DNA from: Limnochordia bacterium
GTDB taxonomy: Bacteria > Bacillota > Limnochordia > DTU080
DNA length: 64,000 nt
NCBI GenBank assembly: GCA_050951545.1
Contig: JBMNJG010000005.1
Location: forward strand, 1 to 64,000
Direction of reading: 5' to 3'
The position numbers and the translations under genes are program-made. Within the stretch, counting starts at the first letter, position 1. Each line of letters begins with the position of its first letter. Below the pieces are notes generated by a model. The model saw only the letters and a list, made by a program, of their open reading frames with translations. It was not told the DNA's origin and did not search any database. Shown in pieces: positions 1-64,000 of this stretch.

Positions 1-1354
1 CCTTTTCCTCGATAGGTAGCCGCTGTCTTTTCTTGCTTTTGCCAGTTTCCTGTGGGTCGCGTACCCAACATTGCGCATCGAGAATTCCTAACGGCGTTCC
101 CTCTGGCGTAAAAGCCAAGGTATCGTGCAAGAGCATACCGAGACCCTCACCGCCGGAACCTGTGGGACCAAGCCCCTCCGTCATAGGATGCGTATTATAA
201 TCGAGAGTGGTGGTATCCTGAGGGGCGAGCACCACGGGATGCTCTTTGATACGCTCAATTGTGGCCTCCGTATGAGGCGTGAGTATTACGTCCATGCTAA
301 CCGCCTTATTGTTGAAGAATCGATATGCCGCCATCGTGCGAGCCTTCGAACCGCATGCCTCTGGTATGTTCGCCTCGGAGTTATTGTAGAAATCCTGAGC
401 GAGTATGTACAGACGCTGCTTCAGCCTTTCGTCAAAGAAACGAACGGTGCCAAACTCCTCTTCAGCCCAGTGAGCTGGCTCTTCAGGCCGAGGTAGCTCA
501 CATAGTTGCACTGGTGGAGCCTGACACAGACTTTGCCGCCACTCAGCGCAAAGAGGATAGAGAAAGATTCGTTTCCGAACACCGTCTCGCCTTCCTGCTG
601 TGACGCCGACTTCCTCCCAGTTGGCCGCTTTGTAGCATGTGCCTAAGAAATGAGAAGGATCAACAAAGCTCTCTACCAATAACGGGCGAACGGCGTAGCG
701 CTCCTCCCAATCGTCCGCCAGCCGAGCAAGCGCCAAGGATAGCACGTGCGAGGCCAGATTGGGTACTTCCACCGAGGGTGCGATCAAGAAGCGAGCATTG
801 CAGACAACCTGTGGCAAATTCGCTCTTCTGGCTGCTTCAGTCCAACCAATGTGTTCGTCACGTGCCCTGAGCGCAAACGATGCCGACGTGAAAGCTAAGG
901 CCCCTATGGCCCCATAGATCGAGCTCTCCACCAGGTACCTAATCTGAGCGCCACATAGCGGGCCGCTCCCCAAGTAATGATAGGTATCCAAAAGAGATCG
1001 CCAGGTCTGATGCGCTTTGGCGTAGCGACTACTAACGGGTTGCACAATGATCTCACCCAACTCCTGTAGCGAGCAGGCGACCTGTGCAACCTCTATCCCA
1101 ACAGGATCACCCAGATCCTGGAAAGCAAAGGTGGTGTTAACTGCAGGTAGGGAGACCAAGTCTCTACGTTCAAGCTCCGCAAGAGCTTTGCGGCAACCCA
1201 TCTCCTTCGGGTCACCATTAGGCGAACGCCAATCGTTCTCATCACACAATCGCCGGGACAACTCTCGGCGGGAGATCGAAGGCTCCGCCTTGACCCACCT
1301 GTTAATCATCTCGATAATGGACTTGGTAAAATGAAAGCCGTTGATCCACATCAT
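1..1354 (-). CDS. IS4-family (IS50/Tn5-like) transposase with N-terminal DUF4338/DruA-like domain; runs off the left edge (not in ORF track)
   Basis: Manual translation of minus strand from ATG 1354 is open to base 1. N-term: SRRELSRRLC..W, YHYLG, RDEHIGW, VVCNARFLI..NLASHVL, LVESFVD..GTCYKAANW (DUF4338 motifs). C-term: WAEEEFG..DERLKQRL, AAYRFFNN, QDTTTLDY, LHDTLAFTPEGTPLG, PIEEK (IS4/Tn5 motifs). Confidence 0.9.
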   Translation of the reverse strand, partial: MMWINGFHFTKSIIEMINRWVKAEPSISRRELSRRLCDENDWRSPNGDPKEMGCRKALAELERRDLVSLPAVNTTFAFQDLGDPVGIEVAQVACSLQELGEIIVQPVSSRYAKAHQTWRSLLDTYHYLGSGPLCGAQIRYLVESSIYGAIGALAFTSASFALRARDEHIGWTEAARRANLPQVVCNARFLIAPSVEVPNLASHVLSLALARLADDWEERYAVRPLLVESFVDPSHFLGTCYKAANWEEVGVTAGRRDGVRKRIFLYPLCAEWRQSLCQAPPVQLCELPRPEEPAHWAEEEFGTVRFFDERLKQRLYILAQDFYNNSEANIPEACGSKARTMAAYRFFNNKAVSMDVILTPHTEATIERIKEHPVVLAPQDTTTLDYNTHPMTEGLGPTGSGGEGLGMLLHDTLAFTPEGTPLGILDAQCWVRDPQETGKSKKRQRLPIEEK

Positions 1355-1360
1355 GCCTAA

Positions 1361-1390
1361 AGGCTAGCATGATCAACCCCCCGGTGTCAA
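1361..1390 (-). promoter_or_regulatory. sigmaA-type transposase promoter TTGACA-N18-TAGCCT with TGn extension
   Basis: Perfect -35 at 1390-1385 and -10 at 1366-1361; the ATG at 1354 lies where +1 is expected. Confidence 0.55.
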
Positions 1391-1407
1391 GCGTGTGCGA
1401 GGACTAG

Positions 1408-3275
1408 GCGTGTGCGGGGGAGCCACGACTCGCTCGGAGCAGTCGCAGCGTGATGGAGGTCAATCCCCGCGTGTGCGGGGGAGCCCGCGTGTCGATGCGC
1501 CGTGCGGGGTCAATCCCCGCGTGTGCGGGGGAGCCACGGCGGTCCGTGCCAGGGTCAATCCCCGCGTGTGCGGGGGAGCCTTCCAGGCCAGATCCCGTCG
1601 GCCCATCGTGGCGATCGACGAGGTCAATCCCCGCGTGTGCGGGGGAGCCATCCACACATGCGACGCTGATCAACTCTTAGGGGTCAATCCCCGCGTGTGC
1701 GGGGGAGCCGGATAGCTATGCTGATGCCTGTCCACGAGCAGGGTCAATCCCCGCGTGTGCGGGGGAGCCGTCCGCGCAAGGCACTGAACCGATCGTGTAC
1801 ATACGCGATTGGGGTCAATCCCCGCGTGTGCGGGGGAGCCGCCCAGCATCTCGTTAACCCACAAGTACAACGGTCAATCCCCGCGTGTGCGGGGGAGCCC
1901 ATCGCCGGCGGCGCCGGCTCCCCCGTCAGGTCAATCCCCGCGTGTGCGGGGGAGCCCGCGCCTACTGCTGGAGCAGCATCCGGAGGTCAATCCCCGCGTG
2001 TGCGGGGGAGCCCGCGTGAGCGCTTGGATCCGCGCGGGCTGTTGCGGGTCAATCCCCGCGTGTGCGGGGGAGCCAGTGCCTGCAGTGCCCGGCGTATTGA
2101 TCTGCGTGGGTCAATCCCCGCGTGTGCGGGGGAGCCGCCGGCGATGCGCAGTTCACCCCGCGACAGGAGGTCAATCCCCGCGTGTGCGGGGGAGCCGACG
2201 CCGTGCCCGACAGGTATCAGAGGACGCGGTCAATCCCCGCGTGTGCGGGGGAGCCGACGGCGCAAGCCGCGATCACAGCATGGAGGCGGTCAATCCCCGC
2301 GTGTGCGGGGGAGCCGACCACCCGCTCAGGAAGCATCCCGAATGCTCCGGTCAATCCCCGCGTGTGCGGGGGAGCCGCCCTCAGTTTCTAAGCCCGGCCC
2401 TGATGACCTCACGGTCAATCCCCGCGTGTGCGGGGGAGCCGCACCAGAACATTCCGATAGGATGCCGATTTGGGTCAATCCCCGCGTGTGCGGGGGAGCC
2501 TACAGCATGCAACTCAGCGCCTCTGCGCATGGGTCAATCCCCGCGTGTGCGGGGGAGCCCATGCAACTAGCGGCATGCCTACTACAGGGGAGGTCAATCC
2601 CCGCGTGTGCGGGGGAGCCTGCTCATTCGAGATGATCCGCCGTTTTAGGGTCAATCCCCGCGTGTGCGGGGGAGCCGGAGCATGCGGGATAGACGGCAGA
2701 GTCTGCCCGGGTCAATCCCCGCGTGTGCGGGGGAGCCTAGCTGACCAAGCTCGAGCTGCTGTGCAGGGGTCAATCCCCGCGTGTGCGGGGGAGCCGACGA
2801 CTAGGCCAGCTGGGATCGGAATCGGGTCAATCCCCGCGTGTGCGGGGGAGCCCATCTCTCGGCGCTCGTCAGCGCTATGAGGGTCAATCCCCGCGTGTGC
2901 GGGGGAGCCCACGCCGGCATTCAGTGATCAGCGAGCGGAGGTCAATCCCCGCGTGTGCGGGGGAGCCGCCCTTCGCCTAGGCCAGCGTATCGATGCGGTC
3001 AATCCCCGCGTGTGCGGGGGAGCCGGGCCTAGAGCCTCGACCTAGTGCTCGCTCAGCGGTCAATCCCCGCGTGTGCGGGGGAGCCGTGCGCTTAGACGCT
3101 CCGCATCCCCGCGTGTGACCATTTGCAGGTCGCGGTCAATCCCCGCGTGTGCGGGGGAGCCTCTCCCTCGCGATGTCGCCAACGCGTGGGGTCAATCCCC
3201 GCGTGTGCGGGGGAGCCCTCAGCTGGAGTCTGCGGCAAGGCGTCGCGGGTCAATCCCCGCGTGTGCGGGGGAGCC
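1408..3275 (-). CRISPR. Type I-E CRISPR array, 28-bp repeat GGCTCCCCCGCACACGCGGGGATTGACC (minus strand), 31 full + 1 truncated repeat, 31 spacers
   Basis: Identical GGTCAATCCCCGCGTGTGCGGGGGAGCC copies from 1458 to 3275 with an internal CCCCGC/GCGGGG palindrome; adjacent to cas2. Confidence 0.99.
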
Positions 3276-3568
3276 TCTTTACAAGCATGGGTATCTCGTG
3301 TAACATAAAGGGTTCTACCCCTAGCCGGCGTCCCGTTCTCGTACGCCTACGCTCACACAACGCCCATATCCCCAACGTCGTTAATTGGGAGATCGGGTGC
3401 AGGGGTGTGCACGCTGTCTCCGAGTTCTTCGACGTTGCCAGTCGGTCCCCTTCCCGCTTCCTATAGCGAGGGCTGCAGGGGCCCTGACCTGCTCGGCTTC
3501 AACGTGCAATTCGCCACCCAGCCATCACGCCCAGTGCATCTGACTGAGGTGTCGATTGGGAACCCCTG
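3276..3568 (-). promoter_or_regulatory. Putative CRISPR leader
   Basis: Non-coding gap between the cas2 stop and the first repeat; repeat orientation fits minus-strand transcription. Confidence 0.7.
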
Positions 3569-3859
3569 TCATGTGGATCGCATCGCTAGCACGATACCGT
3601 CTACCTCCATTAGGTTCACAGGGGGCACCCCTAGCGTCTTCACTGCCTGGCCGCCCGGCAGGCGCGGCTCCCGCCATAACATGACAATGCTGGCCTCCCT
3701 TTCAGCGGCAAACCACTCCTCCAACACACCCCAGATACGATCACGTACCGCCACAGACAGACGTACCCCTGTATAAACCCCAGGCCCCAGCTCCAGCATC
3801 GACGAGCTGAGGAACCCCCGCACCCTATCACTGACATTACGAGTCACGATTACTGTCAT
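3569..3859 (-). CDS. cas2: Type I-E Cas2
   Basis: MTVIVTRNVSDRVRGFL..MLELGPGVY, DGIVL; follows cas1. Confidence 0.95.
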   Translation of the reverse strand: MTVIVTRNVSDRVRGFLSSSMLELGPGVYTGVRLSVAVRDRIWGVLEEWFAAEREASIVMLWREPRLPGGQAVKTLGVPPVNLMEVDGIVLAMRST

Positions 3860-4733
3860 CGGCTCCGAGAAGCTCCTTGATCCGATTTATCATTGCCGGG
3901 ATCAGCTTGTGTTTCCCAAACCAACGTGCAGCTTCATAGCGCACCTCACGCTCTAATGACAGCTGCGGATTCTGAGCCACCTTAGCTGCCACTGAAAACG
4001 CCAAGGGTACCGTGATATCAACGCGCCACAGATCAGCGACATCAAGCGTGAAGGCGTTGCTAGACTCCTCGTGAACAAAGCCCAATGGAGGCAAGGCACC
4101 CACTGCCGCTACGGCGATCTCAGCTGCCGCTTCGACGAACGTCGACGCGTGATTGATTGCCTGATTCGGGAGGTCTGCCGCTTCTGGGTTCTGTCGATCG
4201 TACCTCCGTCCATGCCAGTCCACACCGTATTTATCCGCCAGTATGCGGTAGGACTCTCTTACCCTGGCACCCTCGATACCGCGCAAGGCACTAATGTCTC
4301 GGTGGGGCAGCACCTCCCGGAATCGATAGGCGTACATCCGCCTGGCGACGCGCAAACGGGCATCTTGATCAGCCCACAGACGGGCGTGGGCTCGCGCAAC
4401 GTCGGAACGTCCCTGTCCCATGGGAGGCGCGGTGTAGAACTTCACACCGCCCTCCCCAACAGCAGCAAGCAGCGTACCATGGCGAGCCAGGATCCGCAGT
4501 ACATCGTGCGAGATCGTGGTCCCGGGACCCATCAGGATCATTGAGACAGTCTGGTATGGGATGGCATAGTCACCGGCGGCCATACCGTCGCTACCAGAAG
4601 TGAGAAAGTGCAGCGTGCCATCGCGGACGATCAACTTCCCTCTCGACAGCCATAGCAGCCCATGGCGATCGACATGTGGCACCCGGGCCCCTGCTAGCCC
4701 AAGGCGGCCTGCAAACAGAGGTGACCCATTCAT
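3837..4733 (-). CDS. cas1: Type I-E Cas1
   Basis: GPGTTISH, LRGIEGARVR..Y, NQAIN, PPLGFVH, F..DVADL motifs. Confidence 0.97.
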   Translation of the reverse strand: MNGSPLFAGRLGLAGARVPHVDRHGLLWLSRGKLIVRDGTLHFLTSGSDGMAAGDYAIPYQTVSMILMGPGTTISHDVLRILARHGTLLAAVGEGGVKFYTAPPMGQGRSDVARAHARLWADQDARLRVARRMYAYRFREVLPHRDISALRGIEGARVRESYRILADKYGVDWHGRRYDRQNPEAADLPNQAINHASTFVEAAAEIAVAAVGALPPLGFVHEESSNAFTLDVADLWRVDITVPLAFSVAAKVAQNPQLSLEREVRYEAARWFGKHKLIPAMINRIKELLGADDSNRDS

Positions 4734-5461
4734 GACGCTGGCCCCAACAAAAGCATTCCGTACCCGAATGAACGGTGTCTGCCAATTCCGTGGCCGAGAA
4801 GCTCAGTGAAGCCGTCCGCGTCGTTGACGACGACTTCCCCGCGCATAAGAGCTTGGGGGCGAACCAACTGACTGCGCTTGCGCGACCCACCTGAGAGTTG
4901 TCCGCGCCGCGTCTGACGTAGGAGGCGAAAGCCAGCCAGTGAGATAGCGGTCACGGTGGCTACCCCGTCACGCTCCAGACGCTCACGAACCCACTCGCAA
5001 TACACATCGTCCCTGCGAACCTCGCCCGAGTCGCCTTCGTCAGCACGGATCAGAAACAGATCCTTCTCCACACCACTTGCCGCCTTCCGCCCGACAGGAC
5101 AGCACTGGAGCTCAAAAGCCAGGCGTCGCCCCGGACGCCAGGTCGGCATCGGTTTGCCTAGAATGGCTGTGTCTGGTTCCGGGCACACCGCGAGCACACC
5201 AGGGGTGGCAAAATCCTGCAACCTCTGTCGTAGTCTCCCTGCCCCTACACTTGAGTACCCCAAGATTCGAGTAGGTCGCCTCCGATCCATGAACAGACGC
5301 CAGGGTTTCGGTGCCTGCTCGCCGAAGGCTGCGCCTAACCAGGCATGTATCCCATATCCCAGGTCTTCATCACCATCTCGCGTCTCTAGCCCTTGATCGC
5401 GCAGAAAGTAAAGCAAGGCAGCCAGATCCGGTCGTAGTTCAACCATGTGCAGTGTTGTCAT
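4730..5461 (-). CDS. cas6e: Cas6e/CasE
   Basis: C-terminal GIGRHRSFGYGMLLL glycine loop; start moved to ATG 5461 behind a GGGAG RBS. Confidence 0.93.
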   Translation of the reverse strand: MTTLHMVELRPDLAALLYFLRDQGLETRDGDEDLGYGIHAWLGAAFGEQAPKPWRLFMDRRRPTRILGYSSVGAGRLRQRLQDFATPGVLAVCPEPDTAILGKPMPTWRPGRRLAFELQCCPVGRKAASGVEKDLFLIRADEGDSGEVRRDDVYCEWVRERLERDGVATVTAISLAGFRLLRQTRRGQLSGGSRKRSQLVRPQALMRGEVVVNDADGFTELLGHGIGRHRSFGYGMLLLGPAS

Positions 5462-6230
5462 CAGTGCTCCCCCCCAAGAGGCCCTCAATGCGCAATCGGC
5501 TCCCAGCGGGGATCTGGTTAGCCCAGTCCCGCAAGCCAGCGACACGTTGTGTCTGACCCCGCCCTTCCTGACCCAGTTCAGCAGGCCAAGAGGCCGTCAG
5601 CGTGGCATCGTAGGGCTGAGGCATGCCGTAGCGATCCCACACTGGCACATGTCGCAAGATGGTCAGTAGGTTCTCACCCTCGGCCATGGGAGTCAGCGGG
5701 TCCAGCAAAGGACGCGCCGGAAGACATGTCTTGCGTCCAAGAAACAACGGCCGGGCTGGCTGGCGAAACGCCCCCAACAAAGTGTCCAAGTCCGGCTCCT
5801 CGCAACCCTTCAGGCTCAAAACCAGGGTCATCAGGCCATCCATCCAATAATGGCGGTATCGCTGGTGAGTCCCGAACTTGGCTGCGGCCCCACCGCCCCG
5901 ATGGTCGGGCTGCCCCCGTGTGGTCCAACCGCCTACGGGGTCACCCCTTTTCTGACGGTTCGCGTATCCGACCATTTTCGGTTGCCCCAAGTCCACGGTA
6001 TGGTAGTCTACCATGCGCTGGGGCCATACATCCCAGCGGGCAGCGAACTCAATGCGCTCCTGCAGCCCTTGGAGCTTGGCGAAGTCTCCATGTTCCCATC
6101 CCAGGGCGTTCGCTGCCAGACCCGTCAGCATAGACGTAGCGGGGAAGGCGTCCACGAACCCGTGCTGATCGATCATCACCCCGCCGTAGCTTGCCATGGG
6201 AGCATCCATGCGTAGCACAAGGCCTCTCAT
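5439..6230 (-). CDS. cas5e: Cas5e/CasD
   Basis: L.MDAPMASYG, P..SMLTGL.ANALG, DYHTV, LFLGRKTC. Confidence 0.95.
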   Translation of the reverse strand: MRGLVLRMDAPMASYGGVMIDQHGFVDAFPATSMLTGLAANALGWEHGDFAKLQGLQERIEFAARWDVWPQRMVDYHTVDLGQPKMVGYANRQKRGDPVGGWTTRGQPDHRGGGAAAKFGTHQRYRHYWMDGLMTLVLSLKGCEEPDLDTLLGAFRQPARPLFLGRKTCLPARPLLDPLTPMAEGENLLTILRHVPVWDRYGMPQPYDATLTASWPAELGQEGRGQTQRVAGLRDWANQIPAGSRLRIEGLLGGSTDDNTAHG

Positions 6231-7396
6231 GACCGCTCCCTCGCTATACCCGTCATGCTCCGCGCGATAGCCTCTCCCAGTGGAACAACCGTCTCCTGCT
6301 CGCGGGGCCAGGTATGTAGCGACGAGACATACCGCTGTTCACCCGTGTCACCATACATGTCCTCTAGGGCTCCTAGGTAAGAAGCCAAAGCCTGCACTGA
6401 CTCGGCCATGGGATGGGCATTCGCCCTCAAGCGCACTGGGCCGAGGAAGGCATTAGCAAGGCTGCGCGGCTGGGCTTGGCCCATCTCCAGAACTACACAC
6501 TCGGCGCGGGCGTAGGGTGCCGTAGCCCCCAGCTTGGCCCCGGGCGTCACCTGGGCGATGGCCTGAATGAGCAGACCCAGCAAATCTTGAGCGTCCTGCA
6601 GGTCCTGCTCCCGCCAGGCGTTCCGACCGCACCCGGTCAGGTTAGATACCAGCAACGGGATGTCCACGGCCACATAGCCGTAGAAGAGTCCCGCCCCCAA
6701 CTCCATATCGTTGGCATGAGCCGCGCCGGTCTCATCCCCAGCTAGATCATCTACAACAGTAAAAAAGTCCACCTCAGTATCCAAGGCATGCGTGGTGAAG
6801 GCATGGGCGACATGCACCGGAGCGTCGACTCTGGCCAGAATATCAGAGGTAACGAAGCGCCCAAACATAGCTCCCTCGAATCCCGCCACAGGATCCTGAA
6901 TGCCTGCCTGACGCAAGAGAACGGCGAAATTCTTCTTACCCTCCTTGATGCGCTCATCAAGGAAGGTCTTGGCCTCTTTCGCCTCACCTTGCCGCGCTGC
7001 TTCGTGGATGAGAGCCGTGAAATAGTCAGCCTCGGGGCGGCCAAACAAGACAGGCTGTTTCATGGCCAAAGTTTCTTTATCAAGAGCATCCTTGGAACCA
7101 GCAGCCGTGAGAATTCCACTGGCAAGATGAATAATGAGCTCCTGGGCTAGTTCGGGGTCGATCCCTTCCTGAACGAGCCGCGGCTTGAGCACCCGGCTAA
7201 AGAAGTAGCGTGTGCGCAAGCCCGAGGGAAGCTCAGTATGCTCGGTCATCCAAGTCCGCCAATGCCGCTTCTGACACTGGCTCGATACTCGCAACCGGGG
7301 GACACCACCAAACACGATTCGCTTGGCGAGCCCCGCGTCGTCCCGATTGAGCAGGCTGGCATGATAGCTGGTCAGGTAGTGAATCTGAAGAAACAT
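6227..7396 (-). CDS. cas7e: Cas7e/CasC
   Basis: FLQIHYL..SLLNRDDAG.AK..FGG..R.RVSSQ, MFGRF, DFFTVVDDL, PRSLANAF. Confidence 0.97.
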   Translation of the reverse strand: MFLQIHYLTSYHASLLNRDDAGLAKRIVFGGVPRLRVSSQCQKRHWRTWMTEHTELPSGLRTRYFFSRVLKPRLVQEGIDPELAQELIIHLASGILTAAGSKDALDKETLAMKQPVLFGRPEADYFTALIHEAARQGEAKEAKTFLDERIKEGKKNFAVLLRQAGIQDPVAGFEGAMFGRFVTSDILARVDAPVHVAHAFTTHALDTEVDFFTVVDDLAGDETGAAHANDMELGAGLFYGYVAVDIPLLVSNLTGCGRNAWREQDLQDAQDLLGLLIQAIAQVTPGAKLGATAPYARAECVVLEMGQAQPRSLANAFLGPVRLRANAHPMAESVQALASYLGALEDMYGDTGEQRYVSSLHTWPREQETVVPLGEAIARSMTGIARERS

Positions 7397-7407
7397 TCAA
7401 TATCACC

Positions 7408-7920
7408 TCACGCTGGTTTCTTTTCAATTGCGTAGTAGAAGTCCCTGGCGATACGGCGGTGGCACTCTTCGCGCCGATCTGCCTGACGCGCCAACAGAAG
7501 CTGTGCAGGCTGAACCCAGTTGCAGGAAACCGCCTTGGCAGCTAGAAACCGCGCCGCCCGCATCAGCAAGGTCCGCTGTGTATCCCCCTCCGCAGAAAGC
7601 AGCCTTTCCAGCCGCGCCTCACTATACCCTCCCTCTGCGAGGACCTTGCCGAAGGGTTGATCAGGGCGGTGGGCGTTGGGGCTCATCCGCGCCATACCAG
7701 CCACCAGCGTCATCCAATCCCGGCGTAGATCCTCTGTGGAGTCCCAGCCTTCCGGCAGATAGCGCAAGGCAAACCGGTAGAAGATGAGCGGAGGTGGCTG
7801 GTCAAGACTCATACGCCGCAGCGCAGCCCGCTCCCCAGTGGCGCACTGTTCGCCTTCTATCACTGCTGCCACTCTGCCGATCACCTGAGCGAGATTCGCT
7901 TCAGGAACCCGTGTGCTCAT
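7408..7920 (-). CDS. cse2: Cse2/CasB (Cas11)
   Basis: RAALRR, YSEARLERLL, IARDFY; position in operon. Confidence 0.9.
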   Translation of the reverse strand: MSTRVPEANLAQVIGRVAAVIEGEQCATGERAALRRMSLDQPPPLIFYRFALRYLPEGWDSTEDLRRDWMTLVAGMARMSPNAHRPDQPFGKVLAEGGYSEARLERLLSAEGDTQRTLLMRAARFLAAKAVSCNWVQPAQLLLARQADRREECHRRIARDFYYAIEKKPA

Positions 7921-9463
7921 GTCTCTCCTCCCTTAGAAATGGAAAGTTATTCTCACTGTACAGGGCCCCCCAGAAAACCCGATCCGACTGTACACGGGCA
8001 CGGTACCGACGCCCTTCACGCTCCGGCATGGCCTCTTGTGCTTCGCGCAAGACTCTGAGGGCGTGCTTGCTCAGTCGCTGAGCCCACTCCCGGAGTATTT
8101 GCCCCGAGTCGAAGGCCTCAGGCACCGACCACAGCCAGGGGAAGTATTCCACCGACCAGAGAGCCTCGAAGCGCCTAGCATAGCGCGTCCACCACGCTTG
8201 CGCGGAATCGCTGTCGTAGTTGATTGTGTCAGGCCCTCCCTCGAGAAATGAGAACACCGCCGGCCTTAGCACACCGCGCTGCATCGCTCCCGCGAAATCG
8301 ATGGCCGCCTTACTAAGGTCTGCCAAGGGCGCGCGCCGCGCTGATGATCCGAAGATCCGCAACCGCGCCGGAGCAGGAATGGGGATCAGCTCTTCATGGA
8401 ACCCCTCAGTGGTACCCTGACCGCGGATCATCACTGATAGGGAGAGCCAGACCGAGCCCTCCCAAGACGGCCCCGGTCTTTGCAGCGGGGTGAGCCGCAG
8501 ATCCTCAGAGAAGATCAAACGGCGCAGCATACCCGCGGTGACTCCGTGCGCTGGCATAGTCAGGGCCTTATCATCAGCCGCACTGAGATCCACGGGCACC
8601 CAGGCATCTCCGACGACACCCTTCAGATCCTGAGACGCAATTCGCATCGCCTCAGTGGGTACAACCTCAGCATAAATACGGTCATGGTCCTTCAGCCGCA
8701 CCCTACGGCAGATCTCTATGTAGAATGGATCGAGCGTCGCGAGGGGCAGACTAGTCTTTCCGTCCCACGGCTCCAGCCAGATCAGCACCAGCCCTTGGGC
8801 GTCATAGCCATAGGGCCCGGCAAGCACTTCTGCGCGATGGTCGAGCAAACGGGTGATTGCGTCGCACCACCGCCTGCCCGGCCGCGGGCTACGCACCAGT
8901 TCCACCACAGCCCGGTTACCGAAACCGCTATTCATTCGCGAAATGCCGTAGTTGCCGCGCCCTAGAAAACCACTCATAGTCTGCAAGCTTACCAAGGCAT
9001 AGACCCACTCGTCTTTCTGGGGGCGAGTCACCCGGGCCCATTTGACGTCATGGTTCTTCGCCGTCGGTAGAAGATCCAGCGCATCCGTAGCGTACTCCAA
9101 GGGTTCAATAGGTTTGAGGCGGGCCTGATCGGCGGCGGGCAGTGGCGGCTGCATGAAAGCAGGACGCGCTGCGTCCTCCACCACTAGGGTCCAAGCCTCA
9201 TCCCCGACTGGCTCAGCCAGCTCTCGTAATCCCGCCAGCCAATAGTCCTCGCTCTGGAGCGGATCACTGTCACCCCGACGGGCCAGTATTGCCCCCGCCA
9301 GGTAACAGAGAAACACGTGGAAGGCATCCTCTTGGTGCCGCTGGATCCCGACTAGGTGCTCCACCTCATCCCGACCCAGGGCGGTCATCAGCGCTGGTAG
9401 AGTCATCGTGACCAATCCCGACGGCGTCTGCGCCCGAAACACTGGATTGCTAAGCAGATTCAT
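7901..9463 (-). CDS. cse1: Cse1/CasA (Cas8e)
   Basis: MNLL start coupled to the cas3 stop (ATGA); PAFMQP, KNHDVK, GRGNYGISRMNSG. Confidence 0.9.
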   Translation of the reverse strand: MNLLSNPVFRAQTPSGLVTMTLPALMTALGRDEVEHLVGIQRHQEDAFHVFLCYLAGAILARRGDSDPLQSEDYWLAGLRELAEPVGDEAWTLVVEDAARPAFMQPPLPAADQARLKPIEPLEYATDALDLLPTAKNHDVKWARVTRPQKDEWVYALVSLQTMSGFLGRGNYGISRMNSGFGNRAVVELVRSPRPGRRWCDAITRLLDHRAEVLAGPYGYDAQGLVLIWLEPWDGKTSLPLATLDPFYIEICRRVRLKDHDRIYAEVVPTEAMRIASQDLKGVVGDAWVPVDLSAADDKALTMPAHGVTAGMLRRLIFSEDLRLTPLQRPGPSWEGSVWLSLSVMIRGQGTTEGFHEELIPIPAPARLRIFGSSARRAPLADLSKAAIDFAGAMQRGVLRPAVFSFLEGGPDTINYDSDSAQAWWTRYARRFEALWSVEYFPWLWSVPEAFDSGQILREWAQRLSKHALRVLREAQEAMPEREGRRYRARVQSDRVFWGALYSENNFPFLREERHEHTGS

Positions 9464-12180
9464 GTCGACACCTCTTCTTCCAGTCCAAACCGACCATAGA
9501 CATAGTGACGATCGCCGCACAGAAGCCGCGCTGTGCTCTCCACCTCTTGTAGCACACTAACGGTTTCCGCCGGGACGCTCGGGGCCATATGGCCGGGTAT
9601 TACTATCTGCTCGACACTGCGCCCAAAGGGACTCATGAACGGGCTATCAACACGCAGCTGAAGGCTCGCGGCTCCAAGACGCACGGCTACCTTCCCCCCG
9701 GCTTCATTGAACTCCAGAGTAGGGTCGCCAAAAGCCTTGTTGAACACTGCAGCCGCATGGCCTGCGGCAATCGCTTTGGCCAATTCGCCGCCCTCTACGT
9801 TTTGGCCATGGCGAGTCCAACGCTCGCCACCTAGGGAAGCTAGGCACTCCGGATGAGTAACCGCTTCCACGAAGCGTCGGTTATCTCGAGGAATGCTCAC
9901 TTCTGGATACTCCGTCAGCATGCGTTTAGTCAGCTCAAGCGTACGCAAGTCGTCGTACACACTGCCATAGCCAATTCGCATATACGCCCCTGACACGTAC
10001 CCCCTTCCATCTAGAGCGGACTCCAATCCCTCTTCAGGTACAAGCACCAGGCAACGAGGAATCTCGTAACCAACAGGTCGCCTCCGGAGGTGACGATGTA
10101 GCCGCCCGACCCGCTGTAGAAGAACATCCGCCGGGGCCAAGTCAGTGATCAGCAAATCTGCGTCGATGTCGAGACTTTGCTCCAGGGTCTGGGTGCCAAT
10201 CAACAGTATGGGACCGGGCGGGCTGTCGCGCCCTAAGCGCGTGCTAACGGTGCTATCTAGTACCTCACGGTCTGCTGGGGCAAAACGACCATGGTGCGGG
10301 CAAATCACACCGTTGCATCTGAACAACCATTCCGCATCAATTGCGGGGTGCCCCTCAAACACTCTCAGCAGCGTATTAGCTCGACTCACAGTGTTTAGAA
10401 CCATGAGCACCCGAGCCCCGCTCGCCAAGGCTGCAGCCACCCGGTCGACCACTTTCTCCGGGGCAAAGGCTACAGGAAGCAGCTCGAAGCGAACCCGCTT
10501 CGCCTCACCCTGCAAAGGGCCAGTTGTGCGGGTCACACCGTCTGCCAGGGTCACCGCCGGGTACGGGATAGCCTGGGCAGTAGCGAGATCAGGTGGCTCC
10601 TTTTGGTCAACACCGCGATGCACATAGCTGTGTCTAGCCCGAGCCCCCAGAGTGGCCGACAGCAGCATAGCCCGCCCCCCGACGGCTAAGTGATGCTCCA
10701 ACAGACCAGCTAAGAGCCTCGACATGTAGAGATCAGAAGCATGCACCTCGTCCACGACCAGCAGGCTACGATCAAGGCACACTGAGCGCAGATGTGCGTG
10801 GGCAGTCTGCACGGTTGAGAGCAACGCTTGGTCAACGGTGCCCACTGCCACCGTCGCCGCCAAGAAGCGCTTGGGGCGTTCCGCCGCCCAGCATCGGTCC
10901 CGATACTGCAGTTCCCTGTCATCCTGCCAGCGATTCGCGGTTTCATCGTCGGGCAACGCCTTCTCAAGGGTTGACCCGTCCACCTGAGCGTATCCTGGAA
11001 CGGCCAGAACCGTGACTGGGCGCATGTTAGAGTCGGGGAACCAGTTCTCCATGGTCCGCAGCACACGGCGATAGAGTTCCCGCGCCGCCACCCGCGTGGG
11101 AAGGGCGAAATACAGCCCGTCCACTTTGCCCGCCGCGAAAAGCGTGAAAAACCAGTTGAGAGCCGCCTCGGTCTTCCCGGATCCAGTCTCTGACTCAGCA
11201 ATGACTAAGCGCGTGCCCTCATCCTTCGGATCAAGAGCATCAACTGCCGCTTGCAGAGGATAGGGGACGAAACCAAACCGTCCCTGGAAATCCTGAGGGC
11301 CGTCAGCCAAGACAGGCCGTAGATCAGTCACATCAAGGCCCACTGCGCGCATAAGGCGGGGAGCAATCTCTCGATCGTGCCGTAATCGCTCATCGAACGA
11401 CACCTGCTGAATAGGAAACCAGAACGAGTGTGACCCCAGCCAATCAGCGAGCATAACCAGACCCGCGAAACGGTGGTGAAAGCGTGCATTCGCGGGCAGA
11501 GGACGCCCGCCGGGCTCAAAGGCTTCCGGAAATGCCCGGCGGGCCCAGTTCATTATCTCGGCGATGGCGGCCATTGGCTCCCATGGACCCTGGCGGCGCC
11601 ACCACTTCTCCCGAGCCTGGAAGTAGGTTCCTGTCTTCCTCCCCTGAAAGATAAGAGGGCGGCCATGGTGAGAGAAGACCGCCAGGAGATAGCTATAGGC
11701 CACCTCCTCATCTGGGAACCAGGAGAACATGTCATACGAGAGCGCTTCGACAAACGCCATGTGGAGACTCTCGTCAAGGGCCTCCAGATCGAGCAGAGGG
11801 GCTAGCTCGCGAATGTGACCCGCCCGCGGCGCTTTGGGGTCGAAGACTTTGTACTGAAACGCCAAGTTGGCCTTCCCCACATCATGATTCATCCCTAGCA
11901 CCGCTAGACGATCAAGCTGTTGATCCGTAAGGGTCTCACCGCTGGTGTAAGACAACGCCCGCCGGATTCCATCTACGTCACAGAGGGCGCGAAAAACGAT
12001 CGCTACGTCTAGGCAATGCGCGGCTAGGGGCAGGCACCTGGGGCCCTCTTCGGAGAACTTCCCCCAGAATATGCATCTGTGTGCGGCCTCATCCGCTACC
12101 GACCCCTTGGGCATTGACGCAGACACGCGAGAACACCCCCCCTCGTACACCATCGACGATAAGTATGACTCCATTACCAT
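9460..12180 (-). CDS. cas3: Cas3 HD nuclease-helicase (true start probably ~12114-12129)
   Basis: H.LDV, HDVGK, HHG, LADWLGS, ETGSGKTEA, DEVH, SAT, QTLEQSLDID, QRVGRLHRH. Confidence 0.97.
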   Translation of the reverse strand: MVMESYLSSMVYEGGCSRVSASMPKGSVADEAAHRCIFWGKFSEEGPRCLPLAAHCLDVAIVFRALCDVDGIRRALSYTSGETLTDQQLDRLAVLGMNHDVGKANLAFQYKVFDPKAPRAGHIRELAPLLDLEALDESLHMAFVEALSYDMFSWFPDEEVAYSYLLAVFSHHGRPLIFQGRKTGTYFQAREKWWRRQGPWEPMAAIAEIMNWARRAFPEAFEPGGRPLPANARFHHRFAGLVMLADWLGSHSFWFPIQQVSFDERLRHDREIAPRLMRAVGLDVTDLRPVLADGPQDFQGRFGFVPYPLQAAVDALDPKDEGTRLVIAESETGSGKTEAALNWFFTLFAAGKVDGLYFALPTRVAARELYRRVLRTMENWFPDSNMRPVTVLAVPGYAQVDGSTLEKALPDDETANRWQDDRELQYRDRCWAAERPKRFLAATVAVGTVDQALLSTVQTAHAHLRSVCLDRSLLVVDEVHASDLYMSRLLAGLLEHHLAVGGRAMLLSATLGARARHSYVHRGVDQKEPPDLATAQAIPYPAVTLADGVTRTTGPLQGEAKRVRFELLPVAFAPEKVVDRVAAALASGARVLMVLNTVSRANTLLRVFEGHPAIDAEWLFRCNGVICPHHGRFAPADREVLDSTVSTRLGRDSPPGPILLIGTQTLEQSLDIDADLLITDLAPADVLLQRVGRLHRHLRRRPVGYEIPRCLVLVPEEGLESALDGRGYVSGAYMRIGYGSVYDDLRTLELTKRMLTEYPEVSIPRDNRRFVEAVTHPECLASLGGERWTRHGQNVEGGELAKAIAAGHAAAVFNKAFGDPTLEFNEAGGKVAVRLGAASLQLRVDSPFMSPFGRSVEQIVIPGHMAPSVPAETVSVLQEVESTARLLCGDRHYVYGRFGLEEEVST

Positions 12181-12226
12181 TTCGCACAGGAATACATCGA
12201 ATCCTGCTGATGAACCCGCATATCTT

Positions 12227-13498
12227 CTATTTCAGCTGAGTTAGGCGCTCCGCGATGATGCTATTGATGATGGCCTCTGCGGACTCCAATGCGGTGCCAA
12301 TGGCCATTTCGCCTCTGATAGCCTTCGCCAAGAAGCTGCCTGCTGGCAAACGGAACTCTGGAAAGAAGGGGTTCGTGGCACCATAGCTCGCCATCGGTGA
12401 GAAAAGACTAGCCATCTGCTGCAGTGCATACGGCCGCTTCTGAAGATCGCGATCATTTCTTTGCGATATGCGTGCCGAAAGAGTTGAACCATGAGCAAGA
12501 AGATACTGCCTAATGTTCTTCGGTTCAGCAAAACTCTTCATGACCTGCCAAGCTTCATCCGGATGTCCGGTTGCAGACACCATGAACAGAGTCCCGGCAT
12601 TGACATGCACTGTGCTCTGATCGGCTCGCGGCCCTACATAACGGTGAAACTCGACGTTTGCCGTAGCCGCCGAGATCTGATCGGCCATCCGCGTGAGAGT
12701 GTAGCCGAGGACCTGACGTTGTATGCCTACAGTGCCGTTCAAGAGAGACGGGAGACTACCCGGCCCCCTTAAGCCAGCCTCTGCGATATCCGTCAGGTAG
12801 GTCAAAGCTCGGTGAGCTTCATTCGTTTTCAGGTTCGCGGATAGCCCCTCAACCTCGATCATGGTGCTTCCTACCTGCTCCAAAGCCAGCTGAAAATCAA
12901 GAACCGCCCCCAAATCGCTGGTAGGGGTCGAGCACCCATAGACTGTTACCTTGCCATCCGATTCCCTTTGGACGAGTCTGCGGACTGCCGTCAGCATATC
13001 ATCCCAGTTGGTCGGTTTGGCGATGCCACGGCTGTTGAGCATATCCATGTTGTACAAGACACCCACCGGCCACACACTAAACGGCAGAGCCCAGGTGTGC
13101 CCCTTGTAGCGTAGCCCCTGCATCACGTCCGGAAAGAAGTCCCCGCGATCCGGCATCGCCGCTAGATACACGTCAAGAGGTGTCGCTATCTCAGTGATCA
13201 TCCACTGGGGCATCACATTCGCCGAGTCGTAGAAGATATCTGGTGCGATGCCACCAGCGATGGCGACGACAAGTTTCTCGCGCAGGGGTGTCACCGCGGG
13301 ATGCATCTCGGCATTGAGCTGAATGCCAGCATGATCTCGGTTAAAGGCCTCCTCAAACTCACTAAGCCACTGGCTTACACCTGCTGGCTGCGATGACAGC
13401 CACATTGTAATAGGCGTCTTCGCCCGCCCCGAGCACGCCAATGCACATAGCAGACAGAAAGTGGCGACCACAATGACCCTCTTGCCGTTCACAACCAT
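12227..13498 (-). CDS. ABC transporter sugar-type solute-binding protein
   Basis: Signal peptide; AIAGGIAPDI, WALPF, LYNMDML, PTNWDD. Confidence 0.88.
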   Translation of the reverse strand: MVVNGKRVIVVATFCLLCALACSGRAKTPITMWLSSQPAGVSQWLSEFEEAFNRDHAGIQLNAEMHPAVTPLREKLVVAIAGGIAPDIFYDSANVMPQWMITEIATPLDVYLAAMPDRGDFFPDVMQGLRYKGHTWALPFSVWPVGVLYNMDMLNSRGIAKPTNWDDMLTAVRRLVQRESDGKVTVYGCSTPTSDLGAVLDFQLALEQVGSTMIEVEGLSANLKTNEAHRALTYLTDIAEAGLRGPGSLPSLLNGTVGIQRQVLGYTLTRMADQISAATANVEFHRYVGPRADQSTVHVNAGTLFMVSATGHPDEAWQVMKSFAEPKNIRQYLLAHGSTLSARISQRNDRDLQKRPYALQQMASLFSPMASYGATNPFFPEFRLPAGSFLAKAIRGEMAIGTALESAEAIINSIIAERLTQLK

Positions 13499-13658
13499 TA
13501 CCTAACCTCCTATGGAAAACAAGAAAATCATATTCGCAGATGACCCTTCTGTAGGGATGGCCCTATCCCTTCCACACGGGTGCTCCTCAGGTGACGGAAT
13601 CCCCTGGTCCTCGGCGAATCAGCAAGGAAGTGCACCCTCAGAAGCGGACTGACCCCGC

Positions 13659-13684
13659 GAACCTTTGTCAGTCTTCGGAGCGTC
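13659..13684 (+). promoter_or_regulatory. ECF-type promoter GAACC-N17-CGTC (likely autoregulatory)
   Basis: AAC/CGTC ECF consensus 30 bp upstream of the ECF sigma gene. Confidence 0.55.
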
Positions 13685-13713
13685 TTGATAGTTAGGAGAG
13701 CAGGTGAAGGAAA

Positions 13714-14271
13714 TTGGCTGGGCCCAGTGATGCTTGTCTTATCCAGGCCTGTCTGAGTGGAGATACCGTAGCGTTTGCCACACTAATACTCCGTCACGGA
13801 GAGCCCGTGGCCGCCCTGATCAGACGCCGCATTCCCGCCAGTGATGTCGAGGATGTGCTACAAGAGACGCTACTTAGCGTCTGGACGCACCTGGGGACAC
13901 TCTCTGACAGCGGGCAGCTCAAGGCTTGGCTGCTCCAGATTGCCCGCAGCCGCTGCTCTGACTATTACCGCTCGCCAAGCCGCCGTGATGTACCACTGGA
14001 GGATGATGACCTGGGGCACCTGGTAAACAGATATGGCCGGGCGCAACCGCCAGATGAAGGAGCAGAGGTGCACGACGCACTCGGCCGACTCTCGCCCCCA
14101 CTCCAGATTACGGCTCGGCTCTTTTACCTTGAGGATCTTTCCATCGCCCAGATATCACGTCAGCTGCAATGCCCACAGGGTACAGTCAAGCGCAGACTGT
14201 ACTCTGCTAGAAACCACTTGCGCCAGCTTCTCGGCGATACGCCGACAAAGGGAGAGAGTGAACGTGAGTGA
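13714..14271 (+). CDS. ECF sigma-70 factor
   Basis: DVEDVLQET, AWLLQIAR (region 2); LSIAQIS..GTVKRRLYSAR (region 4). Confidence 0.93.
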   Translation: MAGPSDACLIQACLSGDTVAFATLILRHGEPVAALIRRRIPASDVEDVLQETLLSVWTHLGTLSDSGQLKAWLLQIARSRCSDYYRSPSRRDVPLEDDDLGHLVNRYGRAQPPDEGAEVHDALGRLSPPLQITARLFYLEDLSIAQISRQLQCPQGTVKRRLYSARNHLRQLLGDTPTKGESERE

Positions 14272-15046
14272 GCAGAGCACGCATCGTTTTCCAGATCACA
14301 AACCGCCCGTTCATGTTGCCAAGGTGCCAGGGAAGTGCTTTGCTGTGGACTGCCCCGAGTTACGCTGGTGGTTCGGAGTACCCAAGCTCGGAGATCGGAC
14401 CACATGGGCCCTCTACGATGGCCCGGACTGGCATCTGTCGAGTGTAACGCGCCTGCAGACCGTCGGAGCTTGTTCGGTTCACGATATCGCAGGGACAGAG
14501 ATCCGCGTGGACGAGTGGGACCCTGCAGGCGAGTGGAGACACAGAGTGTGGACGATGTACGCCCACCTAACACAGGAGCGTGTAGGTTGGCTGGCAGTCG
14601 CTCGTCGTACGAACAATCGCTGCAGCATTCGAACTTTCCTAGACGGCGGCTTCGACACCGATTGGGGAGAAACCAGCCGCCTTATCGAAGACCGTGGACG
14701 CTTCAGCAGCGAAGGCAAAAGCGTCTATCGTCAGACCTCAATGGACCCCGAGGCCTTGGGCTGTGGTCTGTATACAGTAACCGTTGGGGCACAGTCCTTC
14801 GAGTGTCTGCGTGTGCTTGATCCTGGCCACGAGGCTAGCGAGAAAGGCATTCTGGTGGAAGCCTTCCTCACCCGCCATGGGCGTACGGTCGTTTTCCGAC
14901 GCTATAACGGCCGCCTTTGGGGCACGGGGCCAGACAGTACCCGACCTCCGTGGGATCAACAGCTACCAACTAACCAACAGATCATCATCGACGGCGTAAC
15001 CTACGTGCACTGGTACGACTGCCTGACCCACTTCGCTCTCGGCTAG
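14264..15046 (+). CDS. Trp-rich soluble hypothetical protein coupled to the ECF sigma factor
   Basis: GTG start with GGAG RBS overlaps the sigma stop; ~260 aa, ends YVHWYDCL; followed by a terminator. Confidence 0.8.
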   Translation: MSEQSTHRFPDHKPPVHVAKVPGKCFAVDCPELRWWFGVPKLGDRTTWALYDGPDWHLSSVTRLQTVGACSVHDIAGTEIRVDEWDPAGEWRHRVWTMYAHLTQERVGWLAVARRTNNRCSIRTFLDGGFDTDWGETSRLIEDRGRFSSEGKSVYRQTSMDPEALGCGLYTVTVGAQSFECLRVLDPGHEASEKGILVEAFLTRHGRTVVFRRYNGRLWGTGPDSTRPPWDQQLPTNQQIIIDGVTYVHWYDCLTHFALG

Positions 15047-15070
15047 GTAGGCCCGGTACGGCAAAGACAC

Positions 15071-15100
15071 GAAAAGCGGGTTCCGCAGAACCCGCTTTTC
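15071..15100. terminator. Bidirectional intrinsic terminator
   Basis: GAAAAGCGGGTTC-CGCA-GAACCCGCTTTTC. Confidence 0.85.
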
Positions 15101-15248
15101 GTGTTACCGCAGAGGGCTAGGCTAAAGCTCCAGCCCCTCCCGGTTGTCAATCAAAACAACCACCCCCTTCATCAGGGTCTGGTAGCGCGCTACCACGCCT
15201 ATTGTCATCCATATCACGCACCAGATCTAGACCCGAGAATGGTTCTTG

Positions 15249-15512
15249 TCATTTTTTCCTCAGGATTTTGCGCACACTGTCACAGGACAGGAAGTAACGT
15301 GCTGCCAGGGCCTCGATCTCTTCACCCGCAGCATAGCATTTGCGTATCTCTGCGTTGCGCTGGGCCAGCAGACGGCGACTGCCGCTCTTCACGCCCCAGC
15401 CTGCCGGTTCGCCCTTGATCGGAACGTAGATCTGCACGCCCTGCACATACTCCTGCAGCTGCTCAACCAGTTCTTGCGGCAGCACCTCGGCTGCATTGCG
15501 ATAGATCTTCAA
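15249..15512 (-). CDS. CD3324-family / Mor-like small DNA-binding protein
   Basis: Y.NA.EVLP.EL..QLQEYVQG..IYVP, RNAEIR..Y..G, LA.RYFLS..SVRKI. Confidence 0.8.
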   Translation of the reverse strand: MKIYRNAAEVLPQELVEQLQEYVQGVQIYVPIKGEPAGWGVKSGSRRLLAQRNAEIRKCYAAGEEIEALAARYFLSCDSVRKILRKK

Positions 15513-15637
15513 ATGAACCCCCCCGAAGTGAGAGATCACCGTAACCGAAACTCCAGATCATCACACACACCTCCTCGGGTGGGATTTGTAGGTCGGCTAT
15601 TAGACCTTACTTCATACACGTCTCACTATACCACGGA

Positions 15638-16855
15638 TTACGGGGCATCTGCAGCTTTTTTCCCCTTGATTCCGGCATCCCACAGCTCCACCAGCAAGCG
15701 ATTGGCGTTATCCACCACCAGTGACTCGCTCCCCTTGCTCATCCGGGTGACCGTAGCTTCATAGCCACCTTCCCAAAAGGCCGTGCGCGTAGCCAGATAT
15801 CCAGTTGACTGATTGGCCAGCGACAGGACCAATGTCCGTGGAAATGGTGAGCGCTGTTGCAGAGCCAGGCCTGTCTCGGCAAAGATCTCACCCGGTAACG
15901 AGACGATGCCCAAGTCACCGAGATGGAGCGTTGTAATCTCAAAAGGCATTGGGGAATCCTTGGCCGCTGGCAGGTTGAGGCATTCGTGCACTACATTCAA
16001 GCGGACAGGGCTTGGCTTGGCCATCTCTGCAGCCTGACAGACCGCCCCCGCCAGATACCGACCTAGACGGGCCCTTTGCCCCTCACCGCGCTGAAGCGGG
16101 ACCACATTGCCGGCCGTACCCAAAGCGAAGAGGCACGGCACCTGGTAGATGGCTTCTACTGCTTCTCGCAACACCCCAGGATAGTCGGATGAGATGCCGT
16201 AGAAATCACCGCCGCCCACTACCGGATGGATGCCCACCGATGTGAGAAAAAGCACCGCTTGCCCTTGGGCATCATCAAAACGTAGCACAGTTAGTTTCGG
16301 ATCAACTGGGCCAAACTCCAGATCAGGTTCAGGCAGCGGAAGGCGATACACCGTGCAGCATGTGCCGTCCGGCCGTCTCAGACGCCGGTTGAACATCATC
16401 GCTCCCACATCAGCCGTGCCGATGCGCAGGAAGACTTCTTTGGTGTCTGCGGCTGCCGAGACCGCCGCCTGCGCCATGCCAGCCACGGCGTCCTCCAACC
16501 AGGTTTCATGCTCCCTTCCCGCCATCTCAAAGACGCGTACGGCCGGGCCAAAATGCGTATGTGTGCCGAGCACAACCACATGCTCGGTGGGCATTGACAG
16601 TTGCTCACCCACCTGCGCACGTAGACGCCTGCCCCAACTCTCATCGACACCCACCAGATCCGCCACCAGCAGGACAGCGCGCACATCGCCCTGTTCTAAG
16701 TAAAGGGCGCGTGCCGTCAATGGATCTTCCACCGTCTCGAAAAGCCGCTTCCCCCTGGCTGAATACCCAGCCATGGGAACTGGCGATGTAGGAGTGATCG
16801 TCACCTGACTGTATCCCACACGTAAACCGCATGTTTCTTCTGTCATCTGTTCCAC
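15638..16855 (-). CDS. Neutral/alkaline ceramidase-like hydrolase
   Basis: ITP...MAGY, DPL.ARAL, THTH.GP, HP, SSDYPG, PGEIF, GGYE. Confidence 0.8.
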   Translation of the reverse strand: MEQMTEETCGLRVGYSQVTITPTSPVPMAGYSARGKRLFETVEDPLTARALYLEQGDVRAVLLVADLVGVDESWGRRLRAQVGEQLSMPTEHVVVLGTHTHFGPAVRVFEMAGREHETWLEDAVAGMAQAAVSAAADTKEVFLRIGTADVGAMMFNRRLRRPDGTCCTVYRLPLPEPDLEFGPVDPKLTVLRFDDAQGQAVLFLTSVGIHPVVGGGDFYGISSDYPGVLREAVEAIYQVPCLFALGTAGNVVPLQRGEGQRARLGRYLAGAVCQAAEMAKPSPVRLNVVHECLNLPAAKDSPMPFEITTLHLGDLGIVSLPGEIFAETGLALQQRSPFPRTLVLSLANQSTGYLATRTAFWEGGYEATVTRMSKGSESLVVDNANRLLVELWDAGIKGKKAADAP

Positions 16856-16905
16856 CCCCCAAGAGAACTATAGCATGCAACGGTCCTTCTGAGCGATAAA
16901 CCAAA

Positions 16906-16934
16906 TACGCCCGAGCCACAGGGGCCCGGGCGTA
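16906..16934 (-). repeat. REP/terminator-like hairpin, copy 1
   Basis: TACGCCCGAGCC-N5-GGCCCGGGCGTA; same stem at 28591-28619. Confidence 0.7.
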
Positions 16935-16962
16935 CTTTCTATACTTTGCACGAATATGTGGT

Positions 16963-18195
16963 CTAGTCCAGATTGGCAGCGATGAGGATCAACTGCTTGA
17001 TTCCCGTGTAGATGGGCTCAATCTCAGCCCACTCGTCAAGGGAGTGAGCTCCGCCACCTTTCCCCACACCGATGGCCACGGCGTAGATTCCTTTGCCGAT
17101 AGCGGCGTTCGAATCACATGAACCCATATTGCTCAGCCTCGCCTCTATACCAAGGCTCGCCAGAGCATCAACCGTAGTGCGGATCAACTTGTGCTCCAAA
17201 GCGCCTGGAAGCTGGCCACCGGGGATGTCGGTCTGCAACTCGAAGCTGACTGTGGCCCCCGTCTCTTGCGCCACCGCTTCGCAGATCTCTGTGACTTGCT
17301 TGTCGATCCGAACCAAGATATCGCCATCCATAGACCGCATGTCAACGGTAAACCAAGCCTCGGCCGCGATAGCGTTCGCCACAGTGCCCCCGCCCAAGGT
17401 GCCCACGTTCATCACCGTTCTGGGCTCAGCAGGTATCTCAATCTCCTGGTACAAACGATCAATGGCTATAGCCAGGCTCTTGGCGGCGCTAGGCCTGCCA
17501 CGACTGCTGAGGGAATGCCCTGCGGGCACGTTGAAGGTCACCTTAAGCCAGCGGATCCCAAGCGCTCCATAGGAGACTCCACCCAGACCGCCGTCAACTG
17601 CCGCCACCATGTCGATTGGCTTGTCGTAGGTCGCCAGGAAATGCTTCATGCCATTGAGACCGATCTCTTCCTGCGTGGTGGCCAAGAAGATAATGTTGAC
17701 CTTGGGTAACACGTTACCGGCCTTCAGTGCCTTGATGGTGTGAATAAGGGCAACCACGGAAGAGGTGTTGTCTCCCGCGCCGGGAACGTAAATCCTGCCG
17801 TCTTTGGTAACCGGGTCAAGCACGGTATCCATCGAAAACACTGTGTCCATATGAGCTGCGAAGACCAAGGTGGGGGCGCTATCGCTTGCCGGAAGTAACC
17901 CAACCACGTTTTTGATGTCATCAATGTAGACAGTCTCCAGACCAGCTTCTAGCATCCGCTGCTTGATCCACTGGGAACGTAGCTCCTCCTGCTTTGAAGG
18001 AGCGGGAATACGAGCCAGCTCCAACCAGTCAGAAAGAATGCTCTCTCTATGGCTATCTACATACGCAAAGGCTTCCTCAACACTGGCTCCCACGGCAAGA
18101 GCGCCAAACGTAAGTAGGCAGACCACCAAACCACTTGCCAATGCTACCCGAAACCATAACAAGACTGCCCGACGTCGACTCGAACCCATGTGCAC
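16963..18195 (-). CDS. Secreted M20/M25/M40 metallopeptidase
   Basis: Signal peptide; AHMDTV, GAGDN, QEEIG, GHS, H..DE. Confidence 0.9.
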   Translation of the reverse strand: MHMGSSRRRAVLLWFRVALASGLVVCLLTFGALAVGASVEEAFAYVDSHRESILSDWLELARIPAPSKQEELRSQWIKQRMLEAGLETVYIDDIKNVVGLLPASDSAPTLVFAAHMDTVFSMDTVLDPVTKDGRIYVPGAGDNTSSVVALIHTIKALKAGNVLPKVNIIFLATTQEEIGLNGMKHFLATYDKPIDMVAAVDGGLGGVSYGALGIRWLKVTFNVPAGHSLSSRGRPSAAKSLAIAIDRLYQEIEIPAEPRTVMNVGTLGGGTVANAIAAEAWFTVDMRSMDGDILVRIDKQVTEICEAVAQETGATVSFELQTDIPGGQLPGALEHKLIRTTVDALASLGIEARLSNMGSCDSNAAIGKGIYAVAIGVGKGGGAHSLDEWAEIEPIYTGIKQLILIAANLD

Positions 18196-18281
18196 GGCAC
18201 CTCCATATAGCTTTGGCCACTAGAATACCTGCTCCAGGCCTTTCGCGCAAGGGGACTTTAGGCCTACAGGGCCCAGTTAGC

Positions 18282-19724
18282 TCACAACAAGATGCTGCGA
18301 AGATCGCCGCCATAGCCGAAATCCTCAAGAAACTGCAAGTGCTGAGCCAACTCCCCCACCTCATACTGCTCATGAGCGTCGCTTCCGAGCGAGATCCTCA
18401 CACCTGCATCAATGCACAGGCGGAAAAACTCCGGATCTGGTGAGTTGGTATGGAAGTTCAGCTCAGCGGCCACGCCATGCCTGCGCAACAAGCGCACAAC
18501 CGGCTCATAGAGAAAGGTCGGCACCTCAACACCGCTGCGACGAAAGATGCGAAAAGGATGCGCGAGTACATGGATCCCGCTGGCAACCAGCCTCTCTAAC
18601 ACACCAAGAAACTCATCTGCCAAGCGCTGCACGTCCGTTGGCCTGTTTAGGGACGCGGGGAGAAAATGCACAGCTCCCAGAAGCAGCTCCGACCGATGTC
18701 GATCATCAGACAGAAGAACCGGCGTGCCATGGCAATCGCAATCGACCTCCAGGCCAGCTCGCACCGTCTCACTCAAGACGCGCTCCACGCTCTTCCAGTA
18801 CTGAGGCATGCGTCCGGGTAGGCCTTGGTGGACGTCAGAAAAACCCTCACACCACGATGGATCTCTACCATAGTACAGTTGGCTGGTGTGCTCTGTGAAG
18901 ACCATCCCGGACAGCCCAAAGAGCTCTGCCAGTTCCGCTGACACCACCATGTTCATGTTGCGCCCGCAGTAGGCATATTCACTATGTACGTGCCGATCCA
19001 CCAAACCAAGGTCGGCTGACAGCTTGAGTGCATGAGAGGTCGCAGAGATGCCATCGTCATCAAGCGTGATCACACTGAAACTGAACGGCTCCTCACACAA
19101 AGCCTTCACCGCCACATAAGCGCACCCGTGATGCTGGATCAATTCTGAGCCGGCGTGATAGTGCCCGCTGATCGACAGCGTAATCGCCTGCTCTTCCATT
19201 ACCTCTATGATCTCATCCCTGTTCGTGTACCCGTACGGGCAATTCGCCAAGCCTGGAGGGAAAAGCGGCACATGCTGCAAAAGGACGATAGGCCCGTCGT
19301 GGCCGTTACGCGCCGCCCGCATCCGATCGAGATCATACGGGAGACGCCTGGCATTATACCCAGGTTCCTCGGGATCCACGAAGCTCAGAAACCGTACTGG
19401 CCCAATATCGACGATGGGGGCTGGTCTTTCCATCACCCCATAGAACACGTCTGGTGCAGGATCATGATTGCCAGGAATCGCTATGACCGGACACTGTAGC
19501 ATATCGAGCATTTGCTTGAGGGTCTGTAGGCGCTCCAGCGCATTAGCGGCTTGAGGAGCATCCAGACAATCCCCGAGTACCACGAGCACATCCGGTCTAA
19601 TCATCTGGTCTAGACGATGAATCACCCGTGCGAGCAGAATGTCTGCGTACTCGCCCCGTCGCGTCGGAAGAGGGCAACTCGATGCGTAATGTAGATCTGT
19701 GACCACAGCTATCGTGAATGCCAT
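18282..19724 (-). CDS. Calcineurin-like metallophosphoesterase fused to a PHP domain
   Basis: N-term DLH, GD..D, GNHD, GHYH; C-term D.HVH, TEH, AHP.R, ELN, GSDAH. Confidence 0.88.
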   Translation of the reverse strand: MAFTIAVVTDLHYASSCPLPTRRGEYADILLARVIHRLDQMIRPDVLVVLGDCLDAPQAANALERLQTLKQMLDMLQCPVIAIPGNHDPAPDVFYGVMERPAPIVDIGPVRFLSFVDPEEPGYNARRLPYDLDRMRAARNGHDGPIVLLQHVPLFPPGLANCPYGYTNRDEIIEVMEEQAITLSISGHYHAGSELIQHHGCAYVAVKALCEEPFSFSVITLDDDGISATSHALKLSADLGLVDRHVHSEYAYCGRNMNMVVSAELAELFGLSGMVFTEHTSQLYYGRDPSWCEGFSDVHQGLPGRMPQYWKSVERVLSETVRAGLEVDCDCHGTPVLLSDDRHRSELLLGAVHFLPASLNRPTDVQRLADEFLGVLERLVASGIHVLAHPFRIFRRSGVEVPTFLYEPVVRLLRRHGVAAELNFHTNSPDPEFFRLCIDAGVRISLGSDAHEQYEVGELAQHLQFLEDFGYGGDLRSILL

Positions 19725-19973
19725 GGATACACCTTCCTCTGTGGAGACTCGAAATATGTTTTGGACCACCGACACTGGTATCTACTCGCTATGACCCGTG
19801 CTTCCCTGTCTGGACGGCTGGCGATAGCCCAGCTGTTGTTGTCAGTATAGCAACGTTATTTGCGTATTGACCTCCCTTTAAGAGAGTGTTACGCTTATAT
19901 AGCGGAACGTTCTCATTACCGCATATAAGAAGCGCTCACACTGATAGGTGAGCGTCCTACAAGGAGGGTCCAC

Positions 19974-21278
19974 ATGTGGCGTAAACCGTTCATGGCTCTG
20001 CTCCTCGTGTGTGTCTTCATAGTAGCGTGCCCAGCGTCGGCAGCTGAGAGGATCGTCTGGTGGCACTGGAATTCGGGCGAAGCAGAGGAAGCCTTTCGCG
20101 CCGTTGTCGAGTCGTTTACTCGAAATACTGGCATTGAAGTAGATGCCCAAGCGGTCGATTGGGGGGAACTCAAACAGAAGTTGCTCGTAGGGATTGCTGG
20201 CGGCGTGGCTCCCGATGCCACAGCGGTTACGTCAACCTGGTTTGAGGAGTTGGCGCTTCAGGGTGCCTTCGAGAACCTTGATCCCTACATTCAGCGTGAT
20301 AGCTCTGCTTTCTGGCGAGATATATTCCCCTCATCATTGGCTGTATGGCAACTGGAGAATGGGGCGCAGTATGCGGTCCCCTTTGACAACGATATCCCGC
20401 TGCTATTCTACAACAAAGACCTCTTTAACGATGTGGGCATCGCCTATCCCACTGACTCGACACACTGGGACGACTGGTTGACCATGGCCACCAAAAACAC
20501 CCGCGACCTCGATGGCGATGGCGTCAAGGATTACTACGGGATGACGAACTGGTGGTTCAACTGGCACATGCTGGTGTGGGCGAATAACGGAACGTTCTTT
20601 TCACCCGAGAAGAGGTCGAATCTGAACGCCCCTGCGGCACGCCAGGCTCTCGAATACTGGGCCGAGTGGTTCCGACCCAAGCGCGGACTTCTGTGCACGT
20701 GGGACGAGCTAAGGCACGTCGGCTATGACCCAGCAGCGCGCCAGTACCCTGCCCACGCCTGGAAGGGTGGGCGCATCGCCATGGCCCCTGCTGGCGCCTG
20801 GATGCCCACCCATTTCGTCTGGGATGCTACCGGAAATCAATGGAGCTTCTCGTTTGGAGTGGCGCCCCTTCCGCTCTCCTATGCTGGGCTCCGTGCCACC
20901 ACAAATGAGGGGCAGGCCAACGCTGTGCTGGCCAACTCCAACCACAAGACAGCAGCCTTCGAGTTTGCGAGATGGCTCGCAGATCACGAAGCACAAAAAA
21001 CCGCTGCCCTGCTAAACCAGTTCCCGGTGCGTCGCAGTGTGGCCCTTCAGGCCAATCTCTTCTTATCCAAGGAGAAATGGCCAGCCGATCGAAACACCGT
21101 GATTCGGGCTGCCGAATACGCCCGCGCATTTCCCAAAGGCGTGAACTGGCCAGTGAGCTCAGCAGAGATAAACAAGCTGCGTGACTACTTCAATGGCACA
21201 CTGTCACTAGACGCCGCCATTGCCAACGTCAGCAACCTTCTTGAGGCTAAACTGAGGGAACTCAACATTCTCAGGTGA
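19974..21278 (+). CDS. ABC transporter sugar-type solute-binding protein
   Basis: Signal peptide; IAGGVAPD, YAVPFD, LFYNKDLF, WDDW. Confidence 0.9.
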   Translation: MWRKPFMALLLVCVFIVACPASAAERIVWWHWNSGEAEEAFRAVVESFTRNTGIEVDAQAVDWGELKQKLLVGIAGGVAPDATAVTSTWFEELALQGAFENLDPYIQRDSSAFWRDIFPSSLAVWQLENGAQYAVPFDNDIPLLFYNKDLFNDVGIAYPTDSTHWDDWLTMATKNTRDLDGDGVKDYYGMTNWWFNWHMLVWANNGTFFSPEKRSNLNAPAARQALEYWAEWFRPKRGLLCTWDELRHVGYDPAARQYPAHAWKGGRIAMAPAGAWMPTHFVWDATGNQWSFSFGVAPLPLSYAGLRATTNEGQANAVLANSNHKTAAFEFARWLADHEAQKTAALLNQFPVRRSVALQANLFLSKEKWPADRNTVIRAAEYARAFPKGVNWPVSSAEINKLRDYFNGTLSLDAAIANVSNLLEAKLRELNILR

Positions 21279-21283
21279 ACCTA

Positions 21284-21321
21284 GCGGGGCCGTAGATAAC
21301 TCTACCGGCCCCGCCCCGTTT
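21284..21321. terminator. Hairpin between convergent genes
   Basis: GCGGGGCCG-TAGA..TCTAC-CGGCCCCGC. Confidence 0.65.
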
Positions 21322-21322
21322 C

Positions 21323-23272
21323 CTACGACTGCACCTGAGCTCGCTTGTCAGCCTCTCCCGCGTACCTCCCCAGCCAAGTCTTCCATTGCACGCAATCGCA
21401 GACTTCGTGTAGTTGGTCCTCATGCTGTATCACGTAATCAGCAGCGGCCCTGTAGGCAGTGGCCAGATCGCTGTAACGACCCGCAGCCAGGCCCTGCAAG
21501 CCTTTGAGGATAATCTCCATAAACGCGACTCCGTGACGCAGGTAGAACCAAGAGGCCTTCACACCCGCTGGCATAGCGCTCGCGGATGCGAGATACTGCT
21601 CTGTCAAGCTTCTTAGTTCGGACAGAACAGCCTCCGCCTGCTTCAGGTTTGCCTGATATGCTTCGTCAGGCGTCGGTTTCAGCCGGAAGGGAAGATCAGA
21701 GTCCATCAAGACGCTGAGTTTCTCCATCTTCTCTTGCACCTGAGCACCCGCATCACCAAAAGCGGCTGCAAAGTACTCCTGGCGAATCTGAGCCAAAGGC
21801 GTGCTCTTATCCCACATCGCTCGACCACTGACCTCCATGGCCACACCTGTGGGGAAGAAGTAGCGCTGCACTTGGCAGTTGACGATGCCCTGCAAGCCAA
21901 GGCGCTCTGTATCCACAATATCTCGGTAGAGTATATCCGCGATGAAAAGGCCCGTAGGCTCGATGATCGAGGGCTTCCACAAGAGATGATAATCAAAGGT
22001 GAAGGCATCTCCAGAGAAGCTCTTCTGCCATTCCTTGAGGTAGTGTACGTTCACCGCGGTGGAGCGGGGAAACACGTTACGATTTAGCTCGAACGGACGC
22101 GGCTCCTCCGTCGAGGGGCCCATGGTGCCCTCTAGCAGGCCCTGTCGGTAGTTCCGAGAGATGGGCGCAAACATCAGAATAAACCGATCGGGGTTCTCAA
22201 GTTTCGTCTGTTCGGGCGCCCACAGCAGATCAACGTAGATGAGGAAAATAAGCTTAGTGGGCAGACCTTCTTTTCTGAGACCCGCATCAATGGCATTGAG
22301 CACATCCACATACCAATCGGAGGGCTGCTTCTGACGACAGCCGTCGCACTCACAACGGTTGTTGGATCCGTCAGACATCCAGATGTGCAGCATGTCCACG
22401 GCCGGATGCTCTTTCGCGTACTGGACAATGTAATCAACCAGGGTCTTGAAGGCTCGAGGATTCGACAGGCAGAGCTCGGTATTGATTGGCACGCCGCGCC
22501 ACCAGTCGCGCTTGCCATTGACCAGCGCCAAGAGTTCCTGCTTCTCAGGCGGTAGTGCCTCCTCAGTGCGAATCCACCCCAGGCCACGCACGTCCAAGCA
22601 CTCACAGGTCCAGCTGTGACCCACCATTTGCAGTGCGAGGCCTCGCTTCTTGATCTCCTCTGTCAACTGAGCCGTATACGCCTCAGCCTGCTCTACCTTG
22701 AGTAGTGGTTTCTCGTTGTTCCTGTCATACCAGCGACTCCAGAACATATAGCCGTTCTGAAACTGAATGAAGTACGTGTTAAAGCGTTTCTTCGTCATGT
22801 AGCTGACCATGTCGGTGGCATGCTCAATAGAGACACCGCCTTCGATGCACACGCCCCGGTACCGATAGCTGGCGTACTCAGATACTGAATAGCCGTCGAG
22901 TTTCGCCGACACACCTTGCGGCAGAATCTCACCGTCGGCACCCATTCTCACCCAGCGACAGCCCAGGCTCTCCAGATACGCGTACACGGAAAACAGCACA
23001 CTGCGGGGGTTGGTTCCCGACAGCAAGAGCTGGTCCGTGCCCATGGAACGCAAGAAAATCCCATCGTCCAGCATGTGGTTGCTCTGAGGTGCTGGGAACA
23101 CCGTCCCAAAGGCGTCCCATACACCTAGCCAGATACCCGCTGACGCGGGTTCATAGGCCGAGCGAACACTAATGCTAGCCTGACCTCCGCCGATGCGCTC
23201 CAGGTAACGCGCCAACTCCTCCGCAGCAAAGCCTACCACAGGCTCATCGCCAACTGTGAATATCTTCAACAC
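21323..23272 (-). CDS. DUF4838-like putative glycoside hydrolase, paralog 1
   Basis: FAAEEL.RYL, G.NPRSVLF.VY.YLE.LGCRW, YRG, LCLSNP, D..CECDGC. Confidence 0.8.
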   Translation of the reverse strand: MLKIFTVGDEPVVGFAAEELARYLERIGGGQASISVRSAYEPASAGIWLGVWDAFGTVFPAPQSNHMLDDGIFLRSMGTDQLLLSGTNPRSVLFSVYAYLESLGCRWVRMGADGEILPQGVSAKLDGYSVSEYASYRYRGVCIEGGVSIEHATDMVSYMTKKRFNTYFIQFQNGYMFWSRWYDRNNEKPLLKVEQAEAYTAQLTEEIKKRGLALQMVGHSWTCECLDVRGLGWIRTEEALPPEKQELLALVNGKRDWWRGVPINTELCLSNPRAFKTLVDYIVQYAKEHPAVDMLHIWMSDGSNNRCECDGCRQKQPSDWYVDVLNAIDAGLRKEGLPTKLIFLIYVDLLWAPEQTKLENPDRFILMFAPISRNYRQGLLEGTMGPSTEEPRPFELNRNVFPRSTAVNVHYLKEWQKSFSGDAFTFDYHLLWKPSIIEPTGLFIADILYRDIVDTERLGLQGIVNCQVQRYFFPTGVAMEVSGRAMWDKSTPLAQIRQEYFAAAFGDAGAQVQEKMEKLSVLMDSDLPFRLKPTPDEAYQANLKQAEAVLSELRSLTEQYLASASAMPAGVKASWFYLRHGVAFMEIILKGLQGLAAGRYSDLATAYRAAADYVIQHEDQLHEVCDCVQWKTWLGRYAGEADKRAQVQS

Positions 23273-24048
23273 TGTGTTTCATCCTTTCTCGAGAGACCAG
23301 ACTCCCGCAACACCTCTTGTAGCCGATCCGGGTAGTTCGTGATGATCGCGTCGACACCCAAGGCAATAAGACTGCGCATGGTGTCAGGCTCATTTGGCGT
23401 CCAAGCCCTGACTTCGACACCCCGGCTGTGAGCTTCATCCATCAGCTCAGCATCGATTGCGCCCGCATTGGGGTGCAGATCCCACCCCTGATCGACCGCG
23501 TCCTGCCAGGGTTCCGGAAATGGCCTGGAGTACAGCAACGCCGCACGCACGGAAGGAGCCTTGCGCCGCAACTCCAACAGATACTCACGGTTGAAAGACG
23601 AGACCACCAGACTATCTACCAACCCGTTGCGGGAGATGTGCTCGATAAGGCGATCAATGATCCCTGGATAAGCGCCATGGTAGCCCGCCTTCACCTCTAC
23701 ATTAAGCGCCATCTTCCCTTTCACGAAGTCCATGACTTCCTGTAGGGTAGGCACCTGCTCGCCTGCGTACGCCGGAGCAAACCAAGTACCGGCATCGAGC
23801 CTCTTGATCTCAGCCAAGCTGAGGTCGCTGACAGCCCCACTGCCATTGGTCGTGCGATCAACCTTGGCGTCGTGAATCACAATGAGTTCGCCATCTCGGC
23901 TCTGATGGATATCAAGCTCAGACATGTGAGCCTGCAGTTCGATGGCTTTCGCGAAGGCAGCCAGTGTGTTCTCTGGTGCATATCCCATAGCACCACGGTG
24001 ACCAATAACACTGAAACCGTCCAGTGGTCGATGCCGCGAATTCATCAA
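23266..24048 (-). CDS. Glycerophosphodiester phosphodiesterase
   Basis: GHRGA..APENTL.AF, ELDIH, HD, NVEVK, SSF, IITNYPD. Confidence 0.95.
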   Translation of the reverse strand: MMNSRHRPLDGFSVIGHRGAMGYAPENTLAAFAKAIELQAHMSELDIHQSRDGELIVIHDAKVDRTTNGSGAVSDLSLAEIKRLDAGTWFAPAYAGEQVPTLQEVMDFVKGKMALNVEVKAGYHGAYPGIIDRLIEHISRNGLVDSLVVSSFNREYLLELRRKAPSVRAALLYSRPFPEPWQDAVDQGWDLHPNAGAIDAELMDEAHSRGVEVRAWTPNEPDTMRSLIALGVDAIITNYPDRLQEVLRESGLSRKDETQC

Positions 24049-24821
24049 GGCTTACTCCTCTCAGGATGATACTCCCGCCACACCTTCTGCAACACTTCCG
24101 GATAGTTGGTGCCGATGCCGTCCACACCGAGGGCGACCAAGGGCCGCATCTTCTCGGCCTCGTTGGGGTTCCAGGCCCGAATCAACACCCCTCGCGCATG
24201 CGCCTCATCCACCAAACGAGCGTCCACTAGACTCAGATGTGGATGCAGATCCCAACCCTGATCTACCGCGTCCTGCCAAGGTTCGTCAAAGGCCTTCGAG
24301 TACAGGAGTGCAGCTTTGATGTGAGGCGCCTTGCGGCGCAACTCAACGAGGTAGGGACGGTAGAACGAGGAAACCACCACACTGTCTACTATCTTGTGTC
24401 GCTCGATCTCGGTGATGAGAGAATCAATGATGCCTGGATACAATCCCTCTCGGCCAGCTTTCACCTCAACGTTGAGCGCGATCTTTCCCTTAACTAGCTC
24501 CATCACTTCCTGCAGAATGGGCACGCGCTCGCCAGCAAACTCTGGAGCGAACCGACTGCCAGCATCGAGGCTCTTGATCTCGGCTAGAGTGAGATCCGAG
24601 ATCAGCCCTACAGCACCAGTCGTGCGCTCAACGCTAGGGTCATGCATGACAACGAGCTCACCATCTTTGCTTAGGTGAACGTCAAGCTCCGTCATGTCCG
24701 CCTTCAACTCAATGGCCTTGGCAAACGAGACCAATGTGTTTTCTGGCGCATGCCCCATAGCTCCTCGGTGGCCCAACACACAAAACTCGCCGAGCGGTCG
24801 GCGTAAATTCCCTGCCTCCAT
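24045..24821 (-). CDS. Glycerophosphodiester phosphodiesterase (tandem paralog)
   Basis: GHRGA..APENTL, ELDVH, HD, NVEVK, TNYPE. Confidence 0.95.
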   Translation of the reverse strand: MEAGNLRRPLGEFCVLGHRGAMGHAPENTLVSFAKAIELKADMTELDVHLSKDGELVVMHDPSVERTTGAVGLISDLTLAEIKSLDAGSRFAPEFAGERVPILQEVMELVKGKIALNVEVKAGREGLYPGIIDSLITEIERHKIVDSVVVSSFYRPYLVELRRKAPHIKAALLYSKAFDEPWQDAVDQGWDLHPHLSLVDARLVDEAHARGVLIRAWNPNEAEKMRPLVALGVDGIGTNYPEVLQKVWREYHPERSKP

Positions 24822-24874
24822 GATTCTTCACCTCTCAGTATCTGAAGACATCGCGTCAAGATGAACGCAGCCGA

Positions 24875-26218
24875 CTACCAGGAGACGGAGGCCAGCGCAA
24901 TAGTTCGAGCCAACTCCTCCAAGCAACCTGCAGCTGCGGCTGCGTCCAATATGCCAAAACGGTTACGTAGCTCTCGAGCATACAACAGAGCTTTCTCGGT
25001 GTCTTCTGGCGCAATCCCCAACTCATGCGGAGTGGCGGCCAGGCCTTGCACTCGCAGTAGACGGATGATTTCGGCGGGTTTGGGCACTGCATGCGCAAGC
25101 ACACGCCTGCTGCAGGTCCAGCGAGCCTCAGCCTCAGCGTGTGAGAGGGCGCCCAACGCTCGGGTGTCCTTCCCTTGAGTCTCAGCCCCCACGCTCTCTG
25201 CAGCAGGTCCGTAACCCTTCTCCAAACGCTGCTGACGAGCCCGCCTATCGCTCAAGTGATCAAGGCGAAGATGCCATTGCTCGGCAGAGGCAGCCAGACG
25301 TTCTCTGGCCATCATTGCGTGATATACTGCGGCCAGAAGAACCGTCCCCACTGCCACATGCTCTCCATGCAGATGACCCTCCTCGCCGCGGGCAAGAGCC
25401 TGCATCTCCCAGTAGTGTGAGATATGGTGCTCCCCTCCAGAGGCGGGGCGTGAGTTACCAGCACAGACCATGGCGTGCCCAGTGATCAGCAGTGCACGCA
25501 TAGTAGCTTCTACCAACGAAGCCTCTGCGCCTTCTGCCCGTAGGGCGCTGCTTCGACAGCTATCCACGGCCTCGTACACACTCTTACTAAGTGCCGCACA
25601 CCAATACTCACCCGTCATCACATGCCCCAGACGCCAGTCTGCTAATGACGTGAATTTCCCGAGAACATCACCGAGTCCCGCCTGAGTGAGCCTTCTGGGA
25701 GCCTCTGCCAGCACCTGTGTGTCGGCCACCATAGCCCGAGGGGGCTGGGCGGGACAAGTCAACTTGTACCCATTGACGATGATCGGTGAGTGTCCCGACA
25801 AATATCCATCCATGGATGCTGCTGTAGCCACGGCCACAAAGGGCTTGCCCATGCGGAATGCTGCCAACCGGGTCACGTCCGTAATACAACCCGAACCTAC
25901 CGAGACAAGGCCATCGGTCTGACGAGCAGCCCTCTGCACCTGCTGAACCACTGCTTCTTCAGCCCTCAGCTGACCGGGGTAGATGTACCTCACCTTGACT
26001 GTCTCTGCCAAAACCTCTTCTGCCTGGCGTGTAATCGCTGCAGTATTCTCATCAGCCACTACACAAACCGCATCGCCAATATGCTCTTTGGTGATATGAC
26101 GCAGCTGCCCCAGTACAGAGTGCCCCAGCCACACATCCGGCATCGCCGCTTCCGCTGCGTGAACCCTCCCGCATTGGCAATTGTCAAGACATGGCTGCTG
26201 CCATCGCCCAACGCTCAT
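24875..26218 (-). CDS. egsA: sn-glycerol-1-phosphate dehydrogenase (AraM/EgsA type)
   Basis: N-term C.CGRVH; VGSG.ITD, TAASMDGY, AGLGD.LGK, SRPASGGEHHISH, LHGE.V. Confidence 0.88.
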   Translation of the reverse strand: MSVGRWQQPCLDNCQCGRVHAAEAAMPDVWLGHSVLGQLRHITKEHIGDAVCVVADENTAAITRQAEEVLAETVKVRYIYPGQLRAEEAVVQQVQRAARQTDGLVSVGSGCITDVTRLAAFRMGKPFVAVATAASMDGYLSGHSPIIVNGYKLTCPAQPPRAMVADTQVLAEAPRRLTQAGLGDVLGKFTSLADWRLGHVMTGEYWCAALSKSVYEAVDSCRSSALRAEGAEASLVEATMRALLITGHAMVCAGNSRPASGGEHHISHYWEMQALARGEEGHLHGEHVAVGTVLLAAVYHAMMARERLAASAEQWHLRLDHLSDRRARQQRLEKGYGPAAESVGAETQGKDTRALGALSHAEAEARWTCSRRVLAHAVPKPAEIIRLLRVQGLAATPHELGIAPEDTEKALLYARELRNRFGILDAAAAAGCLEELARTIALASVSW

Positions 26219-26359
26219 CGGTACTCACCTCCCCACCCCTGCAGCCATCTATCCTCTCGTTTTTTCGGTATGCAGCCGACGATGCCTGCATCGTGTTCGC
26301 AGGACTCTGACCTTCTTAAGAGAAGCGGCAGAAAGAAGAGCTCAACAGAGGTGAGCACC

Positions 26360-27640
26360 TTGACGCATTCAGGTTTCTCATGGTCTGCGCATGAGTGCCA
26401 GCGCATCGCGCAGGAGGCGTTGGAGCTCTGCCAGGTTCTCGTCCGTACGAACACAGCCAATCCCTATAGTGGTGATCCAAACCCGGGTGGTGAAGCCGCT
26501 GGCCAAGCTGTGATTAGGTCATGGCTAGCTGAGACCGGAGCCGCCATCACGGAGTTTGAACCGCCATCGGATATCTACGCGCGCATGGGAGTGACTGGTC
26601 CTGAACAACGCCAGTTTGAGGGCCGCCCCAACCTCGTGGCTGAATGGCAGTTCGGTTCGGGAATTGGACCGCGCATTCTGCTCCAGGGCCACATGGATAC
26701 GGTCGGTACGCAAGACATGACCATCGAGCCCTTCAGTGGTACTATCAGCAATGGCCGTATCTGGGGCCGGGGGGCCAGCGACATGAAGGGCGGCCTCGCT
26801 GCAGCGGTAGCTGCTGTGCGAGCAGTCCGCCGTCACACTGATGGTCTCAACGGTTCGCTAGTGCTGCTGAGCGTTGTTGACGAGGAATGTGACGGCATAG
26901 GAGCCGGAGCCTTAGCCTGCTTGGATCGCGGGTATCGAGGCGATGTGGTCATCTGTGTGGACGGCACCGGGCCGACCATTCACGTCGGCTGTAACGGCGT
27001 TGTCACAGCAAAGGTCCGTCTGCGCGGCCGTGGCGGTCACGCTGCTGGCCGTAGCACAACCCCCAACGCACTGGTTCGAGCACTCGCAGTGGCACAGGCG
27101 ATCAACGCTTTCGGCGACGAGCGACACGAAAGCGTAGGTGTAGGCGTCAATCTGGGGGTCTTTAGAGCGGGCTCACACCACAGCGCTATGCCCACCACCG
27201 CAGAGCTGGCAGTGAACATCTCCTACACGTTGGCGGAAGCCAAAGAGAGCCACAGCAGTGGAGAGGGTTACGGCGGTCACCTGGTGAAGAATGCCTTTGC
27301 CCAAACTGTCAAGGCAGCGGATGCACAAGCGGAGCTGGAATGGGTCAAGGACGCTATTCCGTTCGATCCTTTACAGAGCGATCATCCAGAGATACTGGCA
27401 TTGCAGCAGGCCCAACGCACAATGCTGGGAACACTACCATCAGTGGCCCCATTTTACGCCTGGAGCGATGCCTGCTACCAATCGTATCTGGGAGGCATGC
27501 CTACGCTGATCTTTGGCGCAGGAACACCAAATGCTGCACACAGCCCTGAGGAATACAACGAAATAGAGCGCATAACAGGATGTGCCCAGGCCCTAACTGG
27601 CTATCTCTATAGCAGGTTGGGCGGCAGCCGCGAGGACTGA
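26360..27640 (+). CDS. M20 ArgE/DapE-like deacylase
   Basis: GHMDTV, GRGASDMKGG, DEE, GGHA, AHSPEE; start trimmed to TTG behind GAGGTG. Confidence 0.88.
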   Translation: MTHSGFSWSAHECQRIAQEALELCQVLVRTNTANPYSGDPNPGGEAAGQAVIRSWLAETGAAITEFEPPSDIYARMGVTGPEQRQFEGRPNLVAEWQFGSGIGPRILLQGHMDTVGTQDMTIEPFSGTISNGRIWGRGASDMKGGLAAAVAAVRAVRRHTDGLNGSLVLLSVVDEECDGIGAGALACLDRGYRGDVVICVDGTGPTIHVGCNGVVTAKVRLRGRGGHAAGRSTTPNALVRALAVAQAINAFGDERHESVGVGVNLGVFRAGSHHSAMPTTAELAVNISYTLAEAKESHSSGEGYGGHLVKNAFAQTVKAADAQAELEWVKDAIPFDPLQSDHPEILALQQAQRTMLGTLPSVAPFYAWSDACYQSYLGGMPTLIFGAGTPNAAHSPEEYNEIERITGCAQALTGYLYSRLGGSRED

Positions 27641-27688
27641 GTTGCCATGTTCGGGCTGGGCAAAATCATGAGATGAGGTGCATCGAGA

Positions 27689-28582
27689 ATGGCAGAGTTG
27701 AAGCTCGGCATGATCGGTCTGGACACGTCACATTGCACAGCCTTCTCAGGTCTTCTCAACAATGAGGAGCATCCATATCACGTCCCGGGGGCAAGAATCA
27801 CCTACGCCTTTCCTGCTGGCAGCCAGCAATTCTCCCTGAGTCGAGAGCGTGTTGAGCGTATTACAGCAGAGGTTCGCGACAAGGCTGGTGTGGAGATTCT
27901 CAATTCCATCGAAGCCGTGGCAGAACGGGCGGATGCTATTCTGCTGACCAGTGTTGACGGTCGCCTGCACCTGGAGGAGTTTCGGAAGCTGGCCCCCTTT
28001 GGTAAACCGGTCTTCATCGACAAGCCCTTTGCTACCACCGTAGCTGACGCTAAGGAGATCTTCGCCCTGTCGCAACAACATAAGGCGCCCGTATTGTCCT
28101 GCTCTTCCATCCGCTACTCCAAGGGCCTGGTCGAGCTAGGTGAGGATGCCGACGTCTTCGGGTGCGAGGCCTTTGGTCCGGCGGCGATTCTCGACGATTT
28201 CCCTGGACTGTTCTGGTATGGCATCCACACCGCCGAAGTGCTGTTCAGCAAGATGGGGGCGGGCTGCAAAGAAGTCTCCACTCGCAAGACGGAGATGGCT
28301 GACATGGTCACTGGGGTCTGGGAAGACGGGCGCATCGGCACGCTTTTCGGCTTCCGTTTCAAAGGACTTGGTGGTTTTGGAGCAACAGTCTACTCTTCTA
28401 AGGGGATTGAGCACGGGGTAGGAGCTGGGCAACCGCCCGCCTATGCTCTGATGCTCGACAAGATCCTCGAGTTCTTCCGCACGGGCGTCTCGCCAATCGA
28501 TAGCCAAGTGACGCTCGAGATCATCGCCTTCCTTGAAGCAGCTAATAAGAGCCGCGAGTCTGGCGGGGTTATTGCACTCTAG
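27689..28582 (+). CDS. Gfo/Idh/MocA-family oxidoreductase
   Basis: GMIGLDTSH, FIDKP, SSIRY, WYGIH. Confidence 0.88.
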   Translation: MAELKLGMIGLDTSHCTAFSGLLNNEEHPYHVPGARITYAFPAGSQQFSLSRERVERITAEVRDKAGVEILNSIEAVAERADAILLTSVDGRLHLEEFRKLAPFGKPVFIDKPFATTVADAKEIFALSQQHKAPVLSCSSIRYSKGLVELGEDADVFGCEAFGPAAILDDFPGLFWYGIHTAEVLFSKMGAGCKEVSTRKTEMADMVTGVWEDGRIGTLFGFRFKGLGGFGATVYSSKGIEHGVGAGQPPAYALMLDKILEFFRTGVSPIDSQVTLEIIAFLEAANKSRESGGVIAL

Positions 28583-28588
28583 GCATCA

Positions 28589-28621
28589 AGTACGCCCGAG
28601 CCAGGAAGGCCCGGGCGTACT
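28589..28621 (-). repeat. REP/terminator-like hairpin, copy 2
   Basis: AGTACGCCCGAGCC-N5-GGCCCGGGCGTACT. Confidence 0.7.
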
Positions 28622-28651
28622 CCTTCTAAAGAAGCAAGTCGGTCAATCGCA

Positions 28652-30604
28652 TCAGGCCTTGACCCGTCTGTCGGCCTGCGCGGCATAATTCTCCAACCAG
28701 TCCTTCCATTTTCTACCATCACAAACCCCGTGGATTTCGTCCTCATGCTGTGTCACATAATCACCAGCCGCCCGGTAGGCGGCAGCCAGATCCTGGAAAT
28801 GGCCCGCCGCCAACCCCTGCAAACCCTTTAGGATAATCTCCATGAAGGAGACTCCATGACGCAAATAGAACCAGGAAGCTTTCACCCCTTTTAGCATACC
28901 GTCCGCCGACGCAAGACGCTGCTCCGTAAGACCTCTTAACTCGGCTAAGACATCCTCCGCCTGCTTCAAGTCAGCGAGATACGCTTCGTCGGGCGTGGGT
29001 TCGAGGTTAAAGGGCAGGTCGGAATCCATCAGCAGGCTAAGTCTCTCCATCATCTCTTGCACCTGGGCACCGGCGTCGGCAAAAGCGGCTGCGAAATATT
29101 CCTGGCGAATCTCAGCTAAGGGTTTGCTCTTATCCCACATCGCCCGACCACTGACCTCCATGGCCACACCTGTGGGGAAGAAGTAACGCTGGACTTGGCA
29201 GTTGACGATGCCCTGCAGACCAAGATCCTCCGTATCCACAATGTCCCGGTAAAGAACATCGGTGATATATAGCCCCGTGGGCTCGATGATGGATGGCTTC
29301 CAAATAAGATGATAGTCAAAGGTAAAGCCATCTCCGGGGAAGTCCTTCTGCCATTCCCTCAAATGGTGGACGTTCACCGCAGTGGAACGGGGGAACACGT
29401 TCCGATTCAACTCAAAAGGACGCGGTCCCTCCGTTGACAGATCCATGGTACCCTCGAGCAATCCGTGACGGTAACTTCGAGATACAGGCGCAAACATCAG
29501 TATGAATCGATCGGGATTCTTGAGTTTCGTCTGTGTGGGCGCCCATAGCAGATCCTGGTAAATGAGGAAGACAAGCTTCGTGGGGAGTCCTTCTTTGTCA
29601 AGATCGGCATCGACGGCGTTAAGTAGATCCACATACCAATCTGAAGGCGACTTCTGGCGACAGCCGTCGCATTCACAGCAATTGTTGTTTCCATCGGACA
29701 TCCAGATGTGCAGCATGTCCACAGTAGGATGCTCTTTCGCGAACTGCACAATATAATCCGCCAGGGTCTTGAAAGCCCGAGGGTTCGACAGGCATAGTTC
29801 CGTGTCGTAGGGAAAGCCATGCCACCAGTCGCGCTCACCATTCACCAGCGCCAAAAGCTCCTTCTTTTCGGGCGCAAGTTCTTCCTCGGGGCGAGTTCGC
29901 GTCAGGCCAGGCACACCCAGGCACTCGCAGGTCCAGCCGTGACCCACCATCTGCAGGGCAAGACCCCGCTTCTTGATCTCCTTGGTTAGCTGAGCTGCAT
30001 ACGCTTCCGCTTGCTCGACCTTAAGCAGGGGTTTTTCGTTGTTTCTATCATACCACTGGCTCCAAAATCTGTACCCGTTTTGAAACTGAATAAAGTAGGT
30101 GTTAAAGCGCTTTTTCGTCATGTAGCTCACCATATCGGTGGCATGCTCGATGGAGACACCGCCTTCTATGCAGACGCCCCGGTAGCGATAGCTCGCATAC
30201 TCGGTAACGCAATACCCATCAAGTTTTGCTGACACGCCCTGCGGCAAGATTTCACCGTCGGCACCCATCCGGACCCAGCGGCAGCCCAGGCTCTCCAGAT
30301 AAGCGTACACGGCGAACAACACACTTCGAGGGTTGGTTCCCGACAAAAGAAGCTCGTCGGAACCCACGGAGCGCAAGAAAATCCCATCGTCCAGCACATG
30401 GTTGCTTTGAGGCTTCGGGAATACCGTACCAAAGGCGTGCCATACCCCTAGCCAGATACCCGCCGACGCAGGATCATATGTCGAGCGAACATGGATACTG
30501 GCCGGACCGTTCCCGAGAAGCTCCAAATAACGCCCCAATTCCTCGGCGGCGAAGCCCACCACAGGATCATCGCCGACAGTGAACAACTCTAGCATCCGTT
30601 TCAT
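28652..30604 (-). CDS. DUF4838-like putative glycoside hydrolase, paralog 2
   Basis: Colinear and highly similar to 21323-23272. Confidence 0.8.
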   Translation of the reverse strand: MKRMLELFTVGDDPVVGFAAEELGRYLELLGNGPASIHVRSTYDPASAGIWLGVWHAFGTVFPKPQSNHVLDDGIFLRSVGSDELLLSGTNPRSVLFAVYAYLESLGCRWVRMGADGEILPQGVSAKLDGYCVTEYASYRYRGVCIEGGVSIEHATDMVSYMTKKRFNTYFIQFQNGYRFWSQWYDRNNEKPLLKVEQAEAYAAQLTKEIKKRGLALQMVGHGWTCECLGVPGLTRTRPEEELAPEKKELLALVNGERDWWHGFPYDTELCLSNPRAFKTLADYIVQFAKEHPTVDMLHIWMSDGNNNCCECDGCRQKSPSDWYVDLLNAVDADLDKEGLPTKLVFLIYQDLLWAPTQTKLKNPDRFILMFAPVSRSYRHGLLEGTMDLSTEGPRPFELNRNVFPRSTAVNVHHLREWQKDFPGDGFTFDYHLIWKPSIIEPTGLYITDVLYRDIVDTEDLGLQGIVNCQVQRYFFPTGVAMEVSGRAMWDKSKPLAEIRQEYFAAAFADAGAQVQEMMERLSLLMDSDLPFNLEPTPDEAYLADLKQAEDVLAELRGLTEQRLASADGMLKGVKASWFYLRHGVSFMEIILKGLQGLAAGHFQDLAAAYRAAGDYVTQHEDEIHGVCDGRKWKDWLENYAAQADRRVKA

Positions 30605-30678
30605 CCTCTCCTAGACCTTAGCGGCCAGATATTCGTTATGAGACCAGCGGATGCCTGCACTAGCAGTCCCTCTGGCGC

Positions 30679-32532
30679 CTACCCTTGTGCACGGTCGCTG
30701 CGAAGCAGACGCATCCCGTTGAGAATCACGACGAGAATGCTTGCCTCATGCACCAACATCCCGCTGGCCAGGAAGACTCTCCTGCTCATTACCCCCACCA
30801 GCAGCAGCAAGACCACTAGGACAGCAAAAGCCACGTTCTGTCGCACCACCTTCATGATCCGTTTGCTCAGGCCAATCGCCTCCACGACCTTATGCACGTG
30901 GTCCGACATCAACGTGATGTCAGCTGCCTCTATGGCCGCCTGGGTACCCGATCCACCCATCGCGATAGCTACGTCTGCTGTGGCCAGCGCAGGCGCGTCG
31001 TTGATCCCATCGCCCACCATCGCCACTGTCCGCCCCTGAGTCTGCAGGCGACGTATGGCAGCCACTTTGTCCTCCGGCTTCAGCCCAGCCTGGACTTCAT
31101 CGATGTGCAGCTGACTGGCTACCCGTTGGGCAGCAGCTAGGTGATCTCCTGTGAGCATCACCGTATGCCGCACTCCGGCCTGGCGCATAGCTTCTGCCAA
31201 GGCAAACGCTTCCGTACGAATGAGGTCACTGATCGCCAGCAGACCCAAAGGGTTAGCATCCACAGCGACTAAGGCAATCGTGGCCCCCATCTGCTCGCGC
31301 TCAATCAAGATCCTTTCTTGCTCCAGTGACAACTCCACACCCCGACTGGACAAGAGACGACGATTGCCTACCAAGACCAAGCCTTCTTCGGTCTCAACTA
31401 CCGCGCCCAAACCCGGCTCAAGATGCCACTCGCGTGCTGGGACAGCGGAAATGCCCATCTCCTCGGCGTACGATAGAATGGCTACGGCCAGATGGTGCTC
31501 TGAGCGCTGCTCAGCGGCTGCGGCCAAGGATACCAGCCTCTCAGAGCTTCCATCAAATGGCACCACCTCAGTAACGCGCGGCTTCCCCTGGGTCAAGGTG
31601 CCTGTCTTATCAAAAGCAATCGTATCTACCTGTCCAATCTTCTCCAGCCTCTCGCCACCCTTGATCAGAATCCCTCTCTTAGCTGCATTCCCCAAACCAG
31701 CCACAGTGGCTACTGGCGCCGCCACTACCAACGCGCCCGGGCAACCGATCACCAGGAACGTCAGTGCCAGCTCAATATCCCGGGCGAAGACATAGATACC
31801 GATCGCGCTGATGATCACTGCGGGCGTGTACCATTGGGCAAAACGATCCAGAAACTTTTGGGCTCTTGGTTTCTGCTCCTGGGCCTCAGCTACGAGATAG
31901 ATCAAACGACTAAAGGTGGTGTCAGCACCCACGCGCGTAGCCCTAACCTCCAGATAGCCCGCCGTGCTTACACTGCCACTGAGCACCTGGTCCCCTATGC
32001 CCACCTCTGCAGGAAGTGGCTCACCCGTCAACGCTGCTGTATCCAAGGCTGCTTGACCAGCCAGAACCTCACCGTCCACAGGGACTTTGTCACCCGGCAG
32101 CACCACCACGATCTGCCCAGCTTCAACCGTCTCCGCTGAGACCACCTGGATCTCTTCGCCGTCCTTGATCCGGGCCGTGCGCGGACGCATGTCAACCAAG
32201 GTCCGCAACGCTGCCCGCGTCCGAGCCAGAGTGATATCCTCGAGATAGCTGCCGAGCATGTATAGGAAGGTGACAGCAGCAGCTTCCCATGGCTCGTCGA
32301 TCCAGATCGCGCCCACTGCGGCAATAGAGACCAGCAAAGGGATGGTGAATTGCCTGGCCATCAGTCCCTGCCAGGCCAGGTTGAGCACCGGAATGCCAGC
32401 GATCACAGCAGCAGTGACCATGAAATAAGAGTATTGAGAGGGGAACACCCACGCCGAGATGGCAAAGAATCCAGCCCCAACAATGGACATGAGTTTACTA
32501 TGCTTCGCAATTATGTCCTGTATTTTAGACAT
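30679..32532 (-). CDS. Heavy-metal P1B-type ATPase
   Basis: TGE, CPGAL, DKTGT, SEHH, GDGINDAP, HEAS. Confidence 0.95.
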   Translation of the reverse strand: MSKIQDIIAKHSKLMSIVGAGFFAISAWVFPSQYSYFMVTAAVIAGIPVLNLAWQGLMARQFTIPLLVSIAAVGAIWIDEPWEAAAVTFLYMLGSYLEDITLARTRAALRTLVDMRPRTARIKDGEEIQVVSAETVEAGQIVVVLPGDKVPVDGEVLAGQAALDTAALTGEPLPAEVGIGDQVLSGSVSTAGYLEVRATRVGADTTFSRLIYLVAEAQEQKPRAQKFLDRFAQWYTPAVIISAIGIYVFARDIELALTFLVIGCPGALVVAAPVATVAGLGNAAKRGILIKGGERLEKIGQVDTIAFDKTGTLTQGKPRVTEVVPFDGSSERLVSLAAAAEQRSEHHLAVAILSYAEEMGISAVPAREWHLEPGLGAVVETEEGLVLVGNRRLLSSRGVELSLEQERILIEREQMGATIALVAVDANPLGLLAISDLIRTEAFALAEAMRQAGVRHTVMLTGDHLAAAQRVASQLHIDEVQAGLKPEDKVAAIRRLQTQGRTVAMVGDGINDAPALATADVAIAMGGSGTQAAIEAADITLMSDHVHKVVEAIGLSKRIMKVVRQNVAFAVLVVLLLLVGVMSRRVFLASGMLVHEASILVVILNGMRLLRSDRAQG

Positions 32533-32600
32533 AGTTACCCCCCTTGTATGATGATCCTAGGGGCAAGGCCCCAGCAGCCACTGCCGGGGCCCGGTCTTCG

Positions 32601-32816
32601 CTACTCCGCAACGCCGACACCAAACTGCTTCACTTTCGCCTTGATGTCTGCCTCTTGCAGCTGACCCTCATCGTACTCCACACTGAGAGAACCCGTACCG
32701 AACGACACCTTGGCCATCTTGATCCCCGGAAGCCTCTGAACGGCCTTCTCCAACTTCGCAGCGCAGCTCGGGCAACTGAGATTCTCCAGCATGATCATCT
32801 GACGCTTCATGAGCAT
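32601..32816 (-). CDS. HMA-domain metal chaperone
   Basis: LSCPSC motif, 71 aa. Confidence 0.9.
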   Translation of the reverse strand: MLMKRQMIMLENLSCPSCAAKLEKAVQRLPGIKMAKVSFGTGSLSVEYDEGQLQEADIKAKVKQFGVGVAE

Positions 32817-32859
32817 CGCCTCCCAGACCTAGAATGACACAGCTCGGAGGCCTCATGCA

Positions 32860-32873
32860 TTGACGCGCGTCAA
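32860..32873. promoter_or_regulatory. Crp/Fnr(Flp)-type palindromic operator TTGAC-GCGC-GTCAA
   Basis: Perfect palindrome resembling TTGA-N6-TCAA between the regulator and the HMA gene. Confidence 0.7.
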
Positions 32874-32879
32874 GATGCG

Positions 32880-33560
32880 TCATATCTGTGCGAGATCCTT
32901 GAGTTCCTGGGGATCTAGAATCGTAAAAAGGCGCTGACCAGTCTGCTGGATGAGGCCCTCCTCTACCATCGCCCTCAGCCTTCTGCTCAAAGTCTCCGGT
33001 GTGGTTCCCAGGCGAACGGCCAGCTCTGCCCAAGAGATCGGCAGCTGTATGGTGGCTGCCCCCACAGCCTCCGCGTAGCGTAGCAGTGCGGCCGCCAAGC
33101 GCTGGCTTACATCACGTAGCCCCAGCTCTGTGATAAGCTGTTCTGCTTCGTACAGCCTCTGAGCCAACGCTTCAACCAAGGCCAAGCTCAGCTCTGAATG
33201 GGCTCGCAACAGGCCTTGCACTCCGGTGCGAGGCACCATACACACGCTCGTGTCTGAGGCAGCGACAAGATCTCCCTCGAGCGTGATCTGAGCAAAAAGA
33301 GCCATCTCTCCGAAGAACTCACCCGGCCCCAAGACTCTGATCACTTGCTCTCGTCCGCTGGCGGTGGTGCGAGTTAGCTTGAGTTCGCCCTCGGCCACGA
33401 TAACCAAGTGCTCAATAAGGGTACCGTGGGCCAACACAATCTCACCGCGCCTCAGACGCCTATGATGCATAGTATCATCTAACTCCTGCAAGCTCTCCGC
33501 GGGCAGACTGCGAAAGATAGGCACGGCAGCAGCGCAGGATTCCGCCATCGTCATGTGCAT
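32880..33560 (-). CDS. Crp/Fnr-family regulator (Flp-like)
   Basis: N-term SC...VPIF, GEFFGE, GTTPETLSR; ATG 33560 behind AGGAGG. Confidence 0.92.
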   Translation of the reverse strand: MHMTMAESCAAAVPIFRSLPAESLQELDDTMHHRRLRRGEIVLAHGTLIEHLVIVAEGELKLTRTTASGREQVIRVLGPGEFFGEMALFAQITLEGDLVAASDTSVCMVPRTGVQGLLRAHSELSLALVEALAQRLYEAEQLITELGLRDVSQRLAAALLRYAEAVGAATIQLPISWAELAVRLGTTPETLSRRLRAMVEEGLIQQTGQRLFTILDPQELKDLAQI

Positions 33561-33886
33561 GTGACCTCCTTGAGAATCGTGCAATGCTTTGCGGGCTCGG
33601 CGGCCCCCGATCTTCATCCAGCGATGGTGTCGGCGGCTGCTCCCAGTGTTCGCCGTCTGTGACAAGAGCCTCCTGCCAATGGCGTGCAGCACTGCGAACG
33701 CCAGTGCACGCGAAAAACGGCAAAATGGCGGTAAACTGCTGGTTATGTCACGGTTTATTCTGAAACACCCAGACATCAGTGTAGGCGTGTTTGTCTGGCC
33801 CTCCAGCGGCAGCAGATGGACCGCACTAACATTGGCTGCACGGCTGATGTGAGCCCTGACGAAACGAACAAGGTGACCAAGGGTGA

Positions 33887-34949
33887 CTACTCGTCTTGCT
33901 TTCTCTCAGATTGGCTGGCGGTTCCCCAGCCACGTTCATCTATTCTTTGCTGGTACTCACCGCATCTACACTCGAGATAGTTGATGAGCTTCCGGTTGAA
34001 GTCCTGACCGCGCCGGAATGGCAGCCGCCTGTGAATCTTGCGCTTGATGATCTTGCAGGACAGCTCGTGAGCCTGAATCACGATCAGCTTGATCTTCTTC
34101 TTAGCGCAGATCTGCTGTTTGGTCTGGTCACGGCATTGCTGCTTATGGACCTGCTCAGCCGAATTCCGCTCAGTGACGCGGTAGTGTTGCGCCCCATTGA
34201 ACTCCATGGCCGTATTGTGCAAGTAATAGAAGAGATCGACCTCCAGACGCTTGCCAGTTGCTGGGTTCCTCATGAAACCTGGGCGCATTCCGTCGTCGAA
34301 GTCAAGGCAATCGACAAGCGCCAAGAAGATAGCCTGCATGAGAGCCTCTCCGAGGTGCGTAGCGCGGTGGAGCTCATCCTGCACGTCTAGTATTTCTTTT
34401 ACATTTCGCTTATCAACCGGGTTGTGGAGAGTGAAGCGAATCGGTGCCCGCTTGTGCGCCTGCTCCATCTCCAGCCAACCATGCTTGGCCAACTGACGAG
34501 CCGCGTGTTTGATGGTTTGGGGGCTCAGACTCATCCGGCCGGCTAACTCAGCGTATGTGAACTGCCTTTTGCGAGGTGGATCCGTAGGTTTGGACAGCAG
34601 TACGGCATAAACCAATTTGGCCTGTGCATGGATTTCAGTAGCCATGACTAACTCGACAGGCACGGAGACCCTGTCCGGGGATGGCTTCTGTGCCGCGGTC
34701 TGGTCCAGAACCCCGCCTAGCCGGTGGAGCAAACCAGCCCTCGGTGGTTAGCTTGGCTGTCGCCCTGCGAACGGTAGGCCGGGACATACCCGTGCGCCGC
34801 CCCAGGCGGCTGGGCGAGAAAAGGAAGCTTTCCTCCAGCTGATCATCCATCGTTAAGGCCATCCAAACGATCTTCTCGCTGGCTTTTAGCTCGCGAGTCA
34901 GTAGCAGTGAGAGCGGCACGTTCACCTCATCTACATAGAGAGAGTACAA
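33887..34949 (-). CDS. Tandem winged-HTH + Vsr/DUF559-like PD-(D/E)XK nuclease, split by a 1-nt frameshift at 34731-34733
   Basis: Two homologous modules (VP..L....L....K.V...L / HTH / L...GW), then LEVDLFY..AMEFNGAQHY..RDQTKQQIC..IKLIVI. Deleting one base joins ORFs 34635-34967 and 33887-34732 into ~353 aa. Confidence 0.75.
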
Positions 34950-34967
34950 GGGCCTCACCTCACACAA

Positions 34968-34981
34968 CGATCATGTGTTCG
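34968..34981 (-). promoter_or_regulatory. Gram-positive LexA (Cheo) box-like site CGAAC-ACAT-GATCG
   Basis: One mismatch to CGAAC-N4-GTTCG, just upstream of the RBS; weaker second site at 34989-35002. Confidence 0.6.
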
Positions 34982-35106
34982 ATTGTCTCGATGCGATGTT
35001 CGGTACGTGAGGCCAGAATCCTTCCACAGCTTTCGCTGAAAACGCGTGCATTGCCGAGCTAAGACCCGGTGGCCACCGGGAGTCGATTGCATTTCGCCCT
35101 CGGATC

Positions 35107-36957
35107 ATCGGCTCAGTGGGAAAAAGGTATCACCACTGTTCGGTTATGTACTGCCCAGTAGCTCCAGAAGGGCCACCAAGGCGGGAAAGCGTGCTCTTGG
35201 GCGGGGAAATGAGCCCTTCAGGCGGTCAAAATGAGCCAAAACGGGCTTCGCGAAGGCCGCATCGCTGCACTCTTACCACGCACACTGGCCCCGGGGGCTA
35301 ATGGGGCGGCCCTCTTGCCATCGCGGCCGGATCCTTGGCCCCGACTCACGTACCAATCCGGGTGCATCTGTTCGACTACCGAGCCAGTCTCGCGAGCGTG
35401 TGCATGGTGTCCGTCCACCTTTTTCGAAATGCACCGACCGGGGCAACACCAGAGGGTCGGTCCGCAGAGGGATCCGAGCGAGTCCGCTGTGATCGCGCAC
35501 TGGGGAGCTGACCCCAATCGGCTGAGTGGGAAAAGGCTATCGCCACCGTCGGGTTATGTGCTGCGCGGCAGCCCCCAAGGGGCCGCCAGGGCGGGAAAGC
35601 GTGCTTTTGGGCGGGGAAATGAGCCCTTCGGGCGGTCAAAATGAGCAAAAAGGGCTTCGCGAAGGCCGCATCGCTGCACTTTTACCACATACATTGGGCC
35701 CGGGGGCTAATGAGGCGGCTCTTTTGCCATGGCGGTCGGATTCCTGGCTCCGACTCACGTACCAATCCGGGTGCATCTGTCCGACTACCGAGCGAGTCTC
35801 GCGAGGGCGTGCATGGTGCATGGTGTTCGCCCACCTTTTTCGAAATACACCGACCGGGTTAACACTGAAGGGTCGGTTCGCAGAGGGACCCGAGCGAGCC
35901 CGCTGTGATCGCGCACTGGGGAGCTGACCCCATCGACTGAGTGGGAAAAAGGTATCACCACTGTTCGGTTATGTACTGCCCAGTAGCTCCAGAAGGGCCA
36001 CCAAGGCGGGAAAGCGTGCTCTTCGGCGGGGAAATGAGCCCTTCAGGCGGTCAAAATGAGCAAAAAGGGCTTCGCGAAGGCCGCATCGCTGCACTTTTAC
36101 CACGTACATTGGCCCCGGGGGTTAATGGCGCGGCTCTCTTGCCATCACGGTCGGATTTTTGGCCCCGACTCACGTACCAATCCGGGTGCATCTGTCTGAC
36201 TGCAGGGCCTGTTTCGCGAGCGTGTCCATTGATCCGTCCATTCTGTTCGAATGCACCGACCGGGGCTACACCGAAGGGTCGGTGCGCAGAGGGATCCGAG
36301 CGAGCCCGCTGTGATCGCGCACTGGGGAGTTGACCCCATCGACTGAGTGGGAAAAAGGTATCACCACTGTTCGGTTATGTACTGCCCGGTAGCCCCAGAA
36401 GGGCCACCAGGGCAGGAAAGCGCGCTCTTCTGGGGGGAAAAGAGCCCTTCAGGCCGTCCAAACTAGCCAAAAGGGCTTCGCGAAGGCCGCATCGCTGCGC
36501 TTTTACCACGTACATTGGCCCCGGGGGCTAGTGAGGCGGCCCTTTTGCCATGGCGGTCGGATTCTTGGCCCCGACTCACGTACCAATCCGGGTGCATCTG
36601 TCCGACTACCGAGCCAGTCTCGCGAGCGTATGCATGGTGTCCGTCCATTCTGTCCGAATGCACCGACCGGGGCAACACCGAAGGGTCGGTCGGCAGAGGG
36701 ACCCGAGTGAGCCCGCCGTGATCGCGCACTGGGTAGCTGACCCCAATCGGCTGAGTGGAAAAAGGCGATCGACACTGTTCGGTTATGTACTGCCCGGCAG
36801 CCCCAGAAGGGCCACCAGGGCCGGAAAGGGTGCTCTTCGCGGGAAAAAGAGCCCTTCGGGCCGTCCAGATCGGCCAAAAGGGCTCCGCCAAGGCCGCATC
36901 GCTGCACTTTTGCCACCTACACTGGCGCCGGGGGTAAATGGGGCGGCTCTTGCGGCA
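35107..36957. repeat. Tandem array of ~4.5 copies of a ~410-bp hairpin-rich unit
   Basis: Anchor GTGG(G)AAAA at 35116, 35526, 35941, 36347, 36755 (periods 410, 415, 406, 408); shared blocks such as GAAGGCCGCATCGCTGC and CCGACTCACGTACCAATCCGGGTGCATCTGT. Confidence 0.97.
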
Positions 36958-37117
36958 TAGGGCACTGTGAGCCATCCGTGGCAGTATCTGGCCTGGAAGC
37001 ACTTGAGGCAGGATTTGACGCATCCGTTAGCCAATTGGTGCCCACGTAGATGCGATTACGTCACGCGGCGGGCGCCCTACAGAGCGCCCGAATTGAGTAC
37101 TGGAGAGATCACTACCA

Positions 37118-39226
37118 ATGGACGATGCACAAAGACTTCTTCTTAGTGGAAACGAAGCTGTAGCCCTCGCTGCTTCGCACTGTGGGGTAGCACTCGGTGC
37201 GGGATACCCAGGTACGCCCTCCACAGAGATTCTGGAGACCTTTTCGGCACTGGGCGGTCATGCCCAATGGGCACCGAACGAGAAAGTAGCTGCTGAGGTC
37301 GGGTTGGGTGCAGCCTTTGCCAACGCTCGCGTGTTGGTCACCATGAAGCATGTGGGCCTCAACGTTGCCGCCGATTGCTTGTTCACGATGGCCTACACTG
37401 GTGTATCAGGAGGCTACGTGCTAGTTAGCGCTGACGACCCTGGCATGGCCTCCAGCCAAAACGAACAAGACACCCGCCGCTATGCTGAAGCAGCGGGGGT
37501 ACCGTTGCTTGAACCATCTGACGCGCAAGAGGCCTATGACCTTCTATGGTTGGCGTATGATATTTCCGAACGCTGGCAGTTACCCGTCATCTACCGCATG
37601 ACCACGCGCGTGTGTCATACCAAGAGCCCGGTCACGCCTCGTGGGCAAACTCGCTTGCCCAATGAAACGCGTTTCGTCCGCCAGATTCAGGAACGCGTCA
37701 TGATCCCCGGGCATGCGCGCCCCGCGCACCGACGTCTTCGCCAGAAGCTCGACGAGCTCCAAGCCTGGAACGAAGCGGAAGGGCCCAACCAAGTGATAGA
37801 GGGTAACAAGACATTAGGTATCATCACCTCGGGCGTCTCATTCCACCACAGCAGAGAAGCTGCCCCCGCAGCGCGTCTTCTCAAACTCGGCATGCCCCAT
37901 CCTCTGCCCGTACAGACTATCCTGGATTTCATCGCCTCGGTAGACGACTGCTTGGTGGTAGAGGAAAACGACCCCTGGTTGGTCAATGCCATTCGGGCGG
38001 CTGGTGGACATGTCAGAGGAAAGAACGACGCCATCTTTCGCTTTGGCGAACTAGACGTAGACCGGGTGCAGCGGATTGTGGATAACGACATCTCTCCCGA
38101 GGCCACAGCCGCCAAAGGAAGAGCTCCCGAGCTCTGTCCCGGTTGCCCACACCGAGCCACTTTCAGTATCCTCAAGCGGCTGAACTGCATCGTAGCTGGC
38201 GACATAGGTTGCTACACCCTGGCCGCTCTGCCCCCGCTGCAAGCAATGGATACGATGATCGACATGGGGGCAGCCATAGGGGTCGGGCTTGGTCTGCGGC
38301 ACGTACTCCCCCCGGAGGAGGCCAAGCGTGTGGTCAGCGTGATCGGCGACAGCACGTTTGTGCACAGCGGCATCACGGGATTAGCAGAGATGCTATACAA
38401 TCCGCCACCCACGGGCCACGTAGTCATTATCCTGGACAATGAGACTACAGCCATGACTGGCCTGCAGGAGCATCCGGGTACAGGGCATCGTCTGGATGGC
38501 TCCTCCTCGACTCGCCTCTCATTTGAGAAGCTGGCCGTGGCCATGGGTGTTACGAACGTGCATGTTTTGAGTCCCGTGCGGGAGGCAGAAGCATTCGAAG
38601 CGGCAGTAACCGAGGCCCTCGCCTCGGAAGCCTTGACGCTTATCGTCGCCCGCCAGCCGTGCATTTTAGCCAGCAAGAAACGGGCCCGCGCAAAGCAGCC
38701 AGAGGAAGCGCGCGAACTCGAAGCCAGCTGTGCGCCTCTGGTTTGCGCCCCGCAGGCTTCCGTAATCAACGTGCGCTTCGCCGGACTGGGCGGCATGGGC
38801 GTGGTGACTGCTTCCGATATCTTCGCCGACGTGGCCTTTTGCGCTGGTTACGATGTCAAGAAGGCAGATGTACATGGCATGAGCCAAAGAGGCGGCTCTG
38901 TCTCCAGCGACGTCCGTTTCGGATCAGCGGTCCACAGCCCCATGATCCCCTCAGGCCGCTGTGACATGCTAGTGGTCATGTGCGAAGACCAAGTGGAGGT
39001 GCATGCCTCGCAGCTGCGAGATGGTGGTACACTGATCAGCCCACAGGCCATCGATCTCTCTCAGCTGAAAAACAAGAAGGCACTCAATGTAGCACTGTTG
39101 GGGGTACTGAGCACATATCTGGACTTCCAGACTGCAGACTGGCTGCAAGTGTTGCGCAAGCGATTCCCCGAAAGGCTCTATGAGGCAAACCAAGAAGCTT
39201 TCCTTCTCGGAAGAGGGGGCAGATGA
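37118..39226 (+). CDS. iorA: Indolepyruvate ferredoxin oxidoreductase, alpha-beta fusion
   Basis: GNEA, GYPGTPSTE, NEKVA, MKHVGLNVA, SSQNEQD, LCPGCPH, GDIGC, GDSTF; C-term GLGGMG, HGMSQRGGSV. Confidence 0.92.
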   Translation: MDDAQRLLLSGNEAVALAASHCGVALGAGYPGTPSTEILETFSALGGHAQWAPNEKVAAEVGLGAAFANARVLVTMKHVGLNVAADCLFTMAYTGVSGGYVLVSADDPGMASSQNEQDTRRYAEAAGVPLLEPSDAQEAYDLLWLAYDISERWQLPVIYRMTTRVCHTKSPVTPRGQTRLPNETRFVRQIQERVMIPGHARPAHRRLRQKLDELQAWNEAEGPNQVIEGNKTLGIITSGVSFHHSREAAPAARLLKLGMPHPLPVQTILDFIASVDDCLVVEENDPWLVNAIRAAGGHVRGKNDAIFRFGELDVDRVQRIVDNDISPEATAAKGRAPELCPGCPHRATFSILKRLNCIVAGDIGCYTLAALPPLQAMDTMIDMGAAIGVGLGLRHVLPPEEAKRVVSVIGDSTFVHSGITGLAEMLYNPPPTGHVVIILDNETTAMTGLQEHPGTGHRLDGSSSTRLSFEKLAVAMGVTNVHVLSPVREAEAFEAAVTEALASEALTLIVARQPCILASKKRARAKQPEEARELEASCAPLVCAPQASVINVRFAGLGGMGVVTASDIFADVAFCAGYDVKKADVHGMSQRGGSVSSDVRFGSAVHSPMIPSGRCDMLVVMCEDQVEVHASQLRDGGTLISPQAIDLSQLKNKKALNVALLGVLSTYLDFQTADWLQVLRKRFPERLYEANQEAFLLGRGGR

Positions 39227-39227
39227 C

Positions 39228-40568
39228 ATGACCGTCCAGTGGAACGATGTGGCGGGTAGCTTCAACCCGGAGAGTGCTCCGGACTACCTCCCGGAGCCCC
39301 AATTGCGTCGACTCCAGCTACAGCGACTCCAAGCGATTGTCCACCGAGCCTATGAGCGTGTAGACCATTTTCGTCAGCGTCTGAATGCCGCTGGTGTGAA
39401 GCCTGACGACATCCGTGAGTTGGAGGACATCCGCCTTCTGCCTTTTACGGAAAAAAGCGACCTTCGGGACACCTACCCCTACGGTCTGTTCGCCAGCCCC
39501 ATGAGTGATATCGTCCGTCTTCATGCCTCCAGCGGCACCACAGGAAAGCCAATTGTGGTCGGCTACACGCAGCAAGACATGGAAGTCTGGAAGAATGTGA
39601 TGAAACGGACGTTTGCCGCTGTGGGTTTGCATCGCCGAGACATCATCCAAAATGCCTTTGGCTATGGCCTCTTCACTGGTGGGTTGGGAGTACACTACGG
39701 GGCCGAAGCGTTGGGAGCTACTGTGGTTCCCATATCCGGCGGCCACAGTGATCGACAGATCATGGTGATGCGAGACTTCGGAGTCACAGCCATCTGCGCT
39801 ACACCGAGCTACTTCGTTCATCTTATTGAGGTAGCAGAGCGCATGGGCATAGAGTTGCGATCGCTTCCGCTACGCACGGGCATCTTTGGCGCCGAGCCTT
39901 GGACAGACCCGATGCGCCGCTATATCGAGGAGAAGGCAGGTATCAAAGCTTACGACATCTACGGACTCTCAGAGATCATTGGCCCCGGGGTGGGCAGCGA
40001 GTGTGAAGAGCAAGACGGCCTGCACATCCACGAAGATCACTTTCTAGCGGAAATCGTAGACCCTGTCACTGGAGACGTCATGCCTGAAGGCAAAGAAGGT
40101 GAGTTGGTACTCACCACCCTCAGCAAGGAAGCGATGCCTATCGTGCGCTACCGCACCCATGACATCACCCACCTCATCCCGGAGCCCTGCCCATGTGGCA
40201 GAACAATTCGCCGCATGTCTCGCGTTGGCCGACGTACAGATGACATGTTCATTGTGCGTGGCGTCAATGTCTTCCCAGCTCAGATTGAAGCAGCGTTGCT
40301 ACGGGCAGAACGCGATCTTCCTCACTACCAGATCATCCTGTCGCGCAAGGCAGGCCTAGACCAGATGGAGGTCCAAGTCGAGGTAACAAAAGAGTTGCTC
40401 GGCGACACCATCAGTCAAATGGAAAGCCTGCAAAGGAGATTTGCCAAGGCCATTGAAGACGTGGTAGGTATTCGAGCTACTGTCACCTTAGTGGAGCCCC
40501 AGAGCATCGCCCGCAGCGAAGGCAAAGCAAAGCGGGTACTCGACACGCGCAAGGAGGACCAGATATGA
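39228..40568 (+). CDS. paaK: Phenylacetate-CoA ligase
   Basis: HASSGTTGKP, YGLFTGGLG, GAEPW, YGLSE, RYRT.D, GR.DDM..RGVNVFP. Confidence 0.95.
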   Translation: MTVQWNDVAGSFNPESAPDYLPEPQLRRLQLQRLQAIVHRAYERVDHFRQRLNAAGVKPDDIRELEDIRLLPFTEKSDLRDTYPYGLFASPMSDIVRLHASSGTTGKPIVVGYTQQDMEVWKNVMKRTFAAVGLHRRDIIQNAFGYGLFTGGLGVHYGAEALGATVVPISGGHSDRQIMVMRDFGVTAICATPSYFVHLIEVAERMGIELRSLPLRTGIFGAEPWTDPMRRYIEEKAGIKAYDIYGLSEIIGPGVGSECEEQDGLHIHEDHFLAEIVDPVTGDVMPEGKEGELVLTTLSKEAMPIVRYRTHDITHLIPEPCPCGRTIRRMSRVGRRTDDMFIVRGVNVFPAQIEAALLRAERDLPHYQIILSRKAGLDQMEVQVEVTKELLGDTISQMESLQRRFAKAIEDVVGIRATVTLVEPQSIARSEGKAKRVLDTRKEDQI

Positions 40569-41005
40569 GACTGCAACAGGTGTCGGTTTTCCTTGAGAAC
40601 AAGACAGGACGCCTCAATTCGGTGATCCACACGCTTGCCACCGCAGGCATCAACATTACCACCCTCACCTTGGCGGACACGCAGCAGTTCGGAATCTTGC
40701 GACTGATCATTGAGAACTGGCAAGAGGCCAAAGCGGTACTGGAAGAGGCTGGCGCAGTAGTCAGGGTGACCGACGTGCTGGCGTTGGAGGTCAAAGACGA
40801 GCCCGGTGGATTAGCTGCGATTTTGAGCACCGTGCATGACGTCGGTGTCGGAGTGGAGTATATGTACGCCTTCACAGTCAAGGCCCAGGAGCACGCGGTG
40901 CTCATCTTCCGCTTCGATGACATGGATAAGGCCATCAAGGCGTTGTGTGAGCGCGGCGTGCACCTCATCTCGCCAGCGCAGCTGTTCAAGCATCCCAGTG
41001 CATAA
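40565..41005 (+). CDS. Tandem ACT-domain protein
   Basis: QVSVFLENK.GRL, D.PGGL, VEYMYAF. Confidence 0.92.
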   Translation: MRLQQVSVFLENKTGRLNSVIHTLATAGINITTLTLADTQQFGILRLIIENWQEAKAVLEEAGAVVRVTDVLALEVKDEPGGLAAILSTVHDVGVGVEYMYAFTVKAQEHAVLIFRFDDMDKAIKALCERGVHLISPAQLFKHPSA

Positions 41006-41011
41006 GCGCTC

Positions 41012-41053
41012 AGTACACAACAGCGGCTCTCATCCGAGCCGCTGTTGTGTACT
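41012..41053. terminator. Long hairpin between convergent operons
   Basis: AGTACACAACAGCGGCTC-TCATCC-GAGCCGCTGTTGTGTACT. Confidence 0.8.
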
Positions 41054-41058
41054 ATCCG

Positions 41059-41352
41059 CTACTTTACACGAACGCACCAGTTCCAGCCGTTGTTGTTGTC
41101 CCAGTTGTTTGCCGTATCTTTGAAACACATGTTGATCTCACTCTTCGCGTCTGCCTTGACACTCGTCCTGAAGGATCCATCCACGTCCCTAGTCATCCAG
41201 ATATCGCTGGGCTCTCTCCAACCGTCAAAGCCGCAGTGAAGCAAGACGCCACTTGCCCCAGAGTTGCGAAGCAAGCCTGCATAGGTGACATCAACGCTGT
41301 CCTTGGTTTTCACGGACTCCTTGCTGACATGAACGCCATTATCTAACCACAT
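41059..41352 (-). CDS. Stand-alone carbohydrate-binding module protein (starch-binding type)
   Basis: Y.GLL, LH.GF..W, CFKD.ANNWDNN.G.N. Confidence 0.8.
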   Translation of the reverse strand: MWLDNGVHVSKESVKTKDSVDVTYAGLLRNSGASGVLLHCGFDGWREPSDIWMTRDVDGSFRTSVKADAKSEINMCFKDTANNWDNNNGWNWCVRVK

Positions 41353-41357
41353 GAGCG

Positions 41358-41777
41358 TCACCTCCGTGACGTAGTATCACCATCGAGCAGATCACTATCC
41401 GCGATCTCCCAGGCGTCAACATCACGAGTGGCTACTACGGCGCTACCCAAGCCAAAGAGGTCAGGCGACACCACATCGCCGCGTCGCACAGGGGCCGTAA
41501 CCATCACACTTCGCAACTCGTCGCGAAGACGGCGCACTTCATTCCGAGGAACAGGCTTCTCCGTCTTCACTGGTAACAGACGCTCCGTACCGCCGATTAC
41601 GCGTACGGTGGTGGTTAGCGTCCTACGGGGATCAGTGTGTTCTAGCGCAGCGAATTCCTTGCCCCGCTTGCATTGGTAGCCGCGTATGTCATGAATCTCG
41701 TGACCAGAATGCTCTACTTCCAGGCTGCAGCCCAGTGGGCAGCCGATGCACAGATACTTCGTCAGTGTAGTGGACAT
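41358..41777 (-). CDS. DUF1667 protein
   Basis: CIGCPLGC, G..CKRG, P.R.LTTTV. Confidence 0.88.
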   Translation of the reverse strand: MSTTLTKYLCIGCPLGCSLEVEHSGHEIHDIRGYQCKRGKEFAALEHTDPRRTLTTTVRVIGGTERLLPVKTEKPVPRNEVRRLRDELRSVMVTAPVRRGDVVSPDLFGLGSAVVATRDVDAWEIADSDLLDGDTTSRR

Positions 41778-41813
41778 AACACTGCCTCCTCCGCAGAACC
41801 ACACATCTGCCAC

Positions 41814-43073
41814 CTAGGGCAAACGCAACTCCACAGGCACCGTTGCCCCCTGAAAACCACGGAAATGCTCTGGCTTCACGCGCAGAGTGATCATCTCGGC
41901 CGGGAAAGCATAGCGCAACCTCTTCTCGTAGAGATCACCCAAGGCAATACTGCATCTTTCCTGGGGGCGACGAACACGCAGATAGACGGTGTGCTCCCGA
42001 TCCGTGGAGATGGTATGTGGTACGCAGTAGGCTATGCCGGAGCCAGGTACCAGCTTGATCGTGTCTGCTAACGGTTGTTGACCCGTAGCATGGGCTCCGG
42101 CACTTCGGCCTGCCAAGAAAGCCTCCTCAGTGACGAAGTCCACGAGATCATGGATGTGAACAACGTTACCACAGGCGAAGACGCCTGGCAGTGAGGTCTC
42201 CATCGTACTGGTGACGATCGGGCCGTTGGTCACGGCGTCCATCTGCAGTCCGAGGTGACGAGAGAGCTCGTTCTCGGGAATGAGGCCAATGGCCAGAAGC
42301 AACGTATCGCACGCGATCTCGCGCCCTCTGCCCGGAATGGGTCGCAGCTGCTCATCTACGGGGGCCACTGTGACCTTCTCCAGACGATGGCGACCGTGGA
42401 TCTCAGCCACGGTATGCGAAAGCGAGAGCGGAATGTCATAGTCATGGAGGCACTGCACGATATTGCGATTAAGTCCGTTGGCGTAGGGCATGATCTCGTA
42501 GACTCCACACACCTCAACACCCTCAAGCGTAAGGCGTCTGGCCATGATTAGCCCGATATCGCCTGATCCGAGAATAACCGCCCTGCGGCCAGGCAAATAC
42601 CCCATGATATTGACCAGCTTCTGAGCAAGCCCCGCCGTCAACACACCCGCTGGTCGAGAACCAGGAATGTGAATAGCACCCCGGGTACGTTCCCTGGCCC
42701 CCATAGCGAGCACCACGGCGCTGGCCGATATGGTCTTCATCCCGTGAGCAGTCGAGATGAAGGTGACATGCAGCGCAGGGTTGATATCTAGCACAAAAGC
42801 ATCCGTTACGACGTGAATCCCTTCAGCTCTGATCTGCTCAAGGAAGTTCTGAGCGTACTCCGGCCCCGTCAGCTCCTCCTTGAAGTAGTGCAGCCCGAAT
42901 CCCGCGTGAATGCACTGCCACAGAATGCCGCCGGCTTCCTTTTCCCGGTCGATGATCAAGATCCGCTGAGCTCCAGCCTCGCGAGCACCCAACGCCGCGG
43001 CCATACCTGCGGGCCCTCCCCCGATCACCACCACGTCATATTCAGGCCACAGTTGCCTGCTGCACGCATTCAC
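41814..43073 (-). CDS. FAD/NAD(P)-dependent oxidoreductase (partner of GlpA-like subunit)
   Basis: [44 protein letters not shown]. Confidence 0.9.
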
Positions 43074-44518
43074 AGCGGCTTCGCCCCCTCCACTGGTTCA
43101 ACAGCGATCCACGACGCCCCATCGCCTTTGGTGATGTCCGAAAGATCCACCCTGAGCTCTCTGGCCAACAGCTCCATACAGCGCGCCGTACAGAAACCGC
43201 CTTGACAGCGCCCCATGCCAGCCCGCGTACGAAACTTCAATCCGTCCAGGGTACGCGCCCCCGCCCGAATGGCTGCCAAGATCTCTCCCTCAGTCACGTG
43301 CTCACAGCGACAGACGATACGCCCATAGCTGGGATCCTTCTCGATGAGACGACGCTGCTCATCCCGACTCAACTCAGCGAAGCGAATCCACTTGGGCAGC
43401 GCAGGCACGTAGTCATCTCGATGCACCAGCTGTAACCCCTCGTCTGCGAGAATGGCCACAACACGTTGAGCGATAGCTGGAGCCGCAGTAAGCCCAGGTG
43501 ACTGAATGCCAGCCACGTTGACGAATCCTGGCAATGTCGTGGCACCAATAATGAAATCCTCTGAAGGAGCTACCGCCCGTAGACCTGCAAACTGCGCAAT
43601 GCAGTCACGCTCAGAGATCGCTGGCACCAATGCTTTCACGGCTCGGAAGACCTCTCGGAAACCAGCCTCCGACGTGGTCCAATCCTCTTTGCTTGGGACG
43701 AAATGCGAGGTCGGCCCCACCATGATGGTTCCCTCCACGGTGGGGATCACGAGAATGCCCTTGGATGTCTCACTGGGACACGGGAAGATGGTACGCTTGA
43801 CTAAACCCGCCAAGCGCTTGTCGAGAAGGTACTCCTCTCCTTTGCGGATGCGCAGCGTGAAATCGCCGACACCAGCCATGGCTGCCACCTCGTCGGCATG
43901 AATCCCTGCGGCATTGATCACGAAGCGAGCCCGAAGATCACCCCTAGAGGCCTCCACCAAGAGTACGCCCTCTTCGCGGCGAATACCAGTCACCTGGTTC
44001 TCCAAGGAGATCTCCACCCCGTTGCACCGAGCGTGATGTGCCATCTGCATGCAGGCCTCATAGGGGTTGACCACCCCTGAAGTGGGAGCATACAAAGCAG
44101 CCTGCACCTGAGGAGCAAGGTTTGGCTCCTCTTGCCGTATACGCTGCTGATCCCATAGCTCGAGACCCGGTACGCCCTTGGCCTCGCCTTGCCTCTTCAG
44201 TCTCTTTAAGACCGCTGCTTCCTCATTGGTCCGGGCGACAGTGAGTTCACCCACACGCCTGAAGCCAAAACCCAGATCCGCCTGGAGTTGGTCCCACATC
44301 TGATTGCCAGACCACTCCAAATCCCCTTTGAGCGTCTCACGGGAGGAATGGTGTCCAGCATGAATGATACCGCTGTTGGCCTTGCTGGTGCCCGAAGCTA
44401 CATCAGAGCCTTTCTCCAATACGATGATCCGCAAGCGGTAACGTGCCAGCTCGCGCGCGATGGCGCAACCTACGATACCACCGCCCACAATAGCCACGTC
44501 GTAGAGCAATTCTACCAC
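43070..44518 (-). CDS. Glycerol-3-phosphate dehydrogenase-like FAD oxidoreductase with C-terminal BFD-like [2Fe-2S] domain
   Basis: [40 protein letters not shown]. Confidence 0.9.
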
Positions 44519-44523
44519 CTCAT

Positions 44524-44562
44524 AAAAAAAGAGGCACTCCTCCCTGGGGGAGGAGCCCTCTC
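44524..44562 (-). terminator. Leader terminator (GlpP-type attenuator)
   Basis: Minus strand AGAGGGCTCCTCCC..GGGAGGAGTGCCTC-T7 immediately before the RBS; divergent glpP. Confidence 0.85.
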
Positions 44563-44611
44563 TATATCGCCGTGCTCCTGCTTATCACATGCTATTCACT
44601 TCATCAGCTTA

Positions 44612-44640
44612 AGAGTAGCTTGAGCATCAGCGTTTGTCAA
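44612..44640 (-). promoter_or_regulatory. sigmaA promoter TTGACA-N17-TACTCT
   Basis: Near-consensus hexamers upstream of the attenuator. Confidence 0.75.
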
Positions 44641-44722
44641 GAACCGCCCCCACAGGTAGGTTGCCGCAGGAACCCGATGTACACTCAGCGAAGGCTCCTA
44701 CCTAGACAAGGCCGAAGGGAGA

Positions 44723-45328
44723 ATGTGGATCATGCGCCCCACGAAGGTGTCGCCCCGAGGATTTCATTCATTGCTGCAGGGTTGTCGGGTTATCCCCGGC
44801 CTGAAAACGCTTCACATGCTCAAGCAAGCCTTTGCTGTTCAGGCTCCAATCCTTTTCTTCCTAACGGGAACTATCTTTACTCTTCGTGAAGCCGTCCGTC
44901 ACTGCAACGAGCAAGGAGTGCTCCTGTTTGCCCATGTGGATCTTCTGCAAGGCATCGGCAAAGACCCAGAGGGCATGCGCTATCTGGCCCATGAGATCGG
45001 GGTCAGTGGCATCTTGAGCACCCGCAGTTTCCTTATTAAGGCAGCCGCGAACGAAGGACTACTCACTGTCCAGCGCCTGTTTGCCCTGGACTCTGAGGCA
45101 CTCAAAACTGGTCTTGATGTCATCAAGACCTCCCGCCCGGATGCTGTAGAGATCCTCCCCGCTCTGGTGCTACCGTCCATTTCGCACCGGTTTCCCTTTG
45201 CCGAGCTACCTCCGGTGATCGCAGGAGGGTTGCTCGAAACGCGCGCCGAGGTAGAGGCCGTTCTGAAAACGCCCGTGGTGGCCGTGTCTGCCAGTCGGCC
45301 AGAACTGTGGCGCTGCAGCGGAAGCTAG
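44723..45328 (+). CDS. glpP: Glycerol-3-phosphate-responsive antiterminator
   Basis: HVDLLQG, GILST, QRLF.LDS, PDAVEILP, IAGGL. Confidence 0.92.
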   Translation: MWIMRPTKVSPRGFHSLLQGCRVIPGLKTLHMLKQAFAVQAPILFFLTGTIFTLREAVRHCNEQGVLLFAHVDLLQGIGKDPEGMRYLAHEIGVSGILSTRSFLIKAAANEGLLTVQRLFALDSEALKTGLDVIKTSRPDAVEILPALVLPSISHRFPFAELPPVIAGGLLETRAEVEAVLKTPVVAVSASRPELWRCSGS

Positions 45329-45350
45329 GCACGCGTCCGAGCTGCACTCC

Positions 45351-46133
45351 CTAGAGGATCTTTGCCCCAGCGGCCCGATCAATGTACAGAGTCGCGCTGG
45401 CGTGCTTGCGCATGATGGAGGCCGGGCATGAGGTCGCTATTGGCCCGTTGATCGTCCTTTCTACTGCTTCTGCCTTAGTAGGACCTGGCACGATGCAGTG
45501 GATCTCTTTCGCCTCCATAATGGCCGGTACCGTCATTGTCAATGCATGAGTGGGTACAGCGTCGATATGGGGGAAGCAACCGTCGTTGACCTGCTGTTGT
45601 CTGCAGACCTGATCTAACTCAACCACCTTGACGGTCTTCGGATCGCTGAAATCTGCCACAGGGGGATCGTTAAACGCCAAGTGCCCGTTCTCCCCAATGC
45701 CCACACAAGCGATATCCAGAGGATTCGCCTTCAGTAGGGCAGTGTAGCGTTCACACTCCGCCTCAGACTCGGCCGTGACGTCGATCAAGTGAATCTTGCC
45801 AAAGGTGACCCGCCCAAACAGGTGGTCCTCGAGATACTTGGCGAAACGTTGAGGTGCACCAGCCGGAAGACCGATATACTCATCAAGATGGAAAGCCGTT
45901 ACCCGAGACCAATCGATCCCCTCCGCTGCGGTCAGCGCGTCCAGAAACTCGTTCTGTGAAGGTGCGGCCGCAAACACCATGCTGACGCGATCTTGAGACG
46001 CCAGTAACGAGCGCATCTTGTTGGCTACTGCCTGGCCAGCTGCCGCACCCATATCTTGCCGGGTCTCGTAGATCTTGACCTGCAACTGATCGGCGGCGCG
46101 CGTGGCCACGGGCTTTACACCATTCTTAGCCAT
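45351..46133 (-). CDS. nagB: Glucosamine-6-phosphate deaminase family
   Basis: FHLDEY.G, GIGENGHLAFNDP, CPAS. Confidence 0.8.
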   Translation of the reverse strand: MAKNGVKPVATRAADQLQVKIYETRQDMGAAAGQAVANKMRSLLASQDRVSMVFAAAPSQNEFLDALTAAEGIDWSRVTAFHLDEYIGLPAGAPQRFAKYLEDHLFGRVTFGKIHLIDVTAESEAECERYTALLKANPLDIACVGIGENGHLAFNDPPVADFSDPKTVKVVELDQVCRQQQVNDGCFPHIDAVPTHALTMTVPAIMEAKEIHCIVPGPTKAEAVERTINGPIATSCPASIMRKHASATLYIDRAAGAKIL

Positions 46134-46357
46134 CTGTCTACTCCCCTTTTCTGGATGATCTTGCCCAAATTCCTTCGTCATCAAGCTCCTAAGTCCCTTC
46201 CAACTTGGCGCGGTGCCCTATGTTCGGTAAAGTAAGGGTGCTAAGCCGAATAACCCTCAAACAAGGAGCATGCGTGTCGACGGCCAACCAGCGCGAAAGT
46301 TGAGGCCGCCGGCATGCCCGCACAGCGTAACATGATTTTCTAAGGAAGTGAGAACCC

Positions 46358-47896
46358 GTGCATAGCATGCCCGCTGGCGTTGGCAAGCTTGTCGCTGTCG
46401 ACCGAGATGCTAACCGATGGAACCTGATTGGCGACACGCCCACACCTGTTACGCCGCAGTTTTTCGCAAACCAGGCTATCGTGAAGTCATTGGAGGATGA
46501 GCTGCTTCTCCAAGTACTCCAAACGGCGCAGATCCCTCATCTCAGCCACCTGGGCTATACGGCAGACGCTCACCTCGGTCGCGGGACTGCCATTGGCACT
46601 ACCATGGTAGCGAACCTAGACGAAGAGCCCATGATCTCTGCCTCTACTGTCGGTGTCGATATCGGGTGCGGGCTTAGTGTCCAGCTTACCCCGCTGTCTA
46701 CCTATGATCTACAAGATCAATCCACCATCCGTTCCTGGATGAAACTGGTAGAGAAGGCCGTCAGACCTGGAGAAGGTCGCAAGAGCCCCTACAAACTGAA
46801 TGGAGACGAACTTTGGGCCGCAGCAGTCGCTGGGCCAGCGAGTGTTCGTGGCAGCTTAGCCCGGCTGTTAGCAGCCCCGGAAGAAGGCATGCACATCGAA
46901 GACAGCCATCTGCACGTTGTGGCAGCAGCTTCAGCCAGTGGAATCACCCTCAAAGACGCGAAAGAGCACATCAGTAAGCGCGCCTGGCAACGAACCCATA
47001 CCACTGTCGGCACTCTTGGTGGGGGCAACCATTTCCTCGAGTTGCAGGTCATCAGAGTGATGCCGGGCATGCATGATCTGGCCAGCACCTGGGGCCTGCG
47101 CGACGGCCAGGTGGTGGTGATGCTGCACAGTGGATCAAGGGGCGGCGGTCATCAGATCGCGCAGGAATACGAGAAGATGATGCTGGCCGAGATGAAAGCC
47201 CGTTCTCTACCCCGACCCAACCCAGAGATCGCTTACGTGCCCTTGCATACACCTCTTGGCGCTGCTTACATGCTCGCTCAGGCCTTCGCCCTCAACGTTA
47301 GCCGCCTCAACCGCATGCTGATGCGCAAGGCTATCCGTCAAGCATTCAACACTGTCTACGGAATCAACGAGTCAGAGATCGAACTGCTCTATGACATTGC
47401 CCATAACTTCTGCGCCTGCGAGGAACACCACGGTCAGCAGTATCTCGTACACCGCAAAGGAGCCACAAAGGCTCTTCCTGCTGACCACCCCGGCAACTCA
47501 CCGATCTTCAGGACAACCGGGCATCCCGTGATCATCCCTGGCAGCATGGGGGCTCGGTCACGCAGCTACATTCTAGTGGGGCAACCCAGCGGAGCTGTCA
47601 ATTACTACACTGTCAACCATGGTGCTGGCCGTACCATGTCGCGTCGTCAAGCCAGACAACGCATTGGCGTGGAAGAGTTTGAGGCCAGCCTCACCTACAC
47701 AAAGGAGGAGCTGTCAGAGCTTCCGTTTTCGCTTCCCGTAAGCCAAGTGATGCTCAACAAGCGCGACCTCCGAGAGGTCATCGATGAGGCACCAAGCGCC
47801 TACAAGGCGTCGAAGGAGATCATTGATTCCGTCGTCGGGGCTGGTCTAGCCAACGTAGTCGCCGAGTGTCTGCCAGTCGCCTGCATCAAGGGATAG
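46358..47896 (+). CDS. rtcB: RtcB RNA ligase
   Basis: D.H.G, VGVDIGCG, GTLGGGNHFLE, HSGSRG, HN, HRKGAT, PGSMG, HGAGR, DEAP.AYK. Confidence 0.95.
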   Translation: MHSMPAGVGKLVAVDRDANRWNLIGDTPTPVTPQFFANQAIVKSLEDELLLQVLQTAQIPHLSHLGYTADAHLGRGTAIGTTMVANLDEEPMISASTVGVDIGCGLSVQLTPLSTYDLQDQSTIRSWMKLVEKAVRPGEGRKSPYKLNGDELWAAAVAGPASVRGSLARLLAAPEEGMHIEDSHLHVVAAASASGITLKDAKEHISKRAWQRTHTTVGTLGGGNHFLELQVIRVMPGMHDLASTWGLRDGQVVVMLHSGSRGGGHQIAQEYEKMMLAEMKARSLPRPNPEIAYVPLHTPLGAAYMLAQAFALNVSRLNRMLMRKAIRQAFNTVYGINESEIELLYDIAHNFCACEEHHGQQYLVHRKGATKALPADHPGNSPIFRTTGHPVIIPGSMGARSRSYILVGQPSGAVNYYTVNHGAGRTMSRRQARQRIGVEEFEASLTYTKEELSELPFSLPVSQVMLNKRDLREVIDEAPSAYKASKEIIDSVVGAGLANVVAECLPVACIKG

Positions 47897-47901
47897 GTCT
47901 G

Positions 47902-47954
47902 TTGACTCAGAAGCGGACCGGGTGTATACTCATCTCGTAATCTAACGAGATGAG
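47902..47954 (+). promoter_or_regulatory. sigmaA promoter TTGACT-N17-TATACT with overlapping ArsR-type inverted repeat
   Basis: CTCATCTCGT-AATCTA-ACGAGATGAG at 47929-47954. Confidence 0.8.
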
Positions 47955-47966
47955 GATGATGAACAG

Positions 47967-48365
47967 ATGCTCCCGGAATGTCTTTCCGTCATGAAAGCAG
48001 CCAGCGATGGCACACGTCTACGCATCCTCAAGCTGCTGCAAGGGCGCGAATTGTGCGTCTGCCAGATCATGGCTGTTCTTGATATGAGCTCCTCTACGGT
48101 CTCTACGCATCTGGCGACCCTACGCCAGGCGGGGCTCGTACGCGATGCTAGAGAAGGACGCTGGGTCTACTACTCGTGGGAAACACAGCACCGCAATCCC
48201 TACGCGATACCCCTTCTGACTCTACTACGGAGCTGGTTGGAGAACGACTCCCAGATCGAGGCAGACAACGCCCGACTGCAGCAGATCACCCAAATGCCCC
48301 TGGACGAGCTCTGTGTTGAACGCGGAAGAGTAAAACTCACCGAAAAGGAAGGCGAACTGCTATGA
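47967..48365 (+). CDS. ArsR/SmtB repressor
   Basis: D.TRLRIL, ELCVC, STVSTHL..L, GRWVYY. Confidence 0.93.
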   Translation: MLPECLSVMKAASDGTRLRILKLLQGRELCVCQIMAVLDMSSSTVSTHLATLRQAGLVRDAREGRWVYYSWETQHRNPYAIPLLTLLRSWLENDSQIEADNARLQQITQMPLDELCVERGRVKLTEKEGELL

Positions 48366-49591
48366 CCACCAGACGAGCGGGAAGCGCGCGAAACACCTGG
48401 ATCCAGCGACTGACCAGCCCTGAGTGGCGAGGATTCTACGTGATCGCCACCGTCTTCCTGGCAGCCTATTTCGTCCCATTCGAGCATCCCCGCGTCTCTC
48501 AGGCCCTCGTAGAGTCGTTTCTGATGCTCCAGGAATACGCACGCGACCATGTGTTGCTTTGCCTCGTACCAGCTCTCTTCATCGCAGGGGCTATCGCCAA
48601 TTTCCTTTCGCAAGGAGCCGTTGTGCGCTACTTCGGCGCCGGTGCCAGCAAGATCGTTGCCTACTCAGTGGCCTCTGTTTCGGGCACCATTCTCGCGGTC
48701 TGCTCGTGCACTGTGCTCCCTTTGTTCGCAGGTATCTACCGCCGAGGTGCTGGCATCGGGCCAGCTACCACGTTCTTGTATGCGGGTCCCGCTATCAACA
48801 TCCTCGCCATCATCTTGACTGGTCGCATCCTGGGCTGGCAGCTCGCTCTAGCGAGAGCCATAGGGGCTGTCGTCTTCGCAATCGTGATCGGACTGCTTAT
48901 GGCTGCCATGTTCAACAATGACGACCACACAGAGCAGACCACGACCACGCTTGGCGACCCGACTACTGAGTTAGACACTCGCTCTCCGGTCCAGAACGCG
49001 CTCTTTTTCGTCACGTTGGTCGCTATCCTTGTCTTCGCTGCCTGGGGCAAACCTGCAGAGTCGATGGGATTCTGGAGCGCCATCTATGGCACCAAGTGGC
49101 CTATCACCGGGGCCTTGCTCTTGCTACTGTGCCTGATTCTGAGTCGCTGGTTTACTGGCGAAGAGCGTTCAGCCTGGGTCCGTGCTAGCTGGGGGTTTGG
49201 CCAGCAGATTCTCCCTCTGCTTTTCGGTGGTGTGCTCGTCGCGGGGCTGCTGATGGGCCGACCCGGTACAGATGCAGGCCTGATCCCTTCACGCTATGTC
49301 GCGATGGCCGTGGGCGGAAATTCGCTAGCTGCTAACCTCTTGGCTTCCGTAGCAGGGGCGTTCATGTATTTTGCCACACTGACGGAGGTTCCGATTCTGC
49401 AGGGACTGCTAGGCTCCGGGATGGGCCAGGGACCGGCGCTGGCACTACTTCTGGCGGGGCCTGCCCTTAGCCTCCCGAGTATGCTCGTACTACGAAGTGT
49501 TCTGGGAACTAAGAAGACGATGGTCTTTGTGGGGCTTGTTATCGCCACAGCTACCACTGCCGGCATGCTGTACGGAGCATTGGTGGCGTAG
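48362..49591 (+). CDS. ArsP/DUF318 permease
   Basis: AVCSCTVLPLF, FLYAGPAIN, YFATLTEVP, LSLPSM. Confidence 0.9.
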   Translation: MTTRRAGSARNTWIQRLTSPEWRGFYVIATVFLAAYFVPFEHPRVSQALVESFLMLQEYARDHVLLCLVPALFIAGAIANFLSQGAVVRYFGAGASKIVAYSVASVSGTILAVCSCTVLPLFAGIYRRGAGIGPATTFLYAGPAINILAIILTGRILGWQLALARAIGAVVFAIVIGLLMAAMFNNDDHTEQTTTTLGDPTTELDTRSPVQNALFFVTLVAILVFAAWGKPAESMGFWSAIYGTKWPITGALLLLLCLILSRWFTGEERSAWVRASWGFGQQILPLLFGGVLVAGLLMGRPGTDAGLIPSRYVAMAVGGNSLAANLLASVAGAFMYFATLTEVPILQGLLGSGMGQGPALALLLAGPALSLPSMLVLRSVLGTKKTMVFVGLVIATATTAGMLYGALVA

Positions 49592-49616
49592 ATACCAACT
49601 GGAAAAGAGGCGGGAA

Positions 49617-49865
49617 ATGGTTATTCGCATCTTGGGCACAGGTTGTGCCAAATGTGAGGAGCTTGGGCGCCGGGCCCGAGCAGCTGCGGAGGCACTCCAC
49701 GTTGAAGCAGAGTTCACGAAGGTGACAGACCTGAACGAAATCGTCTCCTACGATGTCTTGCTGACACCTGCGTTGGTGATTAATGACAAAGTGAAAGCGT
49801 CGGGCCGGCTGCCCAACCAGGCCGAGATCGAGCGCTGGATCGCGCAAGAGTCCGAGGCTGACTGA
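49617..49865 (+). CDS. Small thioredoxin-like protein (MTH895 type)
   Basis: ILGTGCAKC, TPALVIN. Confidence 0.9.
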   Translation: MVIRILGTGCAKCEELGRRARAAAEALHVEAEFTKVTDLNEIVSYDVLLTPALVINDKVKASGRLPNQAEIERWIAQESEAD

Positions 49866-49867
49866 CC

Positions 49868-50275
49868 TCAGATGCAGCGAAGCGCGACATGCACAACATG
49901 CCGCGCTTCCCTATCTGCCCTTTGGGCATCGGCCAGTGAGTACTCCTCCGTCGGGATAAAATCGACGTCTCCGTAGAAGGCGAATTCGCGTTCTTTTCGC
50001 AGCCACTTCGAGGTGGCAGCAAGAACTGGCAACTCCTGCCGCACATCCTCGACAAAGCGAGAGCTGTGATCGACAAGCAAGCCCCCCACATCGTGTTGCT
50101 TCGGCGGCTCAACGCCAACCAACCTCAACATGGCCTTGAGAGCCAGCTCAACAACCTCCTGGGCTTCCCGCACGACATCGGAGTAGGCCTGCTCCTCAAG
50201 CAGCACCTCAAGCACACGCAACCTCTTTTGGGCCTTTTCCAGATAAGCGAGTGCCAGTGAGCGACCAGTCACCAT
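49868..50275 (-). CDS. HEPN-domain protein
   Basis: QEVVELALKA, P.HDV, REFAFY (RxxxxY). Confidence 0.88.
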   Translation of the reverse strand: MVTGRSLALAYLEKAQKRLRVLEVLLEEQAYSDVVREAQEVVELALKAMLRLVGVEPPKQHDVGGLLVDHSSRFVEDVRQELPVLAATSKWLRKEREFAFYGDVDFIPTEEYSLADAQRADREARHVVHVALRCI

Positions 50276-50775
50276 AGGCGGAACACCTCACCGGGTTTGA
50301 TTTCGTTCTTCAGAAGCCAGTACCAGGCACCGCGATAGGGAATTCGCCGCGCCCCCAACTCCGCAAGTCGAGCCTTCAAACGAGCCAGCTGCTTTTTCAG
50401 GAAGCCTTCCCTATCGAAGAGAATGCGCGCATCTTCGGTCATATCAAGCAAAAGCAAGCTCCCTCCTGCAATCTCTTCGGGGGAGCGAATCACTGGGGAT
50501 ATGTGTGTATTGAGTCCGTGATGTCTCGACTGCTTTAAAGCAGATGCCAGCTGGTGCTCCACGCGATCGAACTCGGCCATACGGGGCATACGGCCCCTTG
50601 GAAGCTGCTCAACGACAAGCAGCAAGTCGATGTCAGAATCACGCCGCGGTGTACCACGCCCTACGGAACCATAGACCGCCACGGAAACCAGCCGGGGTCC
50701 GTAGTAGGCGACAGCCTGCGACACGATGGCCTCGCAGAGCGCCGAAAAGGCCTCCATCAGTCCAATGCGTTCCAT
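50269..50775 (-). CDS. Minimal nucleotidyltransferase (MNT)
   Basis: YGSVGRG....DSDIDLL; overlaps the HEPN gene. Confidence 0.9.
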   Translation of the reverse strand: MERIGLMEAFSALCEAIVSQAVAYYGPRLVSVAVYGSVGRGTPRRDSDIDLLLVVEQLPRGRMPRMAEFDRVEHQLASALKQSRHHGLNTHISPVIRSPEEIAGGSLLLLDMTEDARILFDREGFLKKQLARLKARLAELGARRIPYRGAWYWLLKNEIKPGEVFRLW

Positions 50776-50886
50776 GAGCTTGCAGCTCCTTCGTGCATGA
50801 TGCTTGTTGCCCCACTTGCCTGCGCCGGAACATGAAAAAACCACACGTCTATCACATCATTGCGTGGGGCGACAAGCAGGCAGTGC

Positions 50887-51750
50887 TTAGCATCCTGTCA
50901 AGAAGCGTGCCCCCTGTAGAATCCCCAGTCGCCTGTCGGCGGATGAGCCCGTGAAGTTGGCATCTTCCAACTCAATGCTCACGCATCCTGTGTACCCCGC
51001 TTCCTGCAAAATGCGGAAGGCCTCGGTCCAGCGCACCACACCGTGACCTGGGATGGCATAGCGCCAGGTCATGCTGCCATAGGGGATGGCCTTGGCAAAC
51101 GTCGGCGGTTGCTCGATACCAAATTCGTAGAAATTCCCTGTGATTAGGGCAGTATCCTTACCATGAACATGGACGACCCGCGACGCAAACTCCCGCAGAA
51201 ACTGCAGATAGTCGATCCTCATGCGTACAAGATGCGACGGATCGAAGTTTATCCCCATCACAGGCGATGAAACCTCCTTGAAGAAGGCACGAAGCGTCTC
51301 TGGAGTGCAACATAGGGCTCCCGGAGCAGGATAACCTTCGATAGAGATGCGCGCTGCGCTCTCCTCAAGCGCAGATACGAGGGCACTGTAACTCTCTACC
51401 ATGTAACTGAAGTTCTCAGCTCTGGGGAGTCCAGGATTCTCCGGAGCCATGACCACCAGATAGTTCAGTGGGCCATAGGCCGCGTTGTGACGAATGTACT
51501 CCACCTTAGCGGCCACCGCCGCAGTCCGCTTACCAGCGTCGGCAGAAATCAGATCCCGCCAAGCGGGTAGATCAATGGTGCCCACCCGTAAGCCCGCGGC
51601 CCGTACCACCGACACCTCTTCGGCGGCAATACCGTCGATCACCTCTAGATCGTGTTCCTTTGCCCAAGCGATCACGACGTCAATCCCCTGAGTCTCGCGC
51701 AACCCACCACGAATGAAACCTATCGGATATCCACCAGTCCGAGTCTTCAT
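50887..51750 (-). CDS. Sugar phosphate isomerase/epimerase (xylose isomerase-like TIM barrel)
   Basis: NFDPSH, HVHGKD, PG.G, SIELE. Confidence 0.88.
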   Translation of the reverse strand: MKTRTGGYPIGFIRGGLRETQGIDVVIAWAKEHDLEVIDGIAAEEVSVVRAAGLRVGTIDLPAWRDLISADAGKRTAAVAAKVEYIRHNAAYGPLNYLVVMAPENPGLPRAENFSYMVESYSALVSALEESAARISIEGYPAPGALCCTPETLRAFFKEVSSPVMGINFDPSHLVRMRIDYLQFLREFASRVVHVHGKDTALITGNFYEFGIEQPPTFAKAIPYGSMTWRYAIPGHGVVRWTEAFRILQEAGYTGCVSIELEDANFTGSSADRRLGILQGARFLTGC

Positions 51751-51818
51751 TTCGTCACCTGGCCCCCCAAAAAAATGATGTGACGCTGTGCGGGCATGTC
51801 GACGGCCTTCGATTCACG

Positions 51819-52853
51819 TCATAGCCAACTGTCAAACCACCCATAGGCCGCCTCATTTGCCTCGGCGGTCGGTGAGTGCCCAGAGCGATGATTCACCATA
51901 CCAATGCGATCTGCCGCACCGTAGAGACTGTAAACCCCCTGAGCACCGTTAAGATAAGGCCAGCTACGATCGCCGTCAGCGCTCTCGCCAGCGACCAACA
52001 GAAAGGCTCTAGGTGCCACAAAAGCGAGCAGTTGGTGATGATCCAGATGAAACCCCGGTTCGCGGATCTCCGGCCCCAGATACCAGGGAGCATCCCAGTT
52101 GGAGAAGGAGAGCCCAATTCCCGGCTCCGAAGACACCACCACCTGGTAACGAGTGTCGAAGGCCCCGGCATAGAGGGCCATCTTACCGCCCAAGGAGTGA
52201 CCCATGCAACCGATGCGCGCAGGATCCACCAGATCCGTGCTGATCAGGTAATCGACGCAGCGCGAAGCGTCCCAGATCACGCGCCCCAAACCCTTCCAGG
52301 CAGGAAATCTGCGCCGGAAGAGTTCCACGCTCGGCGAGTAACGCCGCTGCAGTCCGGATCCGCCCGTGCCGAGGAGCTCAACGTATCCTTCGTGAACCCA
52401 ACGCTGCACCAGAGTCACATAGCCTCTTTCTGCCAAATGACGTGCGAAATGCCGCGTCTCTAGACCTGGTTTCCAACGTGAGCTACCCAAGTCATGCCCC
52501 GCAGGCACGTCAACGTCATAGTAAAAGACCACTACCGCTGGTAGCCGCTTCTGGCCTCGCTCCTTGGGCACCAGAAGATAACACTGTTCTCGGTACCCTG
52601 GTTCCATCTGAAGATAGACGAGGCTGCCCATACACGTCCCAAGATCGTCCTCTCGCTGCACCTCAGGATCGAGTGGCAGCTGGGCTATGGGAGACTCACC
52701 CAGATAGTGGTGCCAAGCCTCCATAAGAGCGGCTCGGCGCGCTTCCCATTCGCCCACTGAACCGATCCGGGTGCCCCGCTGTGTCGTCAAAAGCGATGGG
52801 TGATCGAGTGTGTGATGCCGCCACTCCTCAGGTGCATTGGTCTGAATCTCCAT
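51819..52853 (-). CDS. Alpha/beta hydrolase (dienelactone hydrolase/esterase-like)
   Basis: VDPARIGCMGHSLGG nucleophile elbow; D and H downstream; start trimmed to ATG 52853. Confidence 0.85.
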   Translation of the reverse strand: MEIQTNAPEEWRHHTLDHPSLLTTQRGTRIGSVGEWEARRAALMEAWHHYLGESPIAQLPLDPEVQREDDLGTCMGSLVYLQMEPGYREQCYLLVPKERGQKRLPAVVVFYYDVDVPAGHDLGSSRWKPGLETRHFARHLAERGYVTLVQRWVHEGYVELLGTGGSGLQRRYSPSVELFRRRFPAWKGLGRVIWDASRCVDYLISTDLVDPARIGCMGHSLGGKMALYAGAFDTRYQVVVSSEPGIGLSFSNWDAPWYLGPEIREPGFHLDHHQLLAFVAPRAFLLVAGESADGDRSWPYLNGAQGVYSLYGAADRIGMVNHRSGHSPTAEANEAAYGWFDSWL

Positions 52854-53061
52854 CAACCCGTTCCCCCTCCCGTCAGTGCACTGTTTCACGAGGCTGCTCT
52901 TCTTTTCCTCTGTAAGCAGCCCGAAACAGCAACACGGCGTGCGGAAGCTTGTGTTGCTTTCTGTCGACCTACTAGGCGCATTGCACGCGATCGATAAGCA
53001 AGGATATCCTATGCCAGAAGGTGAATTCATCGCTACGACAAGGAATTGGAGATGAGACCCG

Positions 53062-54300
53062 ATGCACAGCCACATACTTGGGAGCCTGTCCCCCCGCAGA
53101 ACTACCACCTCTGTCGACGTCGGAGGGGTCTGGCTCGGTAGCGGACACCCCATTGCCGTGCAATCTATGACCAATACGCCCACGGCAGACATCATGGCCA
53201 CGCTGGAGCAAATCACCACGCTTGCCGAAGCTGGCAGTGAACTCGTGCGCATTACCGTCAACACCGACGAAGCTGCCCAGGCAGTCCCCAAGATCGTCTC
53301 TGAGCTGGACAATCGCGGCATCCGCACCCCCATTATCGGGGATTTCCATTTCAACGGGCATCTTCTGCTCGGCAAGTATCCTGATTGCGCCCAAGCCTTG
53401 GCGAAGTACCGCATTAACCCCGGCAACGTGGGCACCAAGCGCCGTGACGACAACTTTCGGGCCATCATCGAACAGGCCGTGCGCTACGGAAAACCTGTAC
53501 GTGTTGGCGTCAACGGAGGGTCACTCGACCAGCAACTTCTGACGAAGATGATGAACGAAAACGCCCAACGCCCACAACCCCTGCCGGGAAAGGAAGTCAT
53601 CCTAGAGGCGATGGTTGAGAGCGCCTTACTTTCAGCGACATTTGCTGAGAAGTGCGGCTTGGATCATGCACGCGTTGTGCTAAGCACCAAGGTTTCTAGC
53701 GTTCCGGAGCTTATCGCGGTCTACACAAGACTGGCGGCTCGCTGCGATTACCCCCTGCACATCGGGCTTACCGAGGCCGGCATAGGCACCAAGGGCGTTG
53801 TGGCCTCCACAGCTGGCATCGCCATACTTCTCGCCGCAGGTATCGGTGATACCATCCGTGTCTCCACAACCCCTACACCCAATGGCGATCGCTCAGATGA
53901 GGTGCGCACAGCTCAACAGATCCTGCAATCTCTGGAGCTACGAGCCTTTGCTCCTCAGGTCTCATCGTGTCCGGGTTGCGGACGCACCAGCAGCACGTTC
54001 TTCCAGCAGATGGCTCAGGAAATCCAAGATTTCGTGGAAGAGCGATTGCCGTACTGGCGCGCCTCTAACCCTGGCGTAGAGAGCATGCGTATCGCGGTAA
54101 TGGGTTGTGTGGTCAACGGACCCGGGGAGAGCAGACACGCTGACATCGGTATATCGCTGCCGGGTACATCCGAAGCTTCTGCCGCCCCAGTGTACGCAGA
54201 CGGCCAACTAGTGACCACCTTGCGCAGCGAGAACATCGTAGCTGACTTCAAACGCATGCTGGAGGAGTATGTAGCCACCCGCTATCAACCTGAGCAATAG
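53062..54300 (+). CDS. ispG: HMBPP synthase
   Basis: [47 protein letters not shown]. Confidence 0.97.
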
Positions 54301-54371
54301 TCTGCAGCGGTACGTGAAAATCCGCACGATGGGCATGCTATGGGCAGTCCCTGCCCAAGGAGGATACTGGC

Positions 54372-55220
54372 ATGCCCCGCAGCCGCCTCTTCCGCTTGTT
54401 CCTGGCCGCGGCACTAGCTTTGTTACTCACGACCGTCCCGAGTCTTCTTAGTCAGCGTCCCTCCACCTCCCAGCCGTCTGGCTCCGAGCAGCCACCAGCC
54501 CCTACTGACCCGGCCAATGCGGAGGTCATGCCTCTGCCTCTCCATCTTTTGGTGATCGGCCTTGATGCCAGCCTAAAGCGCAGCGACGTACTTCTCGCCA
54601 TCTCGGTGCCCCAGCAAGGTCAGATCTCGGTGCTTTCCATCCCTCGGGACACTCGCGTGCCAATGCCGAGTGGTCCGCACCGCAAGATCAACGAGTTGTA
54701 CGCCCTCGGAGGTACACAAGCAACCCAAGAGGGCGTCTCCCGGCTACTAGGTACCGATTTCCCCTACTACCTGACCCTCAGTTTCCGCGGTTTTGAGCAG
54801 CTGGTGGATGCCCTCGGAGGGGTCTCCCTCCTGGTCAAGCAGCGCCTACACTATGTTGACCATGCAGGCGGTCTATGTATCGACATCCAACCCGGCCATC
54901 AGACGCTGACTGGTGCCAAGGCCTTAGAGTTTGTGCGCTACCGCGCAGACGGCCGCGGTGACATTGGCCGTATCCAGCGACAGCACGATTTCATGCGAGA
55001 ATGGGCGCGAAGCATCGTCGCCAACCCCGAGCGTCTACTGGCCTTGCGCCACGATCTGCCTCAGGGGGTTCAGACCAATCTCCCCACCGCAGATAGCGTG
55101 CGCTTGGCCATGCGTCTGGCTACAGACCAACGCCCTCTGCATTTTGGCGTACTGCCCGGAGAGCCCGCTTATCTTGACCAGGTCAGCTACTGGCTGCCCC
55201 ACCCCGCACAACACCCCTAA
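54372..55220 (+). CDS. LytR-CpsA-Psr family protein
   Basis: RSD, SIPRDT, LVDALGG, RYR..GDIGR..RQ. Confidence 0.92.
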   Translation: MPRSRLFRLFLAAALALLLTTVPSLLSQRPSTSQPSGSEQPPAPTDPANAEVMPLPLHLLVIGLDASLKRSDVLLAISVPQQGQISVLSIPRDTRVPMPSGPHRKINELYALGGTQATQEGVSRLLGTDFPYYLTLSFRGFEQLVDALGGVSLLVKQRLHYVDHAGGLCIDIQPGHQTLTGAKALEFVRYRADGRGDIGRIQRQHDFMREWARSIVANPERLLALRHDLPQGVQTNLPTADSVRLAMRLATDQRPLHFGVLPGEPAYLDQVSYWLPHPAQHP

Positions 55221-55602
55221 CAGGTCGGCTAACAGCTCCTGCGGGACAGCACAACAGCGCGCGCACCGCCTTCACTACCTCCGTCATTTCATATGGCTTT
55301 TGGATCAGCATCTGGTAAGTCTCCTGAGGGGGCAGCTCTTCCACAGAAGCGCCCGTAGCGACGACCACGGGTATCGCCCTCATCTTTGGATCGCGGCGCA
55401 TCATTCCGATGAGCTCCGCTCCCCTCACATAAGGTAAGTTGAGATCGGTAAGCACGAGGTCCGGAGGCCTTTCCTTCCCGAGCGTGCTCATGGCCTGTCT
55501 ACCATCTGTAGCTAAACGAACCTCGTGACCAGCCTCTGACAGCACCTCCTGCAGTAAGAGTGCAATGCCCAAGTCGTCTTCCACCACAAGGATACACGCC
55601 AA
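55183..55602 (-). CDS. Single-domain response regulator
   Basis: ILVVEDD, PDLVLTDLNLP, KP. Confidence 0.88.
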   Translation of the reverse strand: MACILVVEDDLGIALLLQEVLSEAGHEVRLATDGRQAMSTLGKERPPDLVLTDLNLPYVRGAELIGMMRRDPKMRAIPVVVATGASVEELPPQETYQMLIQKPYEMTEVVKAVRALLCCPAGAVSRPVRGVVRGGAASS

Positions 55603-55724
55603 TGTATTCCCCCGCCCAGTCCTAATCCGCATAACATAAGTTAGTTTTCTGTGCCCGGCACGCATCCCTTCTGGGTCGCTTTTCTTCGTGGTTTTTCCAC
55701 GAAATACGTTATGGAGTGCTCTCG

Positions 55725-56996
55725 TTAAGCTCCCTGTTCGCTGACTGTCTCTGCCAGATCAATGTGAAAAACGGACCCATGCGGCCGGTTGGGCGCGTAA
55801 GATACCCTACCCCCGTGCGCATTCTCCACGATCGACCGCACCAGAAGCAGCCCCATGCCGCTGCCTCGCTCTTTGGTGGTCACAGCCGAATGGAAGAGCC
55901 CGGCCCGCATGCCCACTGGAATGCCCGGACCGTTGTCGCGCACGGAAACGCGCACACCGTTAGGGGTCCTTTTGGCACTAATGCTCACTTTGCCCCCTTC
56001 AGGCATGGCGTCTAGCGCATTGCGCACAAGGTTGTCGATAGCCAAGGTCAACAGGCTGGGGTTAGCATAGACGTTCAGAGATGGATCGCTCTTAGCCTCT
56101 AAGCACACGCCCGGAGTCACTGGTGTTGCCGCCACAATGCCTTCTATTAGTTCCTTGACACTCATCTGCTTGAGATCCATGCGCGCTCCACCCAATGCCC
56201 TGAGTTCCTTCACTAAATCGGTCATCTGATCGGTGATCTTCTCACAGCGTCCCACAAGCTCCAGCGTTCGTTCGTCGGACACTCTCCGCGACAGCATGCT
56301 CAGATTGCCTTTGAGAACAGTGAGCGGATTGCCTAGCTCGTGCGCAATGAAACTAGACATACGAGCGAGCAGCCTCACCGACTCAGCATTCCGACGCTGG
56401 ATGAGTTCTCCCGTGATATCATGTGCGAGATGGCCAATCACGCCCAGACTTTCCGGCCCGAGCCGCTCCATAGTAACCGCAAACAACGCCCCGATAGCAC
56501 GTCCCATCTCATCGTCAATGGGTGCGCCATAGCTGAAGAAGCCGTGAGCATTGAGGCAGTAGTGCTCGGTGCCACAAACAGCAACTGGCTCCTTGGCGAC
56601 CAAGGCCAAGCCTGCAGCAGACGTTCCCACGGACGGTTCCGAAAGATCATTGCCAGGCTGGAACATGCTGCCTAGAAGGCCCTTGAGGGCACCTGCTCCA
56701 CACAGCAGGATGCCATCCCGATCGACCATCCCCGCCATGCAAGCCGAAGAGGTGGTCGTAGAAAGAAGCGTCTCCAGCCAATCCAGGTAGGACGTAGCCA
56801 AAGCAATCATGTCTGCATGTGCATTGATCCGACGCCGTAACTCATCATCGGAGAGACGCCGACATGACCAGCTGTCATGAGAGACCCCAGCTGCTTTCGA
56901 ACGCCCCCAAGAGTCACTTATGACCACCCTCACATTACCCTCAAGCGATTCACCGCCAGCAAAACGGGTCCATTCGACTAGCACCGGATCTGTCAC
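55725..56996 (-). CDS. Soluble GAF-domain histidine kinase
   Basis: GAF (SW.RS, E..VGTSA, EHY), AHELGNPL, NL.RNA, DNGPG, GSGMGL. Confidence 0.9.
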   Translation of the reverse strand: MTDPVLVEWTRFAGGESLEGNVRVVISDSWGRSKAAGVSHDSWSCRRLSDDELRRRINAHADMIALATSYLDWLETLLSTTTSSACMAGMVDRDGILLCGAGALKGLLGSMFQPGNDLSEPSVGTSAAGLALVAKEPVAVCGTEHYCLNAHGFFSYGAPIDDEMGRAIGALFAVTMERLGPESLGVIGHLAHDITGELIQRRNAESVRLLARMSSFIAHELGNPLTVLKGNLSMLSRRVSDERTLELVGRCEKITDQMTDLVKELRALGGARMDLKQMSVKELIEGIVAATPVTPGVCLEAKSDPSLNVYANPSLLTLAIDNLVRNALDAMPEGGKVSISAKRTPNGVRVSVRDNGPGIPVGMRAGLFHSAVTTKERGSGMGLLLVRSIVENAHGGRVSYAPNRPHGSVFHIDLAETVSEQGA

Positions 56997-57216
56997 GATG
57001 TCCCCACCTCTATTCTGACAACACAGCGAGCCATTTGTCGCAATCCCTCGGCAGTATTATTGCTTATGCACCTTCAGCACACTTCCTGCTCGAAAATGCA
57101 GAAAATGGTAATGGGCATTCACATAGACGAAGCAGCGAACCAAATGGAGATCCTTAGCGATGGGGCAAACGCACGGAAGTGACACTACCTACGGGGTGCC
57201 GCAGCCCTGTACCATC

Positions 57217-58422
57217 CTAGTCGTAGCGCAGAGCCTCAACGGGCTGCAGCTGTGAGGCTTTACTCGCTGGGTAAACGCCGAAAAACAAGCCTACGGAAAA
57301 AGAGAAAAGGAAAGCGATGGCTACAGACTCCAGCGTCACTGCAGTGCTCCAGCCTGCATAGCGAGAGATAAGAACCGAACCGCCAATCCCAAGTGAGATG
57401 CCCACCAGGCCCCCGAACATGGAGAGGGCAATCGCCTCAACGAGAAACTGAGCAAGGATCTCGCTGCGTTTGGCACCCAAGGCCTTTCGAATACCAATCT
57501 CCCGAATGCGTTCGGTCACCGACACCAACATGATATTCATGATCCCGATACCGCCTACCAGCAGCGATACCCCGGCAATACTGGCTAAGAGCAGGGTCAT
57601 CGTACCCGCCGTCTCCTCAGCGACTGACAACACCTCTGCCTGGTTGCTGACGAAGTAGGCCTCCTCACTCTTCAGTCGTTCAAAGAGCAAATCGTCGACT
57701 TCCGACTGGGCAGCGGTCATAAACTGGGCATCGGCGACCTCCACATAGATCGCCCGCAGTCGTTCATTTCGCCAGAGCCTTCTCTGCGCAGTGGTTAGCG
57801 GAACGAGTATCTGGTCATCGATATTCATGAAGCCACTCTGCCCTTTGCTCTTCAGCACACCGATCACCGTGAACCGCACGTTCCCGATCTTGACCTCGCT
57901 ACCCAGACCGGGTCTTCCCGCAAACAGTTCTTCGTGTACGCTAGAGCCGAGCACCGCTACTCGCTCGCGAGATTCCATGTGCATCTCCGTGATGGGAAAG
58001 CCCTGCTCAAGCTCGTGGTTGCGCACCGACAGATAGTCGGGAGTAACGCCGACAACGCTGGTCTGCAGCGACCCCGAAGGTCCCTTGACTGCCAAGTTCG
58101 ACGACGCCTCTGGTGCCACAGCCTTGCAGAGAACGCAGTTTTCCCGCAGATAATCAACAACGGCATTGTTGACCGCAGTACCGCTGCCCAGACTGCCCCT
58201 CCCAGACGTCCTGCTGCCGCCGCGGCCTGGGGTTACCACAAGCAGGTTCGAACCCATACCTCGAATGCTGCGCGTGATGTCAGCCTTGGCTCCCTCCCCA
58301 AGAGCCACCATGACAATGACGGCAGTCACCCCGATCACCACACCCAGCACCGTCAGGAACGAGCGAAGTGGGTTGGCACGCAAACCCCCGAAGGCGGCCC
58401 GCAGAGTTTCGGTGATGCGCAT
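57217..58422 (-). CDS. MacB/FtsX-like ABC permease
   Basis: RSFLT.LG, GGIGIMNIMLVSVTER.REIG.RKALGA, ALRY. Confidence 0.93.
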   Translation of the reverse strand: MRITETLRAAFGGLRANPLRSFLTVLGVVIGVTAVIVMVALGEGAKADITRSIRGMGSNLLVVTPGRGGSRTSGRGSLGSGTAVNNAVVDYLRENCVLCKAVAPEASSNLAVKGPSGSLQTSVVGVTPDYLSVRNHELEQGFPITEMHMESRERVAVLGSSVHEELFAGRPGLGSEVKIGNVRFTVIGVLKSKGQSGFMNIDDQILVPLTTAQRRLWRNERLRAIYVEVADAQFMTAAQSEVDDLLFERLKSEEAYFVSNQAEVLSVAEETAGTMTLLLASIAGVSLLVGGIGIMNIMLVSVTERIREIGIRKALGAKRSEILAQFLVEAIALSMFGGLVGISLGIGGSVLISRYAGWSTAVTLESVAIAFLFSFSVGLFFGVYPASKASQLQPVEALRYD

Positions 58423-59177
58423 CAGACCAGCCCCCTGTCCGCGGCCGTCAAGCGCGCAGCAGCATCCGAGGTGTCCCCAACGATGAGGCCATCCCGCACC
58501 TCCAGGATCCGCCCGGTCCAGCCAGCAATCTCACGGTCATGCGTGACGACGAGCACAGTATGTCCCTGAGCATGCAGCTCAGCGAAAACGCCCATGATCT
58601 CCTCACCCGAACGCGAATCCAGATTCCCTGTGGGCTCATCGGCCAAAATGAGTGGTGCTCTGGTGACCAGGGCTCGAGCGACGGCCACGCGCTGCTGCTG
58701 CCCACCCGACAGCTCAGCTGGTAGATGCCCTATTCGGTCGCTCAAGCCGACCCTTTCGAGAGCCTCCCGAGCTCGACGCCGGCGCTCCCTCAGAGGCACC
58801 CCGGCATACATCAAGGGGAGGGCCACGTTATCTAGAGCACTCAAGCGGGGGAGAAGGTTAAAGGCCTGGAAGACAAAACCAATATGCTTGTTCCGAGTTG
58901 CTGCCAGTTGGGCATCAGAAATCCCGGCTACCTCCACGCCGTTAAGCGTGTAGGTACCCGAGGTCGGTACATCTAGGCATCCGATGATACTCATGAGGGT
59001 CGACTTGCCTGATCCGGATGGTCCCATCAGAGCCACAAACTCGCCCGGACTGATATGGAATGTGACACCACGCAAGGCCTGTACAGAGACCCGGCCATTG
59101 GAGAAGACCTTTGTCACGTTCTCCAGACGAATCAAGTCATCACCCCCTCTTGTATGCTTCTGATCATCGTACGCCAA
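58422..59177 (-). CDS. ABC ATP-binding protein (MacB/LolD-like)
   Basis: [26 protein letters not shown]. Confidence 0.96.
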
Positions 59178-60660
59178 AGATCATTCTCGCTCCTGGTGCT
59201 ACCGCACCAGGACGTCGCGTATTGTTGCCTGCGTCTGACTGCCGTCCCGGAATAATCACGGTCTGCCCCTCCTCAAGGCCGGAGACAATTTCGGTGTACC
59301 CATTCCCTTTCAGACCTATCTCTATCTGGGCAAACTGGGGTTCATCTTCGGGCTCAGCTGTCGCCAACCGCACCGTTGCTCTGCCCCGCTGATCGATAAC
59401 TGCAGCATCCGGCAACACAAGAACGTTGGGTTTGTGTAGCACCTGAACCACGATATCTGCCGTCATACCAGGGCGAAAGAGGGCATCATGAGCAGTCAGC
59501 TCAACGTAGATCGGATAGGTAACCACACTCTGACTCACCCGTGCCTCGCCACCGATAGCCACCAGACGTCCGCTAAAGGGTTGCCTCTCCATGGCCGCTA
59601 GAGTGATCTCCACCCGCTGTCCAGGCTGTAGCGCAGAGAGGTCGGATTCATCTACATAAGCCACGACCTGCCACTTTCTCACAGCGGCCAAGCTCACCAC
59701 AGCGAGGCGATCAGCGGAACCTCCTGCTGACAACTCGGCACCGACCACAGCATTGAGCTGTAGCACCATGCCCTCAAAAGGAGCCTTTAGAGTCAGAGAC
59801 GCCAGATTCCTCCGAGCAGTCTCCACGGCGGTCTCTGCCTTACGGACCTCGGCTTCTGCCTGAATCACGGACTCTGAAGAGGCCGCCTTCGCCCGGGCCT
59901 CCTCGGCAATGGCCAGGTTGACCTCCGCCTGTTGCACTGCAGCTAGTGCGGCCTCTTTCTCCTTCGGATCTGCTCCTTTTAGCAGCGAATTCTGCCGTAG
60001 CTGGGCGTTCGTCAGATTGTCTTTGGCTATCTCCAACTTCTCGACGTACTGCTGGTACTCCATCTTGGCCACCAAACCAGCCTCATAGAGAAGACGTTGG
60101 GCCGCCAGTTCATCCTCGGCAGTGCGCAGACTAATTTGCGCTTGGCGTAAGCTGGCCCGGGCCTGCTCTAGGTCTTGCTCTGTCGGCCCGGCCAAGAGGC
60201 TCTCCAGCTTCAGTTTCGCGTTAAGCAACTCCTGGCGCGCCTTCTGCACCTGAATCTCTGCGGTCTTAGGAGCATTCGCGTAGTTGTCGCGTGCGGTCGC
60301 CAGCCGAGCGTTAGCTAGAGCCAGATCCTGTTGAGCCTCCGCCAGCGCCCGCTCCGCCTCATCTGTAGCGAAGCGCACTAAGACCTGACCTGGCTTCACA
60401 ATCTGTCCCGGACTGACTAACACCTCCACTACCTTGGCCGACACTGCGTTGTAGAGACTCTCCTCGCGCGTAGGCCTCAACTCGCCAGTGGCGTCCACAA
60501 CCGAAGACAGAGTACGCCGCTGAACCTGTACGGTTCTCACGAGATCTGCAGGCCCTAGTGCAGAGGCCTTCCTGTGTGCCCGCCAGCGGACAAAACCCAT
60601 GGCCGCCAACAGCACCAAAACGATAGCCACCGCGATGACGATCCACCTGCGTCTTGTCAT
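59164..60660 (-). CDS. Efflux periplasmic adaptor (MacA/HlyD-like) with long coiled coil
   Basis: N-term TM, lipoyl halves (V.PGQ.L, APFEG), PGMTA. Confidence 0.9.
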
Positions 60661-60664
60661 ATGA

Positions 60665-62236
60665 CTACCCCTCCAGCTGGCCCAAGACTTCGTAGTCACC
60701 TACGGCGGCTAGCAACCTCACGTAAGCCAGCTGCCAGTCATAGAGGGCCCTGTGGGCTGCCGCTTCTGCCTGGACATAGGCGAACTGCGCCTCGGCTACA
60801 TCGGCGTGAGTTGCGCCTCCCAGTTCTGCGCGAGCCTGCACTGTAGTGTAGTTAAGCAGTTCTCGCTCCAAAAGGGCCAATTGTAGGTCATAGCGCGCCG
60901 CCTTCGCTGCCACGTCAGCCCATGATGTACGTATCTTGTCGTGGGCATCATCTCTCGCCTGCAGCAGATTGCTCTGAGCCACCCGCAACTCTGCCTCTGC
61001 ATTGCGAATGGCGACTGCACGACTGATTGCGGAATCAGCCCCTCCGAGGCTGGTCGCAAAGGAGGCATGCATACTCCACTGACCGCTCTGCTCCACTCGC
61101 AGTGAAGCGGACAGACTACCCGTAGTGCCGTCCTTCACTTTGGTCATGTCCAGGCCAAGCCCAAACGCCCCATTGCTCATGTCGTAACTGACTAGCGGCT
61201 TGAGCTCATAGGGTTGACCAAGACGTCCTGCAGCTAGGTTCTCCTCGCTGATCCGCTTACTCAGTAGAGCCTGGCGAACCTCTGGGCGTTGCTCTGCCCT
61301 ACCTAGCAGTTCCTCACAGGAACCAATGCCTTCGGGCTGCCACGTCGGCTCTAGCCATGTTTGGGCAACCGCGAGGAGCATCTCCTTATCCACACCCAGT
61401 TGCCGACTGAGCTCGCCCCCAGCGGCCTCACGCTGTGCACTGCTGGCCACGATATCGAGCTCAGCTACTCGCACGCGCTGCTCAGCCACGCGGATCTCCG
61501 TGGCCGTGGCTCTGCCCACTTCAGCTAGAGCCTTGCTTTTCTGCAGCTGAAGTGAATAGATGTCTAGCTGCTTGTGAGCCACCTGCTGATCGAGATCCAC
61601 TTTCCAGTAGTCCAAAAACGCCTTCGCCACCGCCACCACAGCAGCTTCGCGGGCGAGCTCCAAGGCGAGCTCTTTCTGTTCGACCGCCCTAGCTCGCTCC
61701 CGTACGAGCTGTGCCTCCTGGCGCATAGCACCATCGGGAACGCGCACTGCCCAGCCCAGGGTCAGGGGACCAGCCTTCACAGTCTTTGCGCCATTATCCA
61801 GACCCACTGTCACCTCATCAAGAGAGAGGGCGAGGCTCTGGTTGGGAGTCACGCTGCGCGTGACATCGGCCGTTATACGCACATCTGCCGCGGACTCACC
61901 GGCTGGTCCCCGCTGCACACTAGCTGATCTTAGTGTCGCCACGGCCAATCTCCATCCTAGGTCCGCCTGAGCTTCAGCCACATGTGAACGCGCGAGATCT
62001 AGCTCACGCTGCGCCTTGGCCACTGCGGGAGACTCGCTCGCTGCAAGGCGGATCAGTTGACCTAGTTGGGCATACGCCGCACTGGCACCAAACACCCAGG
62101 CCAACAAGACAGACACCGTCACCAGAGTACCCTTTATCATCGTCCGCTGTAATCTCATTGCGACACGCATCCTCATCACCTGGCATCTCATAACCCTACG
62201 ACCCCAGGTAATCACGGAACTCCTGCTGCTTGTCAC
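60665..62236 (-). CDS. TolC-family protein (start uncertain)
   Basis: Signal peptide, coiled-coil repeats, G.AT..E/D motifs. Confidence 0.75.
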   Translation of the reverse strand: MTSSRSSVITWGRRVMRCQVMRMRVAMRLQRTMIKGTLVTVSVLLAWVFGASAAYAQLGQLIRLAASESPAVAKAQRELDLARSHVAEAQADLGWRLAVATLRSASVQRGPAGESAADVRITADVTRSVTPNQSLALSLDEVTVGLDNGAKTVKAGPLTLGWAVRVPDGAMRQEAQLVRERARAVEQKELALELAREAAVVAVAKAFLDYWKVDLDQQVAHKQLDIYSLQLQKSKALAEVGRATATEIRVAEQRVRVAELDIVASSAQREAAGGELSRQLGVDKEMLLAVAQTWLEPTWQPEGIGSCEELLGRAEQRPEVRQALLSKRISEENLAAGRLGQPYELKPLVSYDMSNGAFGLGLDMTKVKDGTTGSLSASLRVEQSGQWSMHASFATSLGGADSAISRAVAIRNAEAELRVAQSNLLQARDDAHDKIRTSWADVAAKAARYDLQLALLERELLNYTTVQARAELGGATHADVAEAQFAYVQAEAAAHRALYDWQLAYVRLLAAVGDYEVLGQLEG

Positions 62237-63233
62237 GAATGCGGATCTTCGTGTCGAGTAGAGCCTGACGGCTCTGGGTTAGGGAATTCTCCTGCGAAGC
62301 CAGCTGCATCTCCGTGATCATCCCCTGAGCTAGCTTGATCTGTGCCGCCGCCAGCTGTTCCTCGGCCACCCTTACGGTCAGTTCCGCGGCACTCAGCTCC
62401 CAATGGAGTGACGCGATCTCCATCCTGTACTGATGCACCTGGATGTACGCTCGTTTCTGCTCTTCCTCCAACACTCTCTCGGCCTTCTCCACAGCGATCT
62501 CATACTTCCGCCGATCGGTCAGAGGCGTGAAGCCCGCATCGTTAAGCTTGAGATCAAGCTGCGCCCCTTCTAACTGCTCGCGCGCACTCACTATGCGAGC
62601 TGTGCGGGCCAGCGCTAGCTCCAATGCTTCTTCGGCATCCCAAGTCTCCAATGTCAGTTCGAAATCTCGCACCTCAAGATCAAAGGGCGCATTGATGTCG
62701 TCAGACCCAAGGTACTGCAAGAAGCTCATCCGCGCAGTCTGCAGAGAGGCCTTTGAATCGGCCAAGCTCTTTTCTGCCGAGATGACGTCCTTCTGGGCAT
62801 TGAGCAGAGCTACGTTACTCTCCAGATTGAGGCGGATCTTGAGTTCGACCGTGGCCAGCTCCTCCTTGGCCTGCGCCAGTCGGCGCTCGTTGAGTGCAAC
62901 GAGATCGTGTGCCTTGAGAATAGCCAGTGCCTGATTGCTGACCTCACGACTCACTCTGCTTCTTTGAGCCTTCAGATTGTCCTCAGCCTTGTCATACGCC
63001 AAGCGTCGCTGCCTGAGCTGGCTTGGGTTGGGGCTAAGCACCTGATCGGCCTCCGCACGCTGAAGATCCATGCGTGCCAGTTCCAGGTCGAGTAAGGCGG
63101 GGACCACGTCTGCGTTGCGCTCCAGCGCAAGGGCAATCGCATCGTCTAGAGTGATTGTTGACGCAGCCACTGCGTTCACGCATAGAGCCATGGTGATAGC
63201 CAAGATGACGATGAGGATACGCCTAGATGCCAT
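62196..63233 (-). CDS. TolC-family protein (short)
   Basis: Signal peptide, TLDDAI.LAL.RN, GMIT. Confidence 0.78.
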   Translation of the reverse strand: MASRRILIVILAITMALCVNAVAASTITLDDAIALALERNADVVPALLDLELARMDLQRAEADQVLSPNPSQLRQRRLAYDKAEDNLKAQRSRVSREVSNQALAILKAHDLVALNERRLAQAKEELATVELKIRLNLESNVALLNAQKDVISAEKSLADSKASLQTARMSFLQYLGSDDINAPFDLEVRDFELTLETWDAEEALELALARTARIVSAREQLEGAQLDLKLNDAGFTPLTDRRKYEIAVEKAERVLEEEQKRAYIQVHQYRMEIASLHWELSAAELTVRVAEEQLAAAQIKLAQGMITEMQLASQENSLTQSRQALLDTKIRIRDKQQEFRDYLGS

Positions 63234-63316
63234 GTGGCTAACCTCCTGTAAGGCAATCTCCGCTGAAGGCGGGTACTGGAGCTATCTTACCAGCTATTTG
63301 TGACGAAAAGATGACA

Positions 63317-63350
63317 AGACTGGGAAGTCCAGGCCTAGACTTCCCAGTCT
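63317..63350. terminator. Hairpin
   Basis: AGACTGGGAAGTC-N8-GACTTCCCAGTCT. Confidence 0.65.
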
Positions 63351-63409
63351 ACTATACAGGTCGTGAGTAACAGCGTCACCCCAGCCCCAAGCTCCTGCTG
63401 AGATGATCT

Positions 63410-64000
63410 CTACGGAATCAGACTGCGCGGGTTCCACGTACCCTGCGCCACCTGCGGAACGAACTCATCAAGCCCCTCTATGGGGAAAGCCAGGGTCTTG
63501 TTGAGTTCAGCAGACATGTAGCAGGCCATCACTAGCTCAATCACCTGTAGACCATCATGCAGATCCTCAATAGGTTGCACTCCATCGATAAACGACTCCA
63601 CCATGTGACGATTCTCATCGGTGTAGCCATAGATACCGGCTTCGTCCCACAGATACGGCAACAAGCCCTGCTCTGCGCCTTGCTTCTCTACCAAATCCTC
63701 GCCCTCCGGACCTCGCACGTGGCGACTGAAGAAAACCTGAGACTCCGGATCGAGGCTGTTGCTCATCAATGAGTACTCCGGCCCCAGGACCTCAAACGTC
63801 AGGCGCAGCCCAGGGCCCACGTAGCTCCAAGAGGTACTGGTTTGAGCAATGGCCGTCTGACCTTCTGCAGTCTCGTAGACAACCTCACCATAGGCGTAAT
63901 CCTCTACGGGGGCCCGAGAGTAGTCGATCTCTTCACCCATCGCCTTCTGTAACTGACGGATATACTCAGGCCTCGTCCATTTGAGAGAGGCGATTCGTCC
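63410..64000 (-). CDS. Gfo/Idh/MocA oxidoreductase, C-terminal part (5' end outside window)
   Basis: Frame open to the window edge (..IASLKWTRP..); YGY..E.RH, DG..V..L.MACY.SAE. Confidence 0.75.
   Translation of the reverse strand, partial: GRIASLKWTRPEYIRQLQKAMGEEIDYSRAPVEDYAYGEVVYETAEGQTAIAQTSTSWSYVGPGLRLTFEVLGPEYSLMSNSLDPESQVFFSRHVRGPEGEDLVEKQGAEQGLLPYLWDEAGIYGYTDENRHMVESFIDGVQPIEDLHDGLQVIELVMACYMSAELNKTLAFPIEGLDEFVPQVAQGTWNPRSLIP

Follow-up and report, generated by a model that had tools for sequence, protein, structure and literature searches.

A decayed copy of an undescribed IS-like transposon with a Vsr-type nuclease, probably SOS-controlled, as its likely mobilising enzyme

The module in the window

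The window analysed here (64,000 nucleotides, from position 1 of contig JBMNJG010000005.1 of a Limnochordia bacterium) contains a module in which a gene for a predicted nuclease lies beside a tandem array of long repeats. P-type ATPase, HMA and Crp/Fnr genes flank the module on one side, and POR/TPP oxidoreductase and AMP-binding ligase genes on the other. The initial annotation had described these neighbours correctly, and we likewise found no integrase, DDE or cas genes within the module. The nuclease gene is on the minus strand and is split into two overlapping ORFs, at 34967..34635 (110 aa) and 34732..33887 (281 aa). The first, N-terminal piece encodes a winged helix and is out of frame with the C-terminal piece, which encodes a second winged helix and a Vsr-like nuclease (E-x-D ... 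EFNGxQHY ... RDxxK). Since sister copies have one open frame of about 353–356 aa, the window copy carries a 1-nt insertion near 34704, and contigs of other copies have one base fewer at this position. Directly upstream of the first possible start codon is a putative LexA box of the Cheo type with 1 mismatch (CGAACACATGATCG on the gene strand, 34968–34981). It is followed by a leader that is conserved in sister copies, extends from the gene to the array (34982–35105) and holds a perfect 14-bp palindrome, CCGGTGGCCACCGG, at 35066–35079; a match to the palindrome was found in 0 of 100 shuffles.

The array occupies positions 35106–36951 and is oriented opposite to the gene. TRF reported it as a single array with a period of 406, 4.5 copies and 86% matches, and a repeat search of the window gave spacings of 406–415 bp between units, which are ~407 bp long. 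Four full units on the plus strand (35106–36744) lie at 35107–35514, 35516–35930, 35932–36336 and 36338–36743. They are followed on the same strand by a partial fifth unit (36745–36951, unit positions 1–208), in which a conserved GCATCG...TTTTGCC motif is found at 36896–36914. The 4.5 tandem units noted earlier were confirmed, as was their closeness to the 5′ end of the gene; the distance from the gene start is 139 bp rather than the ~160 bp first given.

Both ends of the window copy are degraded. On the gene-3′ side, a remnant of the element at 33702–33886 contains a degenerate variant left terminus at ~33702–33737 (CCAGTGCACGCG...GGCGGTAAAC), and sites resembling this variant terminus are present at the equivalent place in sister copies. 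Homology to sister copies reaches ~33724, the region repeated genome-wide begins at 33723, and the canonical ~206-bp left-end module is missing. On the opposite side the array is cut off in the fifth unit, and the canonical right terminus (...CCGCAGTTTTTTGCGTGGCCCC) is absent. Having lost both termini and acquired a frameshift, the window copy is no longer able to move or to make the protein. It is one of ~15 copies in the host genome of a mobile element, referred to here as subfamily S1.

The encoded protein

The fold of the protein was predicted with AF2 (pLDDT 92.6); an earlier model, built from 6 sequences, was poor in the C-terminal half (pLDDT 62) and was replaced. Residues 196–310 of the model superpose on Vsr (1cw0_A; Z 8.2, rmsd 2.9, 103 residues aligned), on the homing endonuclease I-Bth0305I (3r3p_B; Z 8.1, rmsd 2.9, 93 of 98 aligned) and on 3hrl_A (Z 7.7). 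Residues 3–177 superpose on the iteron-DNA-bound Pi initiator (2nra_C; Z 8.6, rmsd 4.0, 165 aligned), and other initiator or primosome winged helices (4pta_D, 5wtn_A) were also matched; winged-helix matches at Z about 8 are common. With the whole model, Foldseek found nothing in the PDB at E <= 1e-3. HTH_36 and other wHTH families of Pfam match the protein twice, DnaD_N and RP-C match weakly, and no nuclease family is among the matches listed at E <= 10. DUF2726 (PF10881) matches 11 of 106 relatives (best E 4.2e-5), while PF04480 and PF03852 are absent among the 25 commonest families listed for the same 106. No transposase of a known catalytic class was recognised by Pfam, which gives only wHTH families apart from DUF2726 in those 11 relatives, and Y1_Tnp, RuvC and HNH domains were not matched in the protein. 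Of the domains first proposed, the two winged helices are upheld by Pfam and by 2nra_C, and the Vsr-like nuclease by fold only (1cw0_A, 3r3p_B).

Across 106 family members K277 never varies, and D238, E249, H255 and D274 each reach at least 90% conservation, with order and spacing as expected. The succession of acidic residues and histidine (E236, D238, H255, D274) is that of Vsr-like nucleases, and the residues may correspond one by one to those of Vsr. The catalytic Asp, His and Asp of the reference enzymes are D51, H69 and D97 in Vsr and D196, H213 and D222 in I-Bth0305I. As modelled, the protein is a Pi-initiator-like tandem winged helix fused to a Vsr-type PD-(D/E)XK nuclease, the nuclease being assigned by predicted fold only.

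EDxHD/Vsr-like nucleases belong to the group 'VSR, DUF559, DUF2726' of the PD-(D/E)XK superfamily in Table 1 of PMC3424549. The S1 protein resembles them in its catalytic fold (Z 8.1–8.2), in residue order, in having an N-terminal DNA-binding region and in being the product of a selfish multicopy gene. The prototype I-Bth0305I (3r3p) is a group I intron enzyme that homes to one cognate allele, has NUMOD-type modules and creates no target duplication (PMC3239194). The N-terminal 180 residues of the S1 protein, in contrast, form two winged helices and are not of the NUMOD type.

Copies, ends and insertion sites

Comparison of copies within the host genome, a 3.64-Mb Limnochordia MAG in 16 contigs that is 93.9% complete, shows that the element is multicopy, has ends, is flanked by target duplications and has empty sites in relatives. 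The organism is uncultured, and metagenomes from digesters, bioreactors and landfill also contain it. A search with the repeat unit gave 84 matches in 25 loci on 11 of the 16 contigs. In this genome the unit was never found apart from the element. At fifteen of the 25 loci the complete gene is present, at a constant distance from the array and with 94–98% nt identity, in keeping with the earlier idea that gene and repeats spread together as a selfish unit. The gene is intact in 13 of these 15 copies (for example G000:C4:285551-286609), and the 78 pairs of intact copies give a dN of 0.008 and a dS of 0.049 (ratio 0.17): purifying selection acts on the nuclease gene. Gene-less and internally deleted derivatives also occur. 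At least five of the 10 gene-less repeat loci keep a fragment of the gene, or the leader or a terminus of the element, and some others are interrupted by IS21 or by contig ends, so that these loci look like relics and not like virgin targets.

In S1 the left terminus (GGGTGCACACG...) is followed by the ~206-bp end module and by the gene, which reads towards the left end and is the only conserved ORF between the ends. Beyond the gene come the LexA-type box, the ~140-bp leader with its palindrome, the array, a diverged partial unit and the right terminus (...TTTTTTGCGTGGCCCC). The array varies from 1.4 to 5.9 units of the ~407-bp repeat (0.6–2.4 kb) and always adjoins the right terminus; it is internal, non-coding, subterminal DNA. 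A coding role for the units was rejected: a frame is open in at most 2 of 54 units, unit lengths vary by numbers not divisible by 3, and no clear 3-base period is seen. The best conserved part of the unit, positions 101–200, holds a motif common to the 94-bp units and the left end of a sister subfamily, S3. This GCATCG...TYTTRCC motif was found at 0 of 19 loci beside homologs in relatives and is also absent from subfamilies S2 and S4, and the left-end module has no similarity to the unit.

Canonical copies end in short imperfect inverted termini. With the commonest right end, 19 of 32 positions match by eye; in the copy at C5:129029-133098, 13 of 30 ungapped positions match, a value reached by 877 of 20000 shuffles. 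Direct repeats of 9 bp flank 5 of the 7 copies that have both ends, four of them matching at 9/9 positions and one at 8/9. Own left and right flanks scored 9, 9, 9, 9, 8, 4 and 4 of 9, and the 42 mismatched left/right controls reached 6/9 at most (0/42 with a duplication). A sixth copy gives 9/9 by eye only if its atypical left end is set 10 nt further out, and one of the seven, C2, has no duplication. By eye, duplications were not clear for S2 and S3.

Empty sites in relatives, which the initial annotation had proposed to look for, were found for all three insertions tested: the orthologous sites are empty in both same-genus genomes, gene and array both being absent, and a protein search in these two genomes gave no match. 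The duplicated 9-mer was not found as a single copy in the relatives' empty sites because intergenic DNA is too diverged, and the exact insertion point at the window site was not alignable because the relatives are only about 75–80% identical. Contigs of 4 runs contained no excision or circle junction and no joint across the element, contigs being unable to show absence.

The host genome holds three further subfamilies of the nuclease gene, S2–S4 (45–54% aa identity), each multicopy and each intact. All four subfamilies keep the nuclease gene and no other, and the non-coding DNA differs in each. In S2 the gene cassette is inverted relative to S1 with respect to the left and right ends; this, the weakness of the inverted termini and the C2 copy are points against a transposon moved by its own enzyme.

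A LexA-like box is conserved across the subfamilies. The promoter of host lexA has a perfect CGAAC-N4-GTTCG box, and across the genome 4 sites fit this box perfectly and 134 fit it with no more than 1 mismatch. Boxes with at most 1 mismatch lie at the equivalent place upstream of 16 of 17 S1–S4 copies and were found in all four subfamilies. They also precede 10 of 20 homologs in relatives, where the 163 kb scanned contain 16 such sites in total, these 10 included. The gene was initially described as SOS-boxed, which, judged from these sites, appears correct; LexA control of a selfish gene would then have been kept while its subfamilies diverged, here in a bacterium. A scan for promoters and terminators gave nothing above shuffles.

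A search of 1.84 billion representatives assigns 234 clusters to the family at E <= 1e-30. The family is wholly unannotated, its Atlas clusters being named 'hypothetical protein', and MAGs of Limnochordia, Symbiobacteriaceae, Thermaerobacter and other Bacillota contain several copies of it. Whether homologs generally have repeats beside them had been left as a prediction, and it held in part: an array lies within 1 kb of only 9 of 68 homologs elsewhere, yet arrays are ~7-fold enriched beside homologs. The family as a whole can therefore do without an array, which is missing beside most homologs elsewhere. Paralogs in other genomes are old (65–83% nt identity) and align mostly within the gene; the copies there are too diverged for ends and duplications to be defined. 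Duplications in these genomes scored 5–8 of 9 at best over 289 offsets, which is the chance level, and element boundaries in one genome examined, G009, stayed fuzzy.

Movement of the element and role of the array

We favour, at somewhat better than even confidence, the reading that S1 is a multicopy IS-like transposon moved by its own nuclease, that its array is multiplied subterminal DNA, and that the window module is one copy of it that has decayed and become immobile. On this reading the element is an undescribed transposon of the IS type, and the mobilising activity probably belongs to its Vsr-type nuclease under SOS control. LexA would hold the nuclease gene off until DNA damage. The protein would then act as the mobilising enzyme, its two Pi-initiator-like winged helices binding the element and its Vsr-type active site cutting. 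S1 insertions create 9-bp duplications of the target. In each unit of the array a single conserved site (GCATCGC-N-CTTTTACC) is a candidate for binding or nicking by the protein, and unit number could change through unequal recombination or repair.

Much of this resembles classical insertion sequences, of which the IS4/IS10/IS50 or IS1 types make 9-bp target duplications. Like them, S1 is present as multiple near-identical copies scattered over unrelated sites, has one gene between short, weakly matching inverted termini and makes 9-bp duplications. It has also given rise to deletion derivatives, and among relatives its distribution is patchy and the sites tested are empty. Unlike them, it encodes no DDE, DEDD, HUH, serine, tyrosine or Cas1 domain, and it carries an internal array of 407-bp units and a LexA-type box at the gene. 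A 9-bp duplication needs staggered target cuts and joining, so that an unknown chemistry or host repair must be assumed; to our knowledge, no PD-(D/E)XK or Vsr-type nuclease carries out strand transfer, and TnsA is the one established PD-(D/E)XK transposition nuclease. TnsA only cuts 5′ ends, and joining needs the DDE protein TnsB. Like Tn7, S1 would use a restriction-endonuclease-fold nuclease in transposition, but it has no TnsB-like gene, and the TnsA fold family PF08722 is not matched. PMC3424549 lists TnsA of Tn7 as a transposase.

The established bacterial transposons all draw on a small number of enzyme classes, namely DDE/RNase H-like, HUH, serine, tyrosine and Cas1 enzymes. S1 has a clear transposition signature (fixed 9-bp duplications, defined ends, empty sites), and its only gene encodes a Vsr-type nuclease with initiator-like winged helices. 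If the protein moves the element, this would be a new transposition chemistry or a new way to recruit host repair. We therefore raise, tentatively and at less than even confidence, a new class of transposon whose sole protein is an SOS-induced tandem-wHTH and Vsr-type transposase that makes 9-bp duplications and whose repeat units are multimerised binding or nicking sites. The intact copies make the question of an own enzyme directly testable in E. coli. A literature search found no named system in which a wHTH-nuclease gene lies beside an array of long repeats, in agreement with the initial annotation. Its analogy with REPs did not hold. RAYTs belong to the HUH Y1 enzymes, and the short palindromic REPs on either side of their genes also occur dispersed in hundreds; S1 has in common with them a single selfish gene with repeated non-coding DNA that it possibly acts on, but its 407-bp units form an internal array, within an element that has inverted termini and 9-bp duplications, and are neither dispersed targets nor palindromic hairpins, and the protein has no Y1_Tnp match.

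We consider it rather unlikely that the element is a non-autonomous carrier that depends on a conventional transposase acting in trans, whose gene lies elsewhere, perhaps in the 6% of the genome missing from the assembly. In that case the wHTH-Vsr gene would travel as a passenger and might encode a selfish homing-type nuclease, serve in addiction or defence, or act as a regulator. Fixed-length target duplications are the signature of conventional transposases and fit this explanation, and at 93.9% completeness an unlinked transposase could be unseen. The host genome holds IS4-like, IS1634-like, IS21, ISLre2, Tn5-like or IS66-like fragments, the cassette stands in either orientation to the ends (S1 versus S2) as a passenger might, and homologs in other genomes are found without recognisable ends. 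However, no insertion sequence examined in the host genome has ends related to those of S1: the ends of IS1634-, IS4- and IS21-like elements differ, and for the ISLre2-like element no ends were found. Terminal 27-mers of S1 (at most 6 mismatches) mostly match elements of the nuclease gene family, with four weak matches besides. That four subfamilies with different non-coding DNA all keep only the nuclease gene also argues against a passenger, the dN/dS ratio among near-identical copies fits selection for a cis-acting function during spread, and versions without the gene, which are fewer than those that have it, resemble products of deletion.

Alternatively, the gene could be a homing cassette, with the nuclease cutting a site in pre-existing arrays or their motif and the gene being copied in by double-strand-break repair, so that the arrays are landing pads outside the mobile unit. 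The catalytic domain is indeed closest to Vsr and I-Bth0305I, and 10 of 25 repeat loci are without the gene. We nevertheless regard homing as improbable, since it leaves no target duplication, whereas 5 of 7 copies have one that spans gene and array; relatives lack both gene and array at 3 of 3 sites, and the gene-less loci look like relics. Genes of EDxHD homing endonucleases lie in introns or inteins, or stand free beside one cognate target allele; S1, in contrast, is an element with ends of its own that occupies 15 unrelated sites and makes 9-bp duplications.

We give little credence to the proposal that each unit encodes a structured RNA bound by the nuclease as guide or scaffold, one of the options first put forward. 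In the alifold structure of 40 units 97.7% of cells are paired. Double changes affect 7 of 84 pairs, a count reached by 2 of 500 shuffles (shuffled mean 3.8), the structure being derived from the same alignment, and G-C to G-U accounts for many of the one-sided changes. However, covariation contributes no more than -2.85 kcal/mol, and the minus strand folds about as well as the plus strand (9 of 121 pairs versus 12 of 123). Nor was the description of the repeats as structured supported: the unit folds no better than shuffles on either strand (MFE z +1.60 and +0.71), and Rfam at E <= 1 gave only a 35-nt chance match in 33000–38000. RNA contigs (runs X16 and X18), which cannot show levels, cover the gene with 0–1 mismatches and the array with only one 100-nt piece. 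Units in the sister subfamilies measure 94 and ~262 bp, and a ~19-bp motif is all that is shared. With no RuvC or HNH domain, no Rfam match and no excess structure, S1 is also unlike OMEGA systems (IscB/TnpB with omega-RNA).

Equally doubtful is an integrated mini-replicon, in which the winged helices are an iteron-binding initiator, the array its iterons, and the nuclease serves excision and integration of an element that replicates once excised: the superposition on iteron-bound Pi, the matches to 4pta_D, 5wtn_A, DnaD_N and RP-C, and the direct repeats adjoining the gene recall Pi of R6K and RepA/RepE, with two consecutive winged helices in the same arrangement, but winged-helix matches at this Z are common, the S1 protein is fused to a nuclease, units are 407 bp against 17–22 bp for iterons, GC is 0.59–0.65 across the array with no AT-rich unwinding region seen, and all copies are chromosomal, mobile and associated with target duplications, with no circular junction in contigs.

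As multiplied subterminal DNA of a transposon, the array would illustrate how, in a bacterium, a mobile element can seed long satellite-like tandem arrays and carry them along. In an independent DNA metagenome, word depth was ~22 in the flanks, 299–483 in the gene and up to ~1800 in the array; as DNA, the array is more abundant than the gene.

Ends, target duplications and empty sites of the S1 element

The window element belongs to subfamily S1, a mobile element that has defined ends and is flanked by 9-bp target duplications; its sole conserved gene is preceded by a LexA box and encodes tandem winged helices fused to a Vsr-type nuclease. In the window, Tandem Repeats Finder delineated a single array at 35106–36951 (period 406, 4.5 copies, 86% matches), and a repeat search gave unit spacings of 406–415 bp. 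The initial annotation correctly placed array and gene side by side, with 139 bp between gene start and array instead of its ~160 bp, and also correctly set the module between unrelated operons, where a P-type ATPase, HMA protein and Crp/Fnr regulator flank it on one side and the opposite flank holds a POR/TPP oxidoreductase and AMP-binding ligase. Two overlapping minus-strand ORFs, of 110 aa (34967..34635) and 281 aa (34732..33887), are a single gene broken by a frameshift, with an extra base near 34704. The canonical left-end module is missing from this copy, whose homology ends at ~33724 beside a degenerate variant left terminus (~33702–33737). The right terminus is also missing, as the array breaks off at unit position 208. 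The window copy is dead.

One ~407-bp unit gave 84 BLAST matches (27.4 kb in total) in the window's own genome, a MAG of 3.64 Mb on 16 contigs (C2, C3 and so on), at 25 loci on 11 contigs. The same gene lies at the same distance and orientation at 15 of these loci (94–98% nt identity over 1.26–1.40 kb), with an intact frame of ~353–356 codons in 13; the window copy and C5:130839 are frameshifted. The 10 other loci retain gene fragments or leader/terminus sequence (C2:185229, C5:366237, C6:159496, C12:189814 and C14:481) or are truncated, either where an IS21-like element has inserted or at the end of a contig. The check for dispersed copies of the unit, which the initial annotation had proposed, never showed the repeat apart from the element. 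In a landfill metagenome, word depth was ~22 in the flanks, 299–483 in the gene and up to ~1800 in the array, and on each side of the window copy contigs run into it with 0 mismatches; copy numbers and the window insertion are therefore not assembly artefacts.

On the array side (right end), complete copies pass from a partial unit (to ~position 173) into a diverged ~48-nt terminus, ...CCGCAGTTTTTTGCGTGGCCCC, and then unique DNA. On the gene-3′ side (left end), ~80 bp beyond the stop codon (more with optional modules), a ~206-bp module ends ...GATTTCACGTGTGCACCC. Read inwards, the commonest ends are imperfect inverted repeats, matching by eye at 19/32 positions. Their inverted-repeat character is weak, because a copy with a 1-nt deletion gave 13/30 ungapped terminal matches, a score reached in 877 of 20000 shuffles. 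The case for a 9-bp target-site duplication is strong. In five of the seven two-ended copies, the 9-bp stretches flanking the two ends match at 9, 9, 9, 9 and 8 positions, against a maximum of 6/9 in 42 controls that paired left and right ends from different copies. The other two agree at 4/9; one, on C3, gives 9/9 if its atypical left end is set, by eye, 10 nt further out.

The search for empty sites in relatives, proposed at the outset, succeeded for all three insertions compared with two same-genus genomes, G001 and G002 (95% and 91% complete): the element is missing and the flanks are adjacent in both. Distances between matched flanks are 3531 bp for the window copy (150 bp in G001, 152 bp in G002), 4293 bp for C5:129029–133098 (308 and 351 bp) and 4217 bp for C4:114374–118428 (165 and 448 bp). 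A protein search of both genomes, at that completeness, found no match.

The left side of S1 is modular or nested. In four copies, a ~300-bp module that contains a long perfect hairpin (GATGCATCGGTGGCC...GGCCACCGATGCA) separates the gene 3′ end from the left-end module (C5:129240–129540, C4:114580–114880, C3:131060–131360 and C12:189119–189415). About seven others, including the window copy, have in its place a ~130-bp module, at whose end stands a second left-terminus-like sequence.

Conventional insertion sequences occur alongside S1. An IS21-family element (IstA/IstB) at C10:61403–63856 lies inside an S1 array, fragments of which are on both sides (C10:60331–61402 and 63857–64047); it is also found at C14:1050–2151 and 6610–7970. 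An IS4-like element (486-aa DDE_Tnp_1 protein, ends CAGGACTTCCGCAAG) is present at C11:1514–3230, C7:658339–660051 and C16:36607–38320. Two of its three copies, those on C11 and C7, adjoin an S1 terminus, one after the right terminus and one after a variant left end, which may reflect a target preference for S1 ends or chance.

The nuclease, its family and the LexA box

Pfam matched the S1 protein with winged-helix families alone, each twice. A word-indexed protein search returned three clusters, corresponding to subfamilies S1–S3 of the same genome, while an exhaustive profile search returned 8522 representatives at E ≤ 1e-3, of which 1175 passed E ≤ 1e-10 and 234 passed E ≤ 1e-30, mostly full length at 320–360 aa. 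The family's clusters in the Atlas are without names. We compared an AlphaFold model built on an alignment of 106 members (pLDDT 92.6, pTM 0.86) with known structures using an aligner independent of Foldseek; by that aligner's own grading, the Z values below are middling. Residues 196–310 matched Vsr (1cw0_A; Z 8.2, rmsd 2.9, 103 aligned), the I-Bth0305I catalytic domain (3r3p_B; Z 8.1, rmsd 2.9, 93 of 98) and 3hrl_A (Z 7.7); residues 3–177 matched the winged-helix pair of the iteron-bound Pi initiator (2nra_C; Z 8.6, 165 aligned). All three nuclease matches fall in one published group, 'VSR, DUF559, DUF2726' (PMC3424549, Table 1), and DUF2726 matches 11 of the 106 members. Among these members, conservation reaches at least 90% at D238, E249, G252, Q254, H255, R273 and D274, and K277 is invariant. 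By inferred residue mapping, this set resembles in order and spacing the E, D, N, H, D active site given in PMC3239194 for I-Bth0305I and Vsr. The gene is under purifying selection among near-identical copies (dN 0.008, dS 0.049, ratio 0.17; 78 pairs of 13 intact copies).

Three sister subfamilies with open frames share the genome. S2 has 4 copies at 54% aa identity (C7:258046–260605, C8:1294–4129, C9:76262–78831 and C13:19960–22338), S3 has 7–8 at 45–50% (C5:215715–217563, C5:322280–324097, C4:95226–97131 and 4 more), and S4 has 2 (C2:68758–69954 and C9:55786–56835). Left-terminus-like sequences were found in S2 and S4 and right-terminus-like sequences in S2; the S2 gene reads away from the left end, in contrast to the S1 gene, which reads towards it. 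At 7/7 S3 loci, arrays of 93–104-bp units (×2.1–4.6) lie ~300 bp downstream of the gene, and the S3 left end opens with the same ~45 nt as every S3 unit. One S2 copy has 262 bp ×2.8 by TRF, other S2 copies have repeated downstream segments, and the ~262-bp repeats precede the right-terminus-like end. No tandem array was found at the S4 loci.

Protein matches occur in 13 of 40 relatives' genomes, several with many (18, 13, 6). One-genome-per-species contigs yielded 69 loci, several per genome, in Limnochordia, Symbiobacteriaceae, Thermaerobacter and other Bacillota MAGs, together with three weak partial matches in Promethearchaeota. Copies in other genomes share 65–83% nt identity and are old; element ends and duplications are not definable there because homology largely stops at the gene. 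The expectation that homologs elsewhere adjoin arrays held in part: 9 of 68 loci have a tandem array (period at least 60) no further than 1 kb from the gene, and the remainder have none there. Arrays are enriched near the gene (7.2 per 100 kb versus 0.96 elsewhere in the same loci; binomial p 5e-4, with kin not independent). The clearest adjacent arrays outside the genome are at two Fermentithermobacillaceae loci, L116 and L119, each from a different MAG, where 84-bp units ×5.2–5.7 (or 168 bp ×2.7–2.9) lie 300–550 bp directly downstream of shorter relatives of the gene.

The SOS box noted initially at the window gene is present at 34968–34981, with one mismatch to the LexA-type site. The host lexA promoter carries a perfect CGAACTTTTGTTCG and near-perfect copies, and the genome holds 4 perfect sites and 134 with ≤1 mismatch. 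Of 17 S1–S4 copies tested, 16 have such a box a short distance 5′ of the gene, at −14, −17, −38 and −32. It is within 250 bp upstream in 10 of 20 homologs in relatives (these make up 10 of the 16 such sites across 163 kb) and at 7 of 32 full-length loci in a wider set. That the box persists in subfamilies with upstream DNA that can no longer be aligned argues for its function, with the caveat that kin are not independent.

Nature of the array units

The initial annotation viewed the array as a separate target or a set of structured RNA genes; it is instead an internal, subterminal part of the S1 element. The structured-RNA reading also fared poorly in direct analysis. Units are non-coding, and a single unit folded no better than shuffles on either strand (z +1.60 and +0.71). 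In an alifold of 40 units, the covariation term was small (−2.85 kcal/mol; double changes in 7/84 pairs) and the opposite strand scored about as well. Rfam gave no match on the array region. Two metatranscriptome libraries from different studies contain gene-body contigs of 448, 170 and 285 nt with 0–1 mismatches and cover one 100-nt stretch of array, despite several-fold more array DNA. Because absence from contigs is no proof and DNA may have been carried over, this hints only weakly at transcription of the gene and at an array that gives no abundant RNA.

S1 arrays hold 1.4 to 5.9 units, which are more diverged than the gene or left-end module (mean identity 86.5% between arrays, 89% within); for 37 of 54 units, the nearest neighbour sits in another array. 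The best-conserved stretch, unit positions 101–200, contains GCATCGC-N-CTTTTACC, located where the last unit passes into the terminus. A relaxed form has 106 genome matches, 88 within S1/S3 repeat regions and ~10 more at edges or relics; the motif was found beside 0 of 19 homolog loci in relatives. We favour a reading in which the array would consist of multimerised binding or nicking sites, or be a by-product of repeated nicking and repair at the conserved motif, two forms indistinguishable from present data.

Mobilisation of S1

Target duplications, ends, empty sites, subfamily structure and family range together shift the interpretation away from homing and towards transposition. Among described proteins, EDxHD/Vsr-like homing endonucleases come closest, but S1 differs from their context of an intron or intein, a single cognate target and no duplication. 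In behaviour S1 is closest to an insertion sequence, from which it differs in that no known transposase class is present; such an element was not found described in the literature.

We infer that the wHTH-Vsr-type protein mobilises its own element, because no IS examined in the genome has the ends of S1, purifying selection acts on the gene, all subfamilies retain this gene and no other, and deletion derivatives exist. Against this, strand joining is not known for any enzyme of the Vsr-type fold, the inverted termini are weak, the S2 gene cassette is inverted and the MAG is 93.9% complete.

At window position 34540, contigs of RNA runs X16 and X18 fuse left-end-module sequence to the gene interior. 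An internally deleted derivative, like that at C14:234–360, has this junction, and such a derivative is therefore also present in those samples. A 164-aa ORF antisense to the nuclease gene (33896–34390, plus strand), also open in the C4 copy (L004:2625–3119), is probably an artefact of GC-rich antisense sequence. The leader separating gene and array contains a perfect 14-bp palindrome, CCGGTGGCCACCGG (35066–35079), which sister copies keep with small changes and which may act as an operator for the protein that the element encodes.
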